From a virus: DNA of 64,000 nucleotides. The notes beneath the pieces are model-generated. The model saw nothing but the letters and a program-made list of their open reading frames with translations, was not told where the DNA came from and did no database searches. A program made the translations under genes and the position numbers. Numbering within the stretch: position 1 is the first letter of the stretch; each line of letters begins with the position of its first letter. Below are positions 1 to 64,000 of the stretch, in pieces. The stretch lies in IMG/VR virus record IMGVR_UViG_3300036820_000003, positions 32,001 to 96,000 of that record; one strand, 5' to 3'.

Positions 1-5
1 GCCGG

Positions 6-1202
6 GTGTCGTCCTCCCGTCCGTACGCCCGTGACCTGGAGAACGGGCTGACCCGCCAGGAGGACGCCCGGGCTCAGAAAAGGCGCGAGGCACTGGCCGA
101 GGCACTCCGGGAGGAGGGTCGGCTCGCGGCGGCGGCGAAAAATGCAGACTCCCCAGGCGTAAACAGCCCGAGGGAGGACGCTGAGGAGGCGGCGGCGGAC
201 CTGGCCGCGCGCCGGGCGGGCTGGAGGGGGCCGGAAAAGGCCCTGGGAGCCACGCTGAGCCCCCTGGAGGGGCTGGGCGGCACAATCACCCCGGAGGCCC
301 CCCTGAAGCCCGCTACGGCCCGCTCAGAGCCTCTGACGGATATCCCGACTGTCAGCCCTCAGATCAGGAATCCGAAATCGGCGACTTCCGGCGGGAAGGC
401 CCCGTTCGAGATCCGGGTCGAGCCGTGGATCCCGGCCGGATGGTCGGTCACGCACACCGAGCCCGTGAAGCCCGAGGCCCCGGAGACCCTCGACGACGTG
501 TTCGCGGAGATGCGGGAGGAGCTGGCTGCGGCGGTGCCGGGCGGCGGGGGCCAGGATGCCGTTTCCGAGGCCGCAGGGACCCCGCAGGCGGGTGCGGAGG
601 CCCCCCCGCGTGTAACGGGCGGGGGCGGGGGTCCCGAGGCTTCTGAGGGCCTCTCCGAGGCTGCGGAGCGGAAGACGTGCTCGCAGTGCGGGCACGAGCG
701 AGGGCTGGGGCAGTTCCAGCGCGACAAGCGGGCCTCGGACGGACGCAGGCCCAGCTGCAAGATCTGCACGGCGCGATATGACGCGATGAGGCGAAGTCTG
801 CGGAAATCCGCGAAAAAGGCGGTTGACGTCGCGATCGAGGCGGGTGAGGACGCGAAAAAGGCGGTTGAGGCGGAAATCGTGGCTCCGCCTCCTGAGAAGC
901 CGATTCCCAAAAAACCGGTCGCGCCCTTGAAGATCGTCAAGACCCCGAAGCCGGTGAAGGTCGTCAGGCCGGCTGACCGGCCGGTCGTGCTCCAGAAGAT
1001 CTTCCGGCCCCCGGTTGAAGACGAGATCCCCGAGCTGGAGGAGGATCTCAGCCTGCGGAAGTGCAGGTCGTGTCACGTGGGGAAGTCGGAGGAGGCGTAC
1101 TACACCCGAGCGGACGGGAGAATCAGGTCGGTCTGCAAGGAGTGCGAAATCCGGGAAAGCCGCGAGCGACGGATCGCGAGGAAGCTCCGTGAAGTTCTCT
1201 GA
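6..1202 (+). CDS. Low-complexity protein with two CxxC...CxxC zinc-binding modules
   Basis: KTCSQC...PSCKIC and RKCRSC...VCKEC modules, like the N-terminal Zn modules of phage HNH/EndoVII proteins; no catalytic domain seen; may be 5' truncated. Confidence 0.65.
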   Translation: MSSSRPYARDLENGLTRQEDARAQKRREALAEALREEGRLAAAAKNADSPGVNSPREDAEEAAADLAARRAGWRGPEKALGATLSPLEGLGGTITPEAPLKPATARSEPLTDIPTVSPQIRNPKSATSGGKAPFEIRVEPWIPAGWSVTHTEPVKPEAPETLDDVFAEMREELAAAVPGGGGQDAVSEAAGTPQAGAEAPPRVTGGGGGPEASEGLSEAAERKTCSQCGHERGLGQFQRDKRASDGRRPSCKICTARYDAMRRSLRKSAKKAVDVAIEAGEDAKKAVEAEIVAPPPEKPIPKKPVAPLKIVKTPKPVKVVRPADRPVVLQKIFRPPVEDEIPELEEDLSLRKCRSCHVGKSEEAYYTRADGRIRSVCKECEIRESRERRIARKLREVL

Positions 1203-1239
1203 GCCCGAGCCCGGCCCGGGGGCTGACGGCGACCCGGAG

Positions 1240-1902
1240 ATGTGGGTTGACGATCTGGCCGAGCCGATCCGGGCACATGAGGCTTGCCCGGAGTGCGGGT
1301 GCTCGGGGATGTCGTCAGTTGTCCGGTTCATCCCGGTGGACGCGGACGGCGGCGGGATTCTCACGCCGGAGGACTATGCACGGCGCAGGAAACGTGCTAT
1401 GCTCGAACTGTCGCGGGAGCTGGAGCGGGAAGCGGCCGAGGGACTGGACCCGGTTGACGTGTGGCTGGGGGATGAGATCGTCATGCAGGTTCTCGGACTT
1501 TCGAACGGGACCTGGAGGGCGACGATCATCGCGACCGGCGGCAACTTCGGGCAGACGAGGGTGAAGTACGGACGGGGGAGCCGGGCGCACGGGGCGAAGT
1601 CCTGGAGACACGCGCTTGCTCTCGCAAGCGCTGCGACCGAGGTCACGACCGAGGCCGAGAAGATGAACGGGATCCGGGCTTTCGAGGGGGAGCCCGGAAC
1701 CCTGATGTTCAGGAAGCAGCAGCTGAGTCACTACACGCCAGACCGGATCACGGAGCAGCAGAGAATCGAGCGGAATCTGCGGGACCGGCTGTCCCCGACC
1801 ACGGCCTGGGAGCGGCACGGCAAGCCGCAGGACAGACGCAGAAAGGCTCGGGAGGCGGCGCTGGAGTTCAGTGAAAAGCCCCCCTCAGGAGGGGAATCCT
1901 GA
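1240..1902 (+). CDS. Hypothetical protein (N-terminal CPECGC)
   Basis: ORF following the previous gene; start uncertain (GTG 1189 possible). Confidence 0.6.
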   Translation: MWVDDLAEPIRAHEACPECGCSGMSSVVRFIPVDADGGGILTPEDYARRRKRAMLELSRELEREAAEGLDPVDVWLGDEIVMQVLGLSNGTWRATIIATGGNFGQTRVKYGRGSRAHGAKSWRHALALASAATEVTTEAEKMNGIRAFEGEPGTLMFRKQQLSHYTPDRITEQQRIERNLRDRLSPTTAWERHGKPQDRRRKAREAALEFSEKPPSGGES

Positions 1903-1908
1903 GGGGGG
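1879..1908. terminator. Hairpin between convergent genes
   Basis: Perfect 12-bp stem CCCCCCTCAGGA / TCCTGAGGGGGG with 6-nt loop. Confidence 0.6.
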
Positions 1909-1924
1909 CGCGGACGGCGGGGGG

Positions 1925-2719
1925 TCAGGGAGAGACTGACTCGCGCCCCGCGTCCTGGTTCCGGAGGTGGCGGACGCCCCACGCCCGACCCGAGGCGACG
2001 GAGCTGCGATGAGCGTGCTCGTCGACGAGGCGGGCGCGGGTCGCGTCCTTGAACGGAGCGGGGCGCGTGGTCCCGGGCTCGCGAAGCGTCGCGGCCGCTC
2101 CCTGCACGAATCCGGCGATCGAGGCGCGCGTGAGACGCGTGACGTCGTAGCTGCCCTTGAAGGCGCGACCTTCCTTGCGAGCGGCGGCCCGGACGGACGC
2201 GGCGTGCGACTCGGCCTCGGGCGCTATGATGTCGTAGACGTCGTTTATCCGCTCGAAGAGAGGGAGAGGGGCGGTGACGGTCACCTGGAGAGGGCTAGCC
2301 CCGGTTGAGCGGGTTCCGCCCTGAGTGAGCTCGGCCTCGACGTTGAGCGCCTTGGCGACGGCGATGTAGCCGTACGCCCGCGCGACTCCGTGACCCGCTG
2401 ATCCGGGGATGTCACGGGTGAAGGTCTCGAGTTCGGGGGCGGTCAGCCGCTCGAACGGCTCTTTCCAGGAGTCATCCGGTTCCGGAGATGCTTCCTCGTC
2501 CTTGACTTCCTCATCAGCGGGAAGCTGCTGAACAGAGGGTACTTCCGGTTCCACCACAGGTACCTCAAGTGCCGGTACGCTCTCCTCTGCATTGTCCACC
2601 TCCTCGCTAGGATTAGCTGCGACCTGCTCCGACGCGGCTTCCTGCTCGATCGACGTATCTGCCCGGTTCGAGGCCGGGCGGAATGTGAACTTCGTGGGCT
2701 CCGGGGGGCTTGCGGTCAT
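1925..2719 (-). CDS. Hypothetical protein, acidic N-terminus
   Basis: GGAGG RBS before ATG 2719 (MTASPPEP). Confidence 0.7.
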   Translation of the reverse strand: MTASPPEPTKFTFRPASNRADTSIEQEAASEQVAANPSEEVDNAEESVPALEVPVVEPEVPSVQQLPADEEVKDEEASPEPDDSWKEPFERLTAPELETFTRDIPGSAGHGVARAYGYIAVAKALNVEAELTQGGTRSTGASPLQVTVTAPLPLFERINDVYDIIAPEAESHAASVRAAARKEGRAFKGSYDVTRLTRASIAGFVQGAAATLREPGTTRPAPFKDATRARLVDEHAHRSSVASGRAWGVRHLRNQDAGRESVSP

Positions 2720-3134
2720 AACTTCCTCCTGGTAAGGTGGGAGTTGCAGGACCGGGGGGTCGTGCAACCGGAGTGGCTTTAGGGAGTCACTCCGGTTTAA
2801 ACATAGCACACAGGACGGCGGTTGTAAACAGATGCGAGCATCCGAGTTTCCCTGCCTCCCAGGAGGCCCGTAAGCCTCGCGACCCTGCCCCCGCCCCCCT
2901 TTTACACGCGGCCCGGCCACGCGACGTCGTCAGGGGCCTCCCCGCGCCTCGGAGGCGGCTCCGGGCGGGCTACCAGCCGTGCGCCAGCGCCCAGCCCACG
3001 AATGACAGCCAGCATGCGAGAATGAGAATGAGCAGGGCGATAGTGAAGCTAGCCCTCTGCCGCAAACTCCACGACGACGGCCACATGGTTTCCAGCAGCC
3101 AGTACACGAACTCCTCGATGAGGCGGATCATCCG

Positions 3135-4433
3135 CTAATCCTGGACGTAGGTGCGGACGGGCGGGCGCGGATCGGCGGGCTGTTGCTGCGCGGGCTGCCG
3201 GCCCAAACCACCCGCTACACCCGCTACACCCGCTACATCCTGCTCGTCTTCGTAGCCGGGAACCGGACCCTCGTCCACTTCCTCGTCCTCGTCGTAGGCG
3301 AACGGGTCAATCTCCTCCGGAAGCTCCCCGTCCTCCGGCTCCGGCGGCTTCACCTGATCCCACGCCCGGAGCACATCGCGCAGGTAGTAGCCGCGCTGCG
3401 GGATCTCGAAGCCGGGGATGCGACGCTGGTGAGTGTTCACCGGCATCTCGTCGGATATCATCCTTGACATGCTGTTGAGCGAGTGATCCTCCTCCTCGTA
3501 CTCCTCGTGCGCTCGCATCGCGTTTGACAGGTCAGGCGATCGCACGAACCCCCGAAGGTACGTGTCGAGGCCGGGTGCGAGCTCGGCCGCTATCTGCAGC
3601 ATCCGCTGGCCCGGCGTCAACGCCGGCGCGTCCATCTCGGAGAATGCCAGCGCCCGGAACGCCTCGGTGCAGTACCGAAGCCAGCGGGGACCGCCAAGCT
3701 TGATAGCGACGGCGAACATCAGCTCCCACACCTCGGCCCTGCGCCCGCTGAGTCCCTTGATGTCCAGGCTGTCCGCCCGGAACCGGGCGATCTGGTCCGC
3801 CTTGGCGCGAGTCTGCTGGCCGAGCGCCCGGCCGTAGCGGTACATCTTGGGCTCGGCGTCCCGCACGTCGTAGTATTTGCGCGGCTTGCCTCGCTCGGTG
3901 GTTATGACGACGCAGCGGCTGCGGACGTCTCGCTTGACGCAGTCCCGGAGGCCGGTGAATATGAACGGCCCGTAGGTGCTGTAAGTCTCCTGGACGCCGC
4001 TGACGGAGCGGCCCCGGGTCGCGTTGCAGTGGTACCCTTCTCGGAGGACGTCCCCGATGATGCCGGAATTGGAGAGCTTCCTGGTCATCTCGTCCCGATA
4101 GACGACAAGCGGGATCTTGCGCTCAAGCGCGTTCCCCGCCTCCGCCAGCGCGGACGCCAAGTCGAATCCGGTACCGGACGCGTTGACGGCACGGGGGGAA
4201 AGTGCCAGCGTGATTCGCATTCCGAGGGTCTTTGCGGATTCCTCGTCTGCGGAGGTGAACATCAGGCGGCCGACTGTCGCCCCCTTGTCAGCCACCCAGG
4301 AAGCAGCCGCGTACAGGATCATCGCGCGTCGCTGCTCGTCGCTGGATACGAAATACCGTGCGACCGCACGGTCTATCTCGTCCAGTATCCCCAGCTGCTC
4401 TACTGATCCTTCGGACTCGTCTTGATTCGTCAT
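3135..4433 (-). CDS. DUF3631-like primase/helicase-associated P-loop protein
   Basis: RLMFTSADEESAKT (degenerate Walker A), RDE, YGPFIFTGL, RSRCVVI match the DUF3631-family pattern. Confidence 0.65.
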   Translation of the reverse strand: MTNQDESEGSVEQLGILDEIDRAVARYFVSSDEQRRAMILYAAASWVADKGATVGRLMFTSADEESAKTLGMRITLALSPRAVNASGTGFDLASALAEAGNALERKIPLVVYRDEMTRKLSNSGIIGDVLREGYHCNATRGRSVSGVQETYSTYGPFIFTGLRDCVKRDVRSRCVVITTERGKPRKYYDVRDAEPKMYRYGRALGQQTRAKADQIARFRADSLDIKGLSGRRAEVWELMFAVAIKLGGPRWLRYCTEAFRALAFSEMDAPALTPGQRMLQIAAELAPGLDTYLRGFVRSPDLSNAMRAHEEYEEEDHSLNSMSRMISDEMPVNTHQRRIPGFEIPQRGYYLRDVLRAWDQVKPPEPEDGELPEEIDPFAYDEDEEVDEGPVPGYEDEQDVAGVAGVAGGLGRQPAQQQPADPRPPVRTYVQD

Positions 4434-4547
4434 TCCGTCCTCCTTCTTCCTGTTCCTTCCTGCGGGCGCGCATGCGCGCCCGTAAACAGCATAGCACTCC
4501 GCAGCAAGCCGCGCAAGGGCGCGACTGCGGCGGAGTGCTATGCCCGA

Positions 4548-4721
4548 CTATTCCTCTCGACTGATGAAACTAACCTCCTGAACTGACACGAGACGCCATT
4601 CCGGCGGGATCCCGGACTGAGCCTCGACAGCGGCGTGCACGATGGACTGGCAGTCGTAATCAGCCTCGAAAATCTCGGCGTCATCGAGATTATCCACGAA
4701 TACAGCCTGATAGATAGGCAT
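4548..4721 (-). CDS. Hypothetical protein (57 aa, not in ORF track)
   Basis: MPIYQAVFVDNLDD...REE*, GAAGGA RBS. Confidence 0.6.
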   Translation of the reverse strand: MPIYQAVFVDNLDDAEIFEADYDCQSIVHAAVEAQSGIPPEWRLVSVQEVSFISREE

Positions 4722-4749
4722 CCTTCACTCCTTCCGCGAAGGCATCCTA

Positions 4750-5115
4750 TCACATGGCCGGAGGATCCGACGCGGGGTGCTCGGGCTCGGGCTCGGAGGC
4801 TGAAGGAGGATCCGGCACATTCCACACCGTCGTCTGGCCGAACAGGATCATCCGCAGCGCGGCCTGCATTCTACCAGCTCGGTATGAGGGTCCGATGACG
4901 GGGTCAGACAGAGCGCACTGATCGCAGATAAGACTCTCGATCATCCCCTCGACCTCCGGGGGCATCACCTGGTCAGCCTGGACCCACACCGGCAGGTCGC
5001 ATTCCCTGCACGCGCCCCTGACGACGGTTAGGATCTCGAGGCCCATCAGCGGGTTGTCCTCTACGCGACAGCAGACGCGGGTGCGAGTCTCAGGTTCCGG
5101 TGCGGGGTCGCTCAT
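4750..5115 (-). CDS. Hypothetical protein with CxxC pairs
   Basis: CREC, CDQC motifs. Confidence 0.6.
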   Translation of the reverse strand: MSDPAPEPETRTRVCCRVEDNPLMGLEILTVVRGACRECDLPVWVQADQVMPPEVEGMIESLICDQCALSDPVIGPSYRAGRMQAALRMILFGQTTVWNVPDPPSASEPEPEHPASDPPAM

Positions 5116-5425
5116 TCCATTCCCTCTGGTAGTCGGCGGCCAGCTTGTCGATCTCGTTTTCGGATGGAGGCTTGAGCGCGAAGCTGCGCTCCATATGCTC
5201 CTCCAGCAGCTTGAGCGCCGCCTCCAGGCGACTCACCTGCCACAGGAGCCGCTGCATGTCCTCGACTCCCGCCTCCGCGATCTCCCGGGCTCCCTGCGGC
5301 GGCTCCCCCAGCAGCCACCACGCATCCAGGATGTCGCCCAGTTCGGACTCGATGAAGCCGTCCGGCATCGACTCAAGCGACTCCGCCAGCTCCCGGAGCC
5401 TGTGAATTACCTGGCTTTTTGTCAT
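5090..5425 (-). CDS. Hypothetical protein
   Basis: RBS before MTKSQVIHRL; helical protein. Confidence 0.65.
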   Translation of the reverse strand: MTKSQVIHRLRELAESLESMPDGFIESELGDILDAWWLLGEPPQGAREIAEAGVEDMQRLLWQVSRLEAALKLLEEHMERSFALKPPSENEIDKLAADYQREWNERPRTGT

Positions 5426-5825
5426 CTCGCCGCCTTCCCTTCCTTGATTGATGCGCCGGGCGACGTGCCCGGAAGTCACGGCGCTGCCACTTGTAGCGAA
5501 GCGCGGAGCGAAGCCGGAGGAAAGGGTACACGAACGTCCGCAGAAAAGGCCAGATGACATATCGTCCGAACGTGCGCCGGAACAGCCTGCGGAGGAAAGC
5601 CCGGATTCTGCGAGGCTTCACGTGCCCGATGTGATAGTGCAGCCGGTACGAGCGACCGTTTTCGAACACCGGCCCCCAGCGACATTCGTAAGGCGTGATC
5701 ACCTGAGCCCGCCGGGTGTCGCGGATGAGGCGGCCGACCGCGATCCACGCCTCACCACGAGTGGAGTAGGAACGTTTCCGCAGATGGGAGTACATCCACC
5801 GCTTACGACGCTTCTTGACGCTCAC
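5373..5825 (-). CDS. Basic hypothetical protein
   Basis: ORF overlapping both neighbours. Confidence 0.5.
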   Translation of the reverse strand: MSVKKRRKRWMYSHLRKRSYSTRGEAWIAVGRLIRDTRRAQVITPYECRWGPVFENGRSYRLHYHIGHVKPRRIRAFLRRLFRRTFGRYVIWPFLRTFVYPFLRLRSALRYKWQRRDFRARRPAHQSRKGRRRDDKKPGNSQAPGAGGVA

Positions 5826-6126
5826 TCAGCAGCTCCGTCCCCTCCGCCAGCAGGCTCAGCATCTCGGCGGGGAACTCCAGCTCGAAGTCGAACTCCCGGA
5901 CGGGGAATCCAGAGTCGAGGGAGCGAATCCACTGCTCGCGATCGGCGGGATTATACACCCGATAGTGAACTTCCCACGGCGGCGGCAGCACGATGTTGAT
6001 CGCGTGCTCAAGGACGGCGACCCTGCACCGGGGGAACAGACGGCTGACCGCCACCTGGATCGGACAGCTTCGCGCGTCACCCCGACACCCCTCGTCGGGA
6101 TCGACGTGAACCTGAACCTTCGGCAT
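5803..6126 (-). CDS. Hypothetical protein
   Basis: GGAAGGAG RBS. Confidence 0.7.
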   Translation of the reverse strand: MPKVQVHVDPDEGCRGDARSCPIQVAVSRLFPRCRVAVLEHAINIVLPPPWEVHYRVYNPADREQWIRSLDSGFPVREFDFELEFPAEMLSLLAEGTELLSERQEAS

Positions 6127-6205
6127 ACCCCATTCTCCTTCCTGGCGGACTCAGCCCGCTCCGCCGACCGCCTCGAACGAGGCGGGCGACGGGCCGGGTT
6201 GAGGC

Positions 6206-6457
6206 CTACTTGAAGGTGACCTCCCAGGTGCCGTTGTCCAGACGACGCGGCGGGTGCTTGTCCATGCTGAGCTTTTTCGCGTCCAGTTTGAGGTACTCTG
6301 AATGCGAGACGATCTTGTGCTTGGAGTTCTTGGAGCTCTCCTCCTTCAAACGCTCGAACTCCGCCGTCCTGGCGTCGTGCCGATCGTTGCGACCCTGCTG
6401 ACCGCTCTTGCGGAGCTGCTCAGCGGCAGCTTCCGCGATTTTCCTTCCGATTCCCAT
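6206..6457 (-). CDS. Hypothetical protein
   Basis: GGAAGG RBS. Confidence 0.65.
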   Translation of the reverse strand: MGIGRKIAEAAAEQLRKSGQQGRNDRHDARTAEFERLKEESSKNSKHKIVSHSEYLKLDAKKLSMDKHPPRRLDNGTWEVTFK

Positions 6458-6470
6458 GAAGGTTTCCTTC

Positions 6471-6683
6471 CTAAGAGTACTTCACCCAGTACTTGCCGTG
6501 CTTGTCCACGTGGACCGCATCCACGTTGTCCATTCCCTTCTCCGCCATCAGCTGCTCGGGGCTGACCTCCACCGCGCCGTGCGGCTTGCCGGTCATCGTC
6601 TGGACAGTCCTGCCGTGGGCGTTCCTCGCGCCGCCGTGCAGCTTCCGGGCCAGCTCGACCGCCTTCTTGGTCTTCTCGAACAT
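6471..6683 (-). CDS. Hypothetical protein
   Basis: GGAAGGG RBS. Confidence 0.65.
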   Translation of the reverse strand: MFEKTKKAVELARKLHGGARNAHGRTVQTMTGKPHGAVEVSPEQLMAEKGMDNVDAVHVDKHGKYWVKYS

Positions 6684-6891
6684 CAGCTTCCTGTTCCCTT
6701 CCTCTTCGGTGCCCAGCGCACCGAGCCGCCCCCGACACGTCGGGGGCGACCCGCTAGGCTGGACGCCAGGCCCCGCTGTCGCAATGGGCGACGCGAGGAA
6801 TCGTGAACCTTTTCATGTTCCTCCTTTCCCCTTACGGTTGCGCGTGCGTGCGCACGCTGCCAGTTTAGCAGCCGGGAACCCCGGCTGCCAC

Positions 6892-7074
6892 CTAGGAATG
6901 CCGGGACGAGGGCCGGATATCCTTGAGAATCGTGTTGATAAGACTATCTCGGCTGGCGATCCGCACCGCGCCCCGGGCGAGCATCCGCTGCACGCCCGGA
7001 AATCGATCTGCCTGGGTCATCGCGATCTTCCGAAGCTCCGAAGTCCGCATTCCCTCAAGCTCCTCGCGCGTCAT
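6892..7074 (-). CDS. Hypothetical protein
   Basis: GGAGGGAG RBS. Confidence 0.6.
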   Translation of the reverse strand: MTREELEGMRTSELRKIAMTQADRFPGVQRMLARGAVRIASRDSLINTILKDIRPSSRHS

Positions 7075-7249
7075 TGACTCTCCCTCCGTTGTCTCGCACG
7101 AACTTCTCCAGCACGGCGGGGGACATCATCCGCACCCGGATCGGAATGTCCGTCGCGCTCGGATCCAGACTCGAGAGGATATCCGTCGCCTGGGCCGTCA
7201 GCGCCGCCAGCCTGTCATCACTCGCGTTCGCTCTCTCGATCGCGCTCAC
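7055..7249 (-). CDS. Hypothetical protein
   Basis: GTGA overlap with upstream gene. Confidence 0.6.
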   Translation of the reverse strand: MSAIERANASDDRLAALTAQATDILSSLDPSATDIPIRVRMMSPAVLEKFVRDNGGRVNDARGA

Positions 7250-7569
7250 GCCTTCAGCGCCTTCCTTATCACCAGGACGGCGAGCATGCTAGCCCCTGAG
7301 ATCGCCAGGAAGCTGCATCCCCAGATGAGCAGCCAGAATCCAGGCTCCAGACGAATCCCGAAGATCCCGGTCCCGGCTGCCGACAGCCACACCGAACTGC
7401 AGAAAGGGCAGCTGATCAAGTCGAAAGCCCAGCGAGTGACAGCGTTCGGACGCCTGGGCCTGGCGAGCTTCATGCGGAGCGGACGCGAGATCTGCGCGCT
7501 GCTCGCAATCTGCGCGACGGTCCCGACGGCGAGGGCCAGAACCCCCGCCGCCAGCAGCGGACCGGTCAC
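7246..7569 (-). CDS. DUF1360-like membrane protein
   Basis: LISCPFCSSVW motif between hydrophobic segments; GTGA overlap start. Confidence 0.65.
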   Translation of the reverse strand: MTGPLLAAGVLALAVGTVAQIASSAQISRPLRMKLARPRRPNAVTRWAFDLISCPFCSSVWLSAAGTGIFGIRLEPGFWLLIWGCSFLAISGASMLAVLVIRKALKA

Positions 7570-7880
7570 TCCGACTCGTACCTGTAGAAGCCACTGCCAC
7601 AGCAGTCCTCGCCGAAGCGAAGTCCCAGATGCGCGTACTCGGCCTGCCACACGCGCAGCTCGTCCGAGGTCTGCGCGTAGCTGATCTCGACTCGCTCGAA
7701 CTTCGCCTTGATCTCGTCAAACTCCCGAGTCGCCTTGTCCTTCTCGGACTCGACCTCGGCGAGGCAGCAGGCTGTGTCCTCGTCGAGCCGCTCGTTGCGC
7801 TGATCCTGCGGAGTCTCGTCGACGGGCTGGTCTGCCTTCGAGGCCGAGCCGGAGGTCGCGCGCTGCTTGCGTTCTGACAT
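7566..7880 (-). CDS. Coiled-coil hypothetical protein
   Basis: AAGGAAGG RBS. Confidence 0.65.
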   Translation of the reverse strand: MSERKQRATSGSASKADQPVDETPQDQRNERLDEDTACCLAEVESEKDKATREFDEIKAKFERVEISYAQTSDELRVWQAEYAHLGLRFGEDCCGSGFYRYESE

Positions 7881-8043
7881 CTTCCGTCCTTCCTTGCGTG
7901 CGTTGCATGTGCTTGCAGCCGCAGGCCCGGAGGGGCCTGCGGACGTCGCCGGGTGCCTCCGGGAGGTCGCGCGGGCGTGGCGCGCGGTTGCGCACGCGCG
8001 TTAAGCGCGCGTGCGCACGGCCTCCTGCGAGGCTCCCGCCGGC

Positions 8044-8331
8044 TCACTCGATATCGCGCTCTTCCGGATCGGCCGGAGACGCGGGAGTCGAGGGGTCGGT
8101 GTCGTACCTGACGATCTGCGAGGCCTGGGTGGCGTTAACGAGCCGCAGGATCTGAACCAGCTCCTCGTAGCGAGCCCTGGCGGCGTTCCGCAGCGGAATG
8201 TAGTGATCCCGCAGGCTCCGCTGCGCGTCCAGGTAGGTCATGCGGTCCTCCGCCCGGGTGCGGATGATCTCCGGCTCGGGGCCGCTCCAGTCAACCTGAA
8301 AGCCCTCGGCCGGGACGCGGGTGCCGCTCAT
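8044..8331 (-). CDS. Hypothetical protein
   Basis: ATGA overlap start MSGTRVP. Confidence 0.6.
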   Translation of the reverse strand: MSGTRVPAEGFQVDWSGPEPEIIRTRAEDRMTYLDAQRSLRDHYIPLRNAARARYEELVQILRLVNATQASQIVRYDTDPSTPASPADPEERDIE

Positions 8332-8420
8332 CGGGTGAGCCTGGCGAAGACCGGGATGAAGAGCACCGCCAGATTGGCGGCGATAAGAGACACCCCGATC
8401 TCGATTCCGATCGTGAACAT
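8328..8420 (-). CDS. Small membrane peptide (30 aa)
   Basis: MFTIGIEIGVSLIAANLAVLFIPVFARLTR; GGAGG RBS. Confidence 0.55.
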   Translation of the reverse strand: MFTIGIEIGVSLIAANLAVLFIPVFARLTR

Positions 8421-8429
8421 GCGAGCCTC

Positions 8430-8612
8430 CTAGCGCTCGAACTTCACCAGATAGTCGATTATCTCTATGCGAGGCTGCCTGCACAGCTTTGCGATTGCGG
8501 ATTTCTTCTCGTCCGCCTTCAGCGTCGTCCAGCTGTTGAACATCTTCTCGACCCGCTTCTTCAGGTCCCTCTCGCTGAGTGCGTCCAGCTCCCGGCGCTT
8601 GGCGTCAGACAT
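8430..8612 (-). CDS. Hypothetical protein
   Basis: AAGGAG RBS. Confidence 0.6.
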   Translation of the reverse strand: MSDAKRRELDALSERDLKKRVEKMFNSWTTLKADEKKSAIAKLCRQPRIEIIDYLVKFER

Positions 8613-8640
8613 TGTCGCTCCTTGCTCCTTTCCTTCCGGG

Positions 8641-8847
8641 CTACCCGAGAGACTGAAGCCACCTGCGCAGGCTGGCGGCGTCCCAGGTGCCGGTCTTGTC
8701 GTAAATCCCCTGACGGTATCTCTTGATCATCGCCACCGGAAGCTGCAGCAATTCCGAGATCTGCCCGTCGGTCTTCTCATGGGCCGCGTGTCGCGCGATT
8801 TGACTTTCGCGGGCCGTGAAGATATGATTGGTGTTGGCGGCGGTCAT
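8641..8847 (-). CDS. Hypothetical protein, possible HTH
   Basis: TDGQISELLQLPVAMIKRYR resembles an HTH. Confidence 0.55.
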   Translation of the reverse strand: MTAANTNHIFTARESQIARHAAHEKTDGQISELLQLPVAMIKRYRQGIYDKTGTWDAASLRRWLQSLG

Positions 8848-9191
8848 GTGACGGTGAACTTGCCTTCCTCAATGCAGGTAAGCGTGGCGATCCACGCGTG
8901 CGCGGACCTTGAGTAGCCGAGTGCCCTCGCGTCCGGATGACCCTCAACGTCGAGGCTCATCCCGGGCTTGAGACTGATGACCCGGATGTAGGCGACCAAA
9001 CCCCAGCCGCCCGAAGCGGCTGATGTCACGGGCACCTCCCCCGGAAGCTGGAGTATGACCAGCTCCGGGTATTTGAACACCGCCTCCCGGAACACCGTGA
9101 TCGACCCGTCGTATGGCGGCAGCGCGATGAGCGCGTCTGTCACGGGCTCCGAACCGGGTTCCGGTTCCGGGGTGATTGCAGGCTCTGACAT
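8844..9191 (-). CDS. Hypothetical protein
   Basis: AAGGAGG RBS. Confidence 0.65.
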   Translation of the reverse strand: MSEPAITPEPEPGSEPVTDALIALPPYDGSITVFREAVFKYPELVILQLPGEVPVTSAASGGWGLVAYIRVISLKPGMSLDVEGHPDARALGYSRSAHAWIATLTCIEEGKFTVT

Positions 9192-9265
9192 CGGGCCTCC
9201 TTTCGAACTTCGGTCCTGAGGACCGGACCCGGCACGGCGCAGCCGTGCCGGATCCCGCGCTCAGG

Positions 9266-10066
9266 CTACTTGTTCCTGCTCCTAGCCCGGATGATAGTAA
9301 CCCCGACCGCCATCATCAGCGCTACGAAGAACACCCAGAGGTCGTAGCCCTGGGCTTTCAGGCCCTGATCCCCGAACATCCCACTAATCGCCGCGCTCGA
9401 CATCAGCATGCCAGCCATAGCGAGAATCATCTGAAGATGCCTGTCGTAGCTCTTGCTGCGCCGGACTAGCTCCGTGACCTTGGCGTCGGGCTTTTCCAGC
9501 TCGCTCCTGAAGCCTGACGGCATATCCGGCAGATTAACCAGCAGCGCCTTCAGGTCGTCGTCGAAGCGCGCCTCCATGCACGCCTCCATCCGCGCGGTGA
9601 ACTCCTCGACCTTGAGACGGCCCTCGGCGAGGCATTGCTCCAGGTAAGCGCGGTAGCGCTCGCGGGTTTCGTCTTTGACGAAGATGCGCGTTTCCTTCAC
9701 TTCCGGTTCCTTTTCCGATTCTTGAACTGCTTTCAGATCGTCCACCAGGCTCCGCGCTGCCACCACAGCCAGATGGTCAATCTTGAACTGCCCGCCTTTA
9801 CGAACTGCTTCCATCAATTGCCAGACCACCTCGAAACCCCGGCGTATTTCCGGGTCGTCGAGTGTGAATCGGGTAATATCCAGTCCAGGCGTCACCAGCA
9901 GAATGCCCTTATCGACCCAGTGGGCGTGCATAATCGACTGGATCTGCTTATCTTGCTCTTGATTCGCCCGGATGATCCGACTCCCTTCGGGAGTCGCCCA
10001 GCTGTAAACGACAGCGCCGTTCTGAATGTCACGACGAACGACCCAGTAGCGAATGCCTGACGTCAT
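9266..10066 (-). CDS. DUF1707 (SHOCT-like) domain membrane protein
   Basis: RERYRAYLEQCLAEGRLKVEEFTARME...LKALLVNLP plus two C-terminal TM segments. Confidence 0.75.
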   Translation of the reverse strand: MTSGIRYWVVRRDIQNGAVVYSWATPEGSRIIRANQEQDKQIQSIMHAHWVDKGILLVTPGLDITRFTLDDPEIRRGFEVVWQLMEAVRKGGQFKIDHLAVVAARSLVDDLKAVQESEKEPEVKETRIFVKDETRERYRAYLEQCLAEGRLKVEEFTARMEACMEARFDDDLKALLVNLPDMPSGFRSELEKPDAKVTELVRRSKSYDRHLQMILAMAGMLMSSAAISGMFGDQGLKAQGYDLWVFFVALMMAVGVTIIRARSRNK

Positions 10067-10134
10067 CCTTCCTCCTTCCGAGGCCGACTAGCCCGCGCCG
10101 CGCTCAGCCGATTCCGGGCTGAGCGCGACGCCGG

Positions 10135-10317
10135 TCATCCGGATTCGCGAGCGAGCGCTCCCGCAATTCGCCCGATCAGGCTGAAACGAGGGATCGGCTT
10201 CCTGAAGGAGGCTGACCTCGCCGTCTTCCGGGCCTCCCGTGCGAGCCTGGCGTTGCGTCCGCGCTGGAGCGCCTCGGCGTGTTTCAGCCGGGTCAGCTCC
10301 ATGTGGATGTCGTTCAT
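10135..10317 (-). CDS. Small basic protein
   Basis: GGAAGGAA RBS before MNDIHMEL. Confidence 0.6.
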   Translation of the reverse strand: MNDIHMELTRLKHAEALQRGRNARLAREARKTARSASFRKPIPRFSLIGRIAGALARESG

Positions 10318-10327
10318 GATTTCCTTC

Positions 10328-10402
10328 CTAGGTGAAGTACAGCAGCACGCCCACGACGACAAGCGCGATGAACAGCCACGCGATCCTCTGCCAGTCATTC
10401 AT
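10328..10402 (-). CDS. Small membrane peptide (24 aa)
   Basis: MNDWQRIAWLFIALVVVGVLLYFT; one-base TGATG overlap with upstream stop. Confidence 0.55.
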   Translation of the reverse strand: MNDWQRIAWLFIALVVVGVLLYFT

Positions 10403-10581
10403 CAGCAGTCTCCAAGCGTCGCGGAGATCTCGCAGTACGATCTCCCCTGGCCCCCGCCCGTCCCCGGGCTGCCCATGAGCATCAGCCCGGCGATCAGGCA
10501 GCCGAGCGCCCCGGCGAGGATGATGATCGAGATGACGCCGCCCCGCCGGCTCTCCTGCTCGTCCCCCGGGGCGGGGGTCAC
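10402..10581 (-). CDS. Small membrane protein
   Basis: One TM segment; GTGA overlap start. Confidence 0.55.
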   Translation of the reverse strand: MTPAPGDEQESRRGGVISIIILAGALGCLIAGLMLMGSPGTGGGQGRSYCEISATLGDC

Positions 10582-10799
10582 GGGATGCTCCAGCTGATGA
10601 CGTACTGGAACACGTCCACGCGCAGCGGCCGGGCGACGATCGTGATGTGACCGTCTCGCCACGGGATGTACACGCCCCTCGCCCCGGCTGAGTGCGATCC
10701 GGACACCTGGCCCCGAGCCTGAGGCCGGGGCATCCCCAGAGCGAACAGATGGTCGACTGCGGCCTGGAAGGTGTCGCAATCCTTGGAGCCCGAGGTCAT
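10578..10799 (-). CDS. Small protein (paralog family B candidate)
   Basis: ATGA overlap; AVDHLFALGMPRPQAR. Confidence 0.6.
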   Translation of the reverse strand: MTSGSKDCDTFQAAVDHLFALGMPRPQARGQVSGSHSAGARGVYIPWRDGHITIVARPLRVDVFQYVISWSIP

Positions 10800-11014
10800 G
10801 ACGGAGGCCCTTCGGTGATGACGAGCCTGCGACGGAAGCCAGCCCGTCGCACTTCGACTCGCACGACGTTCCCGGATCTGAGTGAGATCCGGCCCGGCTG
10901 GCCGAGGACGGCGGCGGCGACCATGTCCGTCGCGTCCCTCCCCGAAAGCCCCAGTCCCGTCAGGTAGCCGGACGCCGCCGCCTCCTCCGCGACCGGGAAC
11001 ATGCGCTCGCTCAT
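10796..11014 (-). CDS. Small protein (paralog family B candidate)
   Basis: YLTGLGLSGRDATDMVAAA. Confidence 0.6.
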   Translation of the reverse strand: MSERMFPVAEEAAASGYLTGLGLSGRDATDMVAAAVLGQPGRISLRSGNVVRVEVRRAGFRRRLVITEGPPS

Positions 11015-11250
11015 GTCGCGGCCCCCTTCTTCCTGCGACACGAGGGGCAGAGAATCTTCAGCTCCCCGCCCGGAAGCGTCGCCAGCGACAAATCCCGATC
11101 CGGCTTCCCGCACTCCGCGCAGACCGGGGGCGACGGAGGCCTCCGCTCGGCCGGGGCGCGGTTCTTCGGGTAGTTGTTCACGCCCGGTCCATTCCCGAGA
11201 AGGACAGATTCCGGATCGCCCGCAGGGCGTTCCGCTTGTGACGCGGACAC
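11011..11250 (-). CDS. Small zinc-ribbon protein
   Basis: CAEC and CPSC motifs. Confidence 0.6.
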   Translation of the reverse strand: MSASQAERPAGDPESVLLGNGPGVNNYPKNRAPAERRPPSPPVCAECGKPDRDLSLATLPGGELKILCPSCRRKKGAAT

Positions 11251-11387
11251 AGCTTGCGCACGGCGATCGTAGCCCCGTCAACGACGAAACTGACTTTCGT
11301 CACCGGCTGCTCGCCGGTCTTGCCGTCGTAGTCGCATCTAGGCTGCGGCGGCCCGGTCGCGGGCCTCACAACCCGCTCTCTGCTCAC
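11178..11387 (-). CDS. Hypothetical protein
   Basis: GTGA overlap start; CD...LCPRH. Confidence 0.5.
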   Translation of the reverse strand: MSRERVVRPATGPPQPRCDYDGKTGEQPVTKVSFVVDGATIAVRKLCPRHKRNALRAIRNLSFSGMDRA

Positions 11388-11566
11388 GTACTGGTCACCA
11401 CGTAGGTGCCGGCGACTTCCATCACGACGACGCCGCCCGGACCGGTCCAGGATCCCTGGGCGTCCGCCGTGTCGACGGCGTCGTACAGCTGACGGCCCCT
11501 CAGCTCGGGGAGCAGTCCGGCGAGATGATGAATCGCGTCTGACTGCTGCGTGAATGTATTTTCCAT
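11384..11566 (-). CDS. Hypothetical protein
   Basis: RBS before MENTFTQQ. Confidence 0.6.
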   Translation of the reverse strand: MENTFTQQSDAIHHLAGLLPELRGRQLYDAVDTADAQGSWTGPGGVVVMEVAGTYVVTST

Positions 11567-11754
11567 TTTCCTGCCTGCCTTCCTTTGCGGGCCTGCCCGC
11601 ATACTGCCAGTATAGCAGCAGCGAGCCCCGCATGCCGCTCGCTGGCGGCATCACGGGGCTCGCGCCGGGCCGCCGCATAGGGCAGCGGCCCGCCCGGCTC
11701 TGTCGGGGGGACATGTGCGGAGCCGGACGTCGGACCCGGCCCTCCGGCCGGGAG

Positions 11755-13128
11755 TCAGGGAATCATCATCGCGAACGCCGCCGTGTAGGGAAGCGTCCGG
11801 AACATGGAGTCGACGTTGTCGGGGATGAGCGCGACAGTCGGATCATCGACCTCCGCGCGCATGAACGGCAGGGCGGCGATGGTGCCGATGCCGTACATCT
11901 CCCGGTCCGGCAGCTTGCGGGCGACCGGGACGACGGACCCCCTGGAACCGGTGAAAACGGGCCAGGATGACGGACTGGGAACCGCCCTCATGTTCCCGGT
12001 GCGGGTGTTGCCCGCGCACACGACGACCAGGTCGTACTGGCGACGCGCCACGATGCCCCCGGCGGGGGTGTCGATTGGCTGCTCCTTGACCCGGAAGGTG
12101 CGGAGCCTGCGCTGACGGGTGAGGTCGGGGGTGTTCGGCGTGGAGAGGTCGACCGCCCGGGGAAGCTTGGCGCCGATCATCTGGTAGCGAGCCGGGGCGG
12201 TCGCCTTCCACTCCTGGCAGGTGCGCGGCAGGTTCGTGTTGTACCAGTCCACCTGGCGAATCCAGTCCAGGCCGGGCACGCTGTAATGCGACCCGAAGAT
12301 GTTCAGCGCGGACTCGACGGCGCAGTTCCCGGCGTTGCCCCTTCCGGCCCCGCCGCCGATGATCGCGACGGAGGAAATCCCCTGGAACGGGAAGGGCCGC
12401 GCCATCCGCTCCATGAACTCCCACCAGGTTTCCACGTGGAAGCGCACGTCAGGAAGCGCGAGGGCGCTCTCGTATCCCTTTCCCCGGGCGTCGACGATCC
12501 GGGCGGGGGTGATCTCCGTCCCGTTTGCAAGGCTGACCAGGTTGGTGTACCCTGAGCCGTAGGCGGCAACCGTTCCCAGCCGGACGTCCGCGTAGGCGGC
12601 GAGCGTCCAGCGAATGAGGAAGCGCATGGCGGCGTTCGTGGGGTAGTCGCCGGACTCCAGCTCGTTCGGCTGTACGACAGCGCCGGGGATGTAGTTGAGA
12701 TTAGCCTCCCGGGGCAGGCCGCCCATGCCGGGACGGGACGAGGAGTTCAGCCGGAAGACCGGCTTCCCGCCGCCGACTGCGAAGGAGCCGCCCGGCCGGT
12801 CAGTGATTACGACGGGAGGTTCTTCCCCCATCGCCGCTCGGCAGGCGGCGTAAACAGCGGAGTGGACGCCGCCCCCGATCACCAGGTCCTCGACGGGGGG
12901 GAAACCATAGATCCCGTACACCTGACCGGCCCAGTACTCGTCCAGGAGACGATCGGCGTACTCACGCGCGTCGGGATTCATGTAGATGGCGGCCAGAGTT
13001 GCGGCCCATGGGGTGCTGAACTCATCCTTCCGGGCTTCCATCAGCCCGATGAGCCGATTCTTAATCGGAGTCTTGCGAATCGTGTCCAGCGTCTTGGTGA
13101 ACCAGCCGGACGGGACAGCGAGCGCCAT
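11755..13128 (-). CDS. FAD/NAD(P)-binding oxidoreductase-like protein
   Basis: Two Rossmann motifs, LVIGGGVHSA and VAIIGGGAGRGNAG; AAGGAAGAG RBS. Confidence 0.6.
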   Translation of the reverse strand: MALAVPSGWFTKTLDTIRKTPIKNRLIGLMEARKDEFSTPWAATLAAIYMNPDAREYADRLLDEYWAGQVYGIYGFPPVEDLVIGGGVHSAVYAACRAAMGEEPPVVITDRPGGSFAVGGGKPVFRLNSSSRPGMGGLPREANLNYIPGAVVQPNELESGDYPTNAAMRFLIRWTLAAYADVRLGTVAAYGSGYTNLVSLANGTEITPARIVDARGKGYESALALPDVRFHVETWWEFMERMARPFPFQGISSVAIIGGGAGRGNAGNCAVESALNIFGSHYSVPGLDWIRQVDWYNTNLPRTCQEWKATAPARYQMIGAKLPRAVDLSTPNTPDLTRQRRLRTFRVKEQPIDTPAGGIVARRQYDLVVVCAGNTRTGNMRAVPSPSSWPVFTGSRGSVVPVARKLPDREMYGIGTIAALPFMRAEVDDPTVALIPDNVDSMFRTLPYTAAFAMMIP

Positions 13129-13266
13129 AGGCTCTTCCTTCCTACCTTTCCTGCGGATCGCTCCTGCGAACCGCACCCGACCTGGCCCTGCCAGGTCGGA
13201 TGCCGCGCTCAGGGGCGGGTGCGCGTGCTGTAAACAGCCTAGCGGTCCCGAGCCCGGGAAACCAGG

Positions 13267-13512
13267 CTATGAGCCCGGGGCATTGCGCTTCGTAATTTTC
13301 ACCGTGAATGTGATCTCAGTCCCCGACCCGCCGGGTCGAAGAGCCGTCACGGCGAAGTTCCGCAGGGCCGTCGCGTCGTACTGAGGATGACCTACCCGGA
13401 CGACGGCCCGGCTCAGCATCCGATCCACCGTGCGAGGGAACAATCCCATCTGCTCCATGTACACGCGCACCTCCTCGCGCGTGCCGGTGAAGTCGCGCGA
13501 GATCGGGCTCAC
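13267..13512 (-). CDS. Small protein (paralog family B candidate)
   Basis: GTGA overlap; TREEVRVYMEQMGL. Confidence 0.55.
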   Translation of the reverse strand: MSPISRDFTGTREEVRVYMEQMGLFPRTVDRMLSRAVVRVGHPQYDATALRNFAVTALRPGGSGTEITFTVKITKRNAPGS

Positions 13513-13733
13513 GGGACGACTTCCAGCTTGAAACGCCAGTTCAACTGATCGATGAAGGCGATAAGCCGAACCTTGTCCGCCTCCCGGGCCACACGACTCG
13601 GAGCCGGGCGAACCGGATTTCCGGGGGTCCCCTTCGCGCGCTCGATCAGATCGTCGGTGATCGCGTCGCTCATGAAGAACCGGCTGGTCAGATAGGAGCG
13701 CGCCCACGCCTGCGGGCCGGTCAGCTCGCTCAC
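13509..13733 (-). CDS. Hypothetical protein
   Basis: GTGA overlap. Confidence 0.6.
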   Translation of the reverse strand: MSELTGPQAWARSYLTSRFFMSDAITDDLIERAKGTPGNPVRPAPSRVAREADKVRLIAFIDQLNWRFKLEVVP

Positions 13734-13924
13734 GCGCCGCCCCTTCGAATGCGGAACACGCCGGGGCCGACGCAGATCAGCAGCTCATTATTGAGGAAGA
13801 ACGTGCTGCCGCGCTCCTTAGCGCGCCGGACGGCCTCCTCGGCCTGCCCCTTGATCATCCCGAGTCGCTGCATTTCCCGCAGGACCTCGGCCTCGCTCAT
13901 GCGAGGTCCATTCGAGTCTGTCAT
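13730..13924 (-). CDS. Small protein (paralog family B)
   Basis: EAEVLREMQRLGMIKGQAEEAVRRAKERG...FRI. Confidence 0.65.
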   Translation of the reverse strand: MTDSNGPRMSEAEVLREMQRLGMIKGQAEEAVRRAKERGSTFFLNNELLICVGPGVFRIRRGGA

Positions 13925-13959
13925 TTCCTTCGCTCCCTTCCAGAGCTCCCCGTGAGCTC

Positions 13960-13988
13960 AAAACCGCCCGCGTCCGGAGACGCGGGCG
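13960..13988 (-). terminator. Intrinsic terminator-like hairpin
   Basis: 10-bp stem CGCCCGCGTC/GACGCGGGCG followed by TTTT on the minus strand. Confidence 0.55.
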
Positions 13989-14024
13989 ATCTTCAACCGG
14001 GGAGTGCGGGAGTGCGGGAGATGA

Positions 14025-14204
14025 TCACGTCTTGCGAATGATGATCCTGCCGTTGTCGTGCACGAGCTGAACGCGAGTGCCCGGGATGGTGAAGATGGTG
14101 AAAATGAGGACTGTGAGCACGGCGGCCCGCGCTTCCCCGCGACTCACATTGTGCTTGTCGACAAGCTCATCGACGGCGATCTCGGGATCGAGTGCCTCTG
14201 ACAC
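14025..14204 (-). CDS. Small protein (59 aa, not in ORF track; family B candidate)
   Basis: VSEALDPEIAVDELVDKHNVSRGEARAAV...RKT*. Confidence 0.55.
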   Translation of the reverse strand: MSEALDPEIAVDELVDKHNVSRGEARAAVLTVLIFTIFTIPGTRVQLVHDNGRIIIRKT

Positions 14205-14346
14205 GAGGTCTCAGCCCCTTTCTAATTGAAGGGAACAGCAGTGCGACGGCGGCCGTCACGATGACGGCTGTCGCGATGACGCACACGGCCCTGAACCAGG
14301 TCGGGAGCGCGTCCGGAGCGGATGTGACCACGTAGGATGGAATCAT
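14167..14346 (-). CDS. Small membrane protein
   Basis: One TM segment; ATGA overlap. Confidence 0.55.
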   Translation of the reverse strand: MIPSYVVTSAPDALPTWFRAVCVIATAVIVTAAVALLFPSIRKGLRPRVRGTRSRDRRR

Positions 14347-14486
14347 TCCCGTCGCTTGCCCATCCAGTAGTTGAAGACGATCCCCGCCGCGAAGAACGCG
14401 ACGGGGATCGCGACAAGCTGCCACGGCTGGAGATGCAGGGTGATGACGCGAGGCGTCGTGCGGGCGACCGCGTCGGAGAGTCTCAC
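14343..14486 (-). CDS. Small membrane protein
   Basis: One TM segment; GTGA overlap. Confidence 0.55.
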   Translation of the reverse strand: MRLSDAVARTTPRVITLHLQPWQLVAIPVAFFAAGIVFNYWMGKRRE

Positions 14487-14761
14487 GTCAGGAACTCCTC
14501 GATGAACGGGTGAATCGGATAATCCATCGGGAGCAGCTTCCTGCTCCCGAACCTGACCCATCCCCCCTGCCGACGTCGGTACCACACCCCGTCCGCGTCC
14601 CGGATGACAGCGCCGATCGGATACGATCTGCCCGCCTGGCGAAGCTTCTGCACCTCCCGGATAATCAGCCGAGTGAGATCGGAGTTTCCCATCCCGGCGG
14701 TGTTGTGAACTTCCCTGACCTTGCGAACTGCGGTCTCCAGCTCTCGCTCCCTGATCCTCAC
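14483..14761 (-). CDS. Hypothetical protein sharing its C-terminal domain with 14758-15579
   Basis: PIGAVIRDADGVWYRR. Confidence 0.65.
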   Translation of the reverse strand: MRIRERELETAVRKVREVHNTAGMGNSDLTRLIIREVQKLRQAGRSYPIGAVIRDADGVWYRRRQGGWVRFGSRKLLPMDYPIHPFIEEFLT

Positions 14762-15579
14762 TTGTCGTCCATCCGGGTGAGCGGCTGGACGGGAGAGCGA
14801 TCGAGGTACATGTGCCCCGCCTCGGCGAAGCGGGACCAGGTCCGGCCCTCCTCGCGTCGGAACCACTTCCCTTCGGCGTCGCGGACGACAGCCCCGACGG
14901 GGAGCTCGATCCGCTGGGCACGGATGCTCTCGCGAATGACATTGTTCATCCACAAGACCGAGGAAGGGCTGCCCGGGCCCCAGCTCTGCAGCCGGATGCG
15001 CAGCTCGCTGAGCGCGTTCACCAGCTCGTCCCAGGTGGGATGATCAGCGAGCACGTCCGGCCCGGATGCCTGCGACGGCGGACGGGACTCGCGAAAGGCC
15101 CGCGCCTCGCGTATGAGATTCCCCGCGACGACGCGATCCGAACTGAGCCTGTCGGCCGCCGCGTTAAGGTCCTCCTCGGTGTACCTCTCCGGACGAGCGG
15201 GACGCTTCCAGGCGGCTCGCGCATTCGAGATCAAATCCGACATCTGACCGTCGGTGATCCCGGTGCCCGCCCCCGCCGTCCGCATCTCCGCCGCCGTGAA
15301 CTCCATCTCCCCGAATCGGGGCTCGGGCTCGGGCGCGATCGGCTTGCCCCGGTTCAACCTCGCGAGAATGATCGATCGGGCGACGGCGTCCTGCGCGAGC
15401 GGCCCGATCTCACGGGCCGCTCGTCGCAGCTCCACCTGGGTGAACGTCTCCGGCTCGTTTGAGCTGAAATTCAGGGATCTCAGACTGTCGATCACATCCC
15501 GGGCGGCAGGATCGCGAACGTGAGAGTCAGACAGAGCCCTCATGACCTGGATCTCGCTGTAGCGGCGTTCTCGCGTCAC
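14758..15579 (-). CDS. Helical-repeat protein with C-terminal GAVVRDAEG domain
   Basis: About five degenerate [YF][ST]xxE[LM]xxA repeats. Confidence 0.65.
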   Translation of the reverse strand: MTRERRYSEIQVMRALSDSHVRDPAARDVIDSLRSLNFSSNEPETFTQVELRRAAREIGPLAQDAVARSIILARLNRGKPIAPEPEPRFGEMEFTAAEMRTAGAGTGITDGQMSDLISNARAAWKRPARPERYTEEDLNAAADRLSSDRVVAGNLIREARAFRESRPPSQASGPDVLADHPTWDELVNALSELRIRLQSWGPGSPSSVLWMNNVIRESIRAQRIELPVGAVVRDAEGKWFRREEGRTWSRFAEAGHMYLDRSPVQPLTRMDDK

Positions 15580-15857
15580 AGCATTCCCTCCAGCTTCTCC
15601 CGAACATCCGGGTCGACGGAGCTGACCTGCACGCTGAACCAGTTGCCCTGGGCATCCCGGAGCTGAAGCCCCGTCGCAGCCGGATGGAAGTTGCTCTCGC
15701 ACTCCCGGCTGAAAGGCGCGATCTCGGGCTCCGACGGGAGAACGGATATGTCGGTGACCGTCACATCCGGATTCTTCGCGAGAGCCTGGCTGATGATCGC
15801 CGCCGCGCCCTGATTGCGAGCGCACTGCACGTGATCGCAGCTGTCCTGCACTTGCAT
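15576..15857 (-). CDS. Hypothetical protein
   Basis: GAAGGAAGGA RBS. Confidence 0.65.
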   Translation of the reverse strand: MQVQDSCDHVQCARNQGAAAIISQALAKNPDVTVTDISVLPSEPEIAPFSRECESNFHPAATGLQLRDAQGNWFSVQVSSVDPDVREKLEGML

Positions 15858-15932
15858 GTTATTCCTTCCTTCTTCCCGGTGCGGATTAGCACCGCACGCC
15901 GGGCGTCCCCCTCGGACGTCCGGCATGCCGCG

Positions 15933-16142
15933 TCAATCCGCGTCCGCGTCCGCGTCCGCGTCCGCGACAGGCGGCAGGTACACCCGCGCTCGCTGTTCCC
16001 AGTTCCCAGCTTCCAGCACCCAGACGCAGAACGGGTCCTGGCACGCGCACAGCGCGCTGACGACTCGCTCCCGGCCGACGGTCGTGAACCGGATCTCCCG
16101 AGTTCGAACCGTCTCGGGCCGCCGGGTGTGCGGGGCGCTCAC
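15933..16142 (-). CDS. Small Cys protein (paralog family A)
   Basis: LCACQDPFCVWVLEAGNW; (AD)n tail. Confidence 0.65.
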   Translation of the reverse strand: MSAPHTRRPETVRTREIRFTTVGRERVVSALCACQDPFCVWVLEAGNWEQRARVYLPPVADADADADAD

Positions 16143-16327
16143 GCCGGATCACGCTCCTTGACGTCCGTGCCGGAGCCCGTGTAACGGAGCCACTCGCCCC
16201 CGCGCCGAATCCAGATGCAGTCCGGGTTCTTCGGATTCGCCTGGCAGACGCAGAGCTGGCGCGCCACGCCCGCGATCCAGGTCTCCTTGCCCGGCATCCG
16301 GGCGTGCCGGACCGTATCGTCGCTCAC
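16139..16327 (-). CDS. Small Cys protein (paralog family A)
   Basis: LCVCQANPKNPDCIWIRRGGEW. Confidence 0.65.
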   Translation of the reverse strand: MSDDTVRHARMPGKETWIAGVARQLCVCQANPKNPDCIWIRRGGEWLRYTGSGTDVKERDPA

Positions 16328-16545
16328 GGGTTCGGATTCGGATTCGGGTCGGGCTCGGGACCGTTCTTCAGCAGATCCGAGCAGTCCACCAGATCGTCGC
16401 CCATGAGACCGTCCGGGTGGACCCACCAGCGTCCCCTCGGGGCGCTGAAGCCCCCCGAATTGGAGACGGTGCCCCACTTTCGGAGCGGCTTGACGTACAC
16501 TCGCATTCCCGATGTGATCGGGATGTTATCGGCTGTCCTGTCCAT
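16324..16545 (-). CDS. Small SH3/beta-barrel-like protein
   Basis: PITSGMRVYVKPLRKWGTV; (NP)n tail. Confidence 0.55.
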   Translation of the reverse strand: MDRTADNIPITSGMRVYVKPLRKWGTVSNSGGFSAPRGRWWVHPDGLMGDDLVDCSDLLKNGPEPDPNPNPNP

Positions 16546-16550
16546 GCGCC

Positions 16551-16697
16551 TCAGTTCCAATCCCAGTCGCCGTTAGCGTAGAAGGTCCACTTGCAGGTGA
16601 TGCTGCCGCAGATGCAGTAGCACACGGTGACGGTCTTCCCTGAGTCGAGCCTGACCTTGCTGTCAGTTTTCCTGTTCGCCCGGTGGACGGTCTTCAT
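16551..16697 (-). CDS. Small Cys protein (family A; 48 aa, not in ORF track)
   Basis: MKTVHRA...VCYCICGSITCKWTFYANGDWDWN*. Confidence 0.6.
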   Translation of the reverse strand: MKTVHRANRKTDSKVRLDSGKTVTVCYCICGSITCKWTFYANGDWDWN

Positions 16698-16769
16698 TCG
16701 GGTCGTTCCCTCCTTCCCCTCCGTTCGACGGAGGGGGCCGAGCCCGGGCGCGGAGCCCGGGCGCGACCC

Positions 16770-17021
16770 TCACAGCCGAGTCGGATCCACCCTTCTGAAC
16801 TCGGGACGCGGATTCGCGAAGGAGATCTCCAGGCCCGCGTCCCTGACGCTGCGCTGACTGGTCAGCCTCGCGATGACGCTGGCGGCGGCCTTCTCCTGCG
16901 CAGGAGTCAGATAAGGTCCGGCGACGCAGTGCACCCGATCTTTCACGCAGTAGAACACGTGCCAGCGCGGGACGCTGTAAAGATCGCCCTCGCGCCGGGG
17001 CGGCGGATCGAGGGTGCTCAC
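16770..17021 (-). CDS. Hypothetical protein
   Basis: GTGA overlap. Confidence 0.55.
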   Translation of the reverse strand: MSTLDPPPRREGDLYSVPRWHVFYCVKDRVHCVAGPYLTPAQEKAAASVIARLTSQRSVRDAGLEISFANPRPEFRRVDPTRL

Positions 17022-17419
17022 GCGGGCGCGTGGCTGACGCTCATCACGTCGAATCCGGAGCCTCGCCGGGTCTGCTCGATGTGCTCGATGAACGGCCGGT
17101 CAGCCCGGACGGTCACCGTGGAGCCGTCGGGAGACGGACTCCAGAGGATCATCTGCATCTCCTGCTCCGCGAACTCGCAGCGGAACAGCAGCTCCGACAT
17201 CGCGCTGCATATCAGCTCGACGGGGGACGGGTAGTCCTCAACCGCGAGGAGCTCGAGGTAGGCCTGGTCGCCCACGTCGTGCCACGACATGGTGAGCTTG
17301 GACGGCCACAGGTTCATCAGTCCCGTCGGAACCGGGCCGGGATCCTCGCCGTCGCCGGTTTCGAGGAGGTTGCGGTTCCACGCCTCCTCCTCGGGATCGC
17401 GTTCGTCTTGATTGTTCAT
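17018..17419 (-). CDS. Acidic hypothetical protein
   Basis: AAGGAAGGAAG RBS before MNNQDERD. Confidence 0.65.
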   Translation of the reverse strand: MNNQDERDPEEEAWNRNLLETGDGEDPGPVPTGLMNLWPSKLTMSWHDVGDQAYLELLAVEDYPSPVELICSAMSELLFRCEFAEQEMQMILWSPSPDGSTVTVRADRPFIEHIEQTRRGSGFDVMSVSHAPA

Positions 17420-17597
17420 TTCTTCCTTCCTTTTGCGCGTTTGCGCTGCTTTTAGCTTACACCCGCCGAGCCCCCTGCGGGCCTCGGAGAGGCACTCGGC
17501 TGCCTCGCAGGGGCGGGCCGCGCTGTTTACCATGCAGCTGCCCGCGCGAGGGGGCCGACCCCGTCACGAAAGCGACGGGGGCGACCCTCACGTTCGG

Positions 17598-17828
17598 TCA
17601 GCAGGTGTCGGTGCGCTCGCTGAGCGGGATGAAGAAGATCACGGACGATTCCTCGTCCTCTTCGTCGTCCGGCTCGATTTCGCAGACGCCGTTCTCGTGA
17701 TCGCACATCAGATGCGGATCGGAGGCGTAGTCCGGCGGGATCCAGTTGCACGGAAGACCGGAGCCGTCGTCATGCTCGCAGCACGGAAAATCTTCGCAGC
17801 GAGCGGGAAGATCGGGGTTAACCGCCAT
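17598..17828 (-). CDS. Small acidic Cys/His-rich protein
   Basis: CEDFPCCEH...CDHENGVC. Confidence 0.65.
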   Translation of the reverse strand: MAVNPDLPARCEDFPCCEHDDGSGLPCNWIPPDYASDPHLMCDHENGVCEIEPDDEEDEESSVIFFIPLSERTDTC

Positions 17829-17842
17829 ATTGCCTCTCCCTT

Positions 17843-18082
17843 TCAGCAGGTGTCGGTGTAGTCACTCGGATGCGCCCTCCCCTTCTTGCGGATCTCCCGG
17901 CGGCCCCGGACCGCGTAGCGAGGCGACAGAACCCGGTAGACGACGTCGCGCGGCGGGGACTCGACCTTGTCGAGGCTGATCCACTTCCGCCCTCGAAGGC
18001 AGGTGTTGAAGACCTTGCCGTATCTGATCTCGAGGACGTCGTGGACCTCGCGATAGACCTCGAAGTCGGCGTCGGAGCTCAC
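17843..18082 (-). CDS. Hypothetical protein
   Basis: GTGA overlap; ends in the same TDTC* as its neighbour. Confidence 0.6.
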   Translation of the reverse strand: MSSDADFEVYREVHDVLEIRYGKVFNTCLRGRKWISLDKVESPPRDVVYRVLSPRYAVRGRREIRKKGRAHPSDYTDTC

Positions 18083-18273
18083 AGGGACCTCCTTCGGAAC
18101 AGCCCGCCGATTCGCCTCATGAGGCGGAGTCGCCGGGCTTCGACTTCCCTGCGATCGGATTCGATCTGCTCGGGGGACGCGTTCCGGCAGTCCTTCGTGT
18201 GCAGATGGACGTACCCGTGCGGCTGCTCCCGTGCGATGGGGCATCTGCCGGGCTTCCACCCGTCGTCGCTCAC
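18079..18273 (-). CDS. Hypothetical protein
   Basis: GTGA overlap. Confidence 0.6.
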   Translation of the reverse strand: MSDDGWKPGRCPIAREQPHGYVHLHTKDCRNASPEQIESDRREVEARRLRLMRRIGGLFRRRSL

Positions 18274-18503
18274 TTCTTGCGCAGGTACGCGTAGAGCGCG
18301 TACCAGCCCGGCTGCTCCGGGTCGGCCTGCGGCTCGCTGACCTTCCAGCCTCGGTACAGCGGGTCAGTCAGCATGTGCGGGGCGTGATCGTGACGCCCGG
18401 CGTTCGCCTTCGGCCTGGAGGAATAGCGCTCCAGGAATCGCTTGCCGATGATCCCCTCGGCCGCCTCGGCCGGGGTGATGCCGACCTTGTCGCCTGATCT
18501 CAT
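18270..18503 (-). CDS. Hypothetical protein
   Basis: GGAAGGAAAG RBS before MRSGDKV. Confidence 0.6.
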   Translation of the reverse strand: MRSGDKVGITPAEAAEGIIGKRFLERYSSRPKANAGRHDHAPHMLTDPLYRGWKVSEPQADPEQPGWYALYAYLRKK

Positions 18504-18585
18504 GTGCTTTCCTTCCTGTTCGAGGCCCTGCGCCTCGGAGCCGCGCACGTCAGGGGACGTGCGCGACTCCCGGGTGCGGGCCGGG

Positions 18586-18762
18586 TCAGCTGTCGGGCTG
18601 CGGACCCGACTTGCCGTGGATTCGGCGCTCCCACTTGCCGTCGACGCGGATCCAGTAGCATTTGGAGTCGTCGCAGACGCAGAGCGCCGTCGTGACGGTG
18701 ACGCGTCCGTTCAGGATCTCGCTGGACTTCTCGGTCGACGGATCTCTTCCGTGCTCTCGCAT
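18586..18762 (-). CDS. Small Cys protein (family A; 58 aa, not in ORF track)
   Basis: MREHGRD...LCVCDDSKCYWIRVDGKWERR; GGAGAGGAG RBS. Confidence 0.65.
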   Translation of the reverse strand: MREHGRDPSTEKSSEILNGRVTVTTALCVCDDSKCYWIRVDGKWERRIHGKSGPQPDS

Positions 18763-18836
18763 GTGACTCCTCTCCTCCCAGCTGGCGCCCGGAGTCGCGC
18801 CCGGCTCCTCCGGGCGCGACCCTCAACGTCAACCCG

Positions 18837-19076
18837 TCATTCGGAATTGCAGATGTCACACAGGTGGAGGAGTCCGACGTGCTCAGACTTGAGTCGTCCG
18901 CAGATGTGCGACTCCTCTGGGTGATTTTTCCGCGAGGCCGCGTTGTCCCATAGAAAATTGCAGAACTCGGACTTGTTCCGCGCCTCGGTCATCTCCCTGA
19001 CGATACGATCCCCTAGCCGGAGCATCCGGATCTCAAGTTCTCGCTCGCGATTGAGCAATTGCATTCCTCCTTGCAT
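18837..19076 (-). CDS. Hypothetical protein with C-terminal HxC...CxxC
   Basis: ORF with RBS. Confidence 0.55.
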   Translation of the reverse strand: MQGGMQLLNRERELEIRMLRLGDRIVREMTEARNKSEFCNFLWDNAASRKNHPEESHICGRLKSEHVGLLHLCDICNSE

Positions 19077-19079
19077 TCG

Positions 19080-19412
19080 CTAGAAGTCCCGCGCCGGGGC
19101 GTTGACGGTGAACTTGTCGATCCGGTAGCCGTAGAAGACGCCGTCGCCGGGGTCGGTGCGAGCCTGCCACGCGTCGTAGACGGAGGGAATCGGATTCCAG
19201 TCCAGCTTCCACGCCGTGTACTTCTCGTCCGACGTGAAAGCGTCGCCCGCCGTCGCGGCCTCCTTCTCGCGCTCGAAGTCCTGGGCCGCGCCCTTCGCCT
19301 TCTCAAGGGCGAGATCGAGCCCGGTGTCGTCGATATAGATCCCGAGTTCGATCCACTCGGCCGGGTCCGAGCCGTCCGACTCGCGAACGGACAGCAGATA
19401 AGCCGTCGTCAA
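19080..19412 (-). CDS. Hypothetical protein (paralog of 20257-20580)
   Basis: Shared L.W...W.A...GY.[IV]..FT.[ND]AP pattern. Confidence 0.65.
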   Translation of the reverse strand: MTTAYLLSVRESDGSDPAEWIELGIYIDDTGLDLALEKAKGAAQDFEREKEAATAGDAFTSDEKYTAWKLDWNPIPSVYDAWQARTDPGDGVFYGYRIDKFTVNAPARDF

Positions 19413-19594
19413 TTCGACCTCCCGTCGTGACTGATCTCGAACGTGTTGCGAGCCGTCCGGGTGATGAAGACGGTGTCCGACTGATTCGTCCAGCTCCCGA
19501 GCTTGTCAGCGTCCCGGAGGGCCTTGTCCGCCACATCGGCGGCGAGGCCGTACTCCCGGGACGTGAGCAGATCGTGCGCTTCGAAGAAGTTCAC
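19409..19594 (-). CDS. Small protein (paralog family B)
   Basis: EAHDLL...ADKALRDADKLGSWTN...FEI. Confidence 0.65.
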   Translation of the reverse strand: MNFFEAHDLLTSREYGLAADVADKALRDADKLGSWTNQSDTVFITRTARNTFEISHDGRSN

Positions 19595-19608
19595 GCTGAT
19601 TTTCCTTC

Positions 19609-20064
19609 CTAGCTGAGCGGATCCGGATTCCCGGACTCGCGGATTTCCTGCGCGAGGGCGGCGTCGGAGGCGGGATCCGAATTATCCGGATAACGCTCCT
19701 CGCCCCCGGCCTCCGTTCGCCACATCGCGTCCCGCGCCTCCTGGGTGATGAACTCCGGAGCATCACTCAGGACGCCGCTCAGATCGCGGGCGAACTTCAT
19801 CATTTCAAATCGCATGTGATCCTCGGTCTCGCCGTTGATCAGCCCGGCCTGTTCCATCATCCCCCGCAGGTACGTGACCTGCTGCTCCACGCTGAGCGGG
19901 GACGGGGCGGGAGTCCACCCCTGCGGCCGGTCCACCGCCACGTACAGAACATCCGACGGATCGGAATGCGGGTCAAGCTCGAAGACGGGACTCACGAGGC
20001 TCGCGCCTCCCGGACTCAGGTCGGTGACCGTCACCTGGAAACGTTTGGGGATCAACTTGCTCAT
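19609..20064 (-). CDS. Hypothetical protein
   Basis: ATGA overlap start MSKLIPK. Confidence 0.65.
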   Translation of the reverse strand: MSKLIPKRFQVTVTDLSPGGASLVSPVFELDPHSDPSDVLYVAVDRPQGWTPAPSPLSVEQQVTYLRGMMEQAGLINGETEDHMRFEMMKFARDLSGVLSDAPEFITQEARDAMWRTEAGGEERYPDNSDPASDAALAQEIRESGNPDPLS

Positions 20065-20237
20065 GACGGCCTCTCGATTCGGAAGCGGCTCGTCGAGACC
20101 TGCACGACTCGGATTTCGCCGTTCTCCCACGCCCCGAACTCGGCGGCGTCGCTCACGAGCTGACGCGCCTCCTCGACGCTGAGATTATGAGGAGGCCGCT
20201 GAAGAAGCCCGACGGCCTCGTCCCTGGTGATACTCAT
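20061..20237 (-). CDS. Small protein (family B; 58 aa, not in ORF track)
   Basis: MSITRDEAVGLL...EARQLVSDAAEFGAWEN...FRIERPS*; GGAAGGAAGG RBS. Confidence 0.7.
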   Translation of the reverse strand: MSITRDEAVGLLQRPPHNLSVEEARQLVSDAAEFGAWENGEIRVVQVSTSRFRIERPS

Positions 20238-20256
20238 GTGCCTTCCTTCCCCCGGG

Positions 20257-20580
20257 TCAGGGCTCTCGCGGCGGCGCGTCGAGCGTGAAGCGCTCGACGC
20301 TGTAGCCGAAGCTCATGCGCTCGAAGACCTGGAGGGAGATGGCGTGCCACTTGTCCGGACGGGGGATGATCGTGCCGCCCTCTCCGTCGGGACAGGATTC
20401 CCGCTCCCAGGCGAGCTGGACAGGCTCGTACTCGCCGTCGGAGGCGAGGGCCTTGTCCGTCTCGATGCCCTGGGCTGCGGCCTGCGCGAGTTCGAGGGTG
20501 GTGTAGGCTCCCGCGTTGGAGGCCCCGTGATCGTGCTCGGTGAGCACGTAGATGCCGGTCTCGATCTCGGTCCCGGTCAC
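20257..20580 (-). CDS. Hypothetical protein (paralog of 19080-19412)
   Basis: GTGA overlap; GYSVERFTLDAP. Confidence 0.65.
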   Translation of the reverse strand: MTGTEIETGIYVLTEHDHGASNAGAYTTLELAQAAAQGIETDKALASDGEYEPVQLAWERESCPDGEGGTIIPRPDKWHAISLQVFERMSFGYSVERFTLDAPPREP

Positions 20581-20777
20581 TTGACGTTCACGTGCTTCCA
20601 GGGCCTGATCCTGACGTTGCGCTTGTACCAGAAGCACGTTGACCGCCCGGATCCCGAATCCCCGTAGCAGGTCGCTATGGTGATGGTCGCGCCCGGCGCG
20701 TCACTGTGAATGAAGTAGAAGCTGTCCCTTGAGGTGCGCTCGGTGGAAGTCCTGCGCACGTGTTCCTGATCTCTCAC
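20577..20777 (-). CDS. Hypothetical protein
   Basis: GGAAGGAAGG RBS. Confidence 0.55.
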   Translation of the reverse strand: MRDQEHVRRTSTERTSRDSFYFIHSDAPGATITIATCYGDSGSGRSTCFWYKRNVRIRPWKHVNVK

Positions 20778-21036
20778 TGTTCCTTCCTTCCTCCTCGGCG
20801 CTGACGCTGAGGGAGCCCGTCCCGACGGACGTCGGGACGGACCCTCACGGCGCAGCCGTGAGCTAGACGGATGCGGATGCGCTTTACCAGAGACCCATGT
20901 CGCACCTCCTTTTTAGGATGCTGTGTGCTCTCATTTCCCGCGTGTTTGGCTGCGCGCCCGTTGCCAGTTTACCAGCCCGGAGGCCCGCGAACGCGGGGAT
21001 GAGGGCTCACGCGGGCGGCGCGAGGGCGGGGGTCCT

Positions 21037-21330
21037 TCACTCCGGATCCCGGCGCTTCAGCAGCAGCTCGTAGGACGCCCCCTCCTCGCTGTGCACGATC
21101 ATCCCGGTGATGAGCGGGTCGACCGACTGGTGAGTCAGCGCCGGAAGGAAGTCGGCGGGGACCTCGAAGGTCCCGAGCGCGGTGACGCAGCTGATGGCGC
21201 TCCGGCCCTCGTTCAGCTGGCTGAATATCTGGGCGGTGACGCGAAGCTGGTCCTCGACGTCCGGATCGGGCTCTGGCTTGATGTACATGAGATTGATTCC
21301 TTCCTCTTCCTTCGGTGGTGCGCTTGTCAC
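21037..21330 (-). CDS. Hypothetical protein
   Basis: ORF; true start may be the internal ATG of MYIKPEP. Confidence 0.55.
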   Translation of the reverse strand: MTSAPPKEEEGINLMYIKPEPDPDVEDQLRVTAQIFSQLNEGRSAISCVTALGTFEVPADFLPALTHQSVDPLITGMIVHSEEGASYELLLKRRDPE

Positions 21331-21415
21331 ATGTCCTGATATTTCGTGTTAAACCGGACAGTCAGCGCACTCCGCCGGGTCCGGTCGGGCGACCGGACCT
21401 GACGGGGCGGGCTGA

Positions 21416-21760
21416 TCAGTTTCGGGGACGAGCGGAGTTCGGGTGCCAGGTTCCGCCTCCGCGCTTGCTCCAGTTCGGCCCGTAGGTGCTCTTGAGCAGC
21501 TCTACCTGCCCTCTCACCCCGGTGATTCCGTCGGCTGCGAGGGAGGCTCGGTCGTCCTCGTCCGGATAGCCGAGTTCAGCGGAGCGGAGGGTGAAGGCGT
21601 CGCAGTAGGCCGACAGAATCGTCTCCGGATCGCCGTCGAAGCCCGGGTGAATCATCTCGAGAATCTCGTCGTCGGTGCGAGGCACGTAAACAGGTGTCTC
21701 GGCACGCGCGTGCCCGAGGGCTGTGGCGATCTCGATGTCGTCGGGCGGCTGTGATGTCAT
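21416..21760 (-). CDS. Hypothetical protein
   Basis: GGAGAGGA RBS. Confidence 0.65.
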   Translation of the reverse strand: MTSQPPDDIEIATALGHARAETPVYVPRTDDEILEMIHPGFDGDPETILSAYCDAFTLRSAELGYPDEDDRASLAADGITGVRGQVELLKSTYGPNWSKRGGGTWHPNSARPRN

Positions 21761-21824
21761 TTTCCTCTCCTCTCAGGACGCTTCAGCGTCCTGAGCCGGT
21801 CCCGCCCTCGCGGGCGGGGCTGAC

Positions 21825-22094
21825 TCAGGAGGTTGAATCGGATTCGAATCGCAGTCGGCTTCGCAGCTGACGGTCATGCGACATCAGCTCGGGGCCGGTC
21901 ATGCCGAAGGCCTGGGCGCGAGTGCGGAAGCCCCGGGCGAATCCGTTGCCGTAGGCGGGATAGGCCGGATCCCCTCGCCGGTAGATCTTGAGAGCGTAGT
22001 CGGGCGGATTGGAAATGCCGAGCAGGAACCCGGCGTCGTAGGGGCTGAAGGACGGATCGGTGATGCCCGCGTTGGCGTCAGCGTCGGAGGTCAC
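21825..22094 (-). CDS. Hypothetical protein
   Basis: GTG 22094 just after upstream stop; YDAGF...YGNGFARG motifs. Confidence 0.55.
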   Translation of the reverse strand: MTSDADANAGITDPSFSPYDAGFLLGISNPPDYALKIYRRGDPAYPAYGNGFARGFRTRAQAFGMTGPELMSHDRQLRSRLRFESDSTS

Positions 22095-22095
22095 G

Positions 22096-22485
22096 TCAGA
22101 ATCCCAGATGCTGGCAGCTGAGCCGGAAGGACTGAGTCGGATCCGTCGGGATGATGACGGGCCCGAGTGCGATGACGGCCCGGGTGACGTACGGGAAACC
22201 GGATGAGTCGGTCTGATGCGGGAGGTCGTTGCAGAGCGCCTCATGCCCGCACGAGTAGCAGTCCATGTAGTCCGGGCAGAACGCGAGCGGCCCCCGGGCG
22301 AGCTCGCGAGTCGTCCAGTTGACCTCGTGGTAGTTCCCGGGCAGCTCCATCACGATGACGGGATGGAAATACGGAAGCGGGAACATCTCGCCGTAGCGAA
22401 CTCCCGCCTGACGCTCGTAGCTGTAGAGCGTCCGGACGTGCAGGCCGTTTTCGGCGTGTCCGAGGATGATGCTCTTGGGTCGCAT
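22096..22485 (-). CDS. Hypothetical protein (CYSCGH...C)
   Basis: GGAAGGA RBS. Confidence 0.65.
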   Translation of the reverse strand: MRPKSIILGHAENGLHVRTLYSYERQAGVRYGEMFPLPYFHPVIVMELPGNYHEVNWTTRELARGPLAFCPDYMDCYSCGHEALCNDLPHQTDSSGFPYVTRAVIALGPVIIPTDPTQSFRLSCQHLGF

Positions 22486-22521
22486 GTCTGTTTCCTTCCT
22501 TTACTGCGGTATGATGGTAGT

Positions 22522-23167
22522 ATGTCATGGCTTGATGGAAAACCGGCAGGTCCTACTCTGAGCGAACAATTCCCTGATGAGATGCTGCCCGTCCGAGTTA
22601 TAAGGCTCGGAGGAGTGAAGAGACTGTTCGCGATAGTCGACCCGGAAGATTACGAGTGGCTGACTTCGGATCATAACTGGTACCCAGATGGTGACGGGTA
22701 CGCCATGTCCTGGCACGAGCGTAAGCACATTCGGATGCACGTGGCTATCCGGGGAACCGCAGGGATAGATCACCGCAACAGGCAGCGAAGGGATAATCGT
22801 CGCTTTAATCTTCGTGTCTGCGATGACACAGGCAATAAGATCAACACAAGCCTGAAACCTCGCAACACGTCCGGGTACAAGGGCGTCACCAGGGACAATC
22901 GTGTGGATTGCCTCCATTAAGCTGCCTGACAGCCCATCTTCTATGCATCTGGCATCTAGTCCGGATCCTGTTGAGGCTGCTTATGCTTACGACCGAGCAG
23001 CTCGACGTCTTTGGGGCGATTTTGCTTGCACCAATGAGGATCTCGGAATCGTGCCTCCTGATGATGGGCATGAACTGCGGCTCAGACACGCCTATCCTTC
23101 CTGGTGCCTGCCTCTGGAGCAGGAGACCGTCACCGTACGAGACGGTGACGATCCTCCACCTCAGTAG
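22522..23167 (+). pseudogene. HNH-AP2 homing endonuclease with a frameshift near 22902
   Basis: AIVDPEDYEWL, RMH, IDHRNR..DNRRFNLR, NTSGYKGV in one frame; WIASI...EAAYAYDRAARRLWGDFA (AP2) in the next frame; opposite strand to neighbours, lower GC. Confidence 0.8.
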
Positions 23168-23195
23168 TGGAACTGATGTTCGAGCCCGACGCCGC

Positions 23196-23645
23196 TCAGC
23201 CGGAGGTTGAAGTCGGAGCTGACGGAGCTGACGGTGTGAGGCTGTACTTCACGATCTGGAACATGGTGATGTGCCTACCGAGATCGGCGTAGTTGACGAT
23301 ATTCCAGATCTTGCGATCCGGATCGGAATCGTCAAGGGGAGACTCGATGTAAACTAGAGTCGTCGCAGGGTCCTCCATGATCCCGCAGTGCTGGCGATAG
23401 AGCCGCAAGCCGAACTCCTGCGCGTCCTCCAGGCGTCCGAAGTACTCGTAGCTGAAGGAGTCAAGCTCCGGATCGACCTGGTAGAAGTCGACCGGGGCGG
23501 GACCCGGGAGCCAGCCGAGCTCGGGGATGACCGGCGTGCCGGCGTCCGCGCGATAGATCGCGTCGGCGGCGTCGTCAGCCTGGACGCCCCGGAGATGGAC
23601 TGTCTCGCCGGTGTCCTCGTTGCGGACGGTGACTGAGAACGTCAT
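23196..23645 (-). CDS. Hypothetical protein
   Basis: AAGGAAGGAAG RBS. Confidence 0.65.
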   Translation of the reverse strand: MTFSVTVRNEDTGETVHLRGVQADDAADAIYRADAGTPVIPELGWLPGPAPVDFYQVDPELDSFSYEYFGRLEDAQEFGLRLYRQHCGIMEDPATTLVYIESPLDDSDPDRKIWNIVNYADLGRHITMFQIVKYSLTPSAPSAPTSTSG

Positions 23646-23764
23646 GCTGATGCTTCCTTCCTTGAGGGTCCTTTCGACTGGACCGCGCCGCCTCCGAGCT
23701 GTCTGGGATCGGAGACGACGCCGCTCAGCCGGGATCGCCGGTGAGAGGTTCGGGTTCGGCTGCG

Positions 23765-24181
23765 TTAAAGCGAGCCGACTTCAGCGGTTCGCTCGACGTG
23801 CGGAGGCGGTCGGAAGCTGACCGCGCCGTCGCCCGAGCCGGGGGCGGCCGGAACCGCCTCGCGCGCGGACCTGAAGACGTTCGCGGCGGCGAGGAAGCCG
23901 TTCAGCTCCAGGATCCTCGCGGCGAACAGCCGGATGCTGGTCGCGTGATCCAGATCCCGGATGCTGAGGGACGGATCCTGCACCCACTGGAGAATCGGAT
24001 CGTAGTAGGCGACGAACACGCCGTACTTCCCGGACGGACCCTGCACGCGATCCTCCACGTGCACGACGTGACGGCTCGGCTGATACGGGACGTCGGGGAT
24101 CTTCTCGGCCCCGATGACGGCGTAGCCGCTGAAGTCGGCCGGCAGGATGCCGGACAGGACGGGCGGCGGGGTTGAGTTCAC
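23765..24181 (-). CDS. Hypothetical protein
   Basis: GTGA overlap start VNSTPPP. Confidence 0.6.
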   Translation of the reverse strand: MNSTPPPVLSGILPADFSGYAVIGAEKIPDVPYQPSRHVVHVEDRVQGPSGKYGVFVAYYDPILQWVQDPSLSIRDLDHATSIRLFAARILELNGFLAAANVFRSAREAVPAAPGSGDGAVSFRPPPHVERTAEVGSL

Positions 24182-24669
24182 GAGCGGACCTCGAAGCTCT
24201 CTGTCTCGTTGTCGGGAGTAGCCTGCACGAACTGGGAGTCCGCGAAGGAGCGATGATCGGGGATGACCCACACGCCCGCGACCGTGTAGCGTCCGGTGGG
24301 AACGCCGGGGTTGCGCGGGAAGTACGCGCAGAGCGTGAAGATCGTGCCGTGCGTCATGACCGTGTTGCTGGAGATGACGCTGTTGCCCGTTGAATCGTTG
24401 GCGATCCACTGGACCGCGTAGACGACGCGCGGGTCGTGGAACGTCATGCACAGCCAGCTCGAGGGGTCCTTGAACGGACCCTCGTGCACGGTGCGCCGCC
24501 ACAGCCTATAATACGGCTGCGGAGCCCTCGCCGGGGCGCTTTGAGCCTGCGGCCGGGTGGTCGCGCTCGCTGCCGAGGCGGGATGCGCCCCGGTGATCGC
24601 GACTCCCGTGATGCCGAGGGCGAGAGCCGCTGACGCGACGGTCGCCCTCATCTTCCTTTTCCTTGTCAT
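24178..24669 (-). CDS. Secreted hypothetical protein
   Basis: Basic N-terminus, hydrophobic core, ASA cleavage motif. Confidence 0.65.
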   Translation of the reverse strand: MTRKRKMRATVASAALALGITGVAITGAHPASAASATTRPQAQSAPARAPQPYYRLWRRTVHEGPFKDPSSWLCMTFHDPRVVYAVQWIANDSTGNSVISSNTVMTHGTIFTLCAYFPRNPGVPTGRYTVAGVWVIPDHRSFADSQFVQATPDNETESFEVRS

Positions 24670-24745
24670 GTTGCTGTTTTCCTTCCTGAGTCGGACCTGA
24701 CGGTCCGAGCCCCGTCCGCCCGGAGGGCGGGCGGGACTCGCGCTG

Positions 24746-25015
24746 TCAGGTCGCGTACGGATCGTCCTGCATGACGTAGGAGTCGTTCTGGACGTCCGCG
24801 ATGATGACGTTATCGCGTTCGGAGGAGTAGTAGTTGATCATCGCCGCGCAGCTGAGCAGATGGGCTGCGAGCTGCCGGTCGAGGCCCGACGCCCGGGCGA
24901 TGACCTCGCAGCTGAGCGGTCGCCCGTAGTTCGCCTTCAGGACGGAGCGAACCTTCTCCATCTGGGCTAGCCGGATGTCTCTCATCTCCTGCACGAACTT
25001 GTCGATGTCGTCCAT
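24746..25015 (-). CDS. Winged-HTH-like small protein
   Basis: PLSCEVIARASGLDRQLAAHLL; GAGGAGG RBS. Confidence 0.55.
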   Translation of the reverse strand: MDDIDKFVQEMRDIRLAQMEKVRSVLKANYGRPLSCEVIARASGLDRQLAAHLLSCAAMINYYSSERDNVIIADVQNDSYVMQDDPYAT

Positions 25016-25120
25016 GTGACGTGCCTCCTCGTCGGGGCTGAGCGCCCCGCACCCCGCCCGAGGCCCCTGCGCTCGGGCGGGATGCGCGTGGCTCAGGTCA
25101 GATGTTACGCGCGGCGCGCG

Positions 25121-25453
25121 TCAGCGCGTCGGAGGGGCGTTGTCGTAGAACTCCTGCGGGGTCTGGGCGAGGGGCTCCGGCGGCTCGGGCCGTATGACGG
25201 TGACCCGGGCGGTGTCGTGCGCGAAGGTCACGCCGACGTCGGGGACGTGCACGTTGCCGTTGTCCTCGGAGAGGGCGAGCATCCCGACCTTGCCGAGGCC
25301 CGCGACGTCGTCGACGTCCGGGTTGCTCACCTGATGCCCGCTGAGAAGCGCGAAGCAGGTGTGCGTCGGCTTCAGAATGAGCTGCAGATCCCCGTTGGTG
25401 AAGAGGATCTTGTCGTTCGGCTGGAGATCTCGCGCGTTGATCTCGAGTTCCAT
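25121..25453 (-). CDS. Hypothetical protein
   Basis: INARDLQPNDKI beta-barrel-like start; RBS. Confidence 0.65.
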   Translation of the reverse strand: MELEINARDLQPNDKILFTNGDLQLILKPTHTCFALLSGHQVSNPDVDDVAGLGKVGMLALSEDNGNVHVPDVGVTFAHDTARVTVIRPEPPEPLAQTPQEFYDNAPPTR

Positions 25454-25545
25454 GTGTTGTGCCTTCCTTTTCCTTGTGTGAAGCTCGAGCTGAGTTGCCC
25501 GGGAGGCGCTCGAAATTGTTTTCGAGCGCGACCCGCGTGACTCAG

Positions 25546-26289
25546 TTAGGACGCGCTGACCTCGACCTCGACCGCGCTGACGTCGATGTTCAGCTCGGGC
25601 CGGATGAGGTCGATCCGGCTGTTGACGATCAGCTGGAGATCCCTCACCTGCTCGGGATCGATGTTCGACCCGTCTGGGGTTCGGGCGCTGAAGCTGAAGC
25701 GAGCCGTGGAGGCGTCGACGTCGGTGACGTCGGTGCGGGGTCGGCTGACGCTCGCGGTGATCTCGCCCGTGTTGAACGGGGCGTCGTCGAGGAGGATGGC
25801 GATCCCCGCGATGACGCCGCCGATGTAGGCGGAATCCATGTCCTGATCGTTCTTGCGACTGACCGGGACGCTGAGGACGACCTGCTGAGTCCCCTCGACA
25901 CTCGATGTGACGGGGGGGAACAGGCTAGCCTCGGAGCCGAAGGTCGGCGTCCACGGGATGAGCTCCGCGCCCTGCGGTAGATGATCTATCATCCAGTTGA
26001 GGGCGTAGACGACGTGCTCTTCCTCGATCGTCAGCGTCAGCGTGTGATGGAGATTGTAGTTGCCGTACTCCTCCGACACGGAGGCGCTGGAGATGAGATC
26101 AGGCTCGCCGATGGCGTCGATCAGCTCGCCGACGAGCGTGTAGAGCTGCGTCGCCGGCGGCTTCGCGCCCTGTGCCGCGAGGTCGCCCCACGCTGGATAG
26201 ATGGCAGTATCCGAAGGCGGATCCTGACCGTCCGTCGGAGCGGGATGCTCCTGACTCCAGTTCCACGTGAGCGTGCGTGTGTCTCGCAT
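25546..26289 (-). CDS. Hypothetical protein (247 aa)
   Basis: AAGGAAGGAAGGAG RBS; strong GC3 bias. Confidence 0.75.
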   Translation of the reverse strand: MRDTRTLTWNWSQEHPAPTDGQDPPSDTAIYPAWGDLAAQGAKPPATQLYTLVGELIDAIGEPDLISSASVSEEYGNYNLHHTLTLTIEEEHVVYALNWMIDHLPQGAELIPWTPTFGSEASLFPPVTSSVEGTQQVVLSVPVSRKNDQDMDSAYIGGVIAGIAILLDDAPFNTGEITASVSRPRTDVTDVDASTARFSFSARTPDGSNIDPEQVRDLQLIVNSRIDLIRPELNIDVSAVEVEVSAS

Positions 26290-26365
26290 GTGATGCTCCT
26301 TCCTTCCTTGAGGCCGAGTGGCCCGAGCCCGGTCCGAACTGGGTTTTGTTCGGACTGGACTCCCG

Positions 26366-26683
26366 TCACTCGGGCGGGACGCGGTTGAACGGGATGACGT
26401 TCCAGGCGCGCAGGAGATAGGGATGGAAACCCTGACAGCGCTGGTCGGGTGGTCGGGTTCGCTTGCAGACGCAGTCGATGAGGATCATCATCGTCTCGTC
26501 ATCGGCTGCTGCATAGGAGGTCGCCGTCCGCAGGTCGGGGTGATGAGCCCGAGTGTGGATGACGGGAGGCTGCGAGGGCCGGGGCCGGGGTGTGACCGGC
26601 GGGATGAGATCGTGCCGGGTGGGGCCGCCGTGCGGCGGCGGATCCTGCTCGGGCGAGGTGACAACCTCGTTCGCTTCGCTCAC
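26366..26683 (-). CDS. Pro-rich protein with CxC...C motif (possible distant family A)
   Basis: IDCVCKRTRPPDQRCQGF; GTGA overlap. Confidence 0.55.
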   Translation of the reverse strand: MSEANEVVTSPEQDPPPHGGPTRHDLIPPVTPRPRPSQPPVIHTRAHHPDLRTATSYAAADDETMMILIDCVCKRTRPPDQRCQGFHPYLLRAWNVIPFNRVPPE

Positions 26684-26829
26684 GAGGTTGTCACCGGCCC
26701 GATCAGCGCCGTGTACAGCTGGATCTGCTGAGCCTCGCTGTAGGACTTCCACATCTCGCGGAAGCGCTTGCGAGTCGGGGCTCCGAGAGAGCGTCGCAGG
26801 ATCGCGACGTTAGCCGGGCTGAAATTCAT
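26680..26829 (-). CDS. Small hypothetical protein
   Basis: GGAGGAAAGG RBS before MNFSPAN. Confidence 0.6.
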   Translation of the reverse strand: MNFSPANVAILRRSLGAPTRKRFREMWKSYSEAQQIQLYTALIGPVTTS

Positions 26830-26909
26830 GATGTCCTTTCCTCCTTGTGTGCGAGTTGTTGAGCGCACAGGCCGTCGACCGGACGGAGTCCGGGCGGCAG
26901 CCGACGCGC

Positions 26910-27173
26910 TCACGTCGTGAGGCTCGTGCCCGCCGTGCAGTGAGGACACGACTTGACAAGCGAGTCGAAGTGCTCTAGAATGTAGGCGTCGAGGGACAGA
27001 TGCCGACGCAGATCGCAGGCGACGGTGTCGCGACAGAGCCAGAAGCCTCCGTAATGACGGCGGAAGCGCATCGTGAGGTAGGTTCCCTCGACGTTGCAAC
27101 TGGAGCAGATGCGAATGAGCGGCGGGAACTCCGGGATTTGAGCCGGAGCCGGGAGCGAGACGGGCTGAATCAT
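26910..27173 (-). CDS. Small Cys-rich protein
   Basis: CSSC, CRD..AC, CPHC. Confidence 0.6.
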   Translation of the reverse strand: MIQPVSLPAPAQIPEFPPLIRICSSCNVEGTYLTMRFRRHYGGFWLCRDTVACDLRRHLSLDAYILEHFDSLVKSCPHCTAGTSLTT

Positions 27174-27186
27174 GTCGGCCGTCGCC

Positions 27187-27378
27187 CTAGTTCCCCGTGC
27201 AGCTGGACGTGTCGGTCGCGCTGTAGGGGCTCTGGCTGTAGGTGCAGGTGGTGGTCGTGCTGTGCTGCGCGATCGCCACGATCATGACGAAGACCGCGAT
27301 GACGAGCAGGAGCAGCAGGGCCACGATCGCGCCCCCGTTCGAGGTTGAAGCGGACGGGGACGGGGTCTTGTCGTTCAT
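27187..27378 (-). CDS. Small membrane protein with Thr-rich tail
   Basis: One TM segment, two Cys. Confidence 0.6.
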   Translation of the reverse strand: MNDKTPSPSASTSNGGAIVALLLLLVIAVFVMIVAIAQHSTTTTCTYSQSPYSATDTSSCTGN

Positions 27379-27523
27379 TTGATGTCTTTCCTTCCTTGGG
27401 GTTGTGCTCCGTCGTGTGACGGGGGCGAGGTCCCGCTCGCTGCGCTTGCGGGGCCTCGCGCTCTACACACGGTGGCTACACCTCACATGGGTGGATGCGA
27501 GGTGCCTTCCGTGACTCGGGGGG

Positions 27524-27802
27524 TTACAGCAGACTGCGAGGGATGTCGCGATCGCATCTGTGGCAGTGCTGAGTCGGGGCGTCATCTATCGCGAAGACGC
27601 CCGGGTGGATGCAGGGCTCCGGGAAAGCCGGAACCCTGAACGTGAAGACGCGCGCGTCCGCGAAATAGTCCTCCGCGAGGGTCACGACGTGAACGCCCCA
27701 GCCCTGCGGAAGCTCCTTTTCAAGATCTTCCGCCTGATCGGGCGTCGCGTCCAGAATCTCCGACTGCACGACGTTCCAGTCGTTGACGATCTGGATGTGC
27801 AT
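27524..27802 (-). CDS. Hypothetical protein with C-terminal CxH...CxxC
   Basis: GGAAGGAAAGG RBS before MHIQIV. Confidence 0.6.
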   Translation of the reverse strand: MHIQIVNDWNVVQSEILDATPDQAEDLEKELPQGWGVHVVTLAEDYFADARVFTFRVPAFPEPCIHPGVFAIDDAPTQHCHRCDRDIPRSLL

Positions 27803-27913
27803 GTGGCTGCCTTTCCTTCCTTGTTGCCTGCTTCGTGCACAGGAGACCGTACCCCCGCCGATATCGGGCGGGGGTGCGATCCTCACTGCACGAGGTCGAG
27901 GTGCGTGATGGCG

Positions 27914-29020
27914 CTAGATGCCGAGCGTGGCGAACGCGGCCTGAAGGCCCGAGATGTCCGGGGCGGCCTGGACCGGAGTCCGGGTGACGCCCTGAGCGGG
28001 GGCCGGCGGGGCCGGGGTCATGCCGGGCGCGAGAACCGGGAAGCGATTGAGCTTGCTGCCCGCGAAGCTCGCGTTGTACAGCGCGGCGCTGGAGGCCTGG
28101 ACCCTGGCGAAGGCCGGGTCCGAGCTGAGCGCGGCGTGAACCCGCGCGCTGATCTCGTTGGCGACTCGCTGCATCGCGGCCCGGGAGCCCTTGTTCTTGA
28201 GCTGGTACTCCGTGGTCGGGAGACCCTGGGCGTCCGTCAGGCCGTGGAGCTTGACGTGCTCCGCGACGGAGGCGAGCGCCTGGTTCTCGGCGGCCACGAT
28301 CGGGCCGTTGGGCGCGAACTGCAGGAACTGGATGAGCGCAGTCCAGCTCGCCTTGAACTCGGTCGGGAGAATGCTGTAGACCCGACCCGGCTTCTTGGCG
28401 GACTTGTCGTGCGTGACGCAGTCGTGGACGGCCGAGCCGCCGATGGCCTGCGTCAGCTGCGCGATCGCGTTGCCGGGCTGCACGCTGCGACCCTGCTGGC
28501 CGGGGACGAGGGACTGCATGATCTCGCAGGCGATGTTCTCCTGCGAGACGGCGGCTGTGAGAAACTGCCTGGTCATGCCGATGGCGGCGTTGGAGAACGC
28601 CGTGACCTTGCCCGGCACGAGGACGTTGCCGTCCTCGTCCAGCAGGTCGAACACCGGCACGGTCGGGTCGACCGTGCGCTCCAGCTCCTGGCGGATGGTC
28701 CGCTCAGGGGCCGGGGCCGGGGCCGGAGCGGGCTCGGTCTCCTCGGCGACGGGGGCGTCCGTGATGGGCGTCTCGTCGCCGGGGGCGGTCTCGTCCTCGG
28801 TGTCCGGCTCGGTGTCCGTGACCTCGGGGGCGGGGGCGTCCGTGTCCGTGTCGTCCGTGCTGTCAGGCTCGGTCGGCTCGGGGGCGGTCGTGTCCTGCTC
28901 CGTGGTCACGGTCGGCTGCTGCTGCTCGGCGTCCGTGTCCGGCTGCGCGGGGGCGTCCGTGTTGGGGGCGTCCTGCGCGGCCGGGGTCGCGTTGCGGCGG
29001 TTGCTGCGGTTGCTGTTCAT
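27914..29020 (-). CDS. Probably highly expressed protein with acidic P/T/D/E N-terminal low-complexity region
   Basis: Extreme GC3 bias; TDAP/EPD repeats; globular C-terminal half. Confidence 0.8.
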   Translation of the reverse strand: MNSNRSNRRNATPAAQDAPNTDAPAQPDTDAEQQQPTVTTEQDTTAPEPTEPDSTDDTDTDAPAPEVTDTEPDTEDETAPGDETPITDAPVAEETEPAPAPAPAPERTIRQELERTVDPTVPVFDLLDEDGNVLVPGKVTAFSNAAIGMTRQFLTAAVSQENIACEIMQSLVPGQQGRSVQPGNAIAQLTQAIGGSAVHDCVTHDKSAKKPGRVYSILPTEFKASWTALIQFLQFAPNGPIVAAENQALASVAEHVKLHGLTDAQGLPTTEYQLKNKGSRAAMQRVANEISARVHAALSSDPAFARVQASSAALYNASFAGSKLNRFPVLAPGMTPAPPAPAQGVTRTPVQAAPDISGLQAAFATLGI

Positions 29021-29165
29021 TTTTGATGCCTTTCCTACCCTTAACAGTCACACCGTGTCACTGTTTTGATTCTTTGCGCGCGGATTGGTTACCGTTCGCT
29101 TGTAGGCTGATTGCAACCTACGTGACCGCACACAATCTGGTTTTGATTGTGTGCGATCATGAGGG

Positions 29166-29450
29166 TTACGGGTGCTGCTGCGGCTGGATTTCTCCCGGAT
29201 GACAGTTGGGCGCGTTGCTGGTCAGAGCCAAGATTGCCAGGAGCGTACCGGGGGTCGCGCTGTAATAGGTGACCTCCATAGCGTCCGGATCGGTGCTGAA
29301 CGCGCATGAGTAGGGCACGTTGGCATCGGTGGTGATCTGACGCGCGGCGGCCGATAGCCACACTGCGCGGGCGGCCGGACGGGCCATAGTCTCAGGTTCG
29401 TCACTTGAGATTTGGACCGTGAGTCTCTCTTTCACGCTTTGCCTTTCCAT
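29166..29450 (-). CDS. Hypothetical protein (lower GC)
   Basis: Start MERQSVK. Confidence 0.5.
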   Translation of the reverse strand: MERQSVKERLTVQISSDEPETMARPAARAVWLSAAARQITTDANVPYSCAFSTDPDAMEVTYYSATPGTLLAILALTSNAPNCHPGEIQPQQHP

Positions 29451-29525
29451 CCTTGATCTCTCCGCACTGCGCGGATTACACAACGCGCACCGTGGTGCGC
29501 ATCATGCAAAGCGTGCGTGCTGTTG

Positions 29526-29768
29526 CTATACCTCGGTTATGTCGCCGAAGTGGATATCCGGGGCGTCCCATTGGGTCAGCTTTTCGAGAGCTGTCTTGTC
29601 AGTAGATGAGAATGTCGTTACCAGCGTAGGCACGTCGATAACGAAGAACACCATACCGTCAAGTCCTGATTCCGTTATCAACATCTCGGCGGAATCCTCT
29701 AGCTCTAGTCCGATATCCTCCGGCCGGTCAAATTCCTCCGGATCGGCGGTTTCTGTGACTTGGTACAC
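29526..29768 (-). CDS. Acidic hypothetical protein
   Basis: GGAGGGAAGG RBS. Confidence 0.6.
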   Translation of the reverse strand: MYQVTETADPEEFDRPEDIGLELEDSAEMLITESGLDGMVFFVIDVPTLVTTFSSTDKTALEKLTQWDAPDIHFGDITEV

Positions 29769-29853
29769 GGAATGCCTTCCCTCCTTGATTGGTCGCTATT
29801 CACGGCCATGCCGGCGCACACCTCCGGGTGTGCGCCGGCAAAGCGGGGAATCG

Positions 29854-30081
29854 CTAGGGGTTGGTGTTGGGGTCGGGGGACTGGGACGCGAAACCGAGCG
29901 TTGCCACCCAGCCCGAATCGCAGTCATTGAGGTAGCCGTTGCCGGCCTTGACCGTGAGAACGCAATTGACCTGCCGGCCGGAATGCGTGAGCGCGTTTAC
30001 CCGTGTCGGATGCGCGCTGCACCCTATGACCAGAGCGGCGATCGTGGCCGCGCCGAGGATTGACGTCCCGAGCTTGCGCAT
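29854..30081 (-). CDS. Putative lipoprotein
   Basis: MRKLGTSILGAATIAALVIGC signal with lipobox-like Cys. Confidence 0.55.
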   Translation of the reverse strand: MRKLGTSILGAATIAALVIGCSAHPTRVNALTHSGRQVNCVLTVKAGNGYLNDCDSGWVATLGFASQSPDPNTNP

Positions 30082-30173
30082 GGTGCTTTCCCTCCCTTGA
30101 AGTGCGCCCGTGCGCACTGCTAGGCATGCGTCCGGGTTTGGGGGACGCATGCCAAGCGGCATGTAGGGTGCTG

Positions 30174-30554
30174 CTATTCGCATTGATCGCAGGTACCCGC
30201 TATGGGGAGCACGATGTGATGCACGTGGCAACGCGCGCCGTGCTTTGCCTGCGCTTCCGCGCGCTTGGCTATCTGCATAGTGGTCGCGCGCACCGCGAGG
30301 AAATCCTCGGAGTAGTTCTCTGGCCATTCCTTGCGCACTATCGTTTCCTTGACCACTAGCTTTACGTGGCCACGGTGTTGTTGGGTGCCGTTGGCGTACT
30401 CGCGTGGCTCGTTGTCCGCGTACTCGCCTTTAAGACCCCTACGGGTGTGGGAGTCGTCATTGCACTTGCGCCACGTCTGGACCGGGTTGCCCCGGTTCTT
30501 CTGGCCTTTGCGCTTTGACTTGCTTCCCTTACCGCGCTTGGCAGGCCTAAGCAT
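30174..30554 (-). CDS. Basic hypothetical protein
   Basis: Overlaps upstream stop; C-terminal CxxC. Confidence 0.5.
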   Translation of the reverse strand: MLRPAKRGKGSKSKRKGQKNRGNPVQTWRKCNDDSHTRRGLKGEYADNEPREYANGTQQHRGHVKLVVKETIVRKEWPENYSEDFLAVRATTMQIAKRAEAQAKHGARCHVHHIVLPIAGTCDQCE

Positions 30555-30783
30555 CGGCTATGCCAAGCGCGGTCACGTACTGCGCATCGCACCAGTAGTA
30601 GGTAAGCCCGTTGTCGCGATTGCGATTGATGAGCTTAGCCTCATAGCGCGAACGGGTGAGATGCCAGCGAGTCGCCACGGAGCCGTATCGACCGCGCATG
30701 CTATGACCGCGCGTTAGCTGACCGGTCGCGATGCAATTCATAGCCCATTGCTGGTAAGAGAGCATCTGTGTTTTTCCTTTCAT
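30547..30783 (-). CDS. Hypothetical protein; first gene of the leftward block
   Basis: AAGGAAAAA before the internal ATG of MLSYQQW. Confidence 0.55.
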   Translation of the reverse strand: MKGKTQMLSYQQWAMNCIATGQLTRGHSMRGRYGSVATRWHLTRSRYEAKLINRNRDNGLTYYWCDAQYVTALGIADA

Positions 30784-31855
30784 GGTTACCCATAGTGCAG
30801 GCCGGAGGATTGCTCATCCGGCATGCGCCACGGGTGAGGAATGAGAGGCATAGCTCCGCTACGCTACGGGAAAGGATTACCCGCGCAGTCATTCCCCACC
30901 CATGCAAGGATAGGAAAGAAAGGCATCAATATGTCTAGGCGCGTTCGACCGCGCTTCCACCCCTCCCCTTTCAGGGTTGCCTTATTGCGTCACGCGCACT
31001 TTCATGCGCCCGCATGCACTCTTTTCAGCATGCTTTGGATTCCCTACCCACTACACCACACCAATGCCGAGTAATACCCCCGTAAAGCAAGGTAAAAGCC
31101 CGGTAAAGGCATCCGCAGCCTCTCGGTTCGCCGCCGTGAATTGCGCGAAACGCGCAGTGACAATTCTCGCACTTTCCCGCTATTGCTGACCGGTCACCAT
31201 TGCTGGTTTCGGCCCACTACCCTATTGCGTATCATCGCGCAAATAATCGGATCGGGTGTCTGCTTTACCTTTCGCAAGCCCATAGATGAAAGACATTGGG
31301 TGACCGCCATTCCGCCATACAGGCCGGCAGTTACAAGATCACCCGCACGCTATTCGGGGTTACTAAGGGTTGCCCAAATTCGTAGGCTAGCAACGCCGCG
31401 CGCAGTCTAGGACTGCGCACGTGGGATGGAATTTGTATGCCCTACGCGGAATTGACCCGCGCATGAATAGGGCAGAAGAATCGTATGCGCACCTCCGCCC
31501 GGTCAGCTTGCGCCGCCCGTTCGGTGGGGCATGGCTACAGTCAACCACACATGCGCGGAATTGCACCTAACGGCTAGGCCACGAACGTATAACGGGAAGG
31601 TAACGCTCATAAAGGGGTCTCACAGCCACGTAGGCGCATGCAGAAGTCTTCCCGTGTGATCCGCCTACGGTCTACCCATGCGCGCGTCCTAGACCCCTCC
31701 CAGAGTCAGCAAGGCGCATCTACAGGCCGTCCCAGAATGCGCCTGAGAGTACGTGCGCGCCTGGTGAGCGAGTGCGCATCACCAGGCGCGCACGCCATTC
31801 GGTCGAATGCGCGGCGTGCGTCTAGGTGCCTTTGCGGAGCCCGCCGCCTAGCCTG

Positions 31856-31893
31856 CCTAGATACTAGGTAACCTAGTATCTAGGTAACCTAGT
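31856..31893. repeat. CTAG-rich perfect inverted repeat with nested direct repeat
   Basis: CCTAGATACTAGGT-A-ACCTAGTATCTAGG (14-1-14); CTAGGTAACCTAGT at 31864 and 31880. Confidence 0.9.
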
Positions 31894-32437
31894 GTTTGCA
31901 CATGCAACTAGTTTCAGATGCCAGCGAGCCGGCCGGCTTGGTAGGGAATTGCATTCACGATCATGAATTCAGCAATTTGTCAAGCGCCTATATACACATT
32001 CATAAATGCAGCGCATTGTCAAATGCCTATGCCTGATTTGGAGGGATTTGGGGCATATGCCCGGTTTGAGTACGTTTGGGCGGGTTTGGGTGGTTTCACC
32101 AGCGGCCGGCCCCCAAACTCGCGCCCCCCGTTTTCACCTTTCATTTGCGTAAACAGCCCAATGGTATAGGCGTAAACACGTCGTTAGCAAGACTAATTGA
32201 CTGAGCGGTACAAAAAGATAACAGCAAGAAGAAACTCTTCTTGCTGTTATCAGAACGCAAAAAATACCCTTCCCTCACCTCCCGAAAGTAATAGACCGTT
32301 CGGTCCAAAGCGTAAACACCCCCTCCGCCTCAACCCTCGCCCGCAAAAAAAGAGGCCGCCCTCCCCCGGACGACCTCCTCCACCTGGAATCAAAATGCGT
32401 AAACAGCGCCAATTCACGTCACCTGACATCCAAAGTG

Positions 32438-32923
32438 TCATGCATTCCCATCCCCGTCCGACGTGATCGCCCTCAGCAGCTCAGCGTAACTCCCCTCCCA
32501 CCTCCACATAACCCCGGCCACCCTCCCGCACGCACACCAGATCCGAGCCTCAATTCCATTCACGCGCTCATCCTCGGCGAACGACCCGCCCCACTCCGTC
32601 CACACGGCGTCCGTCCAATCACATCGCTCCCAGTCCACCTCGCACCCGACCCCCGTCTCCAGACCCTGCGTCCACTCCGCAACGACTCCGAGCTGGAACT
32701 CAGTCGCGGCCGCCTCTCGAATGAACGCAGGCACATTCAGATGAGCCCCCAGCCCCATCCAGTCTCGATGACGATCCGCGTTGTAGTAACTCACTCCCGG
32801 CTCAACCGGCGTCCCTCGCTCCACAATCACCCGCAGCAAAGCCCTTCGGAACTCCGCCTTCCAACCCGACTCGCCCGCACCCGCACCCGCACCCGCACCC
32901 GCACCCGCACCCGCACCCGTCAC
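32438..32923 (-). CDS. Hypothetical protein with (GA)n N-terminus
   Basis: CCCGCA hexamer tandem repeat at about 32876-32917 encodes the GAGAGA tract. Confidence 0.6.
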   Translation of the reverse strand: MTGAGAGAGAGAGAGAGESGWKAEFRRALLRVIVERGTPVEPGVSYYNADRHRDWMGLGAHLNVPAFIREAAATEFQLGVVAEWTQGLETGVGCEVDWERCDWTDAVWTEWGGSFAEDERVNGIEARIWCACGRVAGVMWRWEGSYAELLRAITSDGDGNA

Positions 32924-32927
32924 ACCC

Positions 32928-33308
32928 TCACTCCTTCCACGTCCCTCGCAGCCTGGAAACCCCTCGCGTAAACAGCTCCGAATCGAACGCCGGGAAGCCC
33001 GAGCCTTCCCTCTCGGCCTCCCCGGCGCGTAAACAGCCCGACGTCACAGCTCCCCGGACCGCTTCCCTCAGCCTACACCACCCCCGCCCCCGACCCGTCA
33101 GCGGCCCCCCGGTAACCCACTTCCCCGAGGCACCCCCCCAGTCCTCGGCCGACATCTCCGCGATCATCTCCCACACCGGCATCGCGCCCGGACCGTCGCA
33201 CCCTTTCCGCCATCCGGTGTGCAAAGTCTCCGCCAGCAGACTCAACCGCTCCGACTCCTCCGCCCGGAAAACATCCGTTCGAAAACACTTTCGACCCGCC
33301 CGCCTCAT
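32928..33308 (-). CDS. Hypothetical protein
   Basis: ATGA overlap start. Confidence 0.45.
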   Translation of the reverse strand: MRRAGRKCFRTDVFRAEESERLSLLAETLHTGWRKGCDGPGAMPVWEMIAEMSAEDWGGASGKWVTGGPLTGRGRGWCRLREAVRGAVTSGCLRAGEAEREGSGFPAFDSELFTRGVSRLRGTWKE

Positions 33309-33541
33309 CCGATTTCCTCGAAGACGATTCGCACGACTGGCAGCACGTTCGCCGACCCGATAAGGGGCTCCAGCCGCGTAAACAGCCCCTCCGCCACGCG
33401 ACCGTAAAACTCCCAGTGCGACCCCGCCCCCGCCTCCTTCTGTCGCGCGTACCGACCGCACTTCTCCGCCATCCCGTCCCCGCACAGTTCCAGATGCAGC
33501 GCGTCCGCGAGCGACTCCGTCCCGTCAGTTCCCCCCGCCAT
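33305..33541 (-). CDS. Hypothetical protein
   Basis: One-base TGATG overlap with the pth2 stop. Confidence 0.5.
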   Translation of the reverse strand: MAGGTDGTESLADALHLELCGDGMAEKCGRYARQKEAGAGSHWEFYGRVAEGLFTRLEPLIGSANVLPVVRIVFEEIG

Positions 33542-33939
33542 CAGTAAAGCCTCAGCCGACCGGTCACCGCGTCCACAGTCGCGTCCCAGTCCGGTCCGAC
33601 AGCGCACGCCGTCACGGTCGGCACGCCCCCGAACTCCGTCAGCCCGGCGTCCACAATCACCTGCTGCGTCAGTCCCGCCGCTCGAGCGACCCGCGCCACC
33701 TCCAGCAGAGCCTCCTCGCTCTCCACCACGCAGACGATTTTCCGCATCCCGCCCTCCAGCCACGCGACCTCGGCCTCGCTGAACTCACGCTCTTCCCCTG
33801 TCACCCGTCGCGCGATCCACTCCATCGCGGCGTGCGCCCCCTGCGCGATCTCCTTCCCCCTCCGCATCTTCAGATCCTTCCGGATGACGATCACCTGCTT
33901 GACGTCCTGACGCACACAACTCGCGTCTTCACCTTCCAT
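33541..33939 (-). CDS. pth2: Peptidyl-tRNA hydrolase, Pth2 type
   Basis: KQVIVIRKDLKMRRGK..AQ.AHA, KIV, VDAGLTE, TACAVGP, VD.VTG.L.LY. Confidence 0.9.
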   Translation of the reverse strand: MEGEDASCVRQDVKQVIVIRKDLKMRRGKEIAQGAHAAMEWIARRVTGEEREFSEAEVAWLEGGMRKIVCVVESEEALLEVARVARAAGLTQQVIVDAGLTEFGGVPTVTACAVGPDWDATVDAVTGRLRLY

Positions 33940-34237
33940 CTTCCAGCTCCTTCCGAATTCCTTCGAGAACGCGATTCAGCAGCGGAAACATCTCACGACT
34001 CCCCAGTCCGTGCCCGTCGCCGTCCCCTTCAAGCACTTCCAGGATGTGCCGACCCACGGACTTCCGCCAGCCCTCGTCGCCCGCGCCCTGGAAAGTCGCC
34101 AGCGAGTTGAGCAACTCCCGCAGATCCCCCAGATTCCCGCAGCACGGCCCGACCTCCGACTCCTCTCCCTCTGCCGCCAGATGCAGCCACTCATCAGCGG
34201 TGAGGCCATACGTCCACACCGGGCTCGACTCTGACAT
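33929..34237 (-). CDS. Hypothetical protein
   Basis: GAGGAAGGAA RBS before MSESSP. Confidence 0.6.
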   Translation of the reverse strand: MSESSPVWTYGLTADEWLHLAAEGEESEVGPCCGNLGDLRELLNSLATFQGAGDEGWRKSVGRHILEVLEGDGDGHGLGSREMFPLLNRVLEGIRKELEDGR

Positions 34238-34283
34238 TCTGTTCCTTCCTCTCGACTGGAAAACATCCGCTCGAAAATGTTTT

Positions 34284-34577
34284 CTAACGTCCTCGCACCT
34301 TCCCGCATCCCCGACACGCAATCAGCTTTCCCAGTCGGAATCGCCAGGCGTGCCCGCGACACAGAAACAGTCGGTAATCAGCACCGCAGCGTCCGCAGCG
34401 CACACGAAGTCGCACGACGGAGGGCTTCCCGCAGACTCGGTAAACCCTTCGTCCGAGCAAAGCCGTTCCCACTCGCATCCACTTGCACTCACACGGCGGA
34501 GCCCCCTCCAGCTCCACCCCCGCAAGCACGTCAATCTCGACGTCGACGCCCGCGCCCGCACCTTCCACTTCCGTCAC
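34284..34577 (-). CDS. Cys-rich zinc-binding protein
   Basis: CEC...C...CGRC...CRGH...CRGC; GTGA overlap. Confidence 0.55.
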   Translation of the reverse strand: MTEVEGAGAGVDVEIDVLAGVELEGAPPCECKWMRVGTALLGRRVYRVCGKPSVVRLRVRCGRCGADYRLFLCRGHAWRFRLGKLIACRGCGKVRGR

Positions 34578-34747
34578 TTCCCTCGACTCTGCCGGTATTC
34601 CCTTCGAGACTGATCCGTCATAAAGCGCCACACCCGCTTCCAGTTCGCCTCGCCCTCTCGCAGTCCGCGCGCCAGTCTGCGCAGCTCAGCCTGCGACATC
34701 TGCTCCAGTTCCTCGTCACCCGGAACCTCCGCACCTGCGCCTTTCAT
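34574..34747 (-). CDS. Small protein (57 aa, not in ORF track)
   Basis: MKGAGAEVPGDEELEQMSQAELRRLAR... Confidence 0.5.
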   Translation of the reverse strand: MKGAGAEVPGDEELEQMSQAELRRLARGLREGEANWKRVWRFMTDQSRREYRQSRGK

Positions 34748-35074
34748 TCAGTTCACCCCCGTCGTAGCCGGATTCGGAACGACCGAAACGAAGGAGTCGC
34801 CGTTTGGGCAGGTGTACACGCCGTCCTGAACGACTGGCGGATCGATCTCCAGAGAGTTGATGATCACCTGCTGTTCGATGTCGCTGTACGTGGACGTGTC
34901 ATTCCAGCAGATTCCGAGTCGAGCGACCTGGGCCGCCTTGCCGACGGAGCCGGTTGCACCCCTCGCACCAGGCGGTCCTTGCGGGCCGCGCGCACCCGCA
35001 TGTCCCAGAGCCACGCCCAGAGCCGCCCCTGCAACCGCGCAGGCGATGATGCACAGAATTCGCTCGGTCATCAT
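34748..35074 (-). CDS. Membrane-anchored protein with short collagen-like GXY run
   Basis: N-terminal TM segment, then GARGPQGPPGARGATG. Confidence 0.7.
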   Translation of the reverse strand: MMTERILCIIACAVAGAALGVALGHAGARGPQGPPGARGATGSVGKAAQVARLGICWNDTSTYSDIEQQVIINSLEIDPPVVQDGVYTCPNGDSFVSVVPNPATTGVN

Positions 35075-35367
35075 CGTCCTCCCCTGTCTCTGAAGTCGAC
35101 GGGGGTGACAGCGTTGGTTCGAGCTGCAACGAACTGCGGCATCTGGGAGATCATCTTCGCGACGGGTACCTTGGCGAAGTACCCCGCGCCAAAGCACACG
35201 TTCATCATCACATACCAGAACGCCTCGGCTCCGGTCATCTCGGCCACCAGACCGAAGTCCACCATCGCCTTCTTAGCCGGAATCCTGGCTAGATATCCCG
35301 CTCCGAACGCGATGTTGCTCATCACGTACCAGAATGTTTCCGCTCCTGTGAGCTGGATCTTTCTCAT
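35071..35367 (-). CDS. Small membrane protein made of two internal repeats
   Basis: TGAE[TA]FWYVM.N[IV].FGAGY.A[RK][IV]P..K occurs twice. Confidence 0.75.
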   Translation of the reverse strand: MRKIQLTGAETFWYVMSNIAFGAGYLARIPAKKAMVDFGLVAEMTGAEAFWYVMMNVCFGAGYFAKVPVAKMISQMPQFVAARTNAVTPVDFRDRGGR

Positions 35368-35434
35368 GTGTTCCTTCCTTCCGGAAGCGGGCTGTCGAAA
35401 ACACTTTCGACAGCCCGCCCCTTCACGTCAGCCC

Positions 35435-36319
35435 TCACAGACCGTAACTGCACCCGGAGTCCACCGCCACCGCGCCCAGCGCCCCGGCCGTCGGCGAGTT
35501 CTCCGCGATCACGCCTCTCACACCGCTCGAGCCGCCTGACACGTGGAGAACGAGATGACTGTTCCCGTACGTCCAGCAGCCGTACCCGAAGTCCACCCCC
35601 GAGCTGTCGTCCACCCGGAATGAGGTGCCGTCGGCGTACATGCCTCCGGCAGCGCCCGCGATCACGCCTTCCGTCCCGCATCCGGCGAAAGCGATTCCCT
35701 CACATTCTTCCAGGACGTAGCCGGTTCCGGAGGAGTCGACCCCGCAGGCTCCCAGCCGAGAGTAGTTCATCTTCTGCAGGTGAAACCCCGACTTCGCGCA
35801 GGCGACGGCGTAGCAGCTGGCGAAGTCCACCGAGGTGCCGGCAGCGCCGCCCGGGACCCCCGTGAGATTGAAGCCGAACCCGCCCAGGGACTCACAGGTG
35901 ACTTTCTTGAAGCTGGACACGATGACATTCGCCTCGACGCCATGGATTCCGTCGCCTCCGAACTGCTGGATGACCACATCGTCAAAGATCAAGCCGAAGG
36001 TATTTGCAGCAGCGCTTCGAGCAAGCACAACTCCCGAAGCCGCGTCCGTCACGCCGGTCCCGGTCAGACCCACGCCTGCCAGGGTGAGTCGAGCGCCGTC
36101 GGTCATGCTGATCGCGGGAACCCCCGGCTCCGTCATCTGGATGACTGAACGGTAGGAGTTGACGCCCTCCACGGTGCAGGCCACCGGAGGTACCAGAGTG
36201 CGACTCACCGGGAACACCCCCACCGGAAGACTGCATCCGCCCTGATTCATCGCGGCTTGCAGCAGCGCGTAGTTATCGCCCGAGGAACTCAGTCCAGCGA
36301 GCACGGACACTGACGACAT
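35435..36319 (-). CDS. Right-handed beta-helix (pectate-lyase-like) protein
   Basis: DNYALLQAAMNQGG..LP.G.F.VSRTL N-terminal motif and beta-helix repeats. Confidence 0.75.
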   Translation of the reverse strand: MSSVSVLAGLSSSGDNYALLQAAMNQGGCSLPVGVFPVSRTLVPPVACTVEGVNSYRSVIQMTEPGVPAISMTDGARLTLAGVGLTGTGVTDAASGVVLARSAAANTFGLIFDDVVIQQFGGDGIHGVEANVIVSSFKKVTCESLGGFGFNLTGVPGGAAGTSVDFASCYAVACAKSGFHLQKMNYSRLGACGVDSSGTGYVLEECEGIAFAGCGTEGVIAGAAGGMYADGTSFRVDDSSGVDFGYGCWTYGNSHLVLHVSGGSSGVRGVIAENSPTAGALGAVAVDSGCSYGL

Positions 36320-36506
36320 AGCTTTTCCCCCTCATCCTGCGCAGCGCCGGACGGAGTCGCACCAGCGCCATCACCGCCATGATAACAGTGATAACGGCGA
36401 TCACGTGACTCAAATCCGCGTAAGCCCCGGGAGTTCTCACCGTCGCAAACCCCGCGTGCAGTCCGGGGCTCACGTTCACATCTAGATACTGGTGCCAGCG
36501 CCCCAT
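36273..36506 (-). CDS. Small membrane protein
   Basis: One TM segment; GGAAGGA RBS. Confidence 0.55.
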   Translation of the reverse strand: MGRWHQYLDVNVSPGLHAGFATVRTPGAYADLSHVIAVITVIMAVMALVRLRPALRRMRGKSYVVSVRARWTEFLGR

Positions 36507-37786
36507 GAGGTTTCCTTCCTTTTCGCCGCGCGATACGCCGCGCGAATGTACACGTACTGACGAGCCAGGGAATAGGCCAGATCCGGCAGAATCAGCACCG
36601 TCGAGGCAATCGCCTTCCAGCCTGCTTTCCGAGCCTGGAACGCCTGTTCCAGAATCACGAGCGCGATCCCGATGAAGTAGTAAGGCGCGTTCACCGGATT
36701 AATCCCGCGCCAGCCGAACAAGTAGAACGACCAGCCGAGGTACACCAGCACCATCGGGGTGGCGAGCATCACAGCGTATGTCAGCACTTGACGAACAATC
36801 TGCTCGCGAGTCACTCGCGTCCAGCCGTACGCTCGCAGGGCGATGAGGGTGCCGTGCTGCCATCGTAGACGCTGGCTGTACCAGTCGCTCACGGTTTCCA
36901 TCACGTCGGTCAGCACCTGGCAGTTGGACGGCGCAACTGTCTTGACTCCGAGCTTCTTCAGTCGCAAGGTCAGCTCGTAGTCCTCGACAATCGAGCGCAC
37001 GTCGTAAACAGCTCCGTCGGGACGACTAGCGCAGACCTGGCGCATGACCCCAACCGGGATGGCCCATCCGGTTCCGCTCAGCACGTCGCACAGCGTCCTG
37101 CGATGCTGATGCCGAGCGAAGCGGGCGAACTCCGCGCGCTGCAACAGTCCCAGCAGGCCACCGCCCCTCCGCCCGTGGAAAGTCGCCCCCACTGCTCCGT
37201 ATCCAGCGTCCAGCCAGCGCAGGGCGTTCCGGATGAAGTTCGCGTCCGGAACCGAGTCGGCATCAAATCCGCATATCACGTCTTCGTCTTCCAGCCACGG
37301 CAGCAGCATCGCGAGACTGCGGTTCAAGTTACCCGCCTTGCGATCCTGATTCCCGATCGTGCACGTGATCGACACCGGGAAGCGCGCCGCCTCCTCGGCC
37401 AGCCCAGGGACGGCGTTGTCGGTGAGGACGTACACCTCATCTGGCTCGCGACTCTGAGTGAGCACCGCGCTGAGAGTCGCGCCCAGCTGCTCCACCTCGT
37501 TGTGAGCCGGAATCAGCACCACGACTTTTCGCGCACGCAGAGGTGACGGCGGCGGGAGAGGCTCACCCGGCACTGCGACTAGATCACAGCTGGTGACGCG
37601 CTCCCACGGCGCACGCTCCGTCACTCGCCTCCGACGCGGTAGCGTCGGAGCCGGAGCCTCCTCCCAGCGAGCACCTTCATCGAACAACTGCTCGAGCTGG
37701 TCAATCTCCGCCTTCACCTCGGGCGGGGGATGCGGCTCCGCGTACACCGGCATCTCAACAGTCGGATCCTGCTCTTCCGCGTTCAT
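36482..37786 (-). CDS. Processive family 2 glycosyltransferase (PgaC/IcaA/hyaluronan-synthase-like)
   Basis: LIPAHNE, DADS, LSGTG, VEDYELT, QRLRW and C-terminal TM helices; GGAAGGA RBS before MNAEEQ. Confidence 0.88.
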   Translation of the reverse strand: MNAEEQDPTVEMPVYAEPHPPPEVKAEIDQLEQLFDEGARWEEAPAPTLPRRRRVTERAPWERVTSCDLVAVPGEPLPPPSPLRARKVVVLIPAHNEVEQLGATLSAVLTQSREPDEVYVLTDNAVPGLAEEAARFPVSITCTIGNQDRKAGNLNRSLAMLLPWLEDEDVICGFDADSVPDANFIRNALRWLDAGYGAVGATFHGRRGGGLLGLLQRAEFARFARHQHRRTLCDVLSGTGWAIPVGVMRQVCASRPDGAVYDVRSIVEDYELTLRLKKLGVKTVAPSNCQVLTDVMETVSDWYSQRLRWQHGTLIALRAYGWTRVTREQIVRQVLTYAVMLATPMVLVYLGWSFYLFGWRGINPVNAPYYFIGIALVILEQAFQARKAGWKAIASTVLILPDLAYSLARQYVYIRAAYRAAKRKETSWGAGTSI

Positions 37787-37796
37787 GTTTCCTTCC

Positions 37797-38174
37797 TCAC
37801 AGCAGGCTCGGGTTGCGCCTTTGCTGTAAATACAGCATACCACGCCCAGCCGGCGCGAAGCGTCGGCCGAGGGCTCGGGGGGCTTCAATTGCAACTGGAA
37901 AACAGCCGCGTAAACAGCCACCCGCTTCTCGACTCCGGAGCATCCCAGCGAAAATCTCGTCCGGATCATCCACCGGATATGCCGGACTGACGGAGTATCC
38001 CCAGGCGGACGCCGCCATCCCCTCCAGAACTACCGGATCCTCCCGGGATCCGGCGTCCAGCTCCTCGCGCACTCGCCTGTCCATCCAGGTCACGGCCTCA
38101 ACCCAGCGTTCACTGGTGACGACTTCGAGGGGAGGAGAATCCGGGTCCGGCATCCCACGCCACAGCCAGCTCAT
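37797..38174 (-). CDS. Hypothetical protein
   Basis: GAAGGAGA RBS. Confidence 0.55.
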   Translation of the reverse strand: MSWLWRGMPDPDSPPLEVVTSERWVEAVTWMDRRVREELDAGSREDPVVLEGMAASAWGYSVSPAYPVDDPDEIFAGMLRSREAGGCLRGCFPVAIEAPRALGRRFAPAGRGMLYLQQRRNPSLL

Positions 38175-38196
38175 TCCGAGTCTCCTTCTTCCTCGC

Positions 38197-38463
38197 TCAG
38201 GTGAGCGGACGCGGGGACGGGGGGATGTGAGGAGGAGGAGGGACCTCCAACAGGGGAGCGGGGCTCGAAAGTGTATTCGAGTCCAGCATCACCTCCTCCG
38301 TCACCCGAATCAGCCTGATTCGAGTTCCGTTCCGGGTGGCGCGCGCGAGCGTCTCGTCGAAGCGCGTGCGAGCCCGTCGCTCCGACGAGCTGACCGGCAG
38401 GCGAATCAGCCGTCGCCATCCGCCGGGCACCTCCTCACGCAGCTCAAAGCGCTCAGTTCTCAT
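38197..38463 (-). CDS. Hypothetical protein (paralog of the C-terminal half of 38453-38923)
   Basis: RFE...W...RLIRVTEEVM. Confidence 0.6.
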   Translation of the reverse strand: MRTERFELREEVPGGWRRLIRLPVSSSERRARTRFDETLARATRNGTRIRLIRVTEEVMLDSNTLSSPAPLLEVPPPPHIPPSPRPLT

Positions 38464-38923
38464 ATTCCGTCAGCACCTCCTCCGTCACGCGCACCGCGCG
38501 CAGCGCTCCCGTTCCCGACCGCGCGAGCCAGCCCTCCGCCAGTTCCTCGCGAACGCGAGCCAGCTCTCGCAGGGCGTCCTCCGGCTTCCAGGTCACTGAG
38601 CGTGTGAAGGTGAACCACTCCCCGTCCGGTTCGAAGCGCTGCTGGATTTCGAAACGCGTCGAAAATGTTTTCGAACGAAGGACGCGCTCAGCCGCCTCGC
38701 GTATGCGAGTGAGCTCCTCCGGAGGCGTCGCCGAGGCGACGATCTGACGCGGGCAGATGTGAGATGCGGACCAGGTGATGAGATCCTCCAGCCAGGTAGC
38801 GTCACCGCGCGGATCTCCGAACACGTGAGTGACGCCGCACACCACGTGTCGCACCTCCACGTCGCCTTCGGCATTCAGACCTGTCACGTGGAAGGCGCGG
38901 AAGTTGACCGTCACAGGAACCAC
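38453..38923 (-). CDS. Hypothetical protein
   Basis: RFE...W...RAVRVTEEVL. Confidence 0.65.
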   Translation of the reverse strand: MVPVTVNFRAFHVTGLNAEGDVEVRHVVCGVTHVFGDPRGDATWLEDLITWSASHICPRQIVASATPPEELTRIREAAERVLRSKTFSTRFEIQQRFEPDGEWFTFTRSVTWKPEDALRELARVREELAEGWLARSGTGALRAVRVTEEVLTEYEN

Positions 38924-39189
38924 ACCTCGCCTTCCGTCTGACCCGCAGGGGTCGCGCGGGTGAGACGGAGCTGATCGCCGGAGGATAGCTCGGCTTCGAG
39001 TTTCCCGGCGCGAGACAGAGCACGATTAACCGCCTGGGTGATTCCCCAGCCGTTCAGCTCCTGCAGAGCCTGCAGACCGCGCAGACCCTCCCCGTCCAGC
39101 ACGACCGTCACGCGACGCTCGCGAGAGGAATCCCCGCCGTCGCCGCCGATCTGCTCGGACGGGAAATCGGGATCAGTACTTGCGATCAT
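38911..39189 (-). CDS. Ribbon-helix-helix-like DNA-binding protein
   Basis: RRVTVVL.....L..L....G..IT.AVNRAL. Confidence 0.5.
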   Translation of the reverse strand: MIASTDPDFPSEQIGGDGGDSSRERRVTVVLDGEGLRGLQALQELNGWGITQAVNRALSRAGKLEAELSSGDQLRLTRATPAGQTEGEVWFL

Positions 39190-39418
39190 GCAGTTCCTCC
39201 CGGGCGGGATTCGATTGCATCTGCGTCCTTTCATCTTCGGGCGCTAGAATGATGCAGCAGCGCTCACCCGCAGGACCCGTCACGTCCAGCGTCCAGCCGT
39301 CCTCGCGAACTCGCATCTCCTCCCTGACGACCGTCACGTCGGAGGGAAGCACCGACTCCACGTAAACAGCTATTCGTCTAGCGAACTCGTAGTTCGGATC
39401 CGAATTCGGCTCAGGCAT
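39173..39418 (-). CDS. Hypothetical protein
   Basis: AAGGAG RBS. Confidence 0.6.
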   Translation of the reverse strand: MPEPNSDPNYEFARRIAVYVESVLPSDVTVVREEMRVREDGWTLDVTGPAGERCCIILAPEDERTQMQSNPAREELHDRKY

Positions 39419-39698
39419 CTGAATCTGACTCCTTGTCGGGGACGTTCCTCGAACCCTGGAAACGGGGCGCGTAAACAGCAGGCTGGAAGAAGAGGGACGG
39501 AGCGTCGAAAACAGTTTCGAAGTGGGGCGGGGCGAGGGTGAGCGTGAGACCGGTGATGCAGCCGAAGCGCAGGATGTCGGCGATGTTCGGATTCTGATTC
39601 GGAATTCCGAGCCAGGTGACGGCCTCGACGCGACGACCTCGGAATAGGGCTCCGGGACGGGGGACTGGACGAGGGATGTAGTTGAGAGTGAGCTGCAT
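39411..39698 (-). CDS. Hypothetical protein
   Basis: ATG 39698 overlapping upstream stop. Confidence 0.5.
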   Translation of the reverse strand: MQLTLNYIPRPVPRPGALFRGRRVEAVTWLGIPNQNPNIADILRFGCITGLTLTLAPPHFETVFDAPSLFFQPAVYAPRFQGSRNVPDKESDSDA

Positions 39699-39956
39699 CA
39701 GCGAGTCGGACCCCCTAGGACGATTAGCGCGACTGTGATGAGCAGCTCCGTCAGCAAGAATCCGAGCATCAGCCACATGAGCGCCCAGGCCAGGACGTTG
39801 ACAACGCGCAGGATTCGCATCACACGCATCCGGTCACCGCCAGCGCCCCGAGGGCCAGAATCAGGAACCACACCGCGAGAGTCACCGAGGCCCAGCGAAC
39901 CTGTGAGGAGTGACGCAGGGCGCGCGGGTAGCAGCGCAGCCAGTTGAGAGCGAAGA

Positions 39957-40205
39957 TCACCCGGAAGCGGAAGTGAAGAACATGTGAACGGGTGAGGGAG
40001 CGCGGGAGGGGGGTTTTCGAACTAGTGTTCGGCATAATTCCGGCCTCCTCAAACGTCGACGCGGGACGTCCTTGTAGCCGAAAATCCGAGCGCGATCTTC
40101 CGAAGTCAGAGGGGCGGCCACTGTCTTGCGATAACGTCGCGCCGCGCGACGTTCGCTGATGCGAGTCGGGGTGATTCGCCACCAGACTTCACGCAGTACT
40201 GACAT
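39957..40205 (-). CDS. Basic hypothetical protein
   Basis: ORF overlapping neighbours. Confidence 0.5.
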   Translation of the reverse strand: MSVLREVWWRITPTRISERRAARRYRKTVAAPLTSEDRARIFGYKDVPRRRLRRPELCRTLVRKPPSRAPSPVHMFFTSASG

Positions 40206-40404
40206 GCGCGGCTCCGGGAAGGATGACGGTCCAGCCGTCGCGCGAGGTGTGCCGGACGCTGACCTCGCCGCCCGCAGGGGAGCAAGTGACGACGGGGACG
40301 TCGATTCCCGGTCGCATGGCGGTGTTCACCATGTCGATGGCGGTGTCCTCGGGGATGTAAACTGCCATCGCCGTGACGGCCTGATCCGCGGTCATTTCAT
40401 TCAT
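40189..40404 (-). CDS. Hypothetical protein
   Basis: AGGAAGGAAGGGAAGG RBS. Confidence 0.65.
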   Translation of the reverse strand: MNEMTADQAVTAMAVYIPEDTAIDMVNTAMRPGIDVPVVTCSPAGGEVSVRHTSRDGWTVILPGAAHVSTA

Positions 40405-40535
40405 TCCTTCCTTCCTTCCTTCCTTTTCCTCCGGGTTCGATTCCTCAAAGCCCCGCTGGGCGGACGACGGGCGGTCGAGTTCCCAGCGGGACGTTCAGGG
40501 TCCGACCGGGACCCGCCCCGGTCGGACGTTGGGGG

Positions 40536-41510
40536 TTAGGAGGAGGCGCTGCCCTCGTTGATGCTGAAGGAGTTGCCGGTGATGGCGCTGGGCTCCATCG
40601 TGATCTGGCTCGCTCCGTTGATGGTGTTCGCCTGGACGAGCAGCTCGCCGCCGATCAGCCGATTACGGATGCTGCCGTTGTAGTTGTCAAAGGTCGCGTT
40701 GCTGAACGTGACCAGGGGGAGGTCTGCGGGTGCGGTCAGATTGGGCGCGTTGGTGTTGTCCGCCCCGATGGCCGCCTCGAAGAAGTTCTCGGCGTTGACC
40801 CGCTCGGTGTACTGCAACTCCTTGACGAAAGTGCCCGAGGTGTTGTAGATGTCCACCGTGTACTGGATGAAGTGACGCTTCCCGGCGGGGGAGTAGTACG
40901 CGTCGAGAGTTACGGTGTCCCCCACGACGAGCGAGGTCTCGTCGACCGACGGCTGGACCTGATTGCCGGTGAACACGTAAGTGTCCGGGTCGCTGCCGGT
41001 GGCGATGCTGTTGACCCCCGTGGCGGAAGCGCCCAGTTCAGCGCCCGCCAGCTGAACGGCGGAGCCGGAGCGCAGGTTCGTCGAGCCCGGGTCGGTGACG
41101 ATGACGCCATCCTGACTGCAAGGGTCGCTGCCGGTGGCGTTCTCAGTCAGATCGCCGTATGCGCCCAGCACCTCGAACTGACCGCCCAGGAACGTGACGC
41201 CGAGCTGCGCGGCCACGTTGTCGTCGTCGTCGCACAGCTCGACGCCGGTCGCGCCGGGATAGCTGCTGTCCAGGGCGTTGTTCAGATGCATCATCGCGGC
41301 AGTGATCTTGAATGTGGCGTGTGCGTCCCTGAGGTGCCAGTTGTCCCAGTGCTCCACGTACAGGCCGGCCTCACCGGTGACGTTGCTGCTAGGACCGACG
41401 ACGGGAGCCGCGCTGGCCGCCGGAGCGAGGAAAGCCGAACCGCCGAGAGCCGCGACTGCGACGCCGGAGGCGATCAGCCTTGAGCGCCTGTTGTTGTACT
41501 TGCTGGACAC
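40536..41510 (-). CDS. Secreted beta-rich protein (weak resemblance to the G1/A4 peptidase fold)
   Basis: Signal peptide ending ASA-A; SSNVTG start of mature part; GTG start with GGAAGGA RBS. Confidence 0.75.
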   Translation of the reverse strand: MSSKYNNRRSRLIASGVAVAALGGSAFLAPAASAAPVVGPSSNVTGEAGLYVEHWDNWHLRDAHATFKITAAMMHLNNALDSSYPGATGVELCDDDDNVAAQLGVTFLGGQFEVLGAYGDLTENATGSDPCSQDGVIVTDPGSTNLRSGSAVQLAGAELGASATGVNSIATGSDPDTYVFTGNQVQPSVDETSLVVGDTVTLDAYYSPAGKRHFIQYTVDIYNTSGTFVKELQYTERVNAENFFEAAIGADNTNAPNLTAPADLPLVTFSNATFDNYNGSIRNRLIGGELLVQANTINGASQITMEPSAITGNSFSINEGSASS

Positions 41511-41617
41511 GGATGTCCTTCCTACGTTGGAAGGGCTTGCGGCCGCAAGCCCATGCGTAAAACCTACAGCATACGACCGCGCGCCGCAACCTTTTGATGC
41601 GGTGCGCGGTCAGTCGG

Positions 41618-42397
41618 CTATGCCTGAGTGGGAACCACCGCGAGCGCCATGTCCTCGGCTACCTCACGGTAGTTGGACACCCGGTCGAAGTAGTAGGCGT
41701 GAATCCAGGAGTGAGTCTTGGCGATTTCGACGTACTGGCTGTACGCCTCCTTGCCGGTGCCGTCGCCCAGGATGCCGACGGCCCACACCTCATCCCACTC
41801 GCCGTGGGAGCCGAGACCGTTCTTGAGCGTCGCCTGGGCGAGATACGCCTGGAATGCCTGCGCGTCGGCTAGCGCGCCGTCGGACAGGAGGATCCGAGCG
41901 CGAACCGGACGCTCGGCACGATGGGTGCTCCCGAACTCCGACATGTAGTGCGCGTCGCCGGCGCGGATAGCCGCCATGATCTCGGTTCCGCCCTGCGGCT
42001 TGCCGTCCTTGAAGTACTTAGCGACGAACGCCTGCATCTTCTCGTCGAAGTTGGAGGAGTTCAGATCGCCGTCGTCGTCCCCCTCCCCGATAGGGCAGAA
42101 GATGTTGCTGAACGGGTAGGTGTAGACTCCGCCCTTGTCGTCGTCGCCGTCGGACTGCTCGGCGGCAGCCTGGCTGTCCAGCTGCTCGAAGGGAATGATG
42201 ATCTCTCGCAGCGCCGCCACCTGCACATCGTAGGTGTTGACCGAGGAGTCGCTGGCCCAGGGCCAGCCTTCGGACTCCGACACGTCGAAGTAGATCTCCG
42301 GCTCTACCTCCCGAGGTCCGGTGAGCAGCGGTACGATGCGCTCGCGCGGAGTGCGATCCGGCCCGCCGGTCGGTGTTTCCGTTCTGGTGATTAGCAC
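41618..42397 (-). CDS. von Willebrand factor A domain protein
   Basis: MIDAS residues DVSES, GGT, LLSDG. Confidence 0.75.
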   Translation of the reverse strand: MLITRTETPTGGPDRTPRERIVPLLTGPREVEPEIYFDVSESEGWPWASDSSVNTYDVQVAALREIIIPFEQLDSQAAAEQSDGDDDKGGVYTYPFSNIFCPIGEGDDDGDLNSSNFDEKMQAFVAKYFKDGKPQGGTEIMAAIRAGDAHYMSEFGSTHRAERPVRARILLSDGALADAQAFQAYLAQATLKNGLGSHGEWDEVWAVGILGDGTGKEAYSQYVEIAKTHSWIHAYYFDRVSNYREVAEDMALAVVPTQA

Positions 42398-42479
42398 GCT
42401 CTTCCTTCCGTAAACCCTCTGTGTGGGGGCGTGTGCGTAAACAGCCTACAGCCGCCGACTTCGCGATGCAAGGGGCAGG

Positions 42480-43703
42480 CTAAGGGAGCGACGGCAGCGT
42501 GACGCCCGCCTCCTGCAGACGGGTTTTGATGTGATTGATCAGATGATACAGATCCCTGCAGTAAACGGACGGATTGTCGAATGATCCGACTCCGTTCTCG
42601 GTCGTCATGTAGCGATTCGGATAGTAGCCTCCTCCGCACACGTCGAAGACGGGACAAGTCTGGCAGACGGCTGACGGAGCGGGAGGCGTGTACCCCGGAT
42701 GGAGGGCTATCTGGTCAAGGGTGGAGGTTCGAACTGAGAGACCTGTGGCGGAGCCTCCGTCCGCTGTGGAGCGGAGAGCGTCCAGCAACTCGGCGGAGCC
42801 GTCGGCGTTCACCGCGAGGGAACGAGATCGAGGCGGAGGGCCGATGAAGCCGGCGCGCACATCGCGTCCCAGCAGACGACTGATGATGATGCGGAAGAGG
42901 CGGATCTGAGGGGCTCCCGGATCCAGGTACCAGGCGTCGAAAATATTTTCGAGCCAATCAGACGTCCCTGCGGCAGGAGGGCGATCCCATGTCTTCAGGC
43001 GAGGCAGCAGATCCAGCATCGGCGGGGACTGCGAGCGCAGGAACCTGTACGTCTCCACGGGATCGGAGTCGAGATTGACCACCGCCAGCAGACCCCCGTA
43101 ACTGGAAGTCCAGCGCGGGGAGCGCAGCAGGGCGAGGGCGTCCAGAACCTGAGACGTCGAGGAGGATCCGCTTTTGAAGGGACGATGCGAATTCTGGGCG
43201 TCGTTGCCGTCCAGGCTCACGCCGAAGCGAATCCCGGCTGGCGCGAGCGTCGTCAGCATGTCCTCGGTGAGGAGCGTCGCGTTGGTCTGCATGCTGAAGG
43301 TGAGAGTGGTTCCGGGGGGCGCCTCCGCTTTGAACGCGCTGACGATGTCGAGGATGCGAGCGGGACCCGCCAGCAGCGGCTCGCCTCCGTGCAGGATGAC
43401 GCGGAAGCGAGGGACGCTGTGGGAGCGCAGGTAGGTGCCCAGACGCGCCGCGAGGGTCAGGTAGATCGAGGGGGATATGAATCTGGGCTGGACGAGCCAG
43501 CTAGTATCCGCGAGGGAGTACATGTAGCAGTAATCGCAGTCCAGATTGCAGCGCGACGCTATCTTGAGCACAAGCTCGCTAAATATCGGAGTTGAAGGGG
43601 GTGTCGGGACTGATCTTCGACTGGAAGAGGGAATCAGGGGCTGAGTCGTTTTCGTCTCTGATCGCGTTGTTGAAGGGGTAGATATCCGGGCTGTCGCTTC
43701 CAC
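42480..43703 (-). CDS. fxsB: FxsB-family cyclophane-forming radical SAM/SPASM peptide maturase
   Basis: LVLKIASRCNLDCDYCYMY, LHGGEPLL, MQTNA, GVSLDG, CQTC...CGGGYY.NRY, FDNPSVYCRDL; GGAGGAG RBS. Confidence 0.88.
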   Translation of the reverse strand: MEATARISTPSTTRSETKTTQPLIPSSSRRSVPTPPSTPIFSELVLKIASRCNLDCDYCYMYSLADTSWLVQPRFISPSIYLTLAARLGTYLRSHSVPRFRVILHGGEPLLAGPARILDIVSAFKAEAPPGTTLTFSMQTNATLLTEDMLTTLAPAGIRFGVSLDGNDAQNSHRPFKSGSSSTSQVLDALALLRSPRWTSSYGGLLAVVNLDSDPVETYRFLRSQSPPMLDLLPRLKTWDRPPAAGTSDWLENIFDAWYLDPGAPQIRLFRIIISRLLGRDVRAGFIGPPPRSRSLAVNADGSAELLDALRSTADGGSATGLSVRTSTLDQIALHPGYTPPAPSAVCQTCPVFDVCGGGYYPNRYMTTENGVGSFDNPSVYCRDLYHLINHIKTRLQEAGVTLPSLP

Positions 43704-43752
43704 AAGAGGTCTCCTCCAGGATGACGGCGAGGGGGGTGATGGCGATGGGCAT
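43579..43752 (-). CDS. fxsA: FxSxx-COOH (FxsA-like) RiPP precursor, 57 aa, three cores (not in ORF track)
   Basis: MPIAITPLAVILEETSCGSDSPDIYPFNNAIRDENDSAPDSLFQSKISPDTPFNSDI*; GAAAGG RBS; ends in FNSDI. Confidence 0.85.
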   Translation of the reverse strand: MPIAITPLAVILEETSCGSDSPDIYPFNNAIRDENDSAPDSLFQSKISPDTPFNSDI

Positions 43753-43776
43753 GAGACGGCTGCCTTTCGTTGCGGG

Positions 43777-44580
43777 CTATCTGAGGGTGCGGGTGTCGAT
43801 GAGGCGGATGTTGGAGTCGTTGCCGTCGTAGTGCAGGCCGGTCACCAGGACGGGAGGGGCGTTGACCAGAGCGCGCTCGTGCAGCGTCTCGTGGAAGAGA
43901 TGATAGTGCCCGTGGAACACCCGGGTGACTTTGGTTCTGATGGCGATGTCCTGCAGGAGCCGGGAGTGCTGACGCGCGATGTGAATCATCGGCTTCCAGG
44001 ACTCGTGCGGGCGCGGGAGCGACGGGACCCAGCAGTCCGGCACGTCATGCGAGAGCAGCACGTCGGCCGGTCCGTCGGCGATGATTGAGTCGGCCTGCTC
44101 GCGGGTGATCTGCTCGTCCGGCCACCAGTCCACCCCCTCGGTTCGAGAGTGACGATCGACGCTGACCGCGCCTCCGACCGCGAGCCAGGTCTTCGAATTC
44201 CAGTTCCAACGAGTGCCGCGAGGGAGATAGCTGATCGCTTGGAATCCGCGCAGTCGCAGCGGGTAGTCGTGAGGCTGCTCGTAAGCTGCGAGCAGCTCTT
44301 GGATTTCGGGCCACCACTCGTGATTCCCGTCGATCCACCACAGCTCCATCCCGAGTTCGACCAGAGCGTTGTCGAGCTGCTGGATGGGCATGAGCCCGGC
44401 GGTCCAAGCGGCGGGCTCCATCAGCTTGAATCCGAAGTCGCCCAGCTGGATGACGATCTTCCGAGTCTCCCCGGCCTGGGCGAACTGGCCGTCGAGAGCC
44501 TCCAGGGCGTGCAGGGTCCACTTCAGATTCCCGTGCACGTCGCCGAGGAGTCCCACGAACTCGGGATCCTTGTCTTCCAT
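43777..44580 (-). CDS. Calcineurin-like metallophosphoesterase
   Basis: GDVHG, GDFG, GNHE, SHD, HGHYH. Confidence 0.88.
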   Translation of the reverse strand: MEDKDPEFVGLLGDVHGNLKWTLHALEALDGQFAQAGETRKIVIQLGDFGFKLMEPAAWTAGLMPIQQLDNALVELGMELWWIDGNHEWWPEIQELLAAYEQPHDYPLRLRGFQAISYLPRGTRWNWNSKTWLAVGGAVSVDRHSRTEGVDWWPDEQITREQADSIIADGPADVLLSHDVPDCWVPSLPRPHESWKPMIHIARQHSRLLQDIAIRTKVTRVFHGHYHLFHETLHERALVNAPPVLVTGLHYDGNDSNIRLIDTRTLR

Positions 44581-44664
44581 TCGTCCTTCCGTCCTTCCGT
44601 GGGAGGGGGCGGGCTGCGCCCGCCCCCTCACTATATACCCGCGTGCGCGCGTGCGCGCGGGGGA

Positions 44665-45387
44665 TCAGGCGTCGGAGTCGGAGCCGGGAATCAGCCTCGA
44701 GCGCAGGGTGCGCGGGATGCTCGGGGTGACCTTGACGGACGCGATGGTCGCGCCGTGCTCCAGACGCAGACGTGCGACGGCCGTGGCGACGGCCGCCGCA
44801 GCTCGCTCCTTGGCGACCTGCTCGCGCTGGGCTTGGCCGTAGTCGGACGGGAAGGCCGTCAGCGGCACGTCAAGCTCATGAGTCGTGATGACCCGGACGC
44901 GCATGACGGCGAGGGGAGCGGAGGGGGCTGACGAGGCGGATTCAGGCTTCAGGATGCTGATCAGTTCCTTGCGCAGGTGAGCGGGAATCTCGTAATCGTC
45001 GATCCTCTCGCTGCTCAGATAGCCGATCATGCCGCTCCGCCAGGCCTCCCCCTGCGCGCGGAAGGCGCTGAGCCGGGTCTCCAGGACGGCGGACGTGTCA
45101 TCCGCTCCGGCGGGGGGCAGGGGGACGTCGTAGACTGCCTGCTGACGGATGTGCTCCTCATCGAACTGGCTGTTGCGTCCCGGGATGCGCGGGACGCCGC
45201 GCGCTCGCAGCCAGTCGTTGGTGCCTTCGTGACACGGACCCGGGCCGCCGAAGTACACGCGCATCTTGTGCGCGTAGCGCGCCACCTCCACTCTCCAGGT
45301 GATCTGCCGGACGCGCTCCGCGTCGAGGGCGGACTGCAGCTCCTCCTGACGGGAAGGGCGGGGCGGGGATTCAATTGTCTCGGTCAT
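44665..45387 (-). CDS. Hypothetical protein
   Basis: GGAAGGAA RBS before MTETIE. Confidence 0.7.
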   Translation of the reverse strand: MTETIESPPRPSRQEELQSALDAERVRQITWRVEVARYAHKMRVYFGGPGPCHEGTNDWLRARGVPRIPGRNSQFDEEHIRQQAVYDVPLPPAGADDTSAVLETRLSAFRAQGEAWRSGMIGYLSSERIDDYEIPAHLRKELISILKPESASSAPSAPLAVMRVRVITTHELDVPLTAFPSDYGQAQREQVAKERAAAAVATAVARLRLEHGATIASVKVTPSIPRTLRSRLIPGSDSDA

Positions 45388-45472
45388 TGCGTTCCTTCCG
45401 GGTGCTTGCGTTTGCCGCACTTTTAGTGTACTGGCGGGGAGGTGGCGCGTAAACAGCTTTGACGGGGTTGAG

Positions 45473-45502
45473 TTGCGGGGATGGGGTGCGCTGGTGTATG
45501 CT
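45473..45502 (+). promoter_or_regulatory. Putative sigma-A-type promoter for the tRNA cluster
   Basis: TTGCGG-N18-TATGCT in the divergent intergenic region. Confidence 0.5.
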
Positions 45503-45647
45503 TTTAGTAGCAGGCGGGCGGGTTGAGGTTGCCCCCCACCTATGGTGACTTACCCGTGAGCGTGGTTAGGCGCTCCCGGCTGAGGACCGGTCCGTCTGCA
45601 GCTGACCGTCGTCGGTCTTCGGGGTTTTCCCGATGACGGTCAGTCGA

Positions 45648-45721
45648 CGCGGGGTGGTGCAGTTAGGTGGCACGCTGGGCTCATAATCCAGAGGTCGGAG
45701 GTTCAAATCCTTCCCCCGCAA
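45648..45721 (+). tRNA. tRNA-Met(CAT), initiator type
   Basis: CGCGGGG/CCCCGCA acceptor stem with C1:A72 mismatch, CTCATAA loop, GGTTCAAATCC T-arm; no encoded CCA. Confidence 0.92.
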
Positions 45722-45746
45722 CTAGGTTGACAACTGAATACGTCAG

Positions 45747-45828
45747 GCCAGGTTGCCCGAGTGACCAAAGGGAGCGGACTGTAAATCCGTCGACGTAGTC
45801 TACCCAGGTTTGAATCCTGGACCTGGCA
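45747..45828 (+). tRNA. tRNA-Tyr(GTA)
   Basis: GCCAGGT/ACCTGGC stem, CTGTAAA loop, long variable arm. Confidence 0.9.
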
Positions 45829-45906
45829 CGAGGGTCATCTCGCTAGAGCTCTGACACCAGTGTCAAGCAGGCCCCTGATCGTTCAAGTCGAGGCAGAAGC
45901 CTGCCT

Positions 45907-45977
45907 GCGGATGTAGCTCAATGGCAGAGTTCCAGCTTCCCAAGCTGGTTACGCGGGTTCGATTCCCGTCATCCGCT
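45907..45977 (+). tRNA. tRNA-Gly(CCC)
   Basis: GCGGATG/CATCCGC stem, TTCCCAA loop, GGTTCGATTCC T-arm, U73 discriminator. Confidence 0.93.
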
Positions 45978-45995
45978 CGGAAAGGAAGGTGGAAG

Positions 45996-46229
45996 ATGAC
46001 AGCGGGCAAGAAGAAGTCGAACCTGCATCGCAAGGAGTCGCGCGCGGGTCGCTGGAAGTCGGGTCAGGAGCGCAAGCGGGCTCGTCGGGAGAGGCAGGCG
46101 GCTGCCGCCGCTCGGAATAAAGCGACTCGCGCGGCTGGCGGGATGACGCCGTGGGATGCGGCGTGCGCGGCGGCTCGGGTGCGTCGGGCGGCTCGCAGGT
46201 CGGCGGCGGCGGCGGTGGGGGGTGCTTGA
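45996..46229 (+). CDS. Small basic protein
   Basis: GGAAGGTGGAAG before MTAGKKK. Confidence 0.55.
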   Translation: MTAGKKKSNLHRKESRAGRWKSGQERKRARRERQAAAAARNKATRAAGGMTPWDAACAAARVRRAARRSAAAAVGGA

Positions 46230-46346
46230 GTGGGCGCGAACCTGGGCGGTGGAACTGGGGCTCTACGGCAGGGAGCTGAGATACGGGGCGGCGGAACGTC
46301 GTCGGGTGTACGCTCCTCGACACTCCGGGGGGTGGAAGGGGGTCGG

Positions 46347-46808
46347 ATGGAAGTGGAAGGTGACGCTGTGGATGATGGCGATATTGCTGGCGACGGCAGC
46401 GTCGTGGGCGTTGGCGATCGGCAGCTGAAGGAGCGACCTCCGGAGTTCCTGTGGGCGGCGGAGGTGGCGCGAATCGTCTGGGAGGCGAACAGGGCCATCC
46501 AGGTGCGCGACGGCGAGGAAGTTCCCGACGTTCCGTGGGATGCGGCGGAGTGGCATCGCAAGAAGGCTGTCATCTTCGGGGTCATGAAGATGCGCGACGG
46601 CTCAATCCGGGGTGCTCAGGAAGCGCACGTATTCTGGTGGGAGTACATGTCGTCAAAGGGCTGGGAGTGGGGCGAGGTGAAGGATCCCGGGATGCGGAGG
46701 CACCCTTTGCTGAAAGAGTGGGGCGAGCTGACGTCCAGGGAGCAGCTGGCTCAGAGAGCAAGCTGGGAGATCGTGCAGCTGGTGATGGCGTCGGAAGTAG
46801 AAGGATGA
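46347..46808 (+). CDS. RyR-domain-like phage protein
   Basis: ARIVWEANRA...H..W...M..KGWEWGEVKD...RRHPLL..W.EL..REQ; start uncertain. Confidence 0.65.
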   Translation: MEVEGDAVDDGDIAGDGSVVGVGDRQLKERPPEFLWAAEVARIVWEANRAIQVRDGEEVPDVPWDAAEWHRKKAVIFGVMKMRDGSIRGAQEAHVFWWEYMSSKGWEWGEVKDPGMRRHPLLKEWGELTSREQLAQRASWEIVQLVMASEVEG

Positions 46809-46820
46809 TATAGTCGCTAT

Positions 46821-47420
46821 GTGAGCGACGATGTGAGGGAGAGGATCTCAGCGCTGCGCGCTGAGGTCCTTTTGCTTGATGAGAGGCTCAGGGCGGCCGT
46901 AGCTCATCAATCGAAAACCAGTTCGAATGGAGGAGGGGGAGGAGGGGGAGGTAAGATCTCGCATTCTCCCCCGCCGTGGAACGCGGCGGCCGGACTGTGT
47001 CGGATGGATCTGCACGCGCTGGCGCGGGAGATCGAGCGAACGTGGAGATCGGAAGGGCGACTCAGGGTCAAGGCGCGCGGGGGTTCCGACGCGAACACGC
47101 GCGGGGCTCTGGAGGCGCTGGACGCGCTTTTGCTCGTAGTGCCGGGATGGCTGGTGGCGGACTCGATGCGTCAGCTTGCGAAGTGGGGTCTGCGAGCCGG
47201 GGTGATCCTGGGGGATCTGGAGCAGCCGCGTCGGCTGCCGGGGGATGTGGCGTGTCCTTATTGTTCCATGAAGACCTTGCGCATGTGGGCGGGAGCTGGC
47301 ATAGTTCGCTGTGTCAACCCCTCGTGCACGATGGAAGACGGCGGAAAGGCCGTCGCGACTCCGGAGTGGATCGACGGGGAGGGAATTCGACTGACATGGC
47401 AGGACGGGAGAGTGCTGTGA
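46821..47420 (+). CDS. Conserved phage protein with C-terminal zinc ribbon
   Basis: CPYC...CVNPSC. Confidence 0.7.
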   Translation: MSDDVRERISALRAEVLLLDERLRAAVAHQSKTSSNGGGGGGGGKISHSPPPWNAAAGLCRMDLHALAREIERTWRSEGRLRVKARGGSDANTRGALEALDALLLVVPGWLVADSMRQLAKWGLRAGVILGDLEQPRRLPGDVACPYCSMKTLRMWAGAGIVRCVNPSCTMEDGGKAVATPEWIDGEGIRLTWQDGRVL

Positions 47421-47974
47421 CTCAAGGAGCGGGGGACGGGGGGGCTTCAATTGCAACTGTTCCTCCGGAAGGGGTTCGGGAGGGCGACTTCCGGATTGTG
47501 CGAGTGAGGGGAATCGGCGGATGGGGGATATCCGTCGGTCAGATGCTGAACGGAGAGCGACTCTCGTGGCACGATCACGCTGAAGTGTTCCTGGGAGTTG
47601 TCGGGAACGCGAATGCGACGGCGAGCGCGTATCCGGATCGTCGAGGAATCCAGCTGTATGAGAGAGCTGAGCAGGAAGTCTGGTCGACGGGGGTTATCGA
47701 GCTTTCGGACGCTCAGCGGACGGGAATCGTCAACTGGTGCCTGGGGCATCCCTGCGTCCAGTACGGCTGGCTGGACTACGCGGCGCTGATCCTGCATCGA
47801 CTGGGGATGAAGGATCCTGCTTTGCGACGCTATATCGCTGCATCGGGACACGATATCTGCTCGCAATATGCGTCGCTGGCGTATCTGCACGGGGGCGGAA
47901 TGGATCTTTTTCCGGGGGAGTGGGAAGGGTACGTGACTCCGGAGATGCTGGCCGGGAGGGTGGGACAGGCGTGA
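47417..47974 (+). CDS. Permuted papain-like NlpC/P60 (YaeF/YiiX-type) amidase
   Basis: EGDF, HAEV, YGWLDY, ICSQY, YVTP in permuted His-before-Cys order. Confidence 0.7.
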   Translation: MTQGAGDGGASIATVPPEGVREGDFRIVRVRGIGGWGISVGQMLNGERLSWHDHAEVFLGVVGNANATASAYPDRRGIQLYERAEQEVWSTGVIELSDAQRTGIVNWCLGHPCVQYGWLDYAALILHRLGMKDPALRRYIAASGHDICSQYASLAYLHGGGMDLFPGEWEGYVTPEMLAGRVGQA

Positions 47975-48291
47975 GCTGGGAGTCGCGTGAGCTGGGAGTC
48001 GTCGGATTTCAAGGAGACCGCTGGTCCACGGCCGACGCCGCGTGGCTGCTGGGAGTGGAGGAGCGGGATGTGCGAGATGCGATTCGGAGGGAGGGGGTGG
48101 AGGCTGTGGGAAAGAGAAAGTCGCTCTGGGGCGGCACGCGGCACGTTAGGGTTTTTCTCGCCGACGACATTCTGAGAGTTTTGGGGATGGGAGTTGAAAA
48201 ATTTTTTTGGAGGGCTGACCTGGGGTTACGCGGTTATTTTTTGGTTTTGCGTTGGCGGAAGGGAGTTTGGTGCTATGTTATGGCATACTAA
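47971..48291 (+). CDS. HTH DNA-binding protein (excisionase/MerR-like)
   Basis: WSTADAAWLLGVEERDVRDAIRR ... RVFLADDI. Confidence 0.65.
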   Translation: MSWESRELGVVGFQGDRWSTADAAWLLGVEERDVRDAIRREGVEAVGKRKSLWGGTRHVRVFLADDILRVLGMGVEKFFWRADLGLRGYFLVLRWRKGVWCYVMAY

Positions 48292-48427
48292 AGCCAGCGG
48301 GGGTTTCATCTCCTGATGCGACTGGCTGGAGTGATCCAGTCCCGCCAGGAAGATTCACCCTGACCCTGTGAATTGGAACGGAAACCGGGACGCCACGCTC
48401 CTACGGGAGCTGACACCGGAGATCTGA

Positions 48428-49138
48428 ATGAACGTGAGGCCCAAGGTCTCAACGGTCGCGTCCGTCGCATTCGTCACGGGAGCCCTGCTAGCCGGGGTTG
48501 CGACCAGCGCATCAGCAAGCTCAGTTGCTAAGACTCAACCCGCTCGCGTCGGAATGCACGCGACGCTCATCGCGGAAGTGACACGCGCGACTGTCACGGG
48601 GAGTCGGGAGTATCGAGTGATCGGGGGCGACACGCTCTCCGAAATCAGTCGGAAGGAATACGGAACCGGCGGATGCTGGCGCGGCATCTGGACGGCGAAT
48701 TCATCCTCGATATCTGATCCCAATCTCATCTACGTCGGTCAGGAACTCACGATTCCCGGCGAGTGCGACAGAGGTGACGGGGGGGGCGTCCGGACTGTCT
48801 CCAAGGTGACGCCTGTGCCCGCGCCCGCGCCCGCGCCCGCGCCCTCTTCCGGAAGCGGGGGATTCTACGATGACGTCCTCAGCTACGGACAGATCGAGGA
48901 GCTGTGGGACGACGCCGGGGGGCCGGGATGGGCGGCTGCGGAGTCAGCTTCGATAGCCGAGTGCGAGAGCGGCGGGAATCGATTCGCGTACAATCCCTCG
49001 GGGGCGACCGGGATCTGGCAGATCCTCGGTCAGGTGACGGACTTCGGTCGGAGTCTCGACGACCCGTGGGTGAACGCAGCGAACGCAGTTTCGAAATTCA
49101 GGGCCTCGGGAGACACATTCGCTCAGTGGGTTTGCTAG
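48428..49138 (+). CDS. Secreted LysM plus lytic-transglycosylase-like protein
   Basis: Signal peptide; Y.V..GDTLSEIS...N......PNLIYVGQEL.IP; IAECESGG...ATGIWQI. Confidence 0.88.
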   Translation: MNVRPKVSTVASVAFVTGALLAGVATSASASSVAKTQPARVGMHATLIAEVTRATVTGSREYRVIGGDTLSEISRKEYGTGGCWRGIWTANSSSISDPNLIYVGQELTIPGECDRGDGGGVRTVSKVTPVPAPAPAPAPSSGSGGFYDDVLSYGQIEELWDDAGGPGWAAAESASIAECESGGNRFAYNPSGATGIWQILGQVTDFGRSLDDPWVNAANAVSKFRASGDTFAQWVC

Positions 49139-49204
49139 CCGCGCGGGATGGGGGTACACTTAGGTGTGTCCCCGTCCCTGCGGGGTAGGACACCCGGAGG
49201 TGTC

Positions 49205-49534
49205 ATGAGAAACTGGCTAAGGGACACGCTAGCCCGAATCGAGCAGAAGGTGGACAAAATCATGTCGCAGCAGGATGACATCAACGCGGACGTGGCAGGC
49301 ATCCAGACGGCGATCGCCGGACTGACCGCCGCTGACGCTCAGCTCGCCACGGACGTGACGGCTATCCAGGCGGCACTCGCGGCGCTTCCCCCGGAGGTGG
49401 ACACGTCGGCGCTTGACGCGGCGGTGGCGTCGCTGGGATCGACCTCGACCGCGTTCACGACGGCAGTCGGCTCGGTCACGGCGCTGGTGCCGGGCGGGAC
49501 GGCCGCGACTACGCCGGTGACGCCGGCATCGTAG
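49205..49534 (+). CDS. Coiled-coil Ala/Thr-rich protein
   Basis: GGAGG RBS before MRNWL. Confidence 0.7.
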   Translation: MRNWLRDTLARIEQKVDKIMSQQDDINADVAGIQTAIAGLTAADAQLATDVTAIQAALAALPPEVDTSALDAAVASLGSTSTAFTTAVGSVTALVPGGTAATTPVTPAS

Positions 49535-49892
49535 GGGCGGCCGTGGTATACTTGGGTTATAGTATGCCAACGGAAGGATGTTACATGGACGTCAAGAGCC
49601 ACGCCAACGGAAACGGCCCGGCATTGCTGAGCTTCGCCAACGGAAATGGGAGGGACGTTGTGAGCAAGACGCAGCGTGACTCCGGATTCTGGATCAGGGA
49701 TGTCCACTGGTGGGTGATGGTGTTATGAGCCCTGCGTTCCAGTACGAAGGGATTCGCGGAGGAGCTAGTACACCGGATCCTCGGAGTATGAACAACGGGA
49801 ACGGACCGATCCAATCGCCTGGAATCCCGGATGAGTTCCGGGTTCACTGGTGGCTGATGGTCTAGTTCGTGCCAGCCCGTCTCATTTGGCAT

Positions 49893-49921
49893 TTGACAAG
49901 TGAGGCGGGCTTTGGTATGCT
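49893..49921 (+). promoter_or_regulatory. Sigma-A-type promoter, leaderless
   Basis: TTGACA-N17-TATGCT, 6 nt before GTG 49928. Confidence 0.8.
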
Positions 49922-49927
49922 CGGAAT

Positions 49928-50641
49928 GTGACGGATGACAAGATTGTCTCGGTTCCGGTCGGGGAACTCAAGTTCTGGCCGGGGAATCCTCGAGTGGGTG
50001 ACCTGGACGCGATCCGGGAGTCGATTGAGGCGCACGGGGTGTACAAGCCTCTGCTGGTGCATCGAGGGACCGGACGAGTCATGGTCGGAAACAATACCCT
50101 GAAGGCCGCCGTGGAACTGGGGATGGAGCGAGTCCCGGTGGTGTACAAGGACGTCGACGATGATGTGGCGCGTCGCATCATGCTGGTCGACAATCGGACG
50201 TCGGATCGCTCGGACTACGACGAGGAACTGCTGCGAGCGGCGCTGCTGGCGGTGGCCGACGATTTCTCCGGGACGGGTTATCACGACGACGACGAGGACG
50301 TCGCGGCGCTGCTGGCCATTGTGATGGCGGCGGACGAGTACAGCTTCGCGGGAGGGGCTGACGAGGAGGAAGTGCTGCTCCTCGACGAGGTGCGAACCGG
50401 AGCTGACTGGGCCGAGCTGCCCCAGCAGGAGGCCGCTCGGGCGGAACGGCAGGCTCAGCAGACTCCCTCGGCCGTCAAGGGGCTGCGCGAGATCATGCTG
50501 GTGTATCCGGTGGACGAGCATCGCGAGATGATTTCCGTGTTGGAAGGGCTCAAGCGGGTGTGGGGGGATCTGCGATATCCGCAGATTGTGGCGCGGGCTC
50601 TGCGGGAGGCGGCCGAGCGCGGCGGCGTGGTAGGCTTGTAA
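49928..50641 (+). CDS. ParB/Srx N-terminal-domain protein
   Basis: L...PGNPR.GD...IRESI..HG...PLLV.......GN....AA..LG...VPV. Confidence 0.88.
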   Translation: MTDDKIVSVPVGELKFWPGNPRVGDLDAIRESIEAHGVYKPLLVHRGTGRVMVGNNTLKAAVELGMERVPVVYKDVDDDVARRIMLVDNRTSDRSDYDEELLRAALLAVADDFSGTGYHDDDEDVAALLAIVMAADEYSFAGGADEEEVLLLDEVRTGADWAELPQQEAARAERQAQQTPSAVKGLREIMLVYPVDEHREMISVLEGLKRVWGDLRYPQIVARALREAAERGGVVGL

Positions 50642-50642
50642 G

Positions 50643-51566
50643 GTGCAAGCTACGGTGCCTGACGACAGGCTGATGGCGGATTATTTTTCGTTCCATCGGA
50701 TTCAGATTGCGAATAGGGACGTCGATCCCGTTTACCCCGTCTTGAAGGCGGTGGGGGACAGGCTGTCGTTGAGCACCGAGGATCGCCTGCGTCTGGTATT
50801 CCTGCATGTGGCCTACTACGACATCGGGTCCGCGCTGACGGCGTTCGAGATAACGGGGGACGTGCACTACTGGTTCAAGTGCACCGAGACTAAACTGCCG
50901 TGCGGAACGGAACGTCGTAGGCATCGCATGGGCGACAACCTGCGCAATCACCTAGCATCTTTGCAGACTAGGGCGTTCGGCTGGCAAGGACTGGAACCGT
51001 GGCTCACGCACGGTCTGGACGATGACGCCCGAGGTAATTGGAAAACGGTGTCAGAGCGACTCATGCAGGTGGACGGAAACGGTCGCTGGGCGGCATTCAA
51101 GACCTGCGAGATGCTCAGGGAAGTGTGCGGGCTGCCGTTGGAGGCCCCGGACATGGGACACGCGAACAGTTCGGGTCCTCGCAAGGGACTGGGGTTGCTG
51201 TTTGCGGAGGCGCGAGTGGCGGGGAACTCGGCTGAGGTGATAGCGGGATTGGATAGGCTGTCGGTTAGGCTGGTCGAGGAGCTGCGGGGGGCCGGGGCCG
51301 AGGCGTCGCTTGCGACCGCGGAGACGACGCTGTGCGACTTTCACAGTATGTGGAATGGCCGGTACTATCCGGGGCTTGATATCGATGTGATGCACGAGCA
51401 GATCGCGATGTCCCCGATGAGCCCGGAGATGCGACGTGAGGCCTATCTGGCGCGCGAGGCGGCGCTGCCCCTGGCTTACCTCGGTGAAGAGGGCGGCTGG
51501 CAGGGCGTCGACGTCAAGCGGAAGCGGATTTACCGGATGACGGGGGAGATTGTCACTCGTGGCTGA
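50643..51566 (+). CDS. Amino acid:DNA transferase (alpha-glutamyl/putrescinyl-thymine pyrophosphorylase type)
   Basis: D.DPVY, ERR.HR, GRWAAFK..E, GPRKGL, ETTLCDF, GRYYPG.DID. Confidence 0.8.
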   Translation: MQATVPDDRLMADYFSFHRIQIANRDVDPVYPVLKAVGDRLSLSTEDRLRLVFLHVAYYDIGSALTAFEITGDVHYWFKCTETKLPCGTERRRHRMGDNLRNHLASLQTRAFGWQGLEPWLTHGLDDDARGNWKTVSERLMQVDGNGRWAAFKTCEMLREVCGLPLEAPDMGHANSSGPRKGLGLLFAEARVAGNSAEVIAGLDRLSVRLVEELRGAGAEASLATAETTLCDFHSMWNGRYYPGLDIDVMHEQIAMSPMSPEMRREAYLAREAALPLAYLGEEGGWQGVDVKRKRIYRMTGEIVTRG

Positions 51567-52434
51567 TGTGGGGGGCTGGACGTTCGGGGCGGAGCTGGAA
51601 TGGCCGGATGTGGACCGGCGGGCCGAGCTGGGGGGAGGCTGGGCGTGGTCGGTGACGGACTACACCGTCGTCAACTCGGACGGGACCGCCAACGATCCGC
51701 GCGGTGAGCTGAATCGCTGGGGCGGGGAGCTGAACACGCCGGTTTGCGGATCGGTCGAGGAGCTGGGCGAGCGCGCGGGAGAGATGCGGGCGCAGTTGAA
51801 GCCTGGTCACAACTACCGGTCGAATCTCCACATTCACGTGGCGGCTCCGGAATTTGCGGACGTCGAAAATCTGAAGAGAATCGCTGAATTCTCGCGTCGG
51901 GAGCTGCCAGGGGCGCTCAAGATGATGGACCCGCTGAACGGGCTTTTCTCGGGTCTGACGGACGAGGCGGAAGTGGCGGGGGCGCGGAAGCGAATGGCGC
52001 ACTCGGAGCGGAGTCGTCACTATTTTGTGTCGGATGCTCGGCACGCTCGTCGGATGGAGGCTCGGGGGATTGAGGAGATGCTGCGAGCCGAGGTTCCGAT
52101 GAGTCGCGAAGGGGCTCCGTGCTGGGCGCTGGCGTCGCGGGAAGCCGTCAATTTGCGTTCGATGCGGAAACACGGGACGATCGAGCTGCGCTGTTTCGCG
52201 GCGGACGGATCGGGCGAGAACGTGTGGGCGGCGGCGAGCTTCAGTCGGGACTGGCTGGCGACGGCGCTTGAGGGAGGCGAGGTGTTCGAGCTTCCCTACT
52301 TCTACTCGCTGCCGATTCAGCCTGCTTTCGAGCTGAAGCTCGAAAGAGGCTGGGAGTGGACGAACCTCAAGCACAATCGTCGGAACGTGGTGCGCGGACG
52401 GCTGGCTGAGATGAGGGGCCTGTGCGAATCGTAG
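51550..52434 (+). CDS. Amidoligase (COOH-NH2 ligase, glutamate-cysteine-ligase-like)
   Basis: TFGAELEW, ELNTP, LHIHV, AVNL, HGTIELRCF. Confidence 0.8.
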   Translation: MSLVADVGGWTFGAELEWPDVDRRAELGGGWAWSVTDYTVVNSDGTANDPRGELNRWGGELNTPVCGSVEELGERAGEMRAQLKPGHNYRSNLHIHVAAPEFADVENLKRIAEFSRRELPGALKMMDPLNGLFSGLTDEAEVAGARKRMAHSERSRHYFVSDARHARRMEARGIEEMLRAEVPMSREGAPCWALASREAVNLRSMRKHGTIELRCFAADGSGENVWAAASFSRDWLATALEGGEVFELPYFYSLPIQPAFELKLERGWEWTNLKHNRRNVVRGRLAEMRGLCES

Positions 52435-52862
52435 CCGTCTGCACGGGGAACGTCGCCCGGAGCCCCGCCCTGGAGTGCCTGCTGCAGGAAGGGCTGGCGG
52501 GGGTGGAAGTGCGCTCGGCGGGGGTGGGCGACAAGGCCGTCGCCGGGCTGCGGATGAAGCCCTACATGCGGATGATCCTGGGGAGAGAGGGTTTCGGCGA
52601 CTTCGCGGAATCCCATCGCTCGTTCGTGCTGCGAGGCGAGGAAGCGATCGCACCGGATCTTTTCGTCGCGGTGAGCCGAGTGCACGTGCGGAAGCTTGGC
52701 GGGATGTTTCCCGAGGTGCCGGTTCTCTTGTGCGATCCGATTATCCCGGATCCGGCTTTCGGCGGGCTGGATGCCTACGAGGAAGCGTGGAACTTGATTC
52801 AGACGGCCTCGGATGATATGATTCGCAGAATCGAATCCGAGGACTGGGGGAGCTGCGAGTGA
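52422..52862 (+). CDS. Low-molecular-weight phosphotyrosine phosphatase / ArsC family protein
   Basis: VCTGNVARS (CX5R) P-loop and IPDP general-acid motif. Confidence 0.88.
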   Translation: MRIVAVCTGNVARSPALECLLQEGLAGVEVRSAGVGDKAVAGLRMKPYMRMILGREGFGDFAESHRSFVLRGEEAIAPDLFVAVSRVHVRKLGGMFPEVPVLLCDPIIPDPAFGGLDAYEEAWNLIQTASDDMIRRIESEDWGSCE

Positions 52863-53701
52863 AGATTCTGGTGGTGGGGGCGGGAATCGCCGGGTCGTGC
52901 GTGGCTCGACTGGGGTCCGAGCGCGGTCACGAGATGAGGGTGATCGCGCGAGGCGATGAGCCGGATTCGCTCGCGGCGACGGCGGTGCTGCGTCGAGGTT
53001 ATCACTCAGGGGGGTCGCTTGAGTCCTGGGACTACGCGATCCAGTGCTATGAGCGCTGGGGCGTTCGAATGGCGAGAGGCGGGGCGGTTTCCAGCTATCG
53101 GAGACTGCTGGCGGAACCTCGTGCTGATGCGGACTGGACCCTGATTGATCCGGCTGCCCCCCTGGTGCAGGCCGATGTGAAAAGGGAAGTGGTGTCGGCG
53201 CATGGCGGCCGGGTGTGGTTCGGACCGGGGGCGGGGGAGGCGGGGGACGCCGTTGTGGTGGCCTGTGGCGCTCGCGGCGGGCTGTTGCGGCCGGCGGGCG
53301 CTGTTGGCGGCGCGATCGTTACCTATGGCGTTACGTGGGTCCACGCGCCGGAGGCTTTGAAGGAGCCCGAGGTTATGAGGGTGTATCAGTACGCCCCTTA
53401 TCGAACTCTGCTGGCGGGTGTGGCCGGAGGAAAGGCGCGCGTCGGTAGTTCCTCGGCTGCGGGAGAGGAAAAGGCGGTGGAGCAGGGGCGGAAGATGCTC
53501 CAGACCGCGTGGGATCTGGGCTGGCTGACGACTCTTGACGAGTGGGAAATGCGAGTGGGGGCGCGTCTGAAGAGTCAGGAAGTCTGGTGGCGCGAAGGCG
53601 ACGGTCACTGGGAAATCGGCGGATTTCATCGAACGGGGTACGCTTTGGCTCCCGGGGCCGCTCGCGATGTGCTGGACGACATCGAGAAGTCAGCTCTGTG
53701 A
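52859..53701 (+). CDS. FAD-dependent oxidoreductase (glycine oxidase/DAO-like)
   Basis: ILVVGAGIAG, AVVVACG, GGFHRTGYALAPG. Confidence 0.82.
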   Translation: MKILVVGAGIAGSCVARLGSERGHEMRVIARGDEPDSLAATAVLRRGYHSGGSLESWDYAIQCYERWGVRMARGGAVSSYRRLLAEPRADADWTLIDPAAPLVQADVKREVVSAHGGRVWFGPGAGEAGDAVVVACGARGGLLRPAGAVGGAIVTYGVTWVHAPEALKEPEVMRVYQYAPYRTLLAGVAGGKARVGSSSAAGEEKAVEQGRKMLQTAWDLGWLTTLDEWEMRVGARLKSQEVWWREGDGHWEIGGFHRTGYALAPGAARDVLDDIEKSAL

Positions 53702-53707
53702 TTTGAT

Positions 53708-53736
53708 TTGACAGGCTCTTTTTTTTACGCTAGATT
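53708..53736 (+). promoter_or_regulatory. Sigma-A-type promoter, leaderless
   Basis: TTGACA-N17-TAGATT, 6 nt before ATG 53743. Confidence 0.8.
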
Positions 53737-53742
53737 TTGCTT

Positions 53743-54315
53743 ATGGATCTCGTTTATCTGGCCGGGGCTCCCGCCGTCGGCAAGTCGACTCTGATGGCCA
53801 GGCTGACTGAGGGCGCTGAGCGGGTGGCTCGAGCTGACGTGAAGCTGGTGCCCTACGACGAGCTGAGGGTTGCGGGCGAGGTTGTCGGGGCGGAGATCGG
53901 GAAGCGTCGGGTGAACTTCCCGGGGACTGATTCGCTTGCGATGAACGCTCTGCCGAACGTCGCTAAATGGCTCGACGCGAAGATGTTCGACGTGGTGTGC
54001 GCGGAGGGGGATCGTCTGACGCACGTGCGATTCTTTGGCTCGGCGGCGGACGCCGGGTACTCGGTGCACGTTTTCCTGCTGCGAGCGCCAATGTCGGTGC
54101 TGGATCGGCGATGCGAGGCGCGAGGGTCGAACCAGAGTCGGAGCTGGCGGCTCAGCCGGGTGACTCTGGGCGAGCGGGTGGCGGCCTGGGCCGAGGCCGA
54201 GGACAGGATCTCGATGCACTACCTCGATTCTCAGAGACCTGTCACGGAGCTGGCCGAGGAAGTGCGACGGGCTGTGCCCGCGATGGAGATTCTGCGTGAG
54301 CGGGTGGCTGGCTGA
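53743..54315 (+). CDS. P-loop nucleotide kinase (putative 5-hydroxymethyluracil DNA kinase)
   Basis: YLAGAPAVGKST, EGDRL, R..RC..RGS.Q; context next to the transferase and TET/JBP genes. Confidence 0.75.
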   Translation: MDLVYLAGAPAVGKSTLMARLTEGAERVARADVKLVPYDELRVAGEVVGAEIGKRRVNFPGTDSLAMNALPNVAKWLDAKMFDVVCAEGDRLTHVRFFGSAADAGYSVHVFLLRAPMSVLDRRCEARGSNQSRSWRLSRVTLGERVAAWAEAEDRISMHYLDSQRPVTELAEEVRRAVPAMEILRERVAG

Positions 54316-55574
54316 TGGCTGCCGCCGCTGTTGTGAGGACCCCGGGAGTGCGACTGGGCTATCGAGTTGCGGACTCCATTATCGAGCGCGACATTGAAGG
54401 TCGGACCTTGGGGGAGGACGACTACGACTGGCTTCTCACGGGCGGACCGCTGATGGTCAGGAGTCCGGAGGGGGCTCCGGTGGCGTGCTATCTGCCAGGG
54501 GTTTTGAAGGGCGTCATGGCCGAGGTCGACGCTTACCGGCTGCTGCATCCCCTGCACACGATGATGACGAACAATCGAGGCAAGGCGTCGGGTACGCGAC
54601 GGATCGCCCGGGGGGACGGGGACGGGACGAGGAGCGACTCCGTCTCGATGTCGAGTCCCACTATCGGGTCGGCGGATCCAGGGTCGGTGTACCGCTACTG
54701 TCGCATGACGGAGTGGACCGGGGCGCATCTGCCGGAGTGGGAGGCGCTGGCTCCCCTGTTCCGGGTGATTGCGAGTCATCTTGAAGAGCGAGTTCCGGAG
54801 CGATACAACGCCCAGATGGAGTACGTCCGGAAGACGAATGAAGCGTGGGTGGTGCCGGGAACGCCGTTCACGACGATCACGGTGAATAACAGTTACTCCA
54901 CCGGGGTGCACAAGGATCAGGGCGATCTGGAGGCCGGGTTCTCGACGCTGGCGTGCGTGCGTCGCGGCGAGTACTCGGGCGGCGTGCTGGTCATGCCGCA
55001 GTATAGGTTCGGCGTGGACATGCAAGACGGTGATCTTTTGCTGATGGACGCGCACCAGTGGCACGGGAACACGCGAATGACGTGCGCCTGCGGCGAGCGG
55101 ATTTTCAATCGATTCTGCGGGGTATGCGGCGCGGAGCGGATTTCGCTGGTGTGCTACTATCGGACTCGGATGGCGGAATGCGGGAGCCCTGCGGACGAGC
55201 TGGAAAGAGCGCAGGTAAACACCGAGAAGCGATCCCAGCCGCGCGTCGGACAGGATATCATTGACGCTGCCGCGTCAGTGATGCCGATTCCGATTGCAAA
55301 TCCTGACCCCGCCCCTGATGACGGGGGGGCTTCAATTGCAACTGTGCCTGCGGCGCCGATTGTCGACGAACTTGAGGCTCCCGCCAAGAGGCGCGGTCGT
55401 CCCAAGAAGCAGGTCGGGGTGCTCGACGTTGAGGTTGAGGTTGAGGCCGCGAAGCCGGAACCTGTCGTCAAGCGTCGGGGTCGGCCGCGCAAGGTCGCTG
55501 AGCCTGATAAGATCGCAGTGGCCAAGGCCGATTTGATGAAGTTTGATCCCGTGACCGGTGAGCCTTTGGAGTGA
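54315..55574 (+). CDS. TET/JBP-family 2OG-Fe(II) dioxygenase with C-terminal AT-hooks
   Basis: FTTITVN, HKD, GG.L, DGD.L..DAH.WHGN, ERISLVCYYR; tail KRRGRPKK and KRRGRPRK. Confidence 0.85.
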   Translation: MAAAAVVRTPGVRLGYRVADSIIERDIEGRTLGEDDYDWLLTGGPLMVRSPEGAPVACYLPGVLKGVMAEVDAYRLLHPLHTMMTNNRGKASGTRRIARGDGDGTRSDSVSMSSPTIGSADPGSVYRYCRMTEWTGAHLPEWEALAPLFRVIASHLEERVPERYNAQMEYVRKTNEAWVVPGTPFTTITVNNSYSTGVHKDQGDLEAGFSTLACVRRGEYSGGVLVMPQYRFGVDMQDGDLLLMDAHQWHGNTRMTCACGERIFNRFCGVCGAERISLVCYYRTRMAECGSPADELERAQVNTEKRSQPRVGQDIIDAAASVMPIPIANPDPAPDDGGASIATVPAAPIVDELEAPAKRRGRPKKQVGVLDVEVEVEAAKPEPVVKRRGRPRKVAEPDKIAVAKADLMKFDPVTGEPLE

Positions 55575-55577
55575 GGA

Positions 55578-56120
55578 GTGAGTGGAATGGGTCGTCGAAC
55601 CGAAACGATGGAACGCGACGCTAAGATGTACTTGCGTCACACCAACAACATCCCGCACGACGCGATCGCGGCTGAGTTCGGGGTGTCGCTTGCTACTGTC
55701 GCGACGGGGATTCGACGGGCCATCCAGGACACCTTCAGGCTGTCGGCTGAGGAAGAGCGCCAGGTCGTGGACGATAGACTTTTGTATTTGGAGCGTCGTC
55801 TGCGGGTGATGGCCTCCAATAAGCACTATCGCGTTTCGGTTTCAGGGAAGGTCGTCGTCGATCCGATGACCGGGGAGCCGTTGCTGGACGACGAGCCGGA
55901 GTATCGGGCTCTGATGGCCATCTCGAAGATCGAGGGGCAGCGCAGCAAGCTTCTCGGACTCGACATGCCGGTGCGTCATCGAGTCGAGATCACCGACAAG
56001 ATGGACGAGGAGATCGAGAAGCTCGCGATGGAGCTTTCGATCCACGGCGCTGGCGAGAAGGTAGAGCCGGAGCTGCCGGTGGGGACGGGAGTCGTTGATG
56101 GTGACGGTAGCGACTCCTGA
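55578..56120 (+). CDS. terS: Terminase small subunit
   Basis: N-terminal HTH; position before terL; R.KLLGLD.P. Confidence 0.75.
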   Translation: MSGMGRRTETMERDAKMYLRHTNNIPHDAIAAEFGVSLATVATGIRRAIQDTFRLSAEEERQVVDDRLLYLERRLRVMASNKHYRVSVSGKVVVDPMTGEPLLDDEPEYRALMAISKIEGQRSKLLGLDMPVRHRVEITDKMDEEIEKLAMELSIHGAGEKVEPELPVGTGVVDGDGSDS

Positions 56121-57792
56121 TCCTGGGGGGGAAGAGCCGGAGAAAGGCGATCTGCCTCCGGATTGGCGGGATCTCAGTCCCGAGGCCAAGAAGGCCCTGC
56201 TGCATAAGCTCAAAGGGAAACACATCTCTTTGGGACTGGGCGGACCGCGCAAGTGGCGGGCTCTGGCGCGACCCAAGCAGCTGAGTCCAGATGATCCGGT
56301 GCATCATCTGCCGGACGGCAACGGGTTCGCCTGCGCGTGCGGGGCGCTGGATAGTAGCTTCAACATCTGGATGTTCATGGCCGGCCGAGGCTGCGGGAAG
56401 ACCTGGGCCGGATCCAACTGGATCATCGAGCAGGCGCTGAAAAACCCGGGGACCATGTGGGCCGTCGTGGCTCCCACCTTCCGCGACGTCCGAGTGACTT
56501 GCTTCGAGGGACCGTCTGGGATACGCCGTCAGCTAGAACCAGGTGAGGAAGACCAATGGCGACGCAACGAGTTGCGACTCGACCTGGTGAACGGCTCGAT
56601 TCTCTACGGGTACTCGGCTGACCAGCCTGAGCGACTTCGCGGGAGTAATCTTTCAGGTGCTTGGTGTGACGAGATGGGCTCGTGGCAATATGAGGAGACC
56701 TGGTACGAAGGGCTGGTTCCCGCTCTGCGTATTGGCGAGCATCCCCGTGTGATGGTAACCACCACTCCTCGTCCCACCAAGCTGGTGCGCGATCTGTACG
56801 GACGTCGCGACGGGACGGTCCACATCACCACCGCCTCGACCTGGGAGAACGCCGCAAACCTTTCCGCCGCAGCTCTTGACGAACTACGTCGTCGGTACGA
56901 GGGAACGCGCCTGGGTCGTCAGGAGCTTGAAGGCGAGCTGCTGGAGGACCTTGAGGGGGCTTTGTGGAAGCGATCCGACATCGACGCCGCGCGAGTGCGG
57001 CTGGGGGATGTGCCGGATCTGATCCGGGTGGTTGTCGGGATTGACCCGGCTGTCACCTCGACCGAAGAGAGTGACGAGACCGGAATCATCGTCGCGGGGG
57101 ATGACGGGCATGGTCACGGCTACGTGCTGGCGGACTACAGTATGAAAGGGTCGCCTGAGGCGTGCATGCGGGAGGCCGTCCGGGCATACAAGCGTCACGG
57201 GGCTGACTGCATTGTCGCGGAGGTGAACAACGGCGGTGACTTCATCGGAGCGGTGGTTCGTGCAGTTGACCCGGATGTGCCATATCACACCGTGCGAGCT
57301 AGCAGGGGTAAAGCTCTCCGAGCTGAGCCTGTTTCTGCTCTTGCTGAGCAACGGAGACTTCACCACGTAGGCAACCTGCCCGAGCTGGAAGATCAATTGT
57401 GCGCCTACGTGCCCGGAATAGGCGACTCGCCTGACCGGATGGACGCGCTGGTCTGGGCGGTCTTCGAGCTCAAGGGATTGAGTCAGGCCTCGTGGCTGTC
57501 GGCCTACGGAGCCTGTCGCTGCTCGGGATGCGACCACGTGTACACCTCGCATCTTAAGGAGTGCCCGCGCTGCCGGACGGCGAATCCGGCGGAGGCTGAG
57601 CGGATTGCGGCTCGGGAGCGAGATGAGCCGACGGAGGAGGAGCCTGTCGTGGGCGGCTGGGCGTCGGTTTATCACCTGCGTCGCTGCGAGCGAGGGCACG
57701 CCTACCCCGAGAAAATGGGGGCCGGGGGATGCCCGCGCTGCCGATCGGACGGACTGGGTTTTTTGAAGTCGGCCGGTCGCGCTGTGCGTTGA
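56095..57792 (+). CDS. terL: Terminase large subunit
   Basis: AGRGCGKT, W.DE, VMVTTTPR, R...ELEGE, VGIDPA, SPDRMDA. Confidence 0.95.
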   Translation: MMVTVATPDPGGEEPEKGDLPPDWRDLSPEAKKALLHKLKGKHISLGLGGPRKWRALARPKQLSPDDPVHHLPDGNGFACACGALDSSFNIWMFMAGRGCGKTWAGSNWIIEQALKNPGTMWAVVAPTFRDVRVTCFEGPSGIRRQLEPGEEDQWRRNELRLDLVNGSILYGYSADQPERLRGSNLSGAWCDEMGSWQYEETWYEGLVPALRIGEHPRVMVTTTPRPTKLVRDLYGRRDGTVHITTASTWENAANLSAAALDELRRRYEGTRLGRQELEGELLEDLEGALWKRSDIDAARVRLGDVPDLIRVVVGIDPAVTSTEESDETGIIVAGDDGHGHGYVLADYSMKGSPEACMREAVRAYKRHGADCIVAEVNNGGDFIGAVVRAVDPDVPYHTVRASRGKALRAEPVSALAEQRRLHHVGNLPELEDQLCAYVPGIGDSPDRMDALVWAVFELKGLSQASWLSAYGACRCSGCDHVYTSHLKECPRCRTANPAEAERIAARERDEPTEEEPVVGGWASVYHLRRCERGHAYPEKMGAGGCPRCRSDGLGFLKSAGRAVR

Positions 57793-57817
57793 CAAGTCGA
57801 GCGAAGTTTGCTAGACT
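57789..57817 (+). promoter_or_regulatory. Sigma-A-type promoter, leaderless
   Basis: TTGACA-N17-TAGACT, 6 nt before ATG 57824. Confidence 0.8.
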
Positions 57818-57823
57818 TGCGGA

Positions 57824-58081
57824 ATGGACAGCCTCTCAGAAGAAGAACGCGAAGCCGCCCGACGTGTTTTCGGGGATGGAAGTCAAGTCTGCTCCTTCTG
57901 CGGAGGCTTCCATCTAAGGGCATGTCCCAGGGTCGCCGAGTTCGAGCTTTACGAGGCGCACGGCGAGGTGGCGGGATCGATCAAGAGAGTGCGATTCTGG
58001 GCCGCTGGCGAGTGGGACGAGAGGTGCGTCGTGTGGCCCGAGGCGATGGCTGAAGGCGAGGAGGAGTCGAATGGAAGCTGA
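57824..58081 (+). CDS. Small zinc-knuckle-like protein
   Basis: CSFCGGFHLRAC. Confidence 0.65.
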   Translation: MDSLSEEEREAARRVFGDGSQVCSFCGGFHLRACPRVAEFELYEAHGEVAGSIKRVRFWAAGEWDERCVVWPEAMAEGEEESNGS

Positions 58082-58262
58082 GAGCGCAGGTGCGGGTGCG
58101 GGCGAGTTCATTCCGGCTCTTCAAACCGGGGCGATCGCTCTGCACGAGAACATGATGTCGTTTATCGCGGCGGGATTCACTCGTGAGGAAAGCCTGCGGA
58201 TCGTCATGATGATGCTAGCCGAGGCGATCCGGAAGGGTGACGGAACGGGGGGAAGCGGATGA
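58071..58262 (+). CDS. Small hypothetical protein
   Basis: AIALHE.M.SFIAAGFTREESLRIV. Confidence 0.65.
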   Translation: MEAESAGAGAGEFIPALQTGAIALHENMMSFIAAGFTREESLRIVMMMLAEAIRKGDGTGGSG

Positions 58263-58594
58263 GCGCTACCGGCGCGGTTCCCATCTCCCGGCTGTCTTTG
58301 CAGTATCTGACCGTGCCGGTGCAGGCGTTCAAGTCCGGAACTGCGTACGATCCGACTGCGGATGTGGTTCAGTTCGCCTTCGTCGACAATGTGGGCTCGG
58401 TTCCCACGTCGGGGATGTGGGTGAGCGGGTCGTGGATCTCTCTTCCGAACTACTCTTATCCTTGGGCGGCGCAGTGCCTGGTCGGTCCCGGAGGATCGAC
58501 GGCTCCGTCTACGGGGACGTACACGGTGTGGGTGCAGATCTTCGACAATCCTGAGATTCCGGTGCTCATCGCCGGGCAGATGCAGGTCAGTTGA
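58259..58594 (+). CDS. Small beta-sandwich (possibly virion) protein
   Basis: GTYTVWVQI.DNPEIPVL.AG. Confidence 0.65.
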   Translation: MSATGAVPISRLSLQYLTVPVQAFKSGTAYDPTADVVQFAFVDNVGSVPTSGMWVSGSWISLPNYSYPWAAQCLVGPGGSTAPSTGTYTVWVQIFDNPEIPVLIAGQMQVS

Positions 58595-58607
58595 TTGGAG
58601 GTGCGGG

Positions 58608-61600
58608 ATGGCTGGACGTAATTCAACATTGATGGCGGCGAAGTACGTGCCGGGCGGGGCTCGTCCGACCGCCGCACCTCAGGGAGCCGGGGCTCCCTAC
58701 TACGGGATGCTAAGCCCCTTGGCAAATCAGCTGGCGAATGAGCGCGGGTATTGCCTCGGTCCAGACACGCAAGTGCTGTGCTCGGATTTCCAGTGGCGGC
58801 CGGTGATCAGTCTTGCTGAAGGTGACCAGATCATTGGGTTCGATGAATTCCCGGAGCCACACAGCAAGCGTAAGTTCCGTATGTCAACAGTACTCAGCTG
58901 CCCGATCGTGGAACTACCCTCCTACCGGATCACGTTCACTGATGGTCGGCAGGTCACGGCTTCAGCTGAGCACATGTGGCTGGATGGACGATGCAGTCGT
59001 TGGTTGAAGACGAAGAATCTACGTCCTGGTTACAGGATCATGCACCTAGGCACCCCCTGGAAGCAAGACAGGTCGTGGGGCGGAGGCTGGCTTGCAGGGG
59101 CATTTGATGGTGAGGCTAACTTTGCTACTCATTCTGAGAACAGCCATTGCGGTTGGCACATCCAGTTCTCTCAGAACGCTGGAAGTGTCCTCGATCTGGC
59201 AGAACGACTCCTCAAGGAACGCGGGTATGAGACTCGGGTTAAGGCTCCTCAAGATGGTCGAGCAGTTCACCGTCTACTCATTACCGGCGTAGAGGACTGC
59301 TTCCGATTCCTCGGTTCGTGTCAGCCGGTTCGACTGCTGGACAATTCGGCTGCGTGGATCGAAGGTCAGAGCGGCAAGAAGTCCCGTGGAACTGCACGCG
59401 GTCGGGTGTACAACGCTGTCGTAGAGAGCGTTGAGTACCTGGGTGAGCAGGACGTGGTAGCTATCTCCACGTCCACCCGGACGCTGTTCGCCGAAGGTCT
59501 GTACTCGCACAACTCGAACAGCTACGGCCCGTTTCTGCCGAGGCCCGCTCGTACTTTTACAGAGGGTGCGTTCGGGCCGTTCAGTCCGATCCTGCCGGTG
59601 CCGCTGGATGCTCCGGCTGTTGAAGACGGTCAGCCGGATCCTCGACTATGGGAGTACCCGGTCGGGTGGAACCTGCCGGTGGGGCAGCCGGGGACCGAGG
59701 GACTCAAGCTCGTCGACTTCGCTACTCTCAAGACGCTTAGTGACACTTATTCGGTCGCGCGTAGTTGCATCGACCGTCGCAAGTACGAGGTCTGCGGACT
59801 GGACTGGGATATCGTCCCCACGCACGAGGCTTCGAAGGCGTATCAAGGGGACAGGAAAGCGATGCGCGACTTCGGGGAACGAGTCGCCAAGGCTAAGCGA
59901 TTCTTTCGGCATCCCGATCCGGACTATTTTACTTTCTCGGACTTTCTATCGGCTATGCTGGAGGAAGTGTTCGTTTACGACGCTTTGGCAATCGTCATGC
60001 GACCCAAGTGGGGCAAGGGAGTCGGGGCGGGGCTACTGGGTTCCGACCTGGACTGCCTGGAGCTGATCTCGGGTCCGACGATCCGACCTCTGGTCGGGCT
60101 GCACGGAGAGGTGCCGCGTCCGCCTGCTCCCGCGTACCAGCAGTACCTGTACGGCGTTCCGCGCTCGGACTACATGACGATGATCACCCAGCGAGACATC
60201 GACGAGGCCGGAATCGGCGGGTCGGAGCTGCAGAACTTCCGCACCGACCAGCTTATGTACCTGCGCACGACGCCGCGACGGGAAACGCCCTACGGGTTCT
60301 CGCTTACCGAGAAGGCGATCATCCCCATCCTGACCGGACTGCAGAAGCAGGCCTTCCAGTATGACTACTTCCGGGAGGGGACCGTCCCGGCGGTCTACAT
60401 CTCACCCGGGGATGCTTCTATCACCCCGAATCAAATCCGGGAGCTGCAGGACGCCCTTAACGCGATCGCCGGGGACGTGGCGTTCCATCACAAGATCATC
60501 GTTTTGCCACCCGGTTCCAAGACCATGCCGCAGAGGGACGCTCAGCTGGCGGATCAGTTCGACGAGATCGTCATGACCGAGGTCGCGATGGTCTACGACG
60601 TGGACCCGATGAGCCTGGGAATCGTCCCGAAAGTCGCGACTTCGGTGTCGCCTTTCGCCGCGAAGGAGATGGCGCAGGCGTCGGCGTCGGTTCATCAGAG
60701 GACGTCGACTAAGCCTCTGTTGTCTTTTATCACCGACATCTTCAACAACATCCTGCATCGCGTGTGCGGTCAGGACGACATGAAGTTCACCTTCGAGGGG
60801 ATGTCGGAGACCTCGGACGCGGCTGCGACGACTGACCTGGTGGTCAAGCAGGTCCAGTACGGAATCCGGTCGGTCGACGAGGGTCGGGCCGAGCTGGAGC
60901 TGCCGCCGTGGAACATGCCCGAGACCTCGGGTCCTGTCGTGTTCACGCAGATGGGACCGGTCCCGTTCGAGATGGCACCGCAGCTGCTGATGCAACAGCA
61001 GCAGGGCGCGGGTGGGAGCGGAGGGGGAGCCAAGGCCGGGGGAGGGAATTCTTCCGGATCGGGGAAGCGAACGCGGGCTACTTCGACGACTGGTCGCGGT
61101 GATCAGTACGGCGGGCCGGGAGTTCCCCGGCACGGGAACCTGCCGGCTCCTTCTTCGACTCGGATTTCTTCGGACGTTCCGCCGGAGCGGAAGAAGACCC
61201 CGGCTCACGACGCGGCCGAGGGGGCGATGTCGACCGGGAGTTCGAAGCCGGGGGGCGGCCGGGTCGGGGCCTCCAAGGCGGCGGCGGCCGAGCTGGAGGC
61301 GCTTGGTCGTCACTTGCGGAAGGGTCGGGACATTCGCACCTGGAAGGCGGTCAACGTTCCCGGGGCAATTGTCGAAGCGATAGCCGAGGACCTGCAAAAG
61401 GGCCTCTCGTTCGACGAGGCAGTCGGATCTATTCCCGTGTTCGGCGTGGAATGGGTGACCGGAGACACGCTCCCAAAAGCCCGAGGGGTCACTGAGTGGC
61501 CCGGCTGGAAGCACGATCTAGGGTTGGTCGCGGCTTACACCGACCTGCTGCGGAGGATGTTTTCCAAGGCTGACGGGCAAGCCGGGAAGATCCGTGGCGA

Positions 61601-62957
61601 GTACGCGCACTCGGTGGTGTCATACACGCCGGGCATGTTCGACGGGATGATTGCGGATCATCTGCAGGAAAAGGTGGCGGGAGCGCTTGAGCCGCTGGCG
61701 CGGGAGGCCTGGAAGCTCGGCTACGGGAGCGCGCTGGAGCTAATAGGCGACCGGTCGGTTAGCTTCGGGTCGAATCCGGATGCGTTCGTCGGGACGGAGG
61801 TGCGACATTGGGCCGAGACGATTGCGCGGACCGGTCTTAAGGACGCCGCGCGCCGGGCGGAGGTTATCGCCCGGACCGAGGTGGCTCGCGGAGTGAGCGC
61901 CGGAGCGATGCAGGCGTATGCGGATGCCGGGATTTCGTACAAGCACCTGCTCCTGGCTCCGGATGACGCCTGCGAGAAGTGCGTCGATGCTGATGAGGAA
62001 GTAATTCCCCTGCACGCTCCGTTCGGGACGGGGGATGTCGCTCCTCCGTTTCACCCGCAGTGTCGCTGCGGAGTGGCCCCGTCCGGAGTGGACGTGACGC
62101 CTCCGCAGGGGCACCTCGGGAAGTCGGAGTCAGAGAGGAAGCCCGACGTCGCTTTTCTTCTCATCCGCACTCGTAATTCCGAGGGGAAGCGTCGCTACCT
62201 GCTGCAGAAGCGAGGCGAGGAAGCCTCGCACCCTGGGACCTGGGGGCTGTTCGGCGGGAAGGGGCATCCGGGGGAGACCCCGTGGGAGACGGCTTGCCGG
62301 GAGGCGGGGGAGGAAACCGGGGGACTGCCGAAGGATCTTGTCCCTCGGGGCGTCATGTTCACGCCCGGTGACAAGCGAGACTGCTGGACCTACGTGTGCG
62401 ACGTGGCGGAGGAGTTCAGTCCGGGTGGCGGGGTCACCCCCTGGGAGTCGGCGAGCTGGGGCTGGTTCAGTCGGGACGACGTGTCGGGACTGGAGCTGCA
62501 TCCCAAATTCGCGGAAACGTGGGACGTGTACGTCGGGGAAGTGCTCGGCAAATCGAAGAAGAGGGTGCTGGTCTCCGGTCAGGAGATCTACCCGTCGGAC
62601 TCGGAGACCGGCGAAGACGATGAGTGGCCTGCGAGCGGCGGGGGCGGGGAGTACCCGCACTCGCACGACGTGGACGGGACTCCGGTGGCTCCGGGCGGGA
62701 AGCCCGGGTCGGAGCCTCCGCGCTGGGACGGTGATGAAGCTGAACCCTATGTGCAGATGCCGGGTGGTCCCGGAGGAGCAGCCGGGCGTGCCCCGGATTC
62801 GCCCGCCGGAGGCGGGAGTTGCGACTCGACGTGTGATGATCCCGGTCATGCTCACTCGACTCCGATTGACGGGAACGTTCCGGACGACGAGGATGACGCT
62901 CGTCAGCCGTTCGTGAGGGGGCGACCTCCGAATGCTATCGGAAAAGGCCGCTCGTGA
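58608..62957 (+). CDS. Portal protein fused to MuF-like head-morphogenesis and NUDIX domains, with an intein
   Basis: Portal core (LELISGPTIRP, PYGFS, YFREGTVP); MuF (IARTEV...C..C...PPFHPQCRC); Nudix box GGKGHPGETPWETACREAGEETG. Confidence 0.88.
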   Translation: MAGRNSTLMAAKYVPGGARPTAAPQGAGAPYYGMLSPLANQLANERGYCLGPDTQVLCSDFQWRPVISLAEGDQIIGFDEFPEPHSKRKFRMSTVLSCPIVELPSYRITFTDGRQVTASAEHMWLDGRCSRWLKTKNLRPGYRIMHLGTPWKQDRSWGGGWLAGAFDGEANFATHSENSHCGWHIQFSQNAGSVLDLAERLLKERGYETRVKAPQDGRAVHRLLITGVEDCFRFLGSCQPVRLLDNSAAWIEGQSGKKSRGTARGRVYNAVVESVEYLGEQDVVAISTSTRTLFAEGLYSHNSNSYGPFLPRPARTFTEGAFGPFSPILPVPLDAPAVEDGQPDPRLWEYPVGWNLPVGQPGTEGLKLVDFATLKTLSDTYSVARSCIDRRKYEVCGLDWDIVPTHEASKAYQGDRKAMRDFGERVAKAKRFFRHPDPDYFTFSDFLSAMLEEVFVYDALAIVMRPKWGKGVGAGLLGSDLDCLELISGPTIRPLVGLHGEVPRPPAPAYQQYLYGVPRSDYMTMITQRDIDEAGIGGSELQNFRTDQLMYLRTTPRRETPYGFSLTEKAIIPILTGLQKQAFQYDYFREGTVPAVYISPGDASITPNQIRELQDALNAIAGDVAFHHKIIVLPPGSKTMPQRDAQLADQFDEIVMTEVAMVYDVDPMSLGIVPKVATSVSPFAAKEMAQASASVHQRTSTKPLLSFITDIFNNILHRVCGQDDMKFTFEGMSETSDAAATTDLVVKQVQYGIRSVDEGRAELELPPWNMPETSGPVVFTQMGPVPFEMAPQLLMQQQQGAGGSGGGAKAGGGNSSGSGKRTRATSTTGRGDQYGGPGVPRHGNLPAPSSTRISSDVPPERKKTPAHDAAEGAMSTGSSKPGGGRVGASKAAAAELEALGRHLRKGRDIRTWKAVNVPGAIVEAIAEDLQKGLSFDEAVGSIPVFGVEWVTGDTLPKARGVTEWPGWKHDLGLVAAYTDLLRRMFSKADGQAGKIRGEYAHSVVSYTPGMFDGMIADHLQEKVAGALEPLAREAWKLGYGSALELIGDRSVSFGSNPDAFVGTEVRHWAETIARTGLKDAARRAEVIARTEVARGVSAGAMQAYADAGISYKHLLLAPDDACEKCVDADEEVIPLHAPFGTGDVAPPFHPQCRCGVAPSGVDVTPPQGHLGKSESERKPDVAFLLIRTRNSEGKRRYLLQKRGEEASHPGTWGLFGGKGHPGETPWETACREAGEETGGLPKDLVPRGVMFTPGDKRDCWTYVCDVAEEFSPGGGVTPWESASWGWFSRDDVSGLELHPKFAETWDVYVGEVLGKSKKRVLVSGQEIYPSDSETGEDDEWPASGGGGEYPHSHDVDGTPVAPGGKPGSEPPRWDGDEAEPYVQMPGGPGGAAGRAPDSPAGGGSCDSTCDDPGHAHSTPIDGNVPDDEDDARQPFVRGRPPNAIGKGRS
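58752..59513 (+). mobile_element. Intein with LAGLIDADG homing endonuclease (254 aa)
   Basis: Begins CLGPDT, ends GLYSHN with +1 Ser; WLAGAFDGE block. Confidence 0.93.
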
Positions 62958-63378
62958 TCTGTGGGATCCTAATCCGGTGGAGGCGCTGCACGTCCACGGG
63001 ATGATGATGCAGAACTTCCCCGGGGAGGCGCTCGACTGGGTGCTGCGGACTCGCTGGATCGGCCCGATGGCCGTCCCGTGGGAGCGGATCGATCGAGATG
63101 ATCAGGAAAAGTGGGCGGCGTCGCATCAGCCGGGGAAAGTGGCGTCGTTTCGAAAGATGATCGCGAACGGGGAGGGCGTTCATCCCTGCGTGCTGGTGCA
63201 GCCTCCCGATTCGGATCGGGCTGTCATCGTCGACGGTCATCATCGCGCGATGGCTTGGGCTCAATGTGGAAAGCCGGTGCGAGGTTACGTCGGATTTGTG
63301 CGTCGGGGAGATGTTCAGGCCGCGTTGGAGACTCACTCGTCGCAAATGCACTCAGGGTCGAGTCCTAGCAATCGCTAA
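62932..63378 (+). CDS. ParB/Srx-like domain protein
   Basis: P.VLV.......VIVDGHHRA.A. Confidence 0.75.
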   Translation: MLSEKAARDLWDPNPVEALHVHGMMMQNFPGEALDWVLRTRWIGPMAVPWERIDRDDQEKWAASHQPGKVASFRKMIANGEGVHPCVLVQPPDSDRAVIVDGHHRAMAWAQCGKPVRGYVGFVRRGDVQAALETHSSQMHSGSSPSNR

Positions 63379-63407
63379 TTGACAATGCGAGATACTCGTG
63401 CTAGGAT
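63379..63407 (+). promoter_or_regulatory. Sigma-A-type promoter, leaderless
   Basis: TTGACA-N17-TAGGAT, 6 nt before ATG 63414. Confidence 0.8.
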
Positions 63408-63413
63408 CGTCAC

Positions 63414-63797
63414 ATGGCGAAAAAGATGAGTGTCGAACTGATCGACGACATTGACGGATCCGAGGCGTGCGAGAGCATTCGATTCTCGATTGACGGCGGC
63501 GTCTATGAAATCGATCTGAATGCCGTGCACGCGAGTGAAATGCGCGCGGCCTTCGAGGAATATGTCAAGGCCGGGCGCAGAGGATCGGCTATCCGGGCTG
63601 CGGCTCCCATCTCGACGGGGGATCGCGGAGGATCGCGTCGTCGGGCGGCTGATCCGCACAACGCGGTGGTGCGCGCGTGGGCGGCCGAGAAGGGACTGGC
63701 GTGCAACACGCACGGCAGGATTCCCGAGCACATTCTAGTTCTATTCAATAACATGAACAAGGATAGAGATAGGGATACGGAACATGGCGAACAGTGA
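63414..63797 (+). CDS. lsr2: Lsr2 nucleoid-associated protein
   Basis: MAKK..VELIDDIDG...F.IDG..YEIDL...VRAWA..KG....HGRIP. Confidence 0.95.
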   Translation: MAKKMSVELIDDIDGSEACESIRFSIDGGVYEIDLNAVHASEMRAAFEEYVKAGRRGSAIRAAAPISTGDRGGSRRRAADPHNAVVRAWAAEKGLACNTHGRIPEHILVLFNNMNKDRDRDTEHGEQ

Positions 63798-64000
63798 CAT
63801 CTACGAGGCGAACTCGGGACTTATCTCAGTCGCCTCCACGGGCGGGACTGTCCCCGTCATGTACGTGCAGGCCCCTGCTACGAAGCGAACCTGGATCGTC
63901 GGGGTTCGGGTCGGAATCGGCGTGACGGCGGCTGCGGCGGGGAACTCGATCCTTTTCGCGATGGCGCGCTCGACGGTGGGCACGGCGGGAGGGACCTACG
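63784..64000 (+). CDS. Hypothetical protein, probably structural (3' truncated)
   Basis: ATG 63784; open to the window end. Confidence 0.6.
   Translation, partial: MANSDIYEANSGLISVASTGGTVPVMYVQAPATKRTWIVGVRVGIGVTAAAAGNSILFAMARSTVGTAGGTY

Follow-up and report, generated by a model that had tools for sequence, protein, structure and literature searches.

A phage enzyme that oxidises methyl groups on DNA and ends in a tail with two AT-hooks raises the question of which base it acts on, and whether the hooks decide that choice, or the place where the enzyme works, or neither. The enzyme in question, P0001, is encoded in a 64,000-nt window (positions 32,001 to 96,000 of the IMG/VR virus record IMGVR_UViG_3300036820_000003, to which coordinates refer unless the genome is named) of a complete viral genome of 129,940 bp. 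Its catalytic part comprises the following features:

54315-55574, plus strand: gene for P0001, a TET/JBP-type (5mYOX) dioxygenase, as a 419-aa open reading frame (Pfam, AF2, Foldseek)
54909-54917, plus strand: H199-K-D201, the iron-binding HxD motif, with H199 and D201 invariant in alignments A1 and A2
55062-55064, plus strand: H250, the distal iron-binding His in an HGNT motif, invariant
55083-55127, plus strand: CxC-x8-CxxC insert with C257, C259, C268 and C271, a putative zinc knuckle (conservation, AF2)
55137-55145, plus strand: R275-I-S277, the 2-oxoglutarate-binding Arg motif, with R275 and S277 invariant
55179-55277, plus strand: invariant C289 and a helical C-terminal extension with helices at 292-307 and 313-321 (AF2 secondary structure)

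That P0001 is a TET/JBP dioxygenase, as the initial annotation had it, is borne out on several fronts. Residues 127-283 match Pfam Tet_JBP (PF12851) with 77.8 bits against a cut-off of 34.9 (80.3 bits in a genome-wide profile search), and H199, D201, H250 and R275, which make up the iron triad HxD...H and the 2-oxoglutarate-binding Arg, are unchanged across 63 aligned homologues; the HGN motif is also common to distant cluster representatives. The AF2 model of the core (pLDDT >90) has the double-stranded beta-helix fold of solved TET enzymes, and Foldseek matches it to CcTet (7vpn), NgTET1 (4lt5) and TET2 (7ne3) at E-values from 8e-12 to 2e-11 with a probability of 1.0 and at approximately 13-16% identity. 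R275-I-S277 would be the counterpart of R-I-S in TET2, a reading of our own that takes the TET2 sequence from a 0.1-bit alignment; in a profile search of PDB sequences TET2 is a marginal match (E 0.04) in which the alignment of the His-Arg loop is unreliable. Megablast against INPHARED phages returned no match, and tblastn found only TETs of 24-35% identity, from marine and other phages.

The four cysteines set P0001 apart from most of this family. H250 and R275 are separated by 25 residues, compared to 13-15 in most family cluster representatives and, by our own residue count, 15 in human TET2, so that about 11 residues are genuinely inserted here, in the hairpin that joins the strands of the distal His and the Arg. 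A CxC-x7-9-CxxC pattern is present in 120/120 of the closest homologues but in only eight of 149 representatives of 50% clusters, about five more of which have a different Cys/His insert at this loop. Because the insert is invariant among close and rare among distant homologues, and is modelled by AF2 with a pLDDT of 96-98, it is probably a structural zinc knuckle, where a small zinc site would stiffen this His-Arg hairpin. The zinc sites of TET2, in contrast, belong to a separate Cys-rich domain and not to a knuckle in the His-Arg hairpin. The initial annotation had located the insert between the distal His and the 2-oxoglutarate-binding Arg, and there it is; the stretch that it delimited for its features, however, begins at 55156 and takes in no more than the C-terminal extension and tail, leaving the insert 30-70 nt upstream. 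We regard the insert as a lineage-specific addition, the hallmark of one enzyme subclade, that offers no explanation for action on thymine.

What does suggest a substrate is the gene neighbourhood. The dioxygenase gene is the last of an operon containing ParB-like, amino-acid:DNA transferase and kinase genes that precedes the terminase genes:

49928-50641, plus strand: ParB-like gene (ParB_N; Pfam/PHROGs)
50643-51566, plus strand: amino-acid:DNA transferase (PF18724 ADDT, 62.3 bits)
51550-52434, plus strand: amidoligase-like gene (Pfam/PHROGs)
52422-52862, plus strand: LMW-phosphatase-like gene (Pfam/PHROGs)
52859-53701, plus strand: FAD oxidoreductase (Pfam/PHROGs)
53737-54315, plus strand: P-loop kinase of the Ploopntkinase3 family, 5-hmdU DNA kinase type (PF18751, 104.5 bits), abutting the start codon of the dioxygenase

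The upstream genes, from 49928 to 53701, form one overlapping, co-oriented string. Gene order in the operon is retained in three related loci (L003, L004 and L005), a ParB-like gene adjoins the dioxygenase gene in many more, and one homologue, P0148, is a natural kinase-TET fusion with the same Cys insert. According to O'Toole et al. (PNAS 2026, PMC13229309), phage 5mYOX enzymes that depend on ParB oxidise thymine in double-stranded DNA to 5-hydroxymethyluracil (5hmU), provided that the ParB partner is present, and occur in linkage with kinase and amino-acid:DNA transferase genes; they also have a C-terminal extension beyond the last conserved Cys. The P0001 locus displays the traits of their clade C1, exemplified by 5mYOX176/ParB176: the Tet_JBP fold, a ParB-like gene in the same gene string, a linked kinase and ADDT, a helical extension after the last conserved Cys (C289, which we infer to be C280 of 5mYOX176), a position beside the terminase genes and no neighbouring C5-methyltransferase gene. 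Keeping in mind that 5mYOX176 was compared by description only, we assign P0001 to the ParB-linked phage thymine dioxygenases of the clade C1 type, among which it stands out by a further disordered tail, some 100 aa long, that bears two AT-hooks and ends in the peptide DPxTGEPLE. Neither "zinc" nor "AT-hook" occurs in the text of PMC13229309, which mentions neither hooks in a tail nor the DPxTGEPLE peptide.

Clade membership together with the ParB/transferase/kinase context makes thymine the likely substrate of P0001. After replication, the enzyme would convert thymines of the phage's double-stranded genome to 5hmU, and this product would feed the pathway of the adjacent kinase and amino-acid:DNA transferase. 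In phages M6, ViI and PaMx11, 5hmdU enters DNA at replication, from a pool of nucleotides that a homologue of thymidylate synthase produces. Here, we found no ThyA-family gene (ThyA-type hydroxymethylase) in the complete genome, and it is the dioxygenase that is predicted to supply 5hmU after replication, although a 5-hmdU DNA kinase, an amino-acid:DNA transferase and a flavin oxidoreductase are shared with the thymidine hypermodification pathways of those phages (Lee et al. 2018, PMC5889632; 2021, PMC8989533). The initial annotation had also proposed thymine as the substrate. This part of its proposal stands as likely, by virtue of the operon with its ParB-like, transferase and kinase genes, the P0148 fusion and the lack of ThyA, but not with the hooks as the cause.

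Alternatively, the native substrate might be 5-methylcytosine (5mC) made by a short C5-methyltransferase-like protein of the phage itself. A 223-aa open reading frame at 8422-9093 of the genome has FCGGGG, PPC and ENV motifs and scores 25 bits against Pfam DNA_methylase (cut-off 22), and characterised phage thymine dioxygenases oxidise 5mC as well, in vitro. However, this reading frame, the only one of its kind in the genome, lies at 8.4 kb, 78 kb from the dioxygenase gene at 86.7 kb, and covers only positions 2-113 of the 324-position model; C5-methyltransferases without motifs VIII-X are inactive or weak (Burke et al.). Given, in addition, that the dioxygenase gene abuts a Ploopntkinase3-type kinase within an amino-acid:DNA transferase operon and that clade C1 enzymes come without adjacent C5-methyltransferase genes (PMC13229309), we consider 5mC a very improbable native substrate.

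If the operon points to thymine, what remains for the tail to do? Its parts are these:

55299-55535, plus strand: disordered tail, aa 329-407 (AF2 pLDDT, composition)
55325-55344, plus strand: 20-nt DNA element GGGGGCTTCAATTGCAACTG in tail-coding DNA, translated GASIATV (identical copies elsewhere)
55386-55409, plus strand: AT-hook 1, KRRGRPKK, aa 358-365 (motif)
55470-55493, plus strand: AT-hook 2, KRRGRPRK, aa 386-393 (motif)
55542-55571, plus strand: C-terminal motif FDPVTGEPLE, aa 410-419 (clade consensus [VL][DN]PxTGEPLE)

Apart from two basic islands, the tail abounds in Pro, Ala, Val and acidic residues, and AF2 gives it a pLDDT below 50 at residues 329-331, 335-389, 393-396 and 398-407. 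Hook 1 falls inside such a stretch, as does hook 2 except for residues 390-392 (means of 45-46 over 10-residue blocks). The two motifs, which the initial annotation had placed after the catalytic fold, are indeed canonical AT-hooks in a disordered tail, 28 residues apart. A search of all six translated frames of the genome for the pattern [KR][KR]RGRP[KR][KR] gives just two matches, the two hooks of P0001, compared to a mean of 0.03 in 30 shuffles. Like HMGA-type AT-hooks (PF02178), they have an R-G-R-P core with Lys/Arg flanks and come as two copies in a disordered segment; unlike those, they belong to an enzyme of a prokaryotic virus and score below the Pfam cut-off (13.2 bits against 17.4), so that it is the motif, rather than the HMM, that supports the assignment. 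With just 13 positions the AT_hook model is very short, and a sub-threshold score weighs little.

Tail-bearing TETs form one clade (15 proteins in the tree, SH-aLRT 97), which suggests from sequence that the tail was acquired once, in one small phage lineage. Conservation of the tail in homologues, which the initial annotation had named as a check, turns out to be partial: a tail with basic patches at equivalent places, together with the C-terminal motif, is kept within this small clade, but hooks with a GRP core are confined to P0001, P0002 and P0003. Among 149 more distant cluster representatives a basic GRP is found once. A protein search with the tail alone found only a metagenomic GH57 enzyme, P0295, with an unrelated AT-hook array of at least seven near-identical KRRGRPKK hooks in its own tail, which makes such arrays a recurring add-on and not a peculiarity of P0001.

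One might suppose, as the initial annotation did, that the hooks aim the enzyme at rare A/T-rich tracts, thereby favouring thymine over 5mC and concentrating modification at an AT-rich packaging or terminal site. The hooks are canonical and paired, tracts of at least six A/T bases (W>=6) number 92 as opposed to 217 in a shuffle, less than half the expectation, and a conserved AATT-containing 20-mer is found about 245 nt upstream of terS. Several observations argue against this model, which we deem quite improbable. First, TET enzymes choose their base in the active site. Second, relatives of about 300 aa without any tail share the gene context of P0001, and hence the thymine pathway, while canonical hooks are limited to 3/15 tail-bearing proteins and are essentially absent from the wider family. 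Since the preference for thymine is a property of the whole clade and operon, the hooks do not explain it. Third, tracts of at least four A/T bases (W>=4) recur about every 115 bp without clustering, and those of at least six hold only 1.3% of A:T pairs. Finally, the 127-bp "terminal repeat" of the record looks like the assembly overlap of a circular assembly and defines no terminal region; with AT tracts dispersed as well, there is no link between the hooks and a site of packaging or a genome end.

The same scatter of AT tracts makes the hooks look like a general DNA tether. The last ~110 residues would then be a disordered appendage whose two basic islands, perfect AT-hooks in P0001, act as flexible tethers in the minor groove, gripping short A/T runs every 100-350 bp of a 63% GC genome and so prolonging the residence of the enzyme on DNA, while setting neither base nor site specificity. 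The fact that most family members have no tail counts against tethering insofar as it must be dispensable in general. The tail is also slightly acidic overall (net charge -2), which, like the low AT_hook score, we noted on the same side. JBP1 and JBP2 of trypanosomatids and TET1-3 belong to the same catalytic superfamily and likewise act on DNA, where they oxidise a pyrimidine at its C5 methyl. Some of these enzymes carry appended DNA-targeting modules: a J-DNA-binding domain in JBP1, SWI2/SNF2 in JBP2 and CXXC in TET1 and TET3. In P0001, by contrast, what is appended is no folded domain but two AT-hooks within a disordered tail.

Part of the tail appears to be conserved for reasons other than its peptide. 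Two more copies identical to the 20-nt element are found in the genome, at 37878-37897 and 47440-47459 of the window, and the tail-coding DNA of the L003 and L004 dioxygenases carries an identical copy as well (L074 being the same site on a larger contig). In three phages it sits inside the tail reading frame, at a distance of 150-250 nt upstream of terS. Its codons are rare ones ending in A or T, and L003 and L004 agree in 15/15 codons, where the baseline is 55%. The conserved GASIATVP block of the tail is therefore a case of conservation at the DNA level, and selection on the tail may in part be for cis-acting DNA. A metagenome scan for an 18-mer yielded one true relative, L074 of the L004 lineage; the other 17 matches are attributable to chance, lacking the gene set and lying, all but a few, on contigs of much lower GC. 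An Rfam scan of 55000-55800 gave nothing meaningful and a sigma-70 promoter scan of 55100-55700 no site.

Might the tail, then, be mainly the read-through of a DNA spacer that holds cis sites for the terminase operon (pac, a TerS or ParB site, a late promoter), with the peptide and its hooks of minor importance? The copies of the element would fit, as would the dioxygenase frame of L005, which continues for about 130 codons over the terS start with no conserved tail motif. Yet the basic patches recur, the frame is open in every member of the clade, and DPxTGEPL is kept while its synonymous sites vary among phages, meaning that the motif is constrained as protein. We consider the spacer explanation unlikely.

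The C-terminal motif leads on to the terminase genes:

55587-56120, plus strand: small-terminase-like gene (ORF start possibly 55578), directly upstream of the large terminase gene and overlapping it
55857-55883, plus strand: internal hairpin motif VDPMTGEPL of the small-terminase-like gene, in 23/25 family members
56095-57792, plus strand: large terminase (Pfam Terminase_6N, Terminase_6C)

The motif is present in 15/16 long-tailed rows of A1, P0019 being the exception, and AF2 models it at a pLDDT of 78, bridged at residues 410 and 417. In six frames of the 130-kb genome DPxTGEPL occurs only twice, at the C-terminus of the dioxygenase and in the adjacent small-terminase (TerS)-like gene, a pairing also found in L004. 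AF2 models the TerS-like protein, which has a weak Foldseek match to G20C TerS (4xvn), as an HTH with a helical hairpin, and puts the motif at the tip of that hairpin. When the two families are compared by hhalign, only the motif block, the last 15 columns, aligns (E 7e-5). For the same reason we rejected the idea that the tail is a degenerate duplicate of the TerS N-terminus, prompted by "SIATV" versus "SLATV" at a similar spacing to DPxTGEPL; GASIATVP is, besides, a DNA-level element. Nor is the C-terminal motif a DNA repeat: TET and TerS encode it with different codons, and so do different phages. The DPxTGEPL of the dioxygenase copies the hairpin of the adjacent small terminase.

The invariant hairpin peptide would be a separate docking element, and it is conceivable that docking is the chief business of the tail: by mimicking the TerS hairpin, it might recruit the oxidase either to the terminase-pac complex or to its ParB-like partner and so couple oxidation to packaging. 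The restriction of the motif to two adjacent genes, its near-universal presence in the TerS family and its position at a hairpin tip all fit this idea, and tail-bearing TETs and this TerS family share contigs. However, the L005 phage has the TerS motif without the TET motif, and the shared sequence could be merely a favoured beta-turn. Furthermore, packaging motors translocate DNA far faster than TET enzymes turn over, so that modification during translocation is unlikely. Docking as the main role of the tail therefore strikes us as decidedly unlikely. A bolder version, for which we hold out even less hope than for steering by the hooks, would make the tail a three-part coupler in which the TerS-mimic hairpin docks the oxidase on terminase-pac or on a ParB-like clamp, the hooks grip DNA nearby and the 20-nt element is the cis site, pac or a loading site, at which the assembly forms. 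If this were true, modification would begin from, or be checked at, the packaging site.

Taken jointly, a thymine dioxygenase with a Cys zinc site, an AT-hook tether tail and a C-terminal docking peptide is the explanation we favour, with moderate confidence. Its fold, catalytic residues and motifs, the disorder of its tail, the pattern of conservation and the setting in the operon are observed, whereas action on thymine, binding of zinc, tethering and docking are predicted. The kind of enzyme is known, although phage post-replicative thymine dioxygenases were defined biochemically only in 2025-2026, and the basic picture of the thymine modification pathway is unchanged by our findings; what is new is the TerS-like C-terminal hairpin motif and the 20-nt element in tail-coding DNA. 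The subclade-specific Cys4 insert provides a target for mutagenesis and a classification marker for such enzymes. A variant with a DNA-gripping tail of its own would test whether residence time on DNA limits these enzymes, and could give a sturdier tool for writing 5hmU. The motif shared with TerS and the DNA element inside the tail, finally, are cheap leads on how phages of this kind may coordinate modification with packaging.

P0001 is encoded by a 419-aa ORF that matches Tet_JBP at 77.8 bits, the Pfam cut-off being 34.9. Its AlphaFold2 (AF2) model, for which 63 homologues served as input, exceeds pLDDT 90 throughout residues 1-325 and matches CcTet, Naegleria Tet and human TET2 at E ~1e-11 (Foldseek). 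The iron triad H199-x-D201...H250 is invariant in aligned homologues, as is the 2OG-binding arginine R275 (R-I-S). The gene is the final one of a co-oriented, mostly overlapping string, after which come a TerS-like gene and the large terminase gene.

Features in the window
49928-50641, ParB-like gene
50643-51566, amino-acid:DNA transferase (PF18724)
51550-52434, amidoligase-like gene
52422-52862, LMW-phosphatase-like gene
52859-53701, FAD oxidoreductase
53737-54315, Ploopntkinase3 kinase, directly before the TET gene
54315-55574, plus strand, TET/JBP dioxygenase P0001 (ORF call, Pfam)
55083-55127, plus strand, insert C257-x-C259-x8-C268-xx-C271, between H250 and R275
55386-55409, plus strand, AT-hook 1, KRRGRPKK, aa 358-365
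55470-55493, plus strand, AT-hook 2, KRRGRPRK, aa 386-393
55542-55571, C-terminal DPxTGEPL motif of TET
55857-55883, VVVDPMTGEPLLDD, DPxTGEPL copy in the TerS-like gene
56095-57792, large terminase TerL
63414-63797, plus strand, Lsr2-like protein, 127 aa (PF11774, 79 bits)

Three related IMG/VR contigs have the same gene order and dozens more have parts of it, and one homologue (P0148) is a natural fusion of kinase and TET. Other database matches join TET to the TET-associated glycosyltransferase TAGT (P0212, P0274). A ThyA-family gene, a source of pre-replicative hydroxymethyl-dUMP, is absent from the complete genome (G000). Both the P0001 gene and its context fit the phage thymine dioxygenases that depend on ParB, a subclass that O'Toole et al. 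(PMC13229309) established by experiment. Operon context and this match make thymine the best-supported prediction for the substrate, as the initial annotation had proposed. These reasons are independent of the AT-hooks, and its further claim that the hooks cause the thymine preference is not supported. One caveat is a short C5-methyltransferase-like ORF 78 kb from TET, whose 223 aa hold motifs I-VI only; Burke et al. (PMC8256090) found C5-methyltransferases with motifs VIII-X missing or disrupted to be inactive or weak. The short ORF forms a cluster with an N6/N4-methyltransferase-like ORF and a dCMP deaminase (G000 7720-10830, outside the window; L002), which adjoins a C-terminal fragment of an SNF2-type helicase. 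Within the TET string, the 35-nt gap between FAD oxidoreductase and kinase contains a TTTTTTTTA run (53719-53727). Few A/T runs in the genome are longer, and it could be a regulatory site within the operon that divides it.

The two AT-hooks themselves are well founded. Across all six frames of the 130-kb genome the pattern [KR][KR]RGRP[KR][KR] has just two matches, both of them hooks of P0001, compared with a mean of 0.03 matches in shuffled sequence, while the score against the short Pfam AT_hook model (13.2 bits) is under the 17.4 cut-off. Both lie in the tail beyond the catalytic core and its helical extension, where disorder is predicted for residues 329-407 (AF2 pLDDT).

Do the hooks steer the enzyme to scarce T-rich tracts, perhaps in a packaging or terminal region? 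A/T runs of at least 4 number 1,125 in the genome (about one per 115 bp) and contain 10% of A:T pairs; runs of at least 6 number 92 and contain 1.3%, so that hook-driven restriction to such tracts would spare most thymines. The runs are spread genome-wide without clustering, and nothing marks a special region; targeting of this kind is not supported. As to termini, the IMG/VR record (129,940 bp, 63% GC; the window is bases 32001-96000) carries an exact 127-bp 'direct terminal repeat' (G000 1-127 and 129814-129940). Since 127 bp is exactly the usual largest assembler k-mer, the repeat is probably the overlap of a circular assembly rather than physical genome ends, in which case the record ends are arbitrary. 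For characterised enzymes the adjacent base determines the site (5mYOX97, NTC/YTY; 5mYOX176, NTG/NTA), and the 2026 authors suggest that the ParB-like partner contributes by retaining the enzyme on dsDNA (PMC13229309). Read most economically, the basic islands of the tail, sharpened into AT-hooks in this phage, would be flexible tethers prolonging residence on DNA. The genome has a second predicted binder of AT-rich DNA, the Lsr2-like protein, which ends in HGRIP where mycobacterial Lsr2 has the minor-groove motif RGRIP; it could compete or cooperate with the tail.

Most relatives end near residue 300, and a tail is seen in a small group (P0002-P0019). Fifteen proteins sharing a C-terminal motif at the tail end form one clade in a quick IQ-TREE tree of the catalytic core (SH-aLRT 97; the midpoint root serves drawing only), with P0019, which has a tail but lacks the motif, as its sister and the tail-less P0020-22 outside. 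Tails of the clade have in common an acidic, Pro-rich linker, two basic patches and an invariant C-terminal [VL][DN]PxTGEPLE. Three proteins alone have a GRP core: P0001 with two hooks, P0002 with KPGRPRK and P0003 with PRGRPRK. All three belong to the early branches, and in its place the crown group carries RKPRGA and KRAPRKRA. By these alignments conservation holds for the tail as a module but not for the canonical AT-hook. A search with the tail only returned a single further protein, a GH57 enzyme bearing at least seven KRRGRPKK hooks, and hook arrays are thus a recurrent add-on. In the related contig L005 (7773-9302) the TET frame stays open for ~130 codons past the catalytic core, overlapping terS in another frame and showing no conserved tail motifs.

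The cysteine insert between the distal His and the 2OG-binding Arg is present, although slightly upstream of where the initial annotation had placed it. From the alignments it is a true insertion, the His-to-Arg segment being 28 residues long in P0001 versus 16-17 (HGNTPI...ERIS) in most wider-family cluster representatives. CxCG-x7-9-CxxC occurs in all 120 closest homologues (~50% identity or more); a CxCG-type insert occurs in only 8 of 149 representatives of 50%-identity clusters, about five others of which have Cys/His inserts of another kind in that loop. The insert is a hallmark of one subclade. Loci without it still adjoin kinases or ParB-like genes, so it is not required for the pathway as such. 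Modelled confidently (pLDDT 96-98, AlphaFold2), it is a putative structural zinc knuckle that would cap the hairpin between the distal-His and Arg strands, and it may contact DNA; PMC13229309 mentions neither zinc nor these cysteines.

In a six-frame reading of the genome DPxTGEPL turns up at two places only: the TET C-terminus and the adjacent, otherwise unrelated TerS-like protein. The motif is conserved in both families (23 of 25 TerS-like members), which share contigs where the TET bears a tail. The similarity is at the protein level, since synonymous sites differ, and an alignment of tail and TerS covers this block only (hhalign, E 7e-5). The TerS copy is placed at the tip of a helix-hairpin-helix core (AF2 model). 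The motif may serve both proteins as a docking epitope, or it may be no more than a favoured turn. TerL ends in ~90 aa with two CxxC...CxxC pairs (CSGC...CPRC and RRCERGH...CPRC), apparently a zinc-ribbon-like extension, unusual for TerL. Relatives show a TerL match that is split or that begins ~1 kb past terS (L004 9779-12539 and L074 8679-11444; L005 10748-12124), which suggests interruption by an intein, intron or inserted gene.

Another tail block, GASIATVP(P), is conserved at the DNA level. It contains a 20-mer, GGGGGCTTCAATTGCAACTG, present with exact identity and always on the plus strand:

37878-37897, 47440-47459 and 55325-55344 in the window
6566-6585 in the related contig L003
9095-9114 in the related contig L004

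It is identical in the TET tails of L003, L004 and L074 (the last a larger contig bearing the L004 site), includes the overlapping palindromes CAATTG and TTGCAA, and uses codons ending in A/T, rare in this genome. Between L003 and L004 the block agrees at 15/15 codons against 55% elsewhere. One copy in each of three related phages falls within the TET tail ORF and precedes terS by 150-250 nt; of the two extra copies in G000, one opens an unannotated gene (~47405-47974) and the other adjoins an 11-mer, GCGTAAACAGC. It is a candidate for a pac site, for a site bound by TerS or ParB, or for a promoter; scanning 55100-55700 for the sigma-70 consensus gave nothing promoter-like.

In sum, P0001 represents a known, recently characterised kind of enzyme in a new variant whose tail would serve for tethering and docking.
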